From Paecilomyces variotii (taxonomy: Eukaryota): a stretch of DNA of 64,000 nt. Of this stretch, positions 1 to 64,000 are shown piece after piece. The DNA is taken from NCBI GenBank assembly GCA_004022145.1, contig RCNU01000002.1; one strand, written 5' to 3'. Each line of letters begins with the position of its first letter. Position 1 is the stretch's first letter. The notes below the pieces were generated by a model that saw nothing but the letters and a program-made list of their open reading frames with translations, did no database searches and was not told the origin of the DNA. Both the position numbers and the translations under genes were made by a program.

Positions 1-3000
1 CGCCATCGACACAATCAGTGAATACATCGGGCGACTTCCCTGTGTATCCTGATCAATCATACGCGGTTTTGCAGTCACAGGTTCATCCGACGCCGTACCC
101 TTTCCTACGCTCGCGGAGCTCATACCCAGTACATAGCGATATTTCTGCACGTTATCCCAATGGCCGTGGCGCTCGCACCGCTGGAAACACTCCGATCTCC
201 AGTCCAGGCTTGTTTTCTTCGAGGAGTTCTAGGTCTACCCCGCCTTACGCTTCTGATGATGAGGGCCGTCTCGGCAGTCCGTATCTACATCCCACTCATC
301 TTCAACCACCAAAAGAGTAAGTAAAGCTATTTGCATCCCGGAGATCCAACTCATGCTAATACTTTCCCGTCTCAGGACACATACAGTAGAAGTAGATCGC
401 GACGTCAACACTGGAAACAAGCTCATCAACGAATATGAAATCCTAGAGGAATTGGGACGTGGTGAACACGGGAAGGTCAAATTGGGTCGTCACGTGGTCA
501 CAAAACAACAAGTTGCGATCAAAATAGTACAGCGATACTCGAAAAGACGGCGTTTGGGCAAATTGGGCAATCCTGAAGATAAAGTCAAGAAAGAGGTCGC
601 TATCCTCAAAAAGGCTCGTCATCCAAACGTAGTCAGTCTGTTGGAGGTCATCGATGATCCCAACCGTCAGAAAGTCTACATCGTTCTGGAATATGTGGAG
701 AACGGGGAGATCGTTTGGCGAAAGAAAGGGCTGCGGGAGATTGTGAATGTCGACAAGCGCAGACTCGAGCGTGAGAAAAGGGGAATCCCCGATTCGCCCT
801 CCTTCCTCGAGGAAAGTCTACAATATGTCAGGACCGCACAATTGCAACGTCGACAAAGGGAACGAGCCCGTGCAAGACGTAATGCCCAAACACTAGCCCT
901 TCAGGAACAATCGATTCCTGCTTGGAGCTTGGAGCACGGAGGCGAGTCAGATGATGAGGCAGGGCCAGAAAATCTACCGTCGTCTAGCCGGACGATGCTC
1001 AGCGAGGACCACTCGGTCCATTCTTCGCCCAGTCATTCTTATACGTCTACCTCCGATCTCGAGCGCCGCATGCGGGAAGCAAGCTTGGCTGCCATTGAAG
1101 GAAGCATGTATGGCCCTTATGCATCGGATCACTATTACGGACGGCGTTTTAGCACCGCCTCAAGTAATCTTGGATACGCATCTTCAGAGCCAGATTGGCT
1201 TTCCGACGATGATGACTTGTCTTATGTCCCGTGCCTCACCATGTCTGAGGCGCGTAATGCTTTCAGAGATTCCGTGTTAGGACTGGAGTATCTCCATTAC
1301 CAGGGAATCATCCACCGCGATATCAAACCGGCCAACCTTCTGGTCACGGCCAATCACCGGGTCAAGATATCTGATTTTGGCGTGTCTTACCTGGGTCGGC
1401 CTATGCGGGACGATGAGGAGGAACAGGTGACGGAGACTGATGCTTCTGAGCTTGATGATGCTCGAGAATTATCCAAGACTGTTGGCACACCGGCTTTCTA
1501 TGCACCGGAACTCTGTTATACTGGCGACGATTTCGTGAGCGCCATCGGAAATGTACCTAAGATCACTGGAGCCATTGATGTGTGGTCCCTCGGTGTGACT
1601 CTCTACGGCATGATATTCGGACGGCTTCCATTCATGTCTGACGATGAGTTCAGCATGTTTCAAACTATTGTCAAGCAGGAAGTTTTCATCCCACGGAAAC
1701 GTCTAAAAGCTGTCGAGGAGGACACATCGTCTACCAACCCCCACGACCGCAATCATATCATGAACTGCAACAAGCGCACGGAAGACGAACTTGTTTACGA
1801 AGACATTGACGACGAGCTTTATGATCTCTTGAAGCGACTGCTAACAAAGGACCCCACAAAACGAATTACACTAAAGGAAATCAAGCATCATCCTTGGGTT
1901 CTCCGTGGCTTGCAGAATCCCCGAGCATGGATTGAAGAAACAGATCCCGGATACCAGAGCAAAGGCAAGAGGATCGAAGTCTCGACTGAAGAAGTCACGA
2001 CTGCAGTCAGCAAAGTTCCCTTCATCCAACGCGTTCGATCGAATGTGGCTAAATGGTCTGGATATATTACTGGAAGGTCCAGAGAAGGGCGGAAACGCGC
2101 CACGAGCAATGCCACATCAGCCGATAGCGCGGCTTCGGCCTCATCGTCTGGTAGCCTTTGGAGAGATTGGAGCCAGGTACGGCGCCAGAGCCTACGAGGC
2201 GACGAGGAGCCATCCCGTTTGTCAAGATTCGGTCGCGAGAGTGACCATCCTCTATCCCAGAGTGTCACTGCCAGCCCAGATGGCCAGGAAGATCAACCCT
2301 CGTATCTCCCGATTTCCAGAACCAACACGACGGCTTCCGCAGATCAGACGCCTCGTCCTCCCCCTCCTCAACGAGCGACTTCTAGCTTGTCCAGTACGGA
2401 ATCTACAAAAACGGTGAGAGCATCTGACCCTGAAAGTACCCCTTCAGTGCAGCCTCGAGCGTCTACGCCCTCATTTACCGAGAGCTTGGGGGCATCCAGT
2501 ATCAGTGGTATCTTCAGTGGAGCCGGCCGGCGACTTGCCAAAAGCTTCCAAACTGGCGAATGGCGTCCGGAGCGGTCACGGTCCGCGGACAGAGTGTCTG
2601 TGGACGGTGATGCTCGGTCAGAGCCGAGTCTCGCATTGAGTGTGGCTTCTGCCAGAGGCGAAGTGCAGGCTACTGATGTACAACGGGATGAAGCTAAGAG
2701 TCTACGCCAGCCAGCCTCAAGCGGATCGGTGCATCGTCGCCACAGGTCTCATCAGCTTGCGTACGGCTCTTCGGTCGAGTCATTCCAGCTTGCAGAAGCT
2801 CTTCTACGTCAGAAAGTACACGATACTGAACATAATACTAATGGTGATTGTCCCGTGTCCAGGCCGGGAAGCGAACTACCCTCAGACGACTTTCGGGTAG
2901 AGAACGATGAAGTTCACCGCAAGAAATCTGACAGTTCCCAGGATGAGCAAGCTGAGTGTGGTACCTCCCAGGATTCCAATGGTGGCCTTACTACTTCTCC

Positions 3001-3340
3001 TCCGTCTGCCACCACTATATCCTCGTCTGTCGACGATTACAATAGTGGTATCTCTCAGAGTGCTTCTCACCGCAGCATTCCTTCGGTTCTTTCCCGGGCT
3101 TCTTCTCTTTCCGGCGACATCCCCCCTGTGAAAGAGAAGGAAGCGGAGAAGTCATGTCATGTGCCTGCCATACTTCGTACTGGGGATACAGTGAAGGCCA
3201 TAGACATGTCGTATCAGCGTTCCCATGAAGACGATGAGTCGAAATACTATTGCGACGATGAAGAGGACGATTCAGAAGATGAGGGAATCGTATTTGGCAG
3301 AAAGACAAACGCGCGTCGCGATGTCAAAATAAACAAGTGA
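1..3340 (+). CDS. Ser/Thr protein kinase, Ssp1/Sak1 (CaMKK-like, Snf1-activating) family; 5'-partial, intron 317-375
   Basis: Kinase motifs GRGEHGKV, VAIK, HPNVVSLLEVIDDP, HRDIKPAN, DFGVS, GTPAFYAPE, DVWSLGVTLY. Long insert between subdomains V and VI; long S-rich tail. Intron GTAAGT...GCTAAT...CAG joins the upstream frame, which runs off the window start. Confidence 0.9.
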
Positions 3341-4848
3341 TGCGTTATCGACGTGGTTTCCAGAGTGAATGTCCAGTCTAGCACTTGCACGTTCTCACAG
3401 CATCTTCGTGTTCCTTCGCCAGACCGGTTACTGGAGGGGAGAAAGAAAGACACTTCTCGCGGGAACCTATGTCCTGCTACTCTCAACCTGGTCGATTCTC
3501 GCGCGATTTGCGTCATATCTGTCACCGCGGAGAATCTCCTACTGTTGTCGTCTTACCGTCAACTAGGTCATTAGCCCGATGTATAGTGTGCATTGCGTTT
3601 TGACATACTTCTGGCTCGCTTTCTTTTGGTCGTTAACCCGAACTGGGTTCTTCACTCTGCGATCTAGATTTTTTTTCAAGTGTTCTTGTTCTATTTCTGG
3701 ACTTTCGGACATTTAGATTTCCTTATGATGACGTATATTCTGTTTCGCCTGTATATATACTTCCTTGAGATTCGTCTATACTTTCTTTCGATGTCTCGGC
3801 GTTGGTTATCTCTTTAAAGCCTAGGGAAAGGCGGTTGTTCATTGTTCAGTGACTGATCTGCGTTTCCCGCGGATCCTGGGATGCTTGATTTTATGGGACG
3901 TTATTTCTGAGACTACATGTATGTAATTCCATTTACCCCCGATGGATTGGGCTTGGCCGTTGGATAATCGTTTCTGCGGGACGCATTGTCCTGCATGCGC
4001 ATGTGGAGACGATCATGGATTGTGATTTAACGACTTGGAAGACTCGTTTTATTCTCAGACTGCCGCTATACGGATGAGGAACGAGAAAAATCTTGCTTCA
4101 ATCTTCCTTTGCTCCGCACAAACGAGAGCAATAGGCAGCGTCCTGGCCTGGAGCCAAGGTAGCGAACGATTTCACAAACCCCTATAGAAAGAACTACTGA
4201 CCTTTAACCAATGCGGGATTGGCCTACATGTACAATAAATTTCTAGTAGTGCTACTGCAATTGGGACAAGTTTCAAAGGAGCCAGCAGTTCCACCAATAT
4301 TTTAAGTTCAGAGAAGATGTTTCCAACCTTCAGCGATCATATAGTAGGACACCATGGAAATTCTGAATCTTCTTTTCCTTTCTCTAGAAGTGGGTCCTGC
4401 TTTCCTGGATAGCTTGGCCGATAGACTAGCGAGCGTTATTATTTTGATCCCAAGAGATATTATTCTTAGTATTCTATGGTAGAGTTTCCCGCAAAAACTA
4501 TTTCCGCCTACCATTATCCTGCCCGCATTATGGGGCCAGCTTTGTGTCTTTCTGACCGGAGGACATCATTCTATTGTGAGGAACGTGCGAATTACAAGTA
4601 TACTCTAAATGATAATGGCTTATTTAGCCGATTTTCGGGACTGGATAATATCCGATATAGAGTTCTCTCCTTTCACATATAGGGATAATTTGAATCTCTC
4701 CCGGAGTTGAAACATATAGACTGTAGATTTCCGTCATATAATAGTAACGAGATCGCATGCGTCGACGCGCGAATCTACGTGGTATACATACGTACAGTAC
4801 CTACATAGTCCAAATAACCGAACTAGCTTTGTCCACTATATCAAATAA

Positions 4849-6049
<1,201 letters not shown>

Positions 6050-8505
6050 TTAAGCTTTGTTCTGGAGAACGCCTCTTATTGTCCCTGGTTTGGGAGAACC
6101 TGGTGTCAAGAGAGGCATGCCAGGGCTTATCTAGATGTTTTGTTTAGGGGACTGTGGGATGCGAAGGGTGGGAAGTATGTCTGATTGCACGTCGTTACAA
6201 TCTAATCGAATGCTGGGATGGATGGATAATCTCATTGAAGTATATACCGGATCTGGTGGACTAATCATCTAATGATACCTAACCTTCTAGATATTTGAAT
6301 CGCATCGTCATCAAGCGCTTTTGCCATTATCCCAACTCTTCTGATATCCATGCAATTGCAACGCAAACACCCTTCCAGATACTTACTGATGCCCCTAAAA
6401 CTAGTCCGTGTTCCCAAGAGCCGTTTATTCTTAGAAGGGAATATAGTTTCATCATTGACCCAAGCACCTGCAGTCCTGCACAGCCTCACGGCTGTGCTGA
6501 AGCCACCCAACCCCTGCAACTTCACATTTCAGACAAAGTACATGAGAGCCGCGTCTCATGCTCAACGAGTAGAATATATCGCTGCTAGCAATGCAGGCTT
6601 TAATGTTACCTTGGCGTCTGACGGACTCGGTCGAGCTTTGTCGATCCTATCTACGCGTCGACGGACTTGATACTGCTAGGTTACTGCTACCTGCATCCCT
6701 AGCATGATCTTCGCGTGGAACGATAATTATAGCACAAAAGGCCGGCTGATCGCATAGGCGAGAAGGATATCGTATCTGCCATCCGATCTTCATGATTACG
6801 TCGAGTAATGATGTTTCGTTGTCCAGTTGTCAATAAGTTAGGGCTCGGGCCGGAAAGCCTCCATATGCGCGGTGATAATCAACGCGGTTATTTCTCTAGG
6901 CAGCAACATTAAGGCAGATCACATATTCGATACTCTGGCCTGCATCGCAAAGGGGACAAAACACGTATCTGCTGGATGCGTGTCTCATAAGTCAGATAGT
7001 CTGCTGTTCGGGAGAAATTCCGTATCTGTGCTGCACCGATTCTCCACCATGATCCGAAAATATCTGGAGAAACAAGACGATCTCAGATGTCAGAGACTCA
7101 GAGGAGCGGACGAGAGAAAAGCAAGGCACCACAGTAGCGGGTGACGCTAGACTTGTAGACTGTGACGACGATGGGTGCTATGTGTGCTTTGAATGGTGGA
7201 TTTGCTCGTTCCTTATCGGGATTCTGGTCAGCACTATTCACAGTTTACCCCAGGGAGAAATCTCGGTATGTAGTTAGAGTAGTGATGGATGATGAATGAC
7301 AATACCCAGTAGCACAATCCAAATTGGTCTATTATTATTAACTAGTTACGATCTACACCGCGAATGGTGGACGCTAGAAGAGGGGGAAAAACCGCCCAAC
7401 ACCGATGATCGCATGGCCGCGTTGAACTACCGAGCGCTTCGAGGATCGTGTAAGGCACTGTGAAGCACAATAATTGGTTGGGATGCGCCTGTTCCTGTTG
7501 GTCTTCAGCAGCCCAATCCCTTCGTATTCGTAAGGCATGTACCATAACTCAGTCTGGTCGAGTATTAATATGTACGTACATACTTTTTCTCGTAGCGCCC
7601 AGAGAGGAGAATGCCATCAAGGGTCTGAGGTAATGATCAATCGTCACAGTGGAACAAGACACTAACTAGCTAACGAAACGATCTTCTTAACTAAGGTTAT
7701 CTGAACGGAAAACATTTTTTCCTCTTTTCGCGTTTTGCGATGCGGGCGCCGTCAGGATTCCCAAGAGACAGTCTTGCGTTCCGGAGTTGGCCTGATCGAC
7801 TAAAGTTAGAGTAACCAATTCACGCCTGAGATCAACCCTCGACTTTCTCCCGCGACTTCATCCTCCATTCCTCCTCACGATCGTCCCCCTGGTGCCCCCC
7901 CATCCCAAGAGAAGTCAGGGCTCCAGACGATCCCTGGACGCTGCAATACCGATCTGCTTAGATATCTCTTCTTATTCAACCGTCACGTTTCACTTTCTCT
8001 CACCGTCGCGTTTCCTTCGTGGGGTTGAATCGGCGAAGCGCATCGCCCACTAAGAGCCCTTTCCCGCTTTCGCGCTCTTCTTTACCCCCCATTGCCACGA
8101 TTGTTACTATTACAGCTCATACCGCGCATCGGATCTCTGCACAAGTGATAGACCGCAGTGGATACGGAATCAGGTACAGGCTGGAGGCTATCTGCGAAGG
8201 TGAAACATCCGGATCTCGACGGCTGATGCTTGCGCCCCAGGCAGACTCGCGAGGTGCACTTCGCTCCCTTATCACTATCAGCGCCCGCGAATGAGTTGTC
8301 GGGCCTCCGCCAGAGCCATTTCGTCGTTGTACCTGCATTATTGAGACGACTATCACTTCATAACCTCTTGCGGCCCTTGCACGCCGAGTCATCGTCAGGA
8401 CTATAGGTCCCGCTTTCCGCGTGCGCTCGCCCGCGATCTGATCCCTCCTGGTCCAAGCTCCTACTTTATCATATTCTATTCTAGGATACTGCATCGTCAG
8501 TCGCA

Positions 8506-10763
8506 ATGGATTCGCAGGATCAACAACAACAGCAGCAACGGGCACGATCCCTCTCAACGGGGGTTCAAAACCGGAGCCTCAGCCCGTCCTTTCCCCCGCA
8601 GTATCAGAACACCTCGTCCAGTCTCAGGATTGATCCCGCCCTCACGGCTCAGGCCTTCCCTGCTGGAACATTCAATGCGAATCCTGTGTCCAGCGCAGCT
8701 GATTCCTATAACTTTGCTTCTGCATACCTGGACACCCCCCGGTCTGCAGAGGGACAGTTTGCGCAAAACCAGGGATATGCGCCGTCATTCGACTCTGGTT
8801 TCGTAAATCAGCTGGAGCAACCCGGTCAGAACACCGGCGCAGGCGAAGAGAACTTTTCCAACTTGCTCAACTCGGACCAATCGAGTTTCGATTTTTCTCT
8901 GTACCAGAATAACCCTGGGGAGTTCGATCCATCTTCACTTCTCGATCCACAGATTCAGCAATCGCAGTCTCCAAATCAGTCTGTGAACCCTGCTGATCTT
9001 GTCAGCGCCATGTCATCTCCTCACAATCCTACCTCGCCTCATCACCTGCAGCCGGACCAGCACTCTTCTCCAGGCCCCGCGTCACCGCCGTCTTCGAACC
9101 CGGGTAACTACTACCATCGCTCCCATTCGCGCCATACGTCCCTAGATCCGGCAACTGCAGCCTATATGACCGGCCACCCACAGTCAGACTGGCAAGGAAT
9201 GCTAGGAAACCCAGCTTTCCAGGGCCACAGGAGAGCCCCGTCTGAACACTCGGAAGTATCGTCAGTAACACATTCCCCTTACATGTCTCAACATGAATCG
9301 TTCGATGCCATCGAAAACAATCCATCACCGCTCCTGTCAGCGCAAAATGATCCCACTCTCTACGATAATGCGTTGGGAATCGAGTCTTTTACTATCTCGG
9401 AGCAACAGCAACATGGCTTTAGCCCGGGTCATAGCCCTTACATATCTCCGCAGCTGGGCCCGCAGCAGACTTTGGATGTTGGGCTGGATACGCAATTCTT
9501 GGCGTCCAACCAACTGAATCAATTTCCGTCCCCGTCGACTGATATGTATCTCGGGGGTGACGGTTCAATGGCAAACATGCAAGGAATAAGTGCTGCGGAG
9601 ATGGGACAGGCAACACAGATGGCGCCGCCGTCTATCAATGTGGAGTTTGCACCTCCTTCTCGGAACCCTAGTTTTGGCCCGGGAAAACCGCCTGCCGATA
9701 TGGATGCTCTGAGCCCTCCTACTATCCGTGAGATCACTCGTTTATTCAATGTCACTATCGGCTGTTTTGCTGACCAGGCACAGGTTTGCGAGGACGTAGT
9801 AAATCTGACCCCTTTGGCCGTCAAATGACCCGGCCCATGACATCTAGTTCTCTGTCTCCGCATCTACAACCTCAGGCCTCATCTCCAAGATCCCTTTCAC
9901 CCTTGGATCCCTCTCCGCGTTCCCATAGTAATCCTGGATCACGTGACCAATCGCCCTCTAAATCCGCGAGACGACAGTCCACCTCGTCCCTCGATAGCCG
10001 TAGCTATCTCCTAGATCTTGCAGATCCACAGCGTCCAGGAGCTGCTCCCAGTGACTCGAAGCGTACACAGAAGCACCCAGCGACATTCCAATGTACGCTC
10101 TGTCCCAAGCGTTTCACCCGTGCTTATAATTTGCGCTCTCACCTCCGTACTCACACGGACGAGAGGCCTTTTGTTTGCACTGTCTGCGGGAAAGCATTTG
10201 CGCGCCAGCATGACCGCAAAAGACACGAAGGCCTTCATTCAGGAGAGAAAAAATTTGTCTGTCGCGGGGAACTTGCACGGGGAGGTCAATGGGGATGCGG
10301 CCGTCGTTTTGCTCGTGCAGACGCTCTTGGGCGCCATTTTAGGTCCGAAGCAGGCAGGATCTGTATCAAACCACTGCTCGACGAAGAAGCTCATGAGCGC
10401 GACCGTGTATTGATGGAGCAGCAACAGCAGCAACAGCAGGGTCATCTCCAGCCTGTGCCTCAACCCATGATTATTCCCGGTATGGATGGCCAACCTACGG
10501 GTGGCTTTACGCTTCCTGCCGCGTTGCTGGCTCAGTATCCTGCATTGCAGACTTTGCAGTGGGACCAGATTGCTCCAGCGGCAGAGGATCCTAACGACAT
10601 CAGCGGACGTAGCAGCTTTGATGCTAGTTCTGGTGGCGAATTTGGATACGACGATGATGATTCTGGCCTCAATAGTGGCTATAACAGCAATAGAGGATCA
10701 ATGTACGGAGTCAACCAAGGCCAAATAGCCTATGGGATGAATGACTGGGGCCGTGCGCAGTGA
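8506..10763 (+). CDS. crzA: Calcineurin-responsive C2H2 zinc-finger transcription factor; intron 9728-9783
   Basis: [29 protein letters not shown]...[21 protein letters not shown]...[17 protein letters not shown], serine-rich region, PxIxIT-like [15 protein letters not shown]. Intron GTGAGA...CTGAC...CAG joins ORFs 8506 and 9786. Confidence 0.95.
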
Positions 10764-11703
10764 GATAGCGAAGCCCCCCTGCCTATGGTTAGGCAATCCT
10801 TCTGATGCATTTCATTAACTCTATACCGCTGCGGGTCTGTCGGTGCCTTATCCCGTTCCATGCGGGGTTTTCTACGAAACACGCCCCATTTACTTTTTTG
10901 TCTCTGCTTCCTCAGAGGAATGGATACCATATAGAAAGATTCTGCGGCGTTACTTCTGGAGTGGAAAACAACGGGGTTGATTTGGATATGCTCATCTTGA
11001 CGCCTTTTTTGGGTTTAAGGTTACACTCTGTTCGTGTTCTTCTCCTCCATTTTATTTTTCTTCTCTTTTTTTGGTATCTATCCCCCTGTCTTCTGATCAG
11101 TGATGAGTTTTCCTTACGTCGATTTCACGGGATTATGACGATTTCATCCCTTCATACCCCAAGGACCTTTTTTCTTCCTTTCTTCTTCTCTTTATTGCTT
11201 CCTGATATCGAAATACCCTTTTGACTATGTCTCAGAAGAATATAGGAGAGATAGCATCTATGTTTCTTGCGGTATGTTTTGGAAAAGGAACCACAGGTCG
11301 TTAATCGATAGATTTATACTGGTAACACAGCCCGGTACTGTGCTCGGGTTTTTTATCGTTCTTTTACCATATAACATAGTCTTATTGGACAAAGGTTCCC
11401 TGAAGACGAGTAGCAACGTATTTACTAGAGCACCCGTTTAGGAACATACGCAGGGGAACGAAAGGGGGTATACACATAAAACTACCATATCATCCATCAA
11501 CACAGCAAAGAACACGACGAAGGGACTAAGATCCGCATCGCTCCCCCGAACCATCTCTTCCATCTTTCGAGGGTCTTATGAATACAACACGATATGATAC
11601 GAAAAGATACCAAAAGCAAGAGCAAAAGTTGGAATCTCTGAGCGACTTCAGAGAGATGATAACAGAAGAGGGATATGAAAGAAGTCAATTCCGATACGAT
11701 ACT

Positions 11704-13480
11704 CTATCGACGAGTCCGCTTAGTTCTGAGGGTTACGAGCTTCTCTACTTCGGTGATCCACTTCCGATCGAATTCCTCCTCCGTGAATCGTAGGGCGGAT
11801 TTCCTGGCGCGCTGGCGCATGGCTACTTTTTCTTCCTCGGGTAGAGCCAGGGCGGCTTCGAAAGCAGCGGCGAATTCTTCTTCTGTAGTTGCGCGGAAGC
11901 CGGTGGCGCCGTCGCCGAGGTCGACTACGATGTCTTCGCGGGGACCTCCAGAGTCGTGAACAACGCTGATTAGACCTGCGGCCTGGTATTCGACAACGCA
12001 AATGCCGAAGTGTTCGTTCCACATAGCATTCGCGCCAATGGAGGAGGTGCGGAGATGGGAGAGCACAGTGGGCCAGCTCGCGTCGCAGATGAAGGTGGTG
12101 TGGTCGCGGATGCGGAGTTCATGGGCTAAGAGGCGGAGGTTGTATATATGGGTTTCGTCGGGGCTGCCGTGACGCACGGAACCGATGAGGATGAGTTTAG
12201 GTGTCGGCTGAGATGCAGATGCAGGGTTCTTCTGTCTGTCGTTAAGGAAGCGGGCAAAAGACTTCAGGACCAAAGGGTGGTTCTTTTCTGGGCGAAACTG
12301 TGCAATGTACAGTATTGTTGGTTCTCGTGCCTTTTCGGTGTCTGAATTTACCTCGATTGAGGATTCGAGTTCTGAAACCGCGGTGGGTGGGAATATCACG
12401 GTTGGTTCTCCGTGCTCTCTCCTCTTCCGGGATGGACCCCAGAGAGTTCTGATATGCGCAGACGTCCAAGAGGAGTTGCACATCACTACATCCACCTTAC
12501 CACCAACCCAGCCGTAGAGCCAGGCGAAGGCAAGCCAGTATTTCCGCTTTGCGAAGCCTCTCCAACCAGTGCCCGCGCCAGAATTGATTCCTTTTGTGCC
12601 GGTTGTGTCATCAAGCGACTCGAGCATATCCGTTGATATCGTGGGGTAGTGGACATACGCTCCCGTTGGAACAGAGGGAAAGAGAAGCTTCGAAAATGCG
12701 AGCGTAAAAGCGTATCCCATAGTGTCTATGAAGATGTCCGGTACAAGTAGGTTGAACGCGTCGTACACGACAATCAGAGAACCCAGCGACTGTCCCAGAA
12801 GTGTTAAATAAGGGTACATGCTGTGAAGGACGTATTTACGCGTCGACAGATATAGTAGCACGAGCGTTGGCGGGTGAAGTTGGATGTTGAAGCGGTTCTA
12901 GAGGCACGACAGTCAGTAACAGGCATAGTGCATTTGTCGAATCTAAGTACTGTACTGACCTTGACTCGTTCCACCATTTCAGTCTTTCCAACTTCGTGAT
13001 CTCCGGTATAGATAACGCAAGTAGCCTTGGGCCATCGTTTCTGCGTCGCATGGACGGCCTCCCAAAGTACACGTTCCCCTCCTCCACCTGCGTTGCTGTC
13101 GCGAGAGTAAGTAATCGGACGGGGTATCTTCGATCGTCATGTGCATACCAAAATGGATGGAAGAAGCCAACTATCCCGTCCCAATCATCCTCTGCCCCTT
13201 TGCCCTTGGGCGGAGTTCCTGGAGCGGCGTCATCGACCTTCTCCCACTCCTCATCCTCAGAACTCTTCGAGGTCCGTTTGTCCCGTTTCGAATCGAAGTC
13301 CTCCCGCTCAACGCGGACACGGTCGAGTATTGCCTGCCTCCTATCTGTTGTTCTTCTCTGTATAGACCAGCCAAGGGTGCGTAAGGCGAATCCGATAGTA
13401 TAGGAACCGAACTTGGGAAGCAGGAACACAGCTACCACGAAAGTGATAATGGAAGTGGCCAACTTCGATAAGAGCGACAT
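11704..13480 (-). CDS. alg11: GDP-Man:Man3GlcNAc2-PP-Dol alpha-1,2-mannosyltransferase (multi-exon)
   Basis: VGFFHPF|CNAGGGGERVLW across an intron; PDIFIDTMGYAF, YVHYPTISTDML, AQFRPEKNH, MWNEHFGICVVEY, HDSGGP. Confidence 0.93.
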
Positions 13481-13887
13481 GGCGGGAGCAGAACAGATGT
13501 CGTTTTTCCACAGATACTAGCGCATATTCCACAGACGGTTGAAAGGGCAACTATCGCTCCTCGGGGAGCTCTGCCTCTGCATTTGCTGTTTGAGTTGGTG
13601 GTGGTCTTGTGAATATCTCCCCCGTCACGAAGGAGAGAGCTGGTCAGATTACTGTATCATACAGTCTGGTGAGACACCACGTGATGCCAGATCCCGCTTT
13701 GTGGAGCTAACAAAAGCTTCTTGCGGAGCTTAAGACTACATCTCCGAACTGCTCAATAACATTTCTATATTCCCATTGTTGTTGGCACAACGGGAATTCA
13801 CGCTCGCTTCCGCGTTGGCATTCACTTTTATTTGATTCTAGGATCTGGTCTTAGGTACCCGAGCTTCAATTGAACTGCTCGACCGTC

Positions 13888-14919
13888 ATGGCATCAATCT
13901 ATCCGCGATTAGTTCTCCGAGCGCGTTCCGGCGGCAATATTATTTCATCGAGCGCTTTTCAGCAACGGCGATCATTCCACCCTACTCGACCGTCTCCTTT
14001 CATCAATGAAGCTTTGGATATCTCCTCTAGCTTCCTTCACGGCGTCCACGATGTGACTGGTCTTCCATGGGCCGCTTCTATTCCCTTAACTGCATTCATC
14101 GTTCGAATGACCGTCGCGCTGCCTTTGCAGATCTATACAAGAATACATGCTCGCAGGAATCGTGATCTTTCGCCACTCCTTCTATCCTGGCGCAAAGTCT
14201 ATCAAGATCAGATCATGGAGAAGGCAAAGGAAGAAGGCAGACCTTTACTACCTTTCGAGGCAGATCAAAAGTTAAACGAGGAAATGTCCAAGAGACAGAA
14301 ATCGTTACGCAAGCGCTGGAAAGCCGCGAGGTTTCATGGCATGGCTACCTTCTTACAGATTCCAATTTGGCTTTCTCTGATGGAAAGTCTGCGAGCGATG
14401 TGTGGGAACAATAATGGACTTGTGCCATGGTTCTTGTCACTTATGGAGTCGGAATCTGCCGATCCAAGTCAATATCACCATCTCAATATCGAACAGTCTC
14501 TTGCATCTGAAGGTGCCCTTTGGTTCCCGGATCTATTGGCCGGAGATACAACTGGCATACTTCCCCTGATGCTTGCCGCGACCATTTGGACAAATGTCAG
14601 CGTAGGCTGGAAGACTCCTTCCTTCAAAGAACTTGCGGACTTCCCGCGGACGGAGATGGTCAAGCAGGGTGTTTTGAAGACGATCAAAATGTTCATCCAG
14701 TTCATGGCCATCAATATAGGCATCAATTCCTATATGTCTGGAATGCCTACTGGACTAATGATCTACTGGATCACTAGCGCGAACGTTGCGACACTGCAGA
14801 CCGCATTCCTCAATAAATACATGTTCTCAAAAGCGCCTCTCAAGCCATGGATGAAGATGCATGTCGGTCTCCGGAAGGCCGGGGAAGCCAAGCCCGAGAA
14901 AGCAGCATCCAAAATATGA
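13888..14919 (+). CDS. cox18: Mitochondrial inner-membrane Oxa1/YidC-family insertase, Cox18-like
   Basis: Arg/Ser-rich presequence, HDVTGLPWAASIPLTAFIVR, LQIPIWL, EGALWFPDL, P-x-GLMIYWITS. First ATG at 13888. Confidence 0.8.
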   Translation: MASIYPRLVLRARSGGNIISSSAFQQRRSFHPTRPSPFINEALDISSSFLHGVHDVTGLPWAASIPLTAFIVRMTVALPLQIYTRIHARRNRDLSPLLLSWRKVYQDQIMEKAKEEGRPLLPFEADQKLNEEMSKRQKSLRKRWKAARFHGMATFLQIPIWLSLMESLRAMCGNNNGLVPWFLSLMESESADPSQYHHLNIEQSLASEGALWFPDLLAGDTTGILPLMLAATIWTNVSVGWKTPSFKELADFPRTEMVKQGVLKTIKMFIQFMAINIGINSYMSGMPTGLMIYWITSANVATLQTAFLNKYMFSKAPLKPWMKMHVGLRKAGEAKPEKAASKI

Positions 14920-15049
14920 CTGCCGACTCATCGAAAACTGTGAAAGAAATTACATGACTGGTGTCAAATATGATGCAAAAAAGGGGGAAGAAATTGCCGT
15001 CCTGGACAGAAACACCGAACCTGCTTCTCGCGTGCCCTCGAAGAACGTC

Positions 15050-16200
15050 CAGAAGATCATGCATGCATCCGGGGCGAATTATATTTATGCAGACCGAGCA
15101 TTTCCAACATCTTTTTCCGAGGGCCCCAGACTACCGCGCTTTCTGGACTGGATAGATTCATGTGGAGCTCCTGATTGAGTAGAATTATGATGGACTCAGG
15201 ATCCAGATGCGGGAAAAAGCTTGCCCATATACCCAGATGAATGCCTCGGGGTGAGCTGCCAAGGAAGGTATGAAGGACGGTGTCATCATATCTTCTCCAG
15301 TTCTCTGGATATTAACAGACATTGGTAATCAGCGGCAGTGGTTACGTTCATCTGGCTCATTGCTGTCTAGGGTTTACTCCCCGCTCTAATTTCTAGATGG
15401 ACTCACAGAGAGGTGGATCGCGAGACGAGTGGCAGCTCGTGTGCATTATTCTCATGGAGGGCGTGACTCGAGGGATATGCGGTGGTGAAAAGAGTTCCGT
15501 CCTTTCAGCAGATTTCCGATATGTGCTTTGAGAACGGAGGGTCGAAGTGAAACGTCTCTTGCGCTTTCTGGGTTATGGTTGCGACGGTGCCGCGGTGAGA
15601 CAGGACGAAATACTGAAGATATGTGCTCCACGTATGATCCAGGCACCGTACATCGTCGGAGTGTAGACTGACGTCGATATTGTGCGTCACCTCTTTCTGC
15701 CAATAGCGCCTTCTCGTTGTCCTCTTCGACCCAAAGAATCGAGTTGATGCTCAACCGAAATGATCCATTGGCTGTTCCGCCACTATCACTGTCGGTGACA
15801 TCGTTGATGGCAGCGTCGACTTCGATATGATACCTCAGTGGCCACTCGGTGACTGTTCCGGTGCCTTCATGACTCGCAGTGAATAGGGCACTCTCGTTAT
15901 CCCCGAAGGAGACCCGGATAGCGTCTGTTCGGGAGGTTTAAGAAAGTATTTGATAGGAAACCAGAGGTTCGCCGTGTCTGTATGTGATCTGACGATATCT
16001 GTAGATCCTTGACTGACCTTCACGGCACTTGTAATTATGCAAGCTACTTGTGACAAAATTAAACCACATTTTTCTTTCACACTGTTCAAGATCTGGGTGG
16101 TAGTGTGACCGGAACATAGAGAAAAGAGACTTCATACTTTCTGCATGCTGTCTCTTTATTTTAGAAAGCATTGGTATATATCTTACAAGAGTCATATTTA
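15050..16200 (-). pseudogene. Decayed spliced gene remnant of unknown family
   Basis: Open frame ~15924-15452 (DAIRVSFGDNESALF...LWVEEDNEKALL...). A further exon-like frame (ENWRRYDDTVLH...) follows a GTGAGT...GCTGAT...CAG intron-like segment. Interrupted by stops. Confidence 0.25.
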
Positions 16201-16799
16201 CTCGGTTACTGATTCCAGTTTCTTATTACTATTATGTTACCAGAACCGACCCAACAGTCTCCTTTTCCATTTCTATCCATGTTATCACTTCGGTATAGAA
16301 CGAGTTGACTGGGCCAGGTACACTGAGCTTCTCTAATGCCTAATTTTCTTGTTTGTTATCGCCGCTGCCCCATCCGTGCCGCAAGGTAAGTATCATAGAC
16401 CGCTTTACACGTCTGTATATCCACAGCGCGCCCAATATGTCAGATTCTTTCTTCAGGAATCGCTTGTTACGAGCACTTGACAAGTTTCAGACCCTTCACG
16501 GTAGGATTGTCTTTGAATTGCGAACGAACAGTAATGGAGCCGAATGCCGTATATGTCGACAGATCCTTACCCTGCCCACAAGTTGCCCCCGGGATGAGCT
16601 GAATCGTGAACCGTTAAGCTGGGTCAGTATGACCTTCATATCCTTTGAGCTCAGCACAGTATCAATTATCGAATGAAATCGAGGACAGCAACTCATGTGG
16701 GACGGGCGAACACTCGAATGGAGGCATGTCGTGGCCATCGTTCGCTTCTACCAGACGGGCCATGGCATCTTGGACCAGTTCTCGGTTTTCGAATGATTC

Positions 16800-17440
16800 G
16801 CTAGCAGCTAGAATCAAGAAGGCTCCGATGGCTATGAAAAGTGGCGATTTCGCCTTCATAATTAAGTCAGCCTCAATTCTGTAAGTACAAGATTCGGGGT
16901 TGTATATATTGCTTACCAAGTATATGTCGAAGCTGGTCGTCATCAAACAATTTGCTTCGGAGATCATGCATCATGAAATTTAGCTGCCAGTCTTCGATAG
17001 ATACAAGTGTGCTGTATTTCTCTGAGAAGATCCTCGTGGCAAAGTCCTGCAGCACGCTCGCGATGGAACCCAAGGAAGCAACAGATACCCAGATCAGTGC
17101 AGGCAGGTGATGGGAAGGACCAGAAGTCGCAATGCCACCCTTGTATATACTGGGCCGCAATCCACGGCACCTTGATCTCACTTCTACCAGTAAAGTATCA
17201 TTTACTGTTGGTGATAAAGGTCTTCACCTGCGTCGAGTTTGGCTAAGTATAAGATTTGGCTAGGGAACGCAAAGCAAGAAGATCGAGAGAAGAGAAGTTG
17301 ACCCTGGCATATGCTAAGCATAGGAGATTTTCATGTCTTGATTCTGTTTACAGTCGAAGTGATCCTCCGCATACTTTGAAGTCAGCAGATCTGTTATTCT
17401 TTGGTGATTTCACTCGACATGAGCTCAGTATGCTTTTCCA
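16800..17440 (-). pseudogene. PD-(D/E)XK nuclease-fold gene relic, family B (copy B1)
   Basis: Fragments in the expected order: RSADFKVCG (17392-17366), EIKVPWI (17179-17159), HDLRSKLFDDDQLRHILG, intact 63-nt intron 16916-16854 (GTAAGC...GCTGAC...AAG), then EIATF. Frameshifts and stops lie between the fragments. Confidence 0.55.
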
Positions 17441-17719
17441 GTTCCAACCTTGCAAGAAAAGGAATGTTAGCAGCGTTCAACAATCAATGCGTTATCGTGC
17501 TTCTGATAAACGTCTGACGCATTTGCCTGGCTTACCTGACTGAACTCATGGGACGATGCCGAGCAGTGATAAATCACGGGTGATACTTGGAAAGTGTATC
17601 TCCCAGTCCGCTTGAGAAATACGGTTTCGTTATATGTCGAATAGAGCCCATAGAGGGTCTCGTTATCATTACTTGGCCTATATTCATGGTCTTTATTTGG
17701 CCGTGCGTCCGGTTAGCTG

Positions 17720-18130
17720 ATTTTTTCGAGAAATGGACACAATTAGCGCAGGCACCGTTTGCAATCCCAGGTACTGATACGCAACGACAGTATGGCCCGA
17801 GGGCCATCTTCAAGCCGCGACGCTTCACTTCATCTTTGCTGTGACACGCATCGATTGCTTCCAGGTCACTGCACTGATTATAAGCTGTAATTATTAGCAA
17901 TGATCATAATATTGCGACATATACTCATAAGGTTTGTTGATATCGCCCTTCACGTATATAAGGACGCCATTTTGGTATATCTCCCGTAGGGTACTGCTGT
18001 ACTGCGGTACAGAGATTTTGCTGTATCAGCATTGCTTTAAGCGTTGGACACTGCGTAGCGGTAGTAAGCTCCTCTCAATGCGAGTGAGCGTGACGTTAGC
18101 AGGGGGCATCAGACTCGGGTCTGACATAAC
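17720..18130 (-). pseudogene. DUF3716-like Cys-rich protein relic
   Basis: QCSDLEAIDACHS...GPYCRCVSVPGIANGACANC matches the recalled DUF3716 pattern Q-x-G-x-A-x2-C-x2-C...GPF-x2-CV...GACANC. The second Cys is lost and the upstream frame is broken by stops. Confidence 0.55.
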
Positions 18131-18998
18131 AACGTCGCCGTGACGAACCATTGTGAAGTTGTGGAATGTTCTCGTGAAGTCGTGAAATGCTCGCTCGTGA
18201 TTGCAATTGTTACAAAGAAACAAAGAAACAACAGAAACAACAGATTCACTGCCTGCGAAAAGAAGTGGAAAGGAATCACGTGGTGAAGTTCACAGCCTTA
18301 TATAACTTCACGCCTCGAGCTAGCGCGCTAGCTCGGCTACGCTGAACCTGATTGGCTCGTTCGCATCAGCTCTGCCGCGGAATATGAGATCTGAGAAGAT
18401 AACATCGGTTCCCTCGCAACCCCAGTGCTTTTGTATTGTGTTTCGGGCTATTTGTAAACGGGAGGCTTTGTCGGAATTCGATGTCGCGCTAGACGGACCC
18501 AAGCATGTAGCCATTGCGGGCTTTTTGATAGATATCTGCAGCAAGCTATCTGCGAATCAATACCTGATTTGCCGATTATTGTAAAGGCCTGGTAATATGT
18601 ACAATATAATCCGGATGTCTGAATCTATCGTAAAACTCGATTCTCCACTTATTAACAAACTCTTCTAGCAGAAGTAGTAATGAGAAAGTTATTGACCTTG
18701 TGTTTAGTAGGAATTCTGGGCGAAATAGGGGCGACCGTGGCACCCAGGAGCTTTAGTGTTTAGCAAATTCCTCAATATAATTCAATGAGTTTTCAAAATA
18801 ATAGTTTTGACCTAATAACTTGGCTAGCTTCGCCGGAGTTATATTGAGATCCGTTGTCCAAGGTGGTTTTATCTCGCCAACAATGACGAAGAGACATGGC
18901 CATCGACATCGAGCGGAAACGGTATTTCGGGAAATAATAGTGCAAAATCCAAAAAAAAACTAAGTAGTTACTACTAGTTATTATATGAAGTAATATAA

Positions 18999-19823
18999 TC
19001 AGTAAATGCTACGGACGATGGACTGCATAGATTCGGAACAGAAGACCGAGGACGGATGACGGCAGAGGGAAACGGAAGGAAGAGACTCCCATATTGTGCC
19101 CGGGTTTTTGCTGCATTGGACAGTGCTATCTGCCACTGTCCTCGACGAGGCGCCATAGATAGGTGTGCCGGCTTGGAGGCTCCAAAAGTGAGACCTAGGC
19201 CTAGTCTCTCCAAAAGTAGCTGCAAAGGTATGCAGAGGTTTTTGACAAAGCAGCCAGAGACACCAATGCTTTCTGGTAAGCAACGCATCCCGCATGATCC
19301 CCTCATATCGTTGCATGGTATTTGGCGAAACATAGCCGCGCTGCAACTCTCGCTCGAGGTCTTTGACACGACAGCTTGTGCAGGTGTATGGCGGCTTGTT
19401 GGCTCGGCCCTTGATGCTGATTTGAGCGAAACACACTCCAGGCAACTTCCGACAGCAGGCCATGCAGAAGTACAGCATGTGAATGGCAGATGACCGGTCT
19501 CTTTGCCCGGTCACTATCTCAACGAGTCTAGGGAGGTCTGACTGGAGGTTGTCCTCCCTCAGGTCGTCGAGGATTTCAGATACCTGTCTGCGCTTGTCAC
19601 TGTGTAGGAACAACGGGCCGAGGATCATGAGCATCAGCCCACGACGCCTCCGACACATTGTCCTCTGCATGGCTAAGATATTGGGCAAGAACCATACAGG
19701 AAAGCTCGTCGATGGTCTGGAGAGCAAGTTCAATGAAGGAAGCTCTTTCAATTCTTCCAGGTCTCCTGGCGCAAAAAAATCTGGGACCTCATGGTCCTTA
19801 TGCGTACTGAAACGTGACGCCAT
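18999..19823 (-). CDS. Hypothetical protein with degenerate F-box-like N-terminus and Cys-rich (CxxC...CxxC) region; may be a pseudogene
   Basis: Longest uninterrupted frame in the island (ATG 19823). LLSRP...LPNILAMQRTMCR is F-box-like; YFCMACCRKLPGVCF...CTSC follows. Confidence 0.35.
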   Translation of the reverse strand: MASRFSTHKDHEVPDFFAPGDLEELKELPSLNLLSRPSTSFPVWFLPNILAMQRTMCRRRRGLMLMILGPLFLHSDKRRQVSEILDDLREDNLQSDLPRLVEIVTGQRDRSSAIHMLYFCMACCRKLPGVCFAQISIKGRANKPPYTCTSCRVKDLERELQRGYVSPNTMQRYEGIMRDALLTRKHWCLWLLCQKPLHTFAATFGETRPRSHFWSLQAGTPIYGASSRTVADSTVQCSKNPGTIWESLPSVSLCRHPSSVFCSESMQSIVRSIY

Positions 19824-20639
19824 CCGATTCTGTTGTCCGGCGAAAAATGATGTTGTGCAACAGTGACCGAGTCGTGTAAAATAAATTAGTGGAATGAGCA
19901 GGCCCAGACGCAACGTGGGCTCTGGTTCCACTAAGCGTCACTCTTTTCCGATATATATTAATACCCAGCTTTTGTAGCCTTCCTATACATCATTGGAAAT
20001 AAGTATCAATAAGTTATACTTATGTATAGAGTGAAAGCGAAACATACATCGGGATCAACACCGATCTCCCAATAATCAAACGCTTGCTGGTTGTCTTTCC
20101 CTGGCACGATTGTGCTTCTCTGTTCCGCTGGATCGCTATCATTTCACTTAAAGATTTACCTCATGGCGGTAGACAGCTTCTTGAGACATCGAGGTGGACG
20201 CTTTGATCCAAGCGACCATTTGCTCGGTTCTTTTGCATCCGCATCATGAACGGACGACGACGGAGTCGGAGATGGCGAGGGTTCTGTCGCGGCATCGTTG
20301 ATAATGCCCGGGGGAGTGGTATCGGCAAGCTCTGGACGTGGTCAGTTACGCTACCAGTCAAGACAAGGAAGTACATACCGGAGTCACTGGAGACGAAAGA
20401 CGGGATGACGCTGCGACGCGGGTGGTCTGACAGTATCCTGATTCTGTATTGTATATAGTGATCGTCCTTCGTGGAGTCAAACGAGTTTGGACAGTGGTCA
20501 TTTGGAAATTCATAATGCTTCAATGGCTCTGCGCTTCTGCGGGCCCAGAATATTACCCGGGCCTCGAGATCTGAGGTTATCTTTTGACTGTAAAACGATG
20601 TAGTAGGAGTGCAGTTTTCGAAGATATCTGCGGGAGAGT

Positions 20640-21200
20640 CCAGCTCTTCCAGACAATCATACAAGGATATCTGCTGACTCGTGGTCGCAATGCCTCCCAG
20701 CTATTCGGCAGCTGTCGATCTTGCTCCTGATTTGTTCACCTTGTATTTTCGTCAAATAGATGGTTTCATTGTACGTTGATAAGAAACCATATTTGACACC
20801 TGCGCAGAACATGTATATCCCGATCGGATCCATTATTGTTTGAAGGAGATTATGAGCTCAAGGCGTCTTGAACTCTCCCACAAGAAGTGCTTGCGTCCAG
20901 TTGATGTTAATTCTTGCAAGGACAATGATATCCCGCCGCACACTCTTGTCGTCGATCGGCCAGAGCTAAACTTGCGCGTAATCGTCATTCGATTACGCAT
21001 CCATATATATTGTTGTATAGGTTGAACAGGTTTGGGCGACTGCCCAACGTAACCTGTCCCTGAAATGGCACCGTGACCCCCCCTGGGCGTTCCATTATCT
21101 GCAGAAATAGCATTGCCAGCCTTGTTTTCCGCCCAGAACTTGACGGCAAAATTTCCCAGCTTCATGAAAGCCCGCATGTACCTTGCGTTCCTCGTATTTT
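20640..21200 (-). pseudogene. PD-(D/E)XK nuclease-fold gene relic, family B (copy B3, best preserved)
   Basis: One frame reads RDIIVLARININWTQALLVGEFKTP*AHNLLQTIMDPIGIYMFCAGVKYGFLSTYNETIYL (~20936-20753), with TGA in place of the conserved Trp. Upstream GHGAISG...VGQ...KFSSG and downstream ISLYDCL are in shifted frames. Confidence 0.7.
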
Positions 21201-21399
21201 CGACATAACTCAGGTGTCCCCTGTGAGCTGGCCAATATGTTGTAGGGTCAATTGCTCGGTTATCGATATATACCAGCCAATGCGGAAGAGAGGCTGGGTA
21301 TGGATATCACCCAGAAATTCGCTCTTGCAGATTCCCAAAATTGATCTCGGAAAGAAGGGGGGTGGATATAAGGGCCGTAAGAACCGGTTATTGGAGAGG

Positions 21400-21900
21400 T
21401 AGAGCGAGTTCCGAGCATTGTATGCGAATATCGCAACCATGACCATGTTCAAGTCAACTGACAACGTTGAGTTCCACGGGCCGAATTGTCTCGTCGTCAT
21501 GAAGCCAGCTCTTGCTATGCTACCGCCCTTTATATATCTCGCCCAATTTCCCATCATAGCAGGAAAGGTGATGTAGGATTCACTCCTATCCTGGAATAGG
21601 AGGATCTGCCTTTCTTCGTTAGCTCCTACTGCAGTTTCGATTCCAGGACATCTCTATACTTACTGAGGGATTCCTTGATCCATGCCACTATCTGGGAGAC
21701 CTCCTGCATCTCCACTTGAGGGCAATGTCTATTTTCAGTGCCGACCTCACATTCATGGATGGAGTTTCATCTTCCGGAATTGACATCTTGTCTTGTAACT
21801 GACCATCTGTCTGGGCCACGTATTGCCCAGCGCCCCCAAATTTGGCAACTAGACAAATCCTAGTAGACCTCCACTTGTGGATAGGGGCAATTGTCGTCTT
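21400..21900 (-). pseudogene. PD-(D/E)XK nuclease-fold gene relic, family A (copy A2)
   Basis: KWRSTRICLVAKFGGAGQYVAQTDGQL, frameshift, IHECE...QVEMQEVSQIVAWIKE, 54-nt intron 21663-21610 (GTAAGT...GCTAAC...AAG), then QILLFQDRSESYITF...GFMTTRQFGPW. Confidence 0.65.
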
Positions 21901-21929
21901 GCAGGGACTTGAAAACCCTTCCAGCATAG

Positions 21930-22531
21930 TCACAGACACGACTATGAAATGACAGCCATTTGTAGTCATCTCAGCCAAGACTCGACAATGTCCAGGATTA
22001 TCTCTCGCTCCCGTACCTTCGATATATATATATATATATATAGAATCTTCTTCAGCAGGACAATCCTAGAGAAGGAAATAAAGAGTTTGTTTCCTGCCGA
22101 TGCAAATGGTATCTTTCCATTGACAAATCCGAGAGGTGTGAACGGAAGAGGCGGCGTGACCCTTGCTGCCCAGTCGTCTTCCCGGATATTCGTTTTCAGG
22201 TCGAAGCAGATTTTCAGGGTGTCACTATCATCATTCTCGCTGGTTCTTGTCGCCGATATGTGAATGGATCTCCAGGACTAAAATCGCACATAATGCCTTC
22301 TGATTGAAAAATGGCCGCCATTATCTTACTAACGTTGTTGTTAAATCGGCCTTGCATATCGCCTTCGTCAGAACAGGTGTAAAGCTCATTGATAATACGT
22401 TTTGCGTTCAGGAAACCAGCAGGGTGGTAACCTAGAATCGCATTGTTGAAGTTGGCATTATCTCCGAGACAGTTGTAATTTCCTGCTCTTGGAATTGTCA
22501 TAGTCCGCAGACTAATATCCCGGGCCAGCAA
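21930..22531 (-). pseudogene. PD-(D/E)XK nuclease-fold gene relic, family B (copy B2)
   Basis: DEGDMQGRFNNNVSKIMAAIF...CDFSPG, frameshift, LKICFDLKT (aligns with LLVGEFKT of B3), later LAEMTTNGCHFIVVS (aligns with YM...YGFLST). Interrupted by an (AT)n tract. Confidence 0.45.
22022..22042. repeat. (AT)n microsatellite
   Basis: About 10 AT units directly visible. Confidence 0.9.
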
Positions 22532-23069
22532 TTGGCGGCCCCTTGATGTTTCCTGCGGACCGACAACCGATATATATGTTCATGAATATATATAGAACAA
22601 TAACCAGAAGAGCTCACGATCCATAGACTCAAGTCAACCTCTTCATGGCAGGATGCACAAAGAGGAATGGCCTTCGAGATGGACTTATACGAGACAGTAT
22701 ACAGCCTGGCCTGCTCCCATATGTCTGTATATAACTTGTCAGCTCATTTCTCGATAGATAGAAGAGGTGAAGTCATGAGATTATCGGCCATACATTTGGG
22801 GGGCATCGAGACTCTGCAGCCACGTAATTGAAACACTCTGGATTTTCTGCAGCCCCTTCCCATGATCCTGTCCAACTCTCCATGAGCCTAGAGATCATTA
22901 ATCGCACGGTAATAGTTTTGTACAACCGTGTATTAAAATCTAGCAGGTATATATCAGTCATTCTGGACCTTCAAAATGGATAGGGCATATGTACCATATT
23001 GCAACAAGTTTTTAACATTGGACAACGCCCAAGGAATCTGATGAATCGCCTTCTGGTGGCAGCGCCCAA

Positions 23070-23570
23070 CGGCAGTGCACCGATGGCAGGGCATCAGGTC
23101 TCCCAATGACTTTGCACTCAATAAGTGCGTTTACCTTCTCTGGTTCCCCTCGGATGAAGAGGTCTCCGTCCGAAATGGCTGTATAGCCGACCTGGCCAAA
23201 ATTGGCTCTCATCCGGAACCTCGTAGGAACCCAGTGAAGACTGTAAGAAATGCAGTCTGTTATAGCGAAGAACGTCAGTCACATTTTCTAAGGAGCAACA
23301 TGAAGCAGGGTAGATTGAGCTTGGAGACGCTGCATGGAGTAGGATAACTTACCACTATGGGCCGAGGCCGCCATCAGTCTCAAAAAGGACATTCCATGGT
23401 ATGCAAACGCATTCCACATATCAGCCTCCAACATCCGAGTGGCCTCATCAAGGGCAACAACCTCAGATTTTGTATTTGTTCTGAATAGCTCCCTCCCCAG
23501 CTCAAGTCGGACCGATCGAAATCCGACAGTATATCAAGACGCCACCTTGCATGCGTGGATATACATAGAC
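23070..23570 (-). pseudogene. PD-(D/E)XK nuclease-fold gene relic, family A (copy A1)
   Basis: HWVPTRFRMRANFGQVGYTAISDGDLFIRGEPEKVNALIECK (SDG...ExK signature) is colinear with copy A2. Truncated after the ExK motif. Confidence 0.6.
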
Positions 23571-25127
23571 GCGAGAGATTTCCCGAGTACCCTGCTTCAA
23601 TGACGAGGTGCGGCAGTATAAAAAAGAGATAGGACAGAGAGAATGACAATGTTGGAAAATAAAAACCGATAGCTCGGTGCTGAATCATGTAAAGAAGAGT
23701 ATATATAAGTTCTTGAATGAGCTGATTGAAAAGGATAATCCTGACTTCCTGCCTCGCGCCTCTCTGCCTCAAGCCTCGACTGTGGTTCAGGAGATAGCGG
23801 TTGGATAGAAGCCAACCCATAGCGTTCTGGGGGGGAGGGGGAAGGGGGACGACTCTCTCCTCCTCCTCCTCCCCCCATATATACGATAAAGAAGAAGAAC
23901 AAATATAGGATAGGGATAGGAATAGGAAATTGGTAAGTTCTCGAAATTGGATGATAAAACTGAACATTTCTCGGGAGTACTGTCGAGGAATATATATACG
24001 CAACCAAGGACACACCACCACGAGTATGAAAAGAGAGAATAAAGAACAGATCCAATTGACATATGACCTATCAACTGCGCATTGGGAGCGATTAGCATAA
24101 TCTTCTTCCGTTACCAGTGTCTCTGTCGGCATGTTTTCCCTGTAGGGACGGCGAACTAGCGTTGTGACACCTAGCAAGCATCTATAACAAAGATTTACCA
24201 GGTCCATAGACCAATAGCGTTACGGGCCTTTATGGAAGATCCTTTCAGACAAGTTAGACATGCATGCAGCATGCATCCAGATTCCAACATGAGAAGATCT
24301 ATGAAAGACCATAGCCACCAGAGTCTGCAGGCTTGGAGCTGCTCAAAGGGTGGTAAAAGAAGAGGAGATAGTGGATATGGGAGGTCAATGGAGGGGATAA
24401 ATATACCCTTGAAAAAGAGGGGAAAGAGGGGGAATGATTGAATGAAGGGAATCTCCTACCCCATGTTTCATTCCCTTCAGGTGGGAAAGATGGACCATGA
24501 ATGTGTGCTTTCTGCGGAATTGTTAATGATGACCTACGAGTGCTCTCCAGACCAGTAGGGAGAGTCCCTCGCGATTAGGCATACTATGGGTGGTATCGGC
24601 ACCGCACAGTGAAGGGCAACCCGCAATCCTTTGCTTCCTTGGAAGGCAGCTAGATTTTCGATAGCCAACAGATGATTGTCTAGAACTTGCAGTAAGTGGA
24701 GATCTATGTAGTCCTCGCCAATCTAGCAAGGATGAGGGATATGGTATAAAGAATCCGATCGGCAGCCCTTTCAAACATTCCCTCAACTTTACGGGCCTTT
24801 GCATACAGAAATGACTGTCATTTCCAAATTTCAGGATCCTTGTTGTCTATGGGATCATTTAACGATAGTCGATGCAAGATGAACAAATTTTATGACGAAA
24901 TGCAGCACGTACCCGCCGTACGTACTAGCATGTCTCAGGCTATGTTACAAGATGCAGCCTGGCTGCTGTCACCCGCTTCCAGGACAAAGGCCTGGAAAAA
25001 GGTGGAAGAATCATTTCGCAAATCGTTAAGTAGCGAAGTGCAATTACCCAAGTCCTTATCCTTGTTTATGGGTCCTACCAATATAGCACAAGAGATGAAA
25101 CGGATGCAACAATCCTCTGCCCACCGT

Positions 25128-28100
25128 CTATTGCCAATATCGAGGCTCGTTGAAGACATGATACTGGTGGCCACGGACACCCTGTCCGCGGAACAAAGAC
25201 GGGAAGCGACGGCCCACTGGGACCAGTTCCTCAGAGAGTCGCACCTCCTCCTCCGGCTCAGGTTCACCAATAACAAATTTGCCCACCTGGAGTCAAAGTT
25301 AGTCAAGGGCAAAAACGGGACGGATTATGCAACGCAAGTAGTTCAAAAATAGAGAGCTTACCTGGATCTCAGTATCCGTAATGGAATCCCGGCTGACTCT
25401 AGCGTAGCCTGTCCGCTTCAATCCCTTGTAGAGGATGTATTCGCACCACCTGTCCCAGTCGGTAGGGTCGATGTCCTTCATGCCACTCAGTTCGCTTACG
25501 TAGGTGTTGTAATTTCCCTCGAGTGGCTTGGTAACAAGGTAGCTCAGTAGAATGAGCGGCCGAGGCGACTCGCCCATAAGTTTGGACAAGTATTCGGTCT
25601 GCAGACGGCGATCTTCGGGGTCTTCTTCCTGACCGGAGTGGAAAACGACAACATCCACGAGCTCGCCATAGACGTCTAGAGTGGCATGGGTCGCAGGTGC
25701 CAGCTCACCAACGGGAGATGGCAGAAGGTGATGAGTCGAGTTGATAATAGGGAACTTCGAGAGTAGCGCTGAACCCCAGGTGTGCTTGTTGGGACCAGGG
25801 CCGAAGTCGACATACATGCCCAGATCCTCCGCAAGAACTTGGGTGGCATCACGGTTACCCATGATGATGCGCTGATTATCTGACTCCAATAATCCAATGA
25901 CGTCGATCTCGAGCTCCTCGATGACTTTGCGCATACGTTGCTCAGAGGACCACATGTCGTTGTCCAGAGCGAAATGAATGGTCCAGATGCCAGCGGTGAT
26001 GACTTTGTCATCCTTATGATACGGCTGGTAGTCATTCGTGGGGAATCGCAGATAAGCCACGGCAATGGAAAGCAGCTGCAGGATGGCAAGCACGTAAAGA
26101 TAATACGAACGCTGCTTTTTGCCTTGCGGATTCATTGGCTTACTCCTAGAAGTTGACGAGGAATTCGACACGGCATTAGAGAATACACCTGCTCCAATTA
26201 GAAGCATGGTCGTGATCATGACCCAGTCAGTATGCTCTCTCACGAGAGGGCCACCAGGCACAAAGGCGTAAGCGACCACCCAGACATGGAACAGAACCAT
26301 GAAGTTATAGACGAAGAAGCCAAGCCCAAAAGTAGTGGCGGGGGAATGTCGAACGGCGGAGGAAATAAAGACCGGAACCATAGCCATGAGATAGAAAGCT
26401 AGCGTCAAACCACCGTAGTAGCCAAACCAATGACTGTAAGAAGTCAAGATCGCAGCTCCCACAGAAGCGATGCCGAATGCAGTCCAGCTACCAGCGACAC
26501 GTGGATAGAATAGACCGAAGATGAGTCCAGCTCCCATAATAAAGATCGTCACAGCGCCGTGGGGAGCCGCCATCGGACCTCTGACGGGATATCCGTCCCA
26601 AACCCAGATGATCATGGTACTGGAATCAGACAGGAGAGAGTGCAGACCGAAAAAAAGCCCAGCAAGACCGAAAGCCGCCAGAATGGGAGACCCTTTCCTG
26701 CCGCTGGGCGGGAAGTAGTCGCCTCCACTGACTGTTGGCCGTCTGGTCGACCGCAGTACGGCAAGGATGGCGAGAGCCAAACCCAGCTTGTTCCAGCCGC
26801 CATTTTCCGCGTGCATAGTCGGCCAGATAGGGTTGTTCGTCTTAAAGGCGAACTTGGCCACACTGGACGCAATTAGGCCGATGGCCCAGGCCAGAATACG
26901 CGACTCTAATCGAACTGACTGAGCACGCTCACCAAACCAAGTAGCAGCCCATGCCAAGCAGCTTATAAAAACTGCAGCACCCGTGACGAACAGCCGGGAG
27001 GCTGGATCCTTGACGAGGAAAGCGAGCAGACCGATCAGCGATGCGAAATGCAAGGCACGGATATTGTTGGTCGCGAGAGAGCGTAGAGATGGGATGGCGA
27101 GCAGGAAAGGTGAGCATGTAGACATTATAAAGACTTCATAGCCGGAGATGCCCATATGCCACAGGGGGAAATCTATAAAACGTTAGAAGAAATACGAAGA
27201 CATCGCCTAAGGGAATCTTTACACCAAACCAAGAGACCCAGAGAAGTCAAGTATGACCAAAACACAAACTATGTCTGTCAGCAGAGATTCATCTTCTACC
27301 GGCTGGATGAGACAATACCCCGCTGTAAACATCGGCGGCAGCGTCGATGGCCTCAGACCAGACGAAGCCCTGGCCAAAAGTGTTGCCAACAGGCTTGCCC
27401 TTCCTGTCTGGGGGTCAATTTCTGGATACTAGATCTGGTCGCAAGGAAATATAGCACATACTCTTTGTCCAGGACGACATCCGCAGTGGTCTTCAACTGT
27501 CTGTTGATTTCATCTTAGAGAAGGTCTTTCATTTGATTTTTTCCAGAAACCCATTTCCGACTGTACATTTGTCTACTTTGGAAGCCACTGAACATACCCT
27601 CTGCTAACCCCCTTGGTATCTCTCACAACGAGCTCAAACGCCTCAAAGTCAAGCGCAGTGACAGCATCGAAGCCGACATCAAACAGAATCAAAGACCACT
27701 CGAAGAAAGCGTACTTGGTGTAAGCTAGGCGACACGTAAGCCTATATCCTTCGAATGTATCAGGTTAATGGTCACTTACCACCGGGGACCTTATGGACCT
27801 TGTGCTGAATGAAGTAGTAAATCAACGGCACCAGGGTACCGAAAAAAAGGCCTGCCAGGATCTTTCTGTACTTGACTGCACGGCGGTTGTTGGGACTCAG
27901 TGCCAGACAGCCAAGCGTCCAAGGCAAGGTCGCAACTAAATAAGAAATCATGAAGATATCATGCCAGTCATGGTCGTCGGTAGATGTGATGTACGTCCAC
28001 CCTCCGCAGGTCAGGGTTCTGAAGATCCCTGTCCCAGCAACCACTTTCGGAAGAGTCGCGTTGGGCCGTGCAGTCAGAACATACCAAAGGAAGACCAGAG

Positions 28101-28423
28101 CGAATCGAGGACCGGAAGTTATAGCGATAAAGATTTGAAAGATCGAACGTTCGGGGTAGCGATCACCGATGGTCGCTGATACCGAAGGAAACCACTCGTC
28201 AGGGTAACCATAATGCTCGTTCTGAACGATCTTCCTGAAATGGAGGGCCATGCCAACAATCAATGCACCGATGAAAGCCGTATACGCGAAGAAAGTGTGT
28301 GCCCAGGACACCCATTTTCCGTTGACCTACATGATATTAAGAATTCATCTTGGAAAGCTCGGAAGTGCAGGGTGGGAGACTTACTGCCACGACGGCATCC
28401 CCGTCCTTGAACTTGGGGGCCAT
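25128..28423 (-). CDS. cwh43: Calcofluor white hypersensitive protein Cwh43 (Frag1/PGAP2 domain plus exo-endo-phosphatase domain; GPI lipid remodelling), multi-exon
   Basis: Start MAPKFKDGDAVVA; YGYPDEWFPSVSATIGDRYPERS, GGWTYITSTDDHDWHD, GIWTIHF, GLLESD, HSGQEEDPEDRRLQ, DWDRWCEYI, ITDTEIQ|VGKF...YHVFNEPRYWQ*. Confidence 0.93.
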
Positions 28424-28763
28424 GGCAGCGCTTAGAGAACGACTGGTTCTGGAAGCAATTAAGAGATATACAAAAGAATGTCAAGAAAGAAAAAGAACAT
28501 GGATTGATGGGACGGCGTAAGGAAAAGACGCCCCTGAGGTGAGCAACTTCGAGGACAGTTGGACAATTCCGGGCCCGACGGGAAACGCGTTGCGGGAGCT
28601 GGACTGGACACCCGCTTAATCAGGCTTAGACAGGCTAGTCCACCACGGGAAGGCGGTCTCGGCCTCTCGGGGGGTCCCTAACTTTTTGTGCCTGTGAAAG
28701 ACGATAATAAATTAATTATTATCAGTCTGCAAGCAAAGCAGGTCTTCAAATCCAGCAGCCACT

Positions 28764-30007
28764 ATGGCGGGTGCCAGCGACAAGGCGCGCTTCTATCTGG
28801 AGCAGTCGGTTCCCGAGCTGAGGGAATACGAGAAGAAAAAAATATTCAGCAAGGTTCGAATGCTGCTGCCATCGGGAAGTCTGCTGCGCACTAGAAACTA
28901 ACCATTGCGACATAGGAGGAAATCACATCGATCGCAAAGAAACGATCAGACTTTGAGCATAAGTTGAACGCTCGAGGAGCGCAACCTGTGGATTTCGCCC
29001 GATATGCAGAATATGAAATGAATCTGGATCTTCTCCGGCGAAAAAGAACAAAGAGGCTAGGGATCAAGATGCCCGCGCATACGGGTCAGCGACGAATTTT
29101 CTTCATCCTGGAACGTGCGACACGGAAGTTCCATGGAGACGTCAGTCTTTGGCTTCAATATATCGAATACGCCAGACAGCAGAAAGCACATAAGAAGCTC
29201 TCTCAGATTTTCACTAATGCGCTTCGTCTACATCCCACCAACGCTGAGCTCTGGATCTATGCGGCCAAATATGTTCTCGATGATCATGCGGACATGACGC
29301 AGGCTAGAAGTTACATGCAGCGGGGATTGCGGTTCTGCAAGAGTTCGAAAACGTTGTGGATTCAGTATGCTAAACTGGAGATGATCTACATCACTAAGAT
29401 CTCTGCTCGACGCCAAATACTAGGTCTTGACCGTGTCCAGGAGGACGCAGAGCCAGCCACGACAGCGGACGATCATGATGCCGACATGATTGCTCTCCCC
29501 AAGGTCACGGCTGAAGACATCAACCCGACGCTCGGTCAGGACGAGGGGGTCGACCAGGTCGCGCTGCAGAACCTCAAGTCCACGCCCGCCTTGAGCGGCG
29601 CCATTCCTATGGCTATTTTCGATACTGCCATGAAACACTTCAACAACGATGATCGCTTCGGACACGACTTCTACGACATGGTCTCCCAGTTTGAAGGGAC
29701 GGAATGCTTCCGCAAGATCCTTGGTCATGTTGTGGACGCTCTGCTCGCAAGCTCCCCAGGAAGCTACCACACAAGAATATGCTACATCAAGTTCCCGACA
29801 GCCGGTATCAGTGTCACATCTCCTGAGTTCCCACGAGCCTTTGGGGCTTCTCTGAGTCGCTTAAAGGAAGGCCCACAGGATAAGAAACTGGCGGAAGAGA
29901 TGGTGAAATGGCTGCGGCCCTTGACGGAGAAGGAGGAGCTAGATCCGGCTTTGTTCAAAGTGCTGTCTGCAACTCTGCAGAGATCCCAACGTACTCTCGA
30001 TGAGTAG
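28764..30007 (+). CDS. utp6: U3 snoRNA-associated protein 6 (HAT repeats); one intron ~28854-28915
   Basis: MAGASDKARFYLEQSVPELREYEKKKIFSK|EEITSIAKKRSDFEHKL...YAEYEMNL, ARSYMQRGLRF. Confidence 0.9.
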
Positions 30008-30127
30008 GGTAATAAAAAAAGTTTGCAATTGGTCCCGCCGTGGGAGTTTGTCGATGTATCAAAAAGGCGTTTCTGGCGAAGACAATTGACGTTCCGAAGA
30101 CATGTATATACGATAGTAGCGCATAGA

Positions 30128-30848
30128 TCACTCATCATACTTGCTACCTCGCCGGCTGCTCTTCTTGTTGCTAAGGTGCTTCTTCATTTGGATCCTCGCC
30201 TCATTTTCTACTTTTTGGCTATGTAGAGTCAGTACGTACGGTCGACGGGGTAACGTTAGCCCGCAAAAGACATACAGCTTTTTGACTTTTTCCTTTTGCT
30301 CCTCGGATGTTTCACCCCGAATCGCGTCTTTCCCGGCACTTGCTAGCAATAGCCGGAGCTTCTCGAAACACGACTCCACATTGGCAGACTGCTTACGCGA
30401 GTCATCCGACTGTATGACCAGACTGTCCGTTCGCTCAGCGGCATACCGTGATGACCGCAGTTGCGAATGTAGGACTGGGGGAACCAGTGGGAGTAGAGAA
30501 TTGAATGGCACTCTCAGCGTAGCCTTTGTATTGACCCTGCCCATTGAGACTGTCAGTTGATTTGAAAGCAGCAGATGGCACTCTTCCTGGACCAACAACC
30601 TACTTGTTGACGTTCTGCCCTCCAGGACCACTGGACCTGCTAAAAGCTACCTCACAGATATGGCGTGGAATGGTATTGGAATTGAGCTTCGCCAGCCACT
30701 CTCTAGCGGCTCTCAAGTCCTCCTCGCTGACCTCCTGGACATCCTGGAGAGCTGCTGCACGTCTAGACGCGAATTGTCGCTGGGCGGATGCATATCGAAA
30801 GCACACAGGACTCGAGAGGGCACGGGTTCGTCCTACCGTCGCGAGCAT
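30128..30848 (-). CDS. Mitochondrial peptidyl-tRNA hydrolase, ICT1/Pth4-like (RF-1 GGQ domain); 2 introns
   Basis: Mitochondrial presequence; FSRSSGPGGQNVNK|VNTKATLR; IQSDDSRKQSANVESCFEKL; basic C-tail KKHLSNKKSSRR. Confidence 0.88.
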
Positions 30849-31460
30849 TTTCTTTACATAACGTGGAGCGACGTACGGTAGTTAGATAGTCAACTGACTG
30901 GTTGACTTATTAGTTAGTTGGTTAGTTAATTCAACAAAGAGCGAGCTTGCAGAAGAAGCGCTGCTAAGAATAAGAATCCGGCATGCCAAACGGTCTGGCC
31001 CGCCCCAAGCTTTCAGGGCCCGCCGGACGCCACCCGTCGAGTTCACTTCGTCTTGTCTCTCCGTGCTCTCTCGGCGGCCCAGACCCTCTTCTTATCCCTC
31101 CCCCGATCTCTGCCATCTCGCGACGTTGATTATTATTCATCTCCTTGTCTCCTCCATCTCCTCACTCTCTCTCCCCCTCTCTCTTTCTCTCTCTTTAGCA
31201 CTTCCTGCCACCATCTCCTACCACCTACTCCCATCTTCCTCCATCCCCTCCTCCCTCTCCTCCCGTATCCCAAACCCCTCAATCGACGCCTGCGTGGTTG
31301 GCCTGCCCTCGCTTCTTCTAGATCCGCGCAGTCATCCGTCCGTTCCTCTCGAACATTGCCCCACCTTAGCTCATCGCATCGATCGAAAATCCCTATTTCC
31401 CGTGGTCCTCCAGCATTCTGCGTTGTAGATGCCTGCCCTTATCCTTTGTCCGTTGCCTAC

Positions 31461-34445
31461 ATGACGTCCAGTCCGCCGGATGAAGCTATCCATTTTCGTG
31501 GCAAGACTCTGACTCCGGAGAGTCCGCGTCCTCTGCACGTTCCGGAGCCCGCCAATATCCCCGTGCTCCAGAATATGATGGATCCGGTCTTCAACGATAC
31601 TTCCACGTACGAGAAATCGCAGTCTGCTCAGGAGTCTATCCCGACGTACAATGAGAACCCCGCGCAAGGAACATGGCCTGGATACGTGAGCGGAGGGAAC
31701 ACACAGGGTGCAGGGCCGGCGCAGGGCCAGGAAACAGGTAGCTTCCACTTTGATTCTCAACAGGTGGATGGATCGATGAACAGAAATGAGACGAACCTAT
31801 CAACCGATAAAAATGCACTTCCGTCGCACCGTTCTTCACCTACTGTGGTGGAGGTGTCTACTGCTCGTCCAAATCCAGCAAACCCAAGTCTAACTGCTGT
31901 TCCGTCAGATCCCACTGCCCTTCTAGAAAATGCTATATCCGAAGGTTCCTCCTCTCAGCGTCCTCCTGCCCCCGATTCTGCTCCCGCGCCTCCCCAGGAT
32001 AAACCCATCGCGACGGCGTTAGATGCTCCAGGCCCTGATTCCCAGCAGCCGCCGCCATCGCAGGATGGCCTAGAAACTGAACAACGCAGAGATGTCGCAC
32101 CCAATGCGGCTGAGGACGGCATTGACTTTCAGAATCTGCTGGATAATTTGTCCCCATCTGCCTCGACCGCTCCAGCTGGTCTAACAGTCACTGCGACCGC
32201 TTCTTCTCCAGCTGAAGACCCTACGCTGCCGCAGACAGCGACGGATAGGTCCCTTCCCACCCCTCTTGGCCTGCCTCCACGTCCCCCGCCCCAGGAAAAG
32301 CCTTTCATCCACCCCAATTACACTCCCACTGATGATATTCGTTCATATCATCAATTCCCCCCGCAGACGTCGTCCACGTCTACGGCATATGGTTCGCAGC
32401 AAGGTAGCTATCCAGCCTCCGGGCCGTCACCCGCAGTCGTGGCCCCCGTGGCCCCCGTGGCCCCAGGCGCCCCAGGGACATCCTCCGGGGCGAGTGATCT
32501 GCCACCTCCCCCTGTTCCTACCTTTCAACAATCCCAGCCGTCTACAGTCAGCCCCCAGCAATCTCCCCCTTCCAATCAGCCCAGCCAAAAAGCTGTTAGA
32601 GTCGACAGGCACACGGGAAAGCCGCAACCGGAGGATGAAGCTCCATGGGGTCCCGAAGTGCAAAAGAAATACGATGAGTTCCTTCATGATGAGCGCGTGT
32701 ATGTCACTGAAGGTCTCTGGGATCGTTTCCCTCCCGGATCCAGATTATTTGTTGGTCAGTATATACCTCAATGGCCTTCCTCGCCGGCGTTGTTGTGTTC
32801 CTAACTGTATGAAGGCAATCTCCCCACGGAAAGAGTAACCAAACGAGATCTGTTTCATCTATTCCACAAGTATGGGAAGCTAGCTCAGATTTCTATCAAG
32901 CAGGCCTATGGTTTCATCCAGTTTCTCGATGCCAATGCTTGCTATGAGGCTCTTCAAGCAGAACAGGGTGGGATAGTGCGAGGGCGGAAGATTCGTAAGT
33001 ATTCAGTCCATTGGCTGCTATGCCTTAAGTGGATGTTAATGTATCAATCTTCTGCAGATTTGGAGATATCAAAGCCTCAGAGGAATACTAGGCAAGGTCC
33101 GCCTCCGGCTGAGTCCTCCCGTGCCCCTCCGTCGAGGCGCTCACGGTCACCGGACTTTAACCGGAGTGGACCGCCGGGTCGTGGTTCTGGAGATCGTTAT
33201 GACAGAGCCTATGACTCTGGAAGAGTGCCGTTCAGTGATTTTAGGGATGAGCATCGTCCCCGAAGACGTGATGATTATCGGCCGCCGCGATCTCCCTCCC
33301 CGCGCGGCTATCGTAGCAGAGAGGGATATAGGTCCCGTGATCGGACCCCTGACAGGTACGATCGACGAGAAAGACGACGTTCGAGATCACCTTACGGGAG
33401 AGAGCGGCGATACAGAAGTCCCAGTCCCAGGGCACGTGGTGGGTATGACAGTGATTCAGACCTGCCTATTCCCCGAAGAGCGCCTAGGGATGTTCCAGAC
33501 GTGCAGATCATTGTCCTTGATGATGTGGATAGGTGAGCGTTACGATCTGTTCTAGTCTAAATGTATTCCTGACTGATCTTTGCAGAAACTTCATCTTCCG
33601 CATCGAGGGTGCTTTCCAGAGTCGGGGACTACGAGTTGACGTTATGGCACCCAGTTCCCGCATCTCGATATCGGCCATCGTGCATCGTCAAATGGTGGAA
33701 GGCGTCCTCGCGGTAGTCAAAGTCGCGCGCAACCATCAGTATTCTGGCAAGATCCCCTTGCAGGTCTTCGATAGGACTGGTGGTCCAGACAATGTTCGCT
33801 TCAATGGTGAGTTCTGCTCACCTTTGTGCTGCAGGCTGTGTCTAACATATGAACCTAGAATACACCGACCTGGACCTCAATGTAGCCGCCGAAGTGGTGG
33901 TTCGTGCTCAAACCATGCAGCGTGGCGGCGTTCCCAATCCTACTGCTCCCGCTCCTTTCCCACCAAACCCAGCATTTGCGACTGCTGCTCAGTTTCCAGC
34001 TTTGCAAGCCCAACAAGCTGCATTACCAGCCCTCTCTAATCCAGGCAACATTGCCAGCCTAATTTCCACTCTGGACGGGCCGACCCTGCAGTCCCTCCTT
34101 GGGGCCCTTCAACAGCAGCAGAGGCCAGCAGCAGTACAATCCGTCCAGCAGCCATTCCCGGCTGCTCCGGCGGTCAACCAAGCCGATCTTGCGAGTCTCC
34201 TGAACCAAGCTACTCGGCAGCAGAATCCTGTGCCAGCTCTGCAGGTCCCGCCCCAGCGGCCATTGCCCGGTCAATCATTCGGTTTACCGATTCAGAATCC
34301 TCCCGTGGTCCCAGATCCTAATCTGATGTCGCTGTTGGCCAAGGGCTTGGGCGGGCAGCAGCCACAGCCCCAGCCTCAGAACCCAGCCGCTATTGGCCCT
34401 CAGGTACAAAACATTGTCAATCAGTTGACAAAATGGAAGCAATGA
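31461..34445 (+). CDS. nab3: Nab3-like RRM RNA-binding protein with RS-rich region, multi-exon
   Basis: FPPGSRLFV|GNLPTERVTKRDLFHLFHKYGKLAQISIKQAYGFIQF...|LEISKPQ RRM; RS/RD repeats; VPDVQII domain; Q/P-rich tail. Confidence 0.8.
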
Positions 34446-34989
34446 GCTGTGATATCCCCCTATTTCATGTTTCTTGCGGCGTCTCTTCTTTTCTCAAGCC
34501 CCGGTTCGGTACAGGTTAGGTGTTGTTCTTTGATGGCTTGATAATCCCTTCTGTTTCTTGATGCGACTATCAGCGACGGTGATGTGATTCTACAGGACGG
34601 TTCAGTTCTCGGGTGGTTGGCGAATGGGACCTTTTGCAATCGGAGAGATTAAGGGTTTGATCGTCCGTCTCCAAACATGCAACTTTGCAATCGGAGCTTT
34701 GTTTTCTTTCTACATGCAGATATATGGTGACCGCTTTTTGTTCATCCGGAACACGAGTATAGATGCGCGGTGTACGGTACATAATACGAACATCCTTCTC
34801 TTCAACGATGTAATATCCTTTTAGGCGAGTGGTGTGCTATTTTTATTGTCATATTATAAGCAGAATTTGGTATGATGGTCGTAAAAGACAAAATATAGTA
34901 CAGTGTTATCTGCTTCGAAGAACCAGCAAAGAAACTCTTTTTTGACTCCGTGCCCTAATGCATCTTCATTCTCTCATCTTGTTTCATGC

Positions 34990-35434
34990 TCATTGCGCCT
35001 TTTCAGCATTTTTTGCCGCCTCTTCGCGCTTTATCCGCTCGATGGTCTGATCCCGGTTCCATTCCATGACCCGCTTCTCCTTGAAGTATTTCACCTGTCC
35101 ATTAGACATGTTGTCAGTTCATGCATCCATTCCAACGAGTCCGCCCAAAAATACTGGGGAAAAAAGATCCACAAACAACCACACAATAGCTCAATGTCTA
35201 ACATACCCAAGTCTTGGAGCAAGCGGTCTCGAACTCCGCAATCTCCTTGCCACACTTTCGCCGTGCCTCCTTGTCATACTTGATCGCATCGACGATATCA
35301 TTCCGGTCCAGGCAGTTGAAGAAGAGGTCCCGGCCGATGTAGCATTGTTCGCGCGAGGAGCGGTCCGGTGCGATGCGGCCGCCGTCGGAGGCCTTGGGGG
35401 ACTCAGATCCGCCCGACCATGGAAGCCAGCCCAT
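34990..35434 (-). CDS. coa6: Cytochrome c oxidase assembly factor 6 (COX6B-like twin-Cys); one intron
   Basis: APDRSSREQCYIGRDLFFNCLD...C...FETACSKTW|VKYFKEKRVME. Confidence 0.88.
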
Positions 35435-35969
35435 TGTGGTTTCTCCTTTTGTCTTTGGAAGTTGTGCTGTGTATGAACAGGTGTTTGGTATGGCAGATGA
35501 AGAGCAGAGTAGATTTAGATCAACAAGCGTGAGACGGTGAAGTCGATTCGATCCCGCTCCGCAACAAGTCTGGAAGCTCCTCGGCCTCCAAACGCGCTTC
35601 TTTCCGGGCGCGGCTGCAGCGCCAATCGGGAGGATCGAAGCGCGGGCAATGAGGATCGTCGTTTCTGAGCCGTCTTCTTTTCGCCAGCTTTCCACCTGGA
35701 TGTTTCTATTTGCCTCTCGTTGCTTTACTGTTGATATCTCTTTGCGGCTGTGATTGTTCACTAGGAGTTTATCTCAACTAGCGATATCTCCTACCTTGCA
35801 GCCACAAACAGACGAAACTATATCATAAGCTTAATCTAGGGTCGTCAGTCTCCGCAGGCAGTTTAATAACGTCAACACATCGTCCGTCCTCAGCACTGCG
35901 CCTCTCACAACGCACTCAGTGGCCTCTTACATACGGGCTTGAGGACGCAATTGTCCCTTCTGTTGTTTC

Positions 35970-36743
35970 ATGCCCCCGCGCCGCCGTCCGCCTCGAGCGG
36001 GGGCACTGACGGATCTCCCGCCGCTCAAGATCATCAAGAAGATCGCCGTCCTGCAACTCGCCTACTATGCTTGCGCCACTATTCTCATCCTGTTCACGAC
36101 TCTCGTGGCAGGTCAGCCGTTTTCGCCGGCTCTGATTCTCAGTTGGGATAGTTTACGGGGAGACACTACGATCGGATGGATGCTCGGGTTAGTGTGGATG
36201 TTGAATAGTTTCCTATGGTGAGTAGGCCATATCCTCTTATCCTTGCGCCGCAAGCAGCATGCGAAATAGCGCGTGGTTATACGATGCGCAAGAAACAAAT
36301 TGCTAATATTCCTTTCTCACAGTGTCATATTCCTCCTTCTCCTCGTCTCGCGCTCCAAACTCATCCCTGATTTCGCCTTGACCATCCACTTCATCCACCT
36401 CGTCGTCGTGTCGCTATACACGCACTCTCTCCCATCCAACTGGCTATGGTGGGGTCTACAATTCGGTAGCGCTGCATTAATGATCTTTCTCGGAATCTGG
36501 GCCTGTCAGTGGCGGGAGCTCAAACCCATCAGCTTCGGTGGACTGGGCGGTAGCAGCAGCAATACCGGCAGCAATGCCAATCAACAGTCATCCTCCCAGC
36601 ATGGCCAACAGAACGGGTCCGCAGAATCAGGAGATGATTCACAACTAGCTGGATTCTCTCGAGGCCGCGGACGAGGCCGGAACCTCCGGGACGGTGCTGG
36701 CGAGTACGAGATGGTCGACATGAAAGAGACCGAGGATGTATGA
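35970..36743 (+). CDS. sys1: Golgi integral membrane protein Sys1; one intron ~36218-36322
   Basis: LPPLKIIKKIAVLQLAYY, four TM segments, RSKLIPDFALTIHFIHL, WACQWRELKPISF. Confidence 0.88.
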
Positions 36744-37462
36744 GACTTAATCATCGGACTGTACACGTCTCTTCCTTTTTTTTGCATTCTACTTTGTTTT
36801 GTGCTGGTTCACGAGATGACTGAGCCGTCTGTTCATACAGATTCGATACCATTTTGCTTCTTCTCTTTGTCGTTGTTATCTACTTACTGTCAGATTATTC
36901 TCTCATCGGTCATGACCAAACGATGTAGTCACTTTGTACTATTCTCCCAGCCGGCGTTTTCTTTTCGTTTGTTGCTTTGTTACAAATCTCGGAGAAAGGG
37001 GGCAGTGGGTCTAGGGAGGTTTCATCTTTTGTTCTCTACCTGCCTTTTCCATTGCATGGAAGTTGCAAGTCGTGTATTACATGCTTTGCATATGTGTATA
37101 TGCATATCAATATGCATTGTTATATTTATATCCATAGGTACATATTTTATATGTATATTCTCGATTATTTGTAATACCACTTACCACGTGCGTAGTGTAT
37201 GAGGTGAAGAAAAGGACCGCTGGAATTGGAAACACTGTTCAAGGTAGAATAATAACAGGAATAACCCAATCATACTATATCATACCATTTGATATCATTG
37301 CATGTCATGATGAATAAAAACGAAAAGACAAATCCATATATACAAAAAGCCAAAAGACCTACAGAGCAATAAAACAGCTATGAGGGCAAATCATTTCAGA
37401 CCCAGATAGTATATTTTATTATTGTTTATTTATTTTTTTTTCCCGCTCTGTACTTAGTCTGT

Positions 37463-39676
37463 TCAAGGAGTAACGGCGTTTCCGAGCAACTTGCCAATTT
37501 CCTCTGCGATAGCCATCGTGCGCTCCTCACTGAGTCGGCGACCGATGATCTGGACTGCGACGGGGGCACCATGGTACGCTTCGGGGTCATCTGGTAGAAA
37601 AGGCAAGTTAGTATATGCTTTACTTTCGCTTCGCGCATGTTATGTTGACAAGAGAGAGAGAGAGAAGGGTTGAAGTGGGACTTACACTCGCCCTGCACGA
37701 CGCCATCGAGCTCATTCAGGGGCTTATAGTTCTCCTTCTTCACATCGATAGTCTTATCCGCAAAAGTGACGGGAACAACCACACTCGTGAAATCGAGCAG
37801 ATTGATCGCGGATGCGTAGCCGTAGTATCGGAACTGGTTGTGGCGGACCGCAGCAGTAGGGGTGATGGGAGCGATGATGGCATCGAGTTCCTTGCCGAGC
37901 TGTTCCTCTGCCTCGCGCCACTTGGCGAGGTATTCAACCTGGTAGTTCCATTTCTTGAGCTGGACGTCCCAGAGCTCGTTCATGTCGGCCTTCTTGATAT
38001 TGGGCTGCAGGAGGTCTTTGATGTTGGGGATGGCGGGTTCGCCAGAGGCGTTGATGTCGCGGTAGACGTCCTGGATGGGGGAGTTAGTTTTGGTCTGCTC
38101 CGTGAGAGGGGGGGGGGGGAATCATACAGTGCAGCCGTCAGAGGCGTAGATTCCGTTGATTAGGTCGACAGCGAAGTCGTGCTTGTATGGCGTCCAGGGG
38201 ACGACATTGTGGCCGTTCTTCTTGAGCGTTGAGACAACGGTCTCGATACCACGGAGGATGGGCGGGTGAGGGAGAACCTGGATAACAAGGTGGTGAGCAA
38301 ATCTGGAACGGTTGATGAGAAGGGTATGTGAATTCCGGTACTTACGTTTCCGTCACAGTTGAAGAATCCAAGAGTGAGACCGCCGGAGCTGAGCTTGGAC
38401 TTGATGATGTCCTCTTCATTCTGCCTCCAGGGCAGCGGAATGACCTTGGAGTCGTACTTCCATGGCTCCTCACTCAACACGGAAGTGACAAACAACTTCA
38501 GGTCTGGTTACATTGTTAGGTAGTTGCTCAAGAAGAATCAATGCACGTATAGTAGGAAACGTACCGGGAACCGAGTGTGCGATAGGACCACAGACACTGT
38601 GGACAGTCTCCTGGCCCTCCATGCTGTTGGCCATCTTGGCGTACGGCATGCGGCCATGGCTGGGCCGCAGACCATACAGGAAGTTGAATGCTGATGGAAC
38701 ACGGATAGAACCGCCTGTTGGAGGACAAAAAGATCAGCATCTTGTCCATGTCAATCGCATAATTGGCGACGGTCATCTTTTATCTCTATCGATAACCGCG
38801 ATAAGGAGCATCCCACTCACCGATATCGGTGCCCACACCAATGATTCCTCCGCGGAAACCAACGTTGGCTCCCTCGCCGCCTGAACTACCACCGCACGAC
38901 CAGTTCTTGTTGCGCGGGTTGACCGTCCGTCCGATGATGTTGTTGACGGTCTCACAGACCATCAGGGTCTGGGGGACGCTGGTCTTGACGTAGAAGACTG
39001 CACCGGCCTTGCGCAGGAGGGTCACCATGATCGACTCATCGGTGTCATACTTGCCTAGCCACGAGACATATCCCATGGAAGTTTCAAAGCCCTGTCATTT
39101 GAATGGCTGTTAAAACCACAAATCAAAAAACAAGGTATTCCGTGTCTCGCACTGAACTTACCTTGACGCGGAACTGATCCTTGAGCGAAATGGGCAGACC
39201 ATGGAGAGGTCCAATGGGTTTCTTGTTCTTCTCAAAGTACTCATCCAGCTCCTTGGCCTGGGCCAGAGCAGCATCAGGGAAGAATTCCAGAGCACAGTTC
39301 AACTGAGCAGAGAATACAAGAGTCAGCTAATCAAGCCACTTCCCGGGCGCTGAAATTGATCCATCTCAAATCAAGCCATGCATATATATCTCTGATCTAT
39401 GAACAGACTCACCAATTGATGCGCAAGAGCAGCTCTTTTGCAGAAGGCAAGGGTGACATCGTACGACTTCAGCTCTCCAGTCGCTAACTTGGCCACCAGG
39501 TCTGTAGCAGTGCTATTGGTAATCTCAAGCTCCTTTGCCGATAGGAGGCCGCTCTTGGTGGGGTAATCGATCACGGAATCCTCCGTTGGGAGCGTCTGGA
39601 TCTTCCACTCGGCGGGGATAGTCTTCTCAAGACGAGCGCGCTTGTCCGCGACGAGTTCCTCCCACTTCTCAGGCAT
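37463..39676 (-). CDS. amdS: Acetamidase (amidase signature family), multi-exon
   Basis: [104 protein letters not shown]. Confidence 0.92.
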
Positions 39677-39894
39677 TGTTTCTGTCTCTTTTTTCCCTCG
39701 GGATGTTGGTATTAGGGGCTTGGTAAATAGCGGGGAAACCGGACCAAATAACTGCTCGGCCGAGAGAGGTAACTAGGAGCAAATGGAGCTGAACGTCCGG
39801 GTAGGATTCTTCTCGCCGGGATACTGCAGGTCTATCAAGGTAAAGGAAGAGGAGGAAGAGAATGAAGCCATCGAGACAATCAGGGGGGGTTCAT

Positions 39895-52078: not shown

Positions 52079-53791
52079 GTAACTCGGACGCTCGTTCGTC
52101 CGTGCGGACCAGGACCAGCAGGGCCAAAAACCTTGGCATTATTATTTGTTCACCGCAAGGGAACCCGTGCCTGGATCCAGGCACGCAGACACCGTTACTC
52201 GCTGCGTTGAATGTCGGCTGATAAGTTAGGTAGGTAGGTATCCTGATTCGAATCAAAAACCGACCGGTCGAGAACTCCCCTGTGCCCTTTGTCGATGTTC
52301 GTCAAGGGAGACAGACCTGGATGAACTGCGGGAGAAGAGTAGAGAAAAGAAAAGAAAGTTCACGGTATTATTTTGCCTGAGATCAACAAATGTATAGGTT
52401 GCAAGGTTGTTCGGATATCGTCGCAGTGCGCTGTTCGATCCGCGCGTCTCCTAGCTTACGGCTGTGGCAAGAGTCAAGTGGGGTCCGGGCAATCGAGATC
52501 CAAGGGCCCGCTGCTCGGACGTCCCATTGGACAGGAACTGCGGACGATATGGTATGGTATAGATAGGATGAATTTTGAAACCTAGATATCATACAGAAAC
52601 GATAGGGTCGTGGGAGACTCTGATCATTTGGTATATTATTGATGTTGGAAAGCTGGGAGGCGAGAAAGATCCCATGGTGGCCCGTGAGCCCTGCGCAGGG
52701 GACGTGTCAGTCCATCGACGATTCGATCAACGACAAATAAGACAAATGTTCACACCGCCCACACCGCCCTCCCACCTTCTCCACCACACCCGTAAGGAAA
52801 ATCAAGATCACCCTCGATTCCTCGAAGTTCGAACTCGCCTTTCTGCCATTCACATTGTGTTATTATTGTCTCTTGTCCGACAGCAACCTGTTTTACTACT
52901 TGCGAGAGAGGAAGGAATGGGACACCTAGATAGTTATTTTTTTTTTCTTTCCCGGTTGGTGACTCCGAACTCGATGACTCTGTTCGCAACCTGAGACTCT
53001 CAGGAGGGGGGCATGTCATGTTGTCGCATCCTGTCAAAGACGTCAGCGTGCGATCAGGGCGTAGACTAGAGGTTGTTAGTGGACGAGCTCAGGGCGCCTG
53101 TCGATCCGGATCTGTCCATCGTACGATATCGATAAGGCGCAGGTACCTCGTTTGTACATGACCAGTGCCTGACGGGGCCTGTCACCCAGTGTACCCGACA
53201 GGTACCCGGGGCGCCATGGCGAGCTCTCTGGCTTAGCTAGTCAGGCTAGTTAGTCTACATAGCTAGGCTGCTGTTATCTACTATGTATGTATGTACTGTA
53301 CAATAATTATTCATTATACAGTATCTAGTAGTGTAATATTAAATACAACTGCAATGTGATATGATATGATATGATTATTACTAGACTCTCCTGTATGGTC
53401 AAACTTCCACCAAGTAGTAGCTAAGTCCCTGAACGAACAGAACAGCTCGCAGGGTTCCTTTCTTCTCCTTCTCCCCCCGACCCTGGTGGCGCGGCTCTCC
53501 CCCGGGGTCTGCCAACCAGCAGCCCAGTCGCCCTCCCGCGAGCATCCATCGTCACGGTGGATCATACATCATCGGTGTGGGAGCCAAAAAGTCTCTGCGC
53601 TGCCCTCACCTTTTTTTCCCTCCAGCCTGGCTGCTGGGAAGTACCAATCTGCAACCTGCGTCTCCCTGAACGCTGTTGAGAGCCAGCCAGGATGGCACCG
53701 GAACCTGACGGTCGAGCATAACTGGGACCTGCGATGTCATAGCACCGTCGACACGGTAGTATCATGTCACACGGTGGTTACGAACGAGTAA

Positions 53792-53860
53792 TAGGTAGGT
53801 AGGTAGGTAGGTAGAGCAATACGTAGTCTCTCTCTCTCTCTACTTTCTCTCTCTCTCTCC
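53792..53860. repeat. (TAGG)n plus (CT)n microsatellites
   Basis: taggtaggtaggtaggtagg followed by two CT tracts. Confidence 0.85.
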
Positions 53861-56554
53861 TACTTACCGTTTGCGGATATCGCGGGAGGGGGATCAACGA
53901 AAGAGCAGAGTCAAGCGAGAGCGGGGGAGGCGCTCATCTTCGCCGCTGGAGGGGAAGATCGAACCTACAAAGTTTGCTGAATGCAGTTAACTGCTCGCCA
54001 TTGTTCGACTTCTATACTCCAGCGGGCAGAGAGGCTCTATCAGCCTTCTAGAATACCTGGCACGATACAATCCAGCCCGGAGAGCGAAGATCGTCTGCCT
54101 TGCTCCAGGGCTATCGTCGGCGGCAGAGCCGATCCCTGCGGTTGGAGACAGACCAGACTCCAGAGACAAGCGGGTTGGAAACGCCCCGTATTATTAAAGT
54201 TTCCCACCTCGCTCTGATTTACTCTTTTGTCGCTGCTTGCGATGACGACTCGCTTGCCATGTGCTTGGGACGCTGGAGGCCGATGATTGCTTGCTTGCTT
54301 GATTGATTGATGGGCGCAGAATGGGTCGGATCCGCAGCTGCAAGAGGCTCGTTGGAAGATGATGAACGTGTTCTCTGCTGCTGGCTTGCCTTGTCTTGTC
54401 TTCATATTATCATGTATTACTGTACATACGTATGTATGTATGTATGTAGCGAACAGGCAGCTGAACGAACAAGGCTGGCCCAGCTCGGGGAAAATGTTCG
54501 CCATCGGACAAAACTCGATTTTCCTGGGGGGACGGTTTCATGGTTGGGTTGTCAGGGACGTGGATAAGATGAATGGATCAGAAGAAGACCTTCCGTGGAT
54601 CGGATCGGATCGTTGGTTGGTTGCAGACAGTCAGAGAGACACGGACAGCATGACAGATAGGTGATAGTAGGGATCCATCATCATCAATAATCCATCGATC
54701 AGTCCATCTTTCAATCGTTCCAGAACTCACGTCAGCTGGTCGTTGTATGTACATAACCATCTATCCCAAGGACAACAGCCTCTTGTTTCGTTTCACGCCA
54801 GTCCAGGCACACGAGATGCTAGTGCTCGATGATTCATGACTCGGATCGATTGGGAACCCCCATCCGTGGAAGCGATTGTGCCCGCCAGGAAGGCAAGGGT
54901 TCCTGGTGCCTCAGAGAGTCAGCATCCTGTGATATCCACGGTTCATCGGCAGCGATAGTATATGTCAATTCTCATCGAGCCTGAATCTCTCCGGTAACTC
55001 GCTCGCCTTACCAGCACAACGACTCGGACCCGCCATTACAAGCGCCGTTCTGAGTCTAGCGTTCCTGATAAACAAACCCAGCGCCCGCCAGCTGCCTCGC
55101 TGCATCTAGAAGAATGATTTTGCAAAAGAGTTAAAAAAGAGAGGGAAAAAAAAGAAGAAAGGAACGGAAAGATTCTAGACATCCATGGCCTTCCGTCCAA
55201 CTGTCGTCGTAGGCTCTTTTTTCCCTTCCCCATCCTCTCCGCCGCTCTCATCATCCTCAGCATCATCATCATCTCTATCTACCATACGCCGTAAGACACT
55301 CGCCGTAAATTGATAATTCTCACCACGAGAAAGCCAGCCTTGCGCCGTTTTTGTTTGGTGCTCCCCTCGTTGCTGGTGTTCGAACGTCCCATTCGCCTGC
55401 TGCTTCGGCTGAACCGGTCGTCCAGCCTTTTTTTCTAGACCCGTCAGCTGTCGGGTTGTTGTTGCTTTCTGCTCTTCTGCTGGGGGCCGTGGCCCGTTCG
55501 ACTATCTAATTTAATTAACTGACTTGCTGCGACGAAACGTCCTGGACTCGACACGGCCCAGTCCCTTTTTTTGCCTTTGCCCTGTCTTGTCTTGTCCTCC
55601 CCTGTCCCTTTTCTTCTTTCCCCTCCTCCCCCTCCTCTTCCTGCCCCTCGCTTCCCTCTCGTCGCCGACCGTCGTTTCCGATAAGCCTCTCTCACTCTCG
55701 GGTCCTTGTATCATCGTCCCTGCCCTGGCCCGGTCAAGCATAACCACCACTACCACCACCATCACCACCACCCTGCCCGGTCCCTCCTCTCCCTCTCTCT
55801 TATTCTCTCTCCTCTCTCTGCTGGATTCTTCCTTTTCCCTCTGATTTTCCCAATCAGACGGTTTCTCCTCCATCGGGTTCCCGTCTGTACCGTTCCATCC
55901 TTCCCGTCGAAACCACGCACGCACTTCTCCCGTCAGCGCTGGCCAAGACCGGCTACTGGTCAACCGCTCCCGCTGGCGAGATAGCAGGATTGCAGAACGT
56001 CGACCGTCCCTTGCATCCTCTACCGCTCCCTCTCTCGAGGAGAAATGCTCCGGTGCAGCTGACGGATCGCCCCATCTGTTCGTCGCGACGTTTCGCCCTT
56101 GCTTGGTCGCCCTCTTCTGCCGCTGTGGCCTGCTGTGTTTCGATCCAATCTACGCTTGGCAAAGCTGCCTGCGACTCGCTGCGGCTGATCGGAGATAATA
56201 ATCTTTTGACACTGGTATGTCTCCGGTTCTACTGGTGTCGTTTGAACTCGTGCTGCGATCTATGCCCGCTCGCATGCTTACCATCTGATCTCAAGTATCC
56301 ACAGTTAGCTCATCAAGCCGCACCGCGAGATCCAAAAACCAGACGACGCGATCCTCATTTCCCGAAAGGGGCATACATCTCGTCTGTCTGCCTCTCCCCC
56401 TCCCTAACGTGGTCCGCAGACGACGAGGGCGCACTGGTAGCGATCTAGAGTCGATCGCGAAATACGATTACAGAATCCACTCTTCCGGTAGCCAGCGTGG
56501 TTCTGCTGCGACAAGATCAGAATCCCACACTGACATTTTCTCGTGCCGCACAAG

Positions 56555-58704
56555 ATGACTTCGTTTCTACCAGTGAACAATATCCCCGCGCCTCGGGATC
56601 ACACCATGGATGATGCTACGACACCTACAACTCCTCGACCGAACTCGACTAATCTACCTAGAAAACACGAGAGCTCTCCGCAATCACAAACGAAAAATAG
56701 TGAAGACGGCACTCAAAATACACAGAACTTGGCTGAAGAAGGCTCCCGGTCGAATGATACGGCACAGTCGAACTCGGCTTCTTCGAATAAAGAAAGCCGC
56801 TCCCCACAGCAAGCTACAGACGACAACGCTGCTGAATCAGATGGTGATCGGGATGGTTCTGGAAACGAGTCTGATCATGGTGGATCTGGGCCTCCTTCAA
56901 AGAAGAAGAAAGGACAGCGCTTCTTCTGCACGGATTTCCCGCCTTGCAACTTGAGCTTTACCAGAAGTGAGCATCTCGCGCGGCACATTCGGAAGCACAC
57001 TGGAGAGCGTCCCTTCCAATGTCATTGTTCCAGACGGTTTTCACGCCTCGACAACCTGCGCCAGCATGCTCAGACTGTTCACGTCAACGAAGAGATCCCT
57101 GGCGATTCCCTTGCCGCCACAGGCACCCGATTTCAACGCCAGATTCGTACGGACCGCGTTCGACCTCAAGGCAGAGCGCGAGCAGGTACCGCAGGCAGTC
57201 AAGGAACACATAGTCGGGGTCATAGCAGAAATCTTTCCGCTTCCAGCATCACCTCGACAGCGTCCACTTTCAGTCAGAGCCAGGACATTCGACGTCGGCC
57301 TCCACCTTTGATTATGGCCAATGACGGCACGGCAAGGGCCAGGTTGACACTGGACACGATGGGTGAACCTCCGACTACACCTCCCGCCCAGATTCGAGTT
57401 GGACCGCCAGGTCAGTCTCCTAGTGGACCGCATTATGCACCTGCGAGTGCGTTCCCTTCTGCCGGCGGCAGTCCTCATTTCGGCTCTCCCATGTCGAGCA
57501 CTTCGCATGCTTCTGGATTCTGGGACGGCAAGACAGCTGCCCGCCGTTTGTCTGTCCCATCAGGACCCAACCCATTCATTCCTCCTCATGGCACCACATA
57601 TCCTCCCACCTATGTCAGTTCTCTGCCTCCCTCTCATCCTTCATATTCAAACAGCGGCGTCTTTGCTAGCCCTGCCAGCTCGAATTACTCTTTGTCGCGG
57701 GAAGAGCCCACCCTTAGCCCCGCTGAAGCGGAGTTGCGGAGGAGGACGTGGCACCCCTCGACTTATTCTGGCTATCCCAGACCCGCGACAAGCGGTTTGA
57801 GCCACTACCAGACCCCCGAGACTCTGCAACCCGCGTTCGGGTCCGGCACCTCAGGGGAACAGCCACCTCGGCTGCCAGGTATTGAGAGCTTCGACAAAGT
57901 GATCCCACAGCATCGGCCAATGACACCCCCGGTTCGTAAACCGAGCCCAATGCAGATTGACGGTGGAGGTAGACCGCAGGGAATTACGCCAGGCTTTGCT
58001 CCCCATGGACTACCAACTGTTCGTCCGCCACCTCCGATCTCCGGCCCAGGACATCGACGGGGCCATGTTTCCTGGGACATGTCTCTGCACAGACTCGATA
58101 TCTCCGACAGACCTTCGCCGAGAGATCCGCCGCACTGGGGATCAAGCAGCATTCCCGAAAGTCACAGTACAGTGTCGCGTACTTTTGGTCCATACGGAGT
58201 GAGTCGTGACCATCCGGACAACCGTGAGCCGGGCCAGGCTCCCGAACCGAGCACTCCGCAGAATAAGAGAAGCTCATGGTATAATGGACCGCCATCTAGT
58301 AATGTCCCTGGCTCTCAGGCGAATCGTACGTCTCCTGAAGATTCCAGCAGCAGCGAGGGTGTGACCACGCCCTCGACCTCCTCCCTCGAGTACCATCCAG
58401 CTATAGTACACAGCAATGGTTATGTGGAGCCTCACCATCCACCGCTCCCGGTTGAAGCATCTCACAGTGTACGCACAACTTCTCTCTAACCCTCAGGAAT
58501 TAGTGAATGTTTTTTGCTGATCTATTGCAGGCCTGTGCTCCACTCCCTCATCCAGCTCCTGGTTATCAAACGAATCCTGGGAACGGCGCACGTTCAGACT
58601 TCTTCGGGGCTTCTTCCAACCACGGAGGTGGCATGGGTCGCTTGGAGGCTCTTGTGGCTGTTGCAACCAGTGAGAATAAAGGGGGAACAAAGCTCTACAT
58701 TTGA
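56555..58704 (+). CDS. nsdC: C2H2 zinc-finger developmental regulator NsdC; intron ~58468-58530
   Basis: [77 protein letters not shown]-terminal [13 protein letters not shown]. Confidence 0.88.
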
Positions 58705-60743
58705 GAGGAGACAGATAATACATGATGAATTGTCATATACTCGGCCAGGCTGTTGATACTTCCTCGCAGGAGATTAGCAGCGATTGACCCCCCTTTTTCG
58801 TGTGTGCCGAAGACTATCCGGCCTTCCGGTTCCTTACGTCGGTCTTTTCTTTTCTTTCTTTTTTTCCCCGTCTCCTTCGGTTTGAAATAAGGGTACTCTC
58901 TGGTATCTACCTCTCCTTCTGTCGTTGCGTTCCTTTCTATATCCGAGGAAGGACATTCGCTGAGTGATATCTGCCGGTTTATCCTTTACGAAGCGACGAC
59001 CTTACGAATGATGCATAAATGCGGTTCCTACGAGATCTGGTTCCCATGTTCCTGCGGTGATTTCCATCTGTCGACTTATCCTTGTGTTCGTGATTACTTT
59101 GTGTGTGTGGCTTCGCGTTGATTATTTTCCGCTGCTGGCGCAAATGGTCCCTGCATCGAGATACCCTGGCCTTCCTGATTCCGTCATGAGGGTCTGGCAA
59201 CGCAGTCTCTTCTCGGTTGCGGCACGGCTTTCTTTCTCCGCTCTCGTCTGGGCTGTATCTGCCGACCTTCTGCTACCCGGGGAGGGCTCTGCATCGCCCT
59301 TCTATATAATCATTGCTATATACGGCTGGGAATTTCACTTCAAGTATATGTCTTAGTAGCCTTTCTGCTTGTACTGGACTGGTTCCGGGACTTATTGGTT
59401 ATCCGAGCTTGCGGCGCTGGTATTTTGAAGAAATTACAGAATGACTGATGACTTATCTTTATGACGGCGCGGGTAGGATATGCGCTGATCGTTGCTCGCC
59501 TTGAGTATCATTTTCGTTTACTTGAGCAGTGTTTCTGATGATTGAGTCTCCTTCTGGTCCTGCGTTCTACATTCACCTTGGTTAGATTCTGACGGTTTGC
59601 AATATGCGCTTAGACGGTTCCAGTGTAGTCAGATTCAATCGATTCCACTTTAACTGCATTGTTTTGGATATATCCGACTCGAGTGCTAGTGCGGTGTGTT
59701 CAGCAGGAGATGAGCACCGCTGGCGCGGGGTTCCCGCAGCCGAAACATGCAGTCTGCTCAGTAACTAGCGTGCATTGGAGCCAATTGAGGATGCAACACG
59801 ACCCTGATTTAAAAATAGGTGACCTGGCGCCTGCAGGGCTCCGTTAATAGCGTGTCTGGAAGAAGTTCCCCTCTTCTGGCGTCCTTGAGACGTGCAGTTG
59901 TTGAAAAGGATGAATTCAGATGGCGATGACTTCATAGGTGGTACCTACCCACTCCCCCACCATTGGCGTCAAAGCACAAGTACCTGCCAGGTATTAAATT
60001 ATTATTGGGGATGCTTTATTCGCAGCCAACTTGGCATTCAGTCGAATATATTTCCCGAGGTAATAATATTCGATTCAAAGTATACTAGTGCTCTTCTTCA
60101 TCGTGGGGCATTATTACGTGATGACTGGTCGTTGACGTCTTTCGTTCCTCGTTTTGGTTAATAGCTGACCTGCTCCGGCATTCCACTTGCCCATGTTCGG
60201 AGGGGACCGTAGTTAGCAGTAGTTAGTAGTTAGAATTGAATATGAACTTTTCTCGAAGGAAGAAGTAATAAGCACTCGATACAATTAATTTCCTAATGAT
60301 CATATCTAGGTATTTAGATACCATGATAGGAGCATCTACTTAGCACGCACCGGACGCAACCAAAGAACGAGCGGGACATTGCGATGCGAAAAGAACAAAA
60401 ATGCAGGTTTAGTTATTTTACTTCCCGTTTCAATAATACTAGCAGGACTTGAAATCCAGAGAAGTACATACGTAGAGTATATGTGGTAATGCTACAGGCT
60501 GGGAACTGAAACTGAGTTAACGTCATCGTGCCCGGTGACTTTCCGGGGTACGACGCTGTGCCTCTGTTCCGCTCGGGCGATTTAAATACGGACTGGCTTT
60601 GCTCCTTTTTAAAGTGTTCAATCATTCAGATTTATTAGTATTCATTGAATCTGGGGGGCTTGCTATCCTCACGTCCTCACATACATAAATACATACTACC
60701 TTGCCCTACTCTACATTACATCCTCTACACTCTACCGCCCATC

Positions 60744-61361
60744 ATGTCGAAGAGCCGCACCCCTCTCTACTTGGGTCTCGGTCTGGCCGGTGCCGGAGGC
60801 TACTACCTGTACAGAGCTGGTGGTGATCCCCAGAGGGCCAAGAATGAGGTGAAGCGTAAGTAGCCCAGTTACCTAGCAAGATGGGGTTTCGAATATCAGT
60901 TCGATGGGAGTTGCATGTGTCTGACTGACTGAATGACTGACTGACTGGGGTACGCAGACGATGCTGAGCGGGCACGCAGCAGGATCCCCACGGGACCCGA
61001 AGCTGAAAAGATTGGAGAGAAAGTTGGATCGGAAGCTGGCGCCAGCATTGATGAAGCTGTAAGTTGCCTCTCTCTGGCATACAAAACCGAATCATCCATC
61101 CCGTTCCGGACTCGAGGAAACAAACTAACATGGAACCCTTTTTTTTTTTTTTAGGTCAACAACGCCAAGGACCTGGCACGAAGCAATGGAGACAATATCA
61201 GACAGTATGCCAATGAGGGTATTGACAAGATCGATCAGATCCGTCAGGATACCGCCAAGAAGCTAGGCACGAGTGTCGACAAGCTCGACAGGACTGTGGA
61301 GAACAAGGCGTCTGAGGCTAAGAGTACCCTGTCCAGCTGGTTTGGAGGTAGTAGCAAGTAA
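60744..61361 (+). CDS. Small protein with N-terminal hydrophobic anchor and LEA-like helical tail, 3 exons
   Basis: MSKSRTPLYLGLGLAGAGGYYLYRAGGDP|...EAGASIDEA|VNNAKD...DRTVENKASEAKSTLSSWFGGSSK*. Introns GTAAGT...CAG and GTAAGT...TAG are in phase. Confidence 0.8.
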
Positions 61362-62007
61362 AAGGATAAGGGAAAATAGGTAAAATGGCAGGGCGATAAT
61401 AATAATAACTTGACTGGGTTTTCCTGATTGGGAAAAAAAGCCTAGTCGAGCGAGTCCTTTGGGCGGACCGTTGCCATGGGATCTCTTTTTGGATTCTTAA
61501 TTTGTGGATCATGATCGAAATGTCTGTCTGTATTGTAATGTTGGAACGTTGAGCTATGAATGCGATGCTTTTCTTTTTCATGATTATTTCCAGAGCCTGC
61601 TCCCGCTCCCCAAGGGCTCTTTTTCTAGATGTTCACATCGTGAGCATGGATTCGTAAAACCATACCAACACGACCGTGACCATTTAAATACACTCGATCG
61701 ATGTCAATTAATATACCTCGAGTCGCTTGAAAAGGAGCTGTATGTAGCGCGGGCTAGATATCATACTCCACATTCCGACAACCGTCGTAAAATTGCCGTG
61801 GCGATGCCGCACTAAGACGCCTCGGAACATTCCTCCCAACTCCGCTTGTCGTAGGAACGAACATATAGATATGATAATATAGTAATAGCATCTTGAATAG
61901 AATAAAATCAATGAACACAAAAAAAAAAAGAAGAGACGCTGGTTGTTGCACCAAGATGAAGTATTATTAGTTTTGCGAGAATACGATATAACCCGATCGG
62001 GAACTTG

Positions 62008-62058
62008 ATGCGCGAAAACGCGGTCCGACGCGTGTTTTCCCCCTTTGTTTTCGCGTCG
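62008..62058. promoter_or_regulatory. MCB/SCB-like G1/S element cluster upstream of cdt1
   Basis: CGCGAAA (62011-62017), ACGCGT (62028-62033) and TTTCGCGT (62049-62056) within 50 bp. Confidence 0.65.
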
Positions 62059-62358
62059 ATCGAGCTCGAGATCTTCTTCGCCAAAACGGGGGGAAAAAAG
62101 CTGAGGGTCGAGGCTGAAAGGCTAGACTAGCAAAAAAAAGCACGAGCCCTCCCCTCTGTCTCTGTCTCTTTCTGTGACAACGTCAACAGATCTCTTTCCT
62201 GATAAAACTCATTGGGGGGTTCATGTTTCCTATTCTATGAACATTGTGTGTCGTTGTTGGCTTTTTTTTTTCGTCTTTTACTTTAGGAAAGTATAAGTTA
62301 CTCTTATACCATACTCTACTTCTTTTTTAAAAAGATAATAGACAAGAGGGCAGGTACA

Positions 62359-63924
62359 ATGCCTCGTGCCTCGACGACCGCCATGACGACGCGACGAACC
62401 AGTCTGCGATCCACCAGGCCAGGACAACAACCGGGCATTCAGACCTTCGCAAGAGCAACCAAGCCCGGAACCAGGACGTCGATAGGCCCTGCCGACGAGA
62501 AGAAGAAGTCTCAGTTTCAGCAGACACAGACACCGCTGCTTCCGTCGTCTCCGTCGAAGAAGCGCAAATTGAACGAGATCGGGCAGGTGGAATGTGTGTC
62601 TGAAGAGAAGAAGGAGGAGGAGGGGGTCGCGAGGGACGTGACGGCCACGCCGTCGAAGACGTTGCGGTTTAGTGAATTGGCTCTTTCGACGCCTAGGAGG
62701 ACAAAGTCGGCTCCTCCACGGCCTCTTAGGAGGAGGACGGAAGCCTCGCGGGAGGAGTCGCCGTCACGGACCCCTAGTGTTGAGGAGGAGGAAGAGTCTT
62801 CGTCGTCGTCGGCGGTAGAGGAGGCTGACTCGAGGCCTACGTCGCCTGAGGAGGAAGAGTCGCTTGTTAAGGAGCAAACGTCGCCAATTGCTCGACCGGC
62901 GTGCTTTGACGATCTGTTGAATCTGCACTCGTGCTTCCTGTCCGCTTTATCACTACATTATGCACATAACGGCGCGTCCACACCGGCTGATTTGAAAGAG
63001 TTTTTGCCCAGCGTGCAGAAGATCTGGAAGAAGCGCAAAGTCGTCACAAAGGACTTGCAGCGGTTAGTTCAGATCTGGGACGAGGAGGGTCCTTCGTCTG
63101 CAGGCGTACGGTTTCGCATCGCCAACTACGGTCTGGGGAAAGTGTGTCTGGAAATTGTGGCTGCGACGGGACAAACCACGCGGCCGCTGGATGAGAATGA
63201 ACTGCAATGGCAGTTCGAGCGCAGGCTGGACTGGGTGTGGAAGAGATTGGTGGACTCGGTGCCGGATCTGAAAGGGAAGGATCAGGTGGAACTGTTGGAC
63301 TTGTTGGATCTGGCTCCTATTCATGAGTCGCTTACCGCGTTCACGTCCTTCCGCAAGGGACAGCAGCGGTTACAGGATCTTAGGGGAGGTGTTATCCGCG
63401 TGAAGACGGCCATGATGAAAGCAAAGATGCAGGTTGATGACTCGACGCCCAAACCACCTGTCGTGGCCGCGACGGCCCGTCGAAAGGGGCTTCTGGATCG
63501 GATCAAGAACAAAGAGCTCAGGCAGTCGAAGCTGCCGCCGCCTCCTTCGAAGGAGATGCTTCTCCGGCGGTCTGCGGCTGAACGTGTCGAGGAGGTGGCC
63601 AGAGTCCTGATGGTCCTTAGACCGAGTGGTGTTGTGGGCACGGGACCCTGGGCTATTGCTGCGTCTCAGAGGAAGCCGTATAGCTTAGGTGCCGTGGTGC
63701 GGAATGTGCAGGATTCAGTCCGCAGTCCGATCTCGGACAAGGAGGTAGAGATCTGTTTGGATATTTTGACTCGAAAGGATATTGCCGGAGACTGGGTGAA
63801 ACTGGTCACCGTTAATGATCTGCGATCCGTGGTGCTGGGATCCGGTCGAGGGATCTCGCCTTCAGATATCGGTACGAAAGTCAGTGCTCTGAAGATTGGG
63901 TGGGAGGATCCCACCCTGTACTGA
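62359..63924 (+). CDS. cdt1: DNA replication licensing factor Cdt1-like
   Basis: N-terminal PIP-degron-like QPGIQTFAR, multiple SP/TP CDK sites, LSALSLHYAHNG, YGLGKVCLE, RRKGLLDRIKNK, C-terminal winged-helix-like VRSPISDKEVEICLDIL. Confidence 0.78.
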   Translation: MPRASTTAMTTRRTSLRSTRPGQQPGIQTFARATKPGTRTSIGPADEKKKSQFQQTQTPLLPSSPSKKRKLNEIGQVECVSEEKKEEEGVARDVTATPSKTLRFSELALSTPRRTKSAPPRPLRRRTEASREESPSRTPSVEEEEESSSSSAVEEADSRPTSPEEEESLVKEQTSPIARPACFDDLLNLHSCFLSALSLHYAHNGASTPADLKEFLPSVQKIWKKRKVVTKDLQRLVQIWDEEGPSSAGVRFRIANYGLGKVCLEIVAATGQTTRPLDENELQWQFERRLDWVWKRLVDSVPDLKGKDQVELLDLLDLAPIHESLTAFTSFRKGQQRLQDLRGGVIRVKTAMMKAKMQVDDSTPKPPVVAATARRKGLLDRIKNKELRQSKLPPPPSKEMLLRRSAAERVEEVARVLMVLRPSGVVGTGPWAIAASQRKPYSLGAVVRNVQDSVRSPISDKEVEICLDILTRKDIAGDWVKLVTVNDLRSVVLGSGRGISPSDIGTKVSALKIGWEDPTLY

Positions 63925-64000
63925 GTATTTTTCTTCTCTTATTATTTCGTACTCGACGGATACCAGAGCGAAGGCGTACGGTTTTTGCATTGTTTACGGA

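Follow-up and report, generated by a model that had tools for sequence, protein, structure and literature searches.

A transcribed and spliced mosaic of same-strand gene pieces in Paecilomyces variotii, and a candidate two-gene unit among its donors

Introduction

The locus reported here can be set against several described systems. The SPOK drivers of Podospora combine a nuclease and a resistance kinase in one protein, and their nuclease domain kills via DNA damage (PMC9972908). In Wolbachia, a nuclease and a cognate-specific partner are linked as CinA-CinB, with many types and a fixed gene order, and both toxicity and rescue have been shown (PMC8787490). Maize Helitrons join dead pieces from more than one gene into spliced transcripts, which differ from line to line (PMC4528327).

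The window, that is, the whole stretch of DNA analysed, comprises 64,000 nt of contig RCNU01000002.1 of Paecilomyces variotii (assembly GCA_004022145.1), in which a sequence-only reading had proposed an alternating A-B-A-B tandem array of two gene families. Restriction-endonuclease-fold and HNH genes of fungi are reportedly found in variable, recombining loci among the Crinkler/CR-REase effectors described by Zhang et al. in 2016, and CRN effectors are defined by an N-terminal Crinkler header. In unistrand piRNA clusters such as flamenco, a single long transcript runs across nested remains of selfish elements, which are antisense to it; to our knowledge, fungi lack PIWI.

Results

A 7.5-kb mosaic of gene pieces

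The peptides quoted in the sequence-only reading were all found in place on the minus strand, and the four relics that it had put at 20640..23570 are real and lie inside that interval. The interval itself is much too narrow: genome DNA searches and alignments to fetched loci showed a block of internal gene pieces, with their introns kept, that runs along the minus strand from 16.3 to 23.8 kb (7.5 kb); an OXA1/COX18-family gene (13855-14919) and a CWH43/PGAP2IP gene, 10 kb apart, lie on either side of it. Donors were searched for in the same 30.1-Mb genome, one gene of which (P0058) has 99.6% identity to a P. variotii protein, and the comparison loci (L numbers) are 10-kb cuts fetched round the matches. 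None of the 136 six-frame segments of 14.9-25.3 kb reached a Pfam curated cut-off, and intact paralogues were then sought in the same genome (A in L004, B in L009). The pieces are as follows, with the evidence in brackets; X3 is one of the runs compared below.

16258..23787, minus strand: whole transcribed, spliced mosaic of gene fragments (X3 contigs, eight minus-strand introns removed)
23256..23353, minus strand: spliced intron in a piece without assigned donor, upstream of A1 (X3 contigs)
23063..23263, minus strand: A1, internal piece of a family-A (predicted nuclease) gene, D-G and E-C-K kept (alignment to intact A)
22724..22995, minus strand: piece or pieces without donor, two spliced introns at 22939-22995 and 22724-22794 (X3 contigs)
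22259..22462, minus strand: B-N (earlier called B2), family-B piece, aa 62-124 of protein P0171, open frame (protein alignment)
21891..21963, minus strand: F-N, first part of the gene F piece, donor-like copy in L014 (alignment to fetched loci)
about 21411..21890 (as far as 21939), minus strand: A2, frameshifted family-A piece, spliced intron 21609-21663, catalytic K lost (protein alignment, X3)
21398..21455, minus strand: F-C, latter part of the gene F piece (alignment to fetched loci)
20732..20982, minus strand: B-C (earlier called B3), family-B piece, matches P0171 at aa 120-208, carries a frameshift, a stop and a deletion across the intron (protein alignment)
20240..20426, minus strand: E-N, first part of the gene E piece, spliced intron 20331-20379 (alignment, X3)
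19972..20095, minus strand: HNH endonuclease piece, 93% to L027, spliced intron 19981-20047 (alignment, X3)
19738..19823, minus strand: A3, N-terminal piece of a third family-A gene (match, E 2e-6)
19437..19674, minus strand: gene G piece, 66% to L030 (alignment)
19089..19267, minus strand: B4 piece 1, from a second B subfamily whose sequence is unbroken in L026 (alignment)
18771..18884, minus strand: B4 piece 2 (alignment)
17722..18360, minus strand: DUF3716-like piece (below Pfam cut-off), missing from strains X4 and X5 (alignment, strain comparison)
17446..17687, minus strand: B4 piece 3, spliced intron 17446-17534 (alignment, X3)
16842..16968, minus strand: B5, short family-B piece round spliced intron 16852-16916 (alignment, X3)
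16343..16562, minus strand: E-C, latter part of the gene E piece, separated from E-N by 3.7 kb (alignment)

The pieces are 62-93% identical to their best present copies in the genome, and for roughly a third of the block, 22724..22995 included, genome searches turned up no donor. The identified donors are all multi-copy accessory or nuclease-type genes, with no housekeeping gene among them, and the L027 ORF, parent of the HNH piece, matches Pfam HNH_2 (E 4e-9). A guess that 23354-23533 comes from a helicase (AAA_11) received no support from Pfam. A 312-codon open frame on the minus strand (19002-19937), which crosses the A3, G and B4 pieces and has a 52-nt gap in X5, is likely due to chance.

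The A and B pieces are nested, not tandem

A1 and A2 are, as had been proposed, paralogous relics of one core (A1, at 23233-23063, 67% to L004, E 3e-18; A2 to P0167, E 2e-13), and because both match intact A over the same core, they are two separate relics. A protein homolog search with the A1 piece alone gave no match. The catalytic residues are kept in A1, and the lysine is absent from A2. The two B pieces had been taken for two copies of one region, with DEGDMQGRF paired to GAISG and ICFDLKT to VGEFKT; tblastn did not support that pairing, and against full-length P0171 the first piece covers aa 62-124 (E 7e-29, 78% identity) and the second aa 120-208 (E 6e-21, 62-73%). The B pieces are complementary, a tandem repeat at the DNA level is absent, and the A-B-A-B tandem array does not hold.

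What lies between B-N and B-C is A2, placed inside the gene F piece that is split at 21891/21455, together with sequence without assigned donor. Since A2 is flanked by the two F parts and both of these lie between the B halves, the order is A1, then B[F[A2]F]B, and the A-B-A-B appearance results from nesting of the pieces. In L014 the two F parts that flank A2 are only 150 nt apart. The B halves overlap by about 15-40 nt, where only 16 of 22 positions are identical when read in register, and hence the halves possibly come from two donors; one split B piece is nevertheless the likelier origin in our judgement, and whether there was one donor or two, B-N and B-C are not tandem copies. The B piece in L013 ends at almost the same codon as B-N of the window.

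Strand bias and nesting, in the window and elsewhere

Two nests are present in the window, B[F[A2]F]B and E[...B4 in three pieces...]E, and donor-like copies of F, E and B4, which are split here, are contiguous elsewhere. The minus strand carries all 8 inserts whose sense is independently known (p 0.008), a count restricted to these eight because the sense of E and G was assumed from open frames, and also all 11 protein-library matches in the block. A substitution-based strand test, which is unreliable on short pieces, called 15 of 26 alignments minus and 11 plus, with known-minus pieces among the plus. Moreover, pieces are co-oriented at all six other fetched loci with two unrelated families, among them L015 with the reverse nest, A[B]A.

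Pieces from A, B, HNH, E and G were also seen combined on one strand, as further mosaics, in L013 (3941-6083), L015 (4270-5337), L019, L021 (4210-5100), L024 and L030. Three short repeats of 100-320 nt lie near A and B loci (L014 5440-5634, L018 9122-9335 and L013 7790-8111), have matches in L017, L025, L030, L072, L079, L081, L083-L085, L089 and L090, and are possibly small mobile elements or shared promoters. L029 and L031, which lie close to contig ends, are degenerate and rich in repeats and show DUF3716-like matches.

As to how the pieces arose, the retained introns speak against an origin from spliced mRNA, which was rejected. RIP, judged by its usual thresholds, was also rejected, as TpA/ApT (0.63-0.69) and (CpA+TpG)/(ApC+GpT) (1.33-1.46) are similar to those of the window.

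The block is transcribed, spliced and variable between strains

Six runs contain at least half of the sampled words, and X3, X4, X5 and X12, of the 24 listed, were compared. Contigs of X3 span 16258-19739, about 19740-21575 and 21904-23787, and from these eight distinct introns are removed, all on the minus strand (read from 15 of 18 joints). As the eight introns read CT..AC on the plus strand, the RNA is that of the minus strand and is sense to the pieces. X3 coverage is nearly nil at 24008-24841, consistent with RNA, and one continuous RNA across the block is likely. After splicing, the longest ATG frame has 274 codons and runs through unrelated pieces. Many donors are apparently transcribed in X3 as well.

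The block is present in all four runs, and its flanks are common to all of them. X4 and X5, which come from a single study, lack the 637-nt piece at 17722-18360 and show an empty site there; no target-site duplication was seen at this piece, the joint having at most 2 shared letters, with one 6-nt word nearby. In X12, a different haplotype, 654 other letters replace 16345-18360, and the A1-B-F-A2-B part is present in X4, X5 and X12. The distal flank at 15400-16230 has many substitutions and indels in X4 and X12 and no match elsewhere in the genome.

A block that is transcribed and spliced throughout, occurs in 4 of 4 compared runs and is still gaining pieces might be thought a selected RNA-silencing trap, in which a long single-strand transcript gathers fragments of selfish nuclease genes and gives rise to small RNAs directed at those genes, in the manner of a unistrand piRNA cluster, and the restriction of donors to multi-copy accessory or nuclease-type genes would suit such a trap. 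The pieces are, however, sense and not antisense to the transcript, their identity of 62-93% to the best present copies is poor for silencing, and many donors are apparently transcribed in X3. We regard this explanation as unlikely. The joining of intron-bearing, same-strand pieces in spliced RNA also recalls maize Helitron transcripts (PMC4528327), and the block could accordingly be what decay has left of the inside of a Helitron- or Pack-MULE-like transposon, one that captured genes and once made chimeric spliced transcripts. Against this, no hairpin-plus-CTRR end was found in 14900-16400, with two weak hairpins only on the other side, the block ends are not repeated in the genome, and capture continues internally and nests between flanks common to all compared strains. 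Old Helitron ends may have decayed, and yet we consider a transposon interior improbable.

Family A has a predicted nuclease fold, which the motifs of family B would also fit

A PD-(D/E)XK fold had been claimed for both families. For A it is borne out by a confident model and restriction-endonuclease-type matches; for B the motifs alone were found, and the fold call is plausible. The A model (P0002, about 320 aa) has pLDDT 92, and VIA-align matched it to DrdV (Z 9.3, rmsd 3.0, 141 aligned) and BpuSI (Z 8.8, rmsd 3.7, 155 aligned), below two mitoribosomal chains (Z 11) that fill the top two rows; Foldseek gave no match at E ≤ 0.001. E149, D195, E212 and K214 are kept in at least 90% of 122 A sequences and in 9 of 9 open-frame genomic copies. 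From model and residues together, family A is predicted to belong to the PD-(D/E)XK nuclease superfamily, with the restriction-endonuclease core fold. It has 581 representatives at E ≤ 0.001, and of 20 representatives checked, those with a name come from ascomycetes, for the most part from Aspergillus, Penicillium and Paecilomyces. Pfam found no common family among the 122 members, and no intact A exon reached a cut-off.

Open frames are kept in 9 of the 12 full-length A copies of the genome. P0002, from an annotated P. variotii cluster, is only 67-70% identical to the closest A gene of this genome (L016), a gap which hints at deeply diverged alleles or paralogue turnover between strains. In L082 (4208-5349) a family-A relic has internal tandem duplications of about 215 nt, and at L074 4231-4451, next to a frameshifted C gene, the 3′ end of the neighbouring A gene is repeated in inverted orientation, an arrangement that could give hairpin RNA.

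In P0171, the 278-aa B protein, the PD, GEFK and QxxxY motifs were read directly and are also seen in the family alignment. One B exon has a weak HSDR_N_2 match (E 0.026), and an Atlas cluster with SPOK2_N (76% of members) came up for B at a score of 0.83, to be taken as a lead only. The model of B exon 1 has pLDDT 34, a PDB sequence search with B gave no match, and Pfam gave none at cut-off for P0171 and the intact B exons. Judged by its motifs, B is plausibly a PD-(D/E)XK nuclease. Profile comparisons of A with B and of A with C, the family described below, were not significant, and C as an inactive copy of the A fold thus found no support.

Intact A genes accompany C, not B

The sequence-only reading had explained the window by a cassette of two genes, A and B, duplicated or re-inserted in tandem, and absence of linkage between intact A and B had been taken beforehand as refuting it. 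In the linkage set, which consists of 10-kb cuts round A, B and C matches of single-protein searches and gives counts that are lower bounds, 0 of 12 full-length A genes had a whole B gene in the cut, and 7 of 12 B-bearing cuts had no A match at all. In L015, a piece of a B exon lies within A, and there is no whole B gene. Metagenome locus scans with P0006 and P0007 returned 128 and 180 pattern matches, none of which was confirmed. A and B pieces do occur together on one strand at five loci (the window, L013, L015, L019 and L021), but all five are broken mosaics, and with complementary B pieces and no tandem DNA repeat in the window, a tandem A+B cassette has become very improbable. The A+B module is refuted in the P. 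variotii genome analysed.

A different neighbour, family C, which is absent from the window, was found in the 10-kb cuts of 12 of 12 full-length A genes; of the A fragments, 2 of 14 had it (Fisher p 1e-5), and the rate expected by chance is about 0.8% per cut. The pairs are placed as follows.

A+C loci: L016, L072-L081 and L015, on contigs C1, C5, C6, C9, C12, C13, C23, C34, C45, C56 and C86, each pair flanked by a different set of housekeeping genes

Loci selected through C alone had no A in 11 of 11 cases (one of the eleven scored as C in part of the searches only), hence C is not A-specific cargo. Identities of A and C are correlated (Mantel r 0.84, p 5e-5, over 11 loci, of which kin loci are not independent, five sister pairs carrying the signal), and A and C have the same nearest neighbour in 10 of the 11 loci, with five reciprocal sister pairs. 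Since 4 of these 5 sister pairs differ in the order or orientation of A and C, the linkage outlasts rearrangement. The sole cross-species support is P0057, an Aspergillus neoniger model with a C domain (E 5e-15) ahead of the A domain, which may be a fusion or a merged annotation. Pfam gave no match for C, and a complex prediction without alignments for A (P0119) and two C exons scored 0.00, a value that speaks neither for nor against an A-C complex.

The toxin-antidote idea that had been attached to A and B survives only with C as the partner of A. From linkage and co-diversification, and by analogy with SPOK and CinA-CinB, from which the DNase toxicity of A and the antidote role of C are inferred, A+C is a probable two-gene nuclease toxin-antidote family. 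More tentatively, and with less than even confidence, it may be an undescribed, dispersed DNase toxin-antidote system of Eurotiales, a split and kinase-free counterpart of SPOK with about a dozen diverged cognate pairs per genome, whose pieces are collected by same-strand mosaics. It is also quite possible, if not what we would expect, that nothing but joint duplication as a single block links A and C, or that the two make up a neutral, non-toxic unit of enzyme and cofactor. Co-duplication alone yields congruent A and C trees, C is common on its own, and one of the nine open-frame A genes (L074) stands beside a frameshifted C. Block copying alone does not, however, explain a changed order or orientation in 4 of 5 sister pairs, and the A+C linkage is lost mostly where A is fragmentary. 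A literature search, largely confined to papers outside subscription, found no account of the A+C pair; the supplement of the CR-effector paper (Zhang et al. 2016) may already list these families.

Discussion

The reading towards which we lean, as somewhat more probable than not, takes the stretch for part of a transcribed and spliced block of dead gene pieces, all on one strand, that likely grew by repeated capture of DNA during break repair, and takes A+C and not A+B for the likely working unit of its family-A donors. Internal fragments of dispersed nuclease-type genes would have been captured repeatedly at the DNA level while breaks were repaired, presumably by templated insertion or ectopic template switching, and every new piece would have landed within older ones. 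Plain filler DNA is not expected on one strand only, so that the strand bias requires an extra step, which may be sense-to-sense strand invasion among similar mosaic loci or selection against antisense RNA. The mosaic itself would have no protein function and is most probably debris, unusual but inert. The family-A donors are predicted PD-(D/E)XK DNases whose unit is likely A with an adjacent C, as toxin and antidote, a suggestion based on linkage and co-diversification only.

If A+C is indeed a toxin-antidote pair, the 'hypothetical proteins' of Aspergillus, Penicillium and Paecilomyces would hide many unrecognised selfish or incompatibility loci. The mosaic, for its part, is a transcribed locus to which gene pieces are added within a species and without transposon ends, and its strand bias goes beyond what ordinary filler DNA would account for.

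Compared with Crinkler-type effectors, no Crinkler header was found by Pfam in the 122 A members or in P0171, and no secretion domain was seen. Like a unistrand piRNA cluster, the mosaic probably has one long transcript over nested fragments; it differs in that pieces and spliced introns share the minus strand, i.e. the pieces are in sense. With maize Helitrons (PMC4528327) it has in common that remnants of several genes are joined in spliced RNA and that this differs from line to line, whereas no Helitron ends were found here, the donors are accessory nuclease-type genes, and the pieces are nested. CinA-CinB offers a model of how A+C might work, as a linked nuclease and cognate-specific partner with many types; that system is bacterial, with fixed gene order and with toxicity and rescue shown, whereas A+C has variable order and orientation and is known from linkage and co-diversification (PMC8787490). 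SPOK has a PD-(D/E)XK core, as is predicted for A, and the PD, ExK and QxxxY motifs of SPOK3 are also found in B (PMC6660238). A single SPOK protein contains both the nuclease and the resistance kinase, whereas A (about 320 aa) and B (278 aa) are without a kinase domain, and the constant neighbour of A is the separate gene C.
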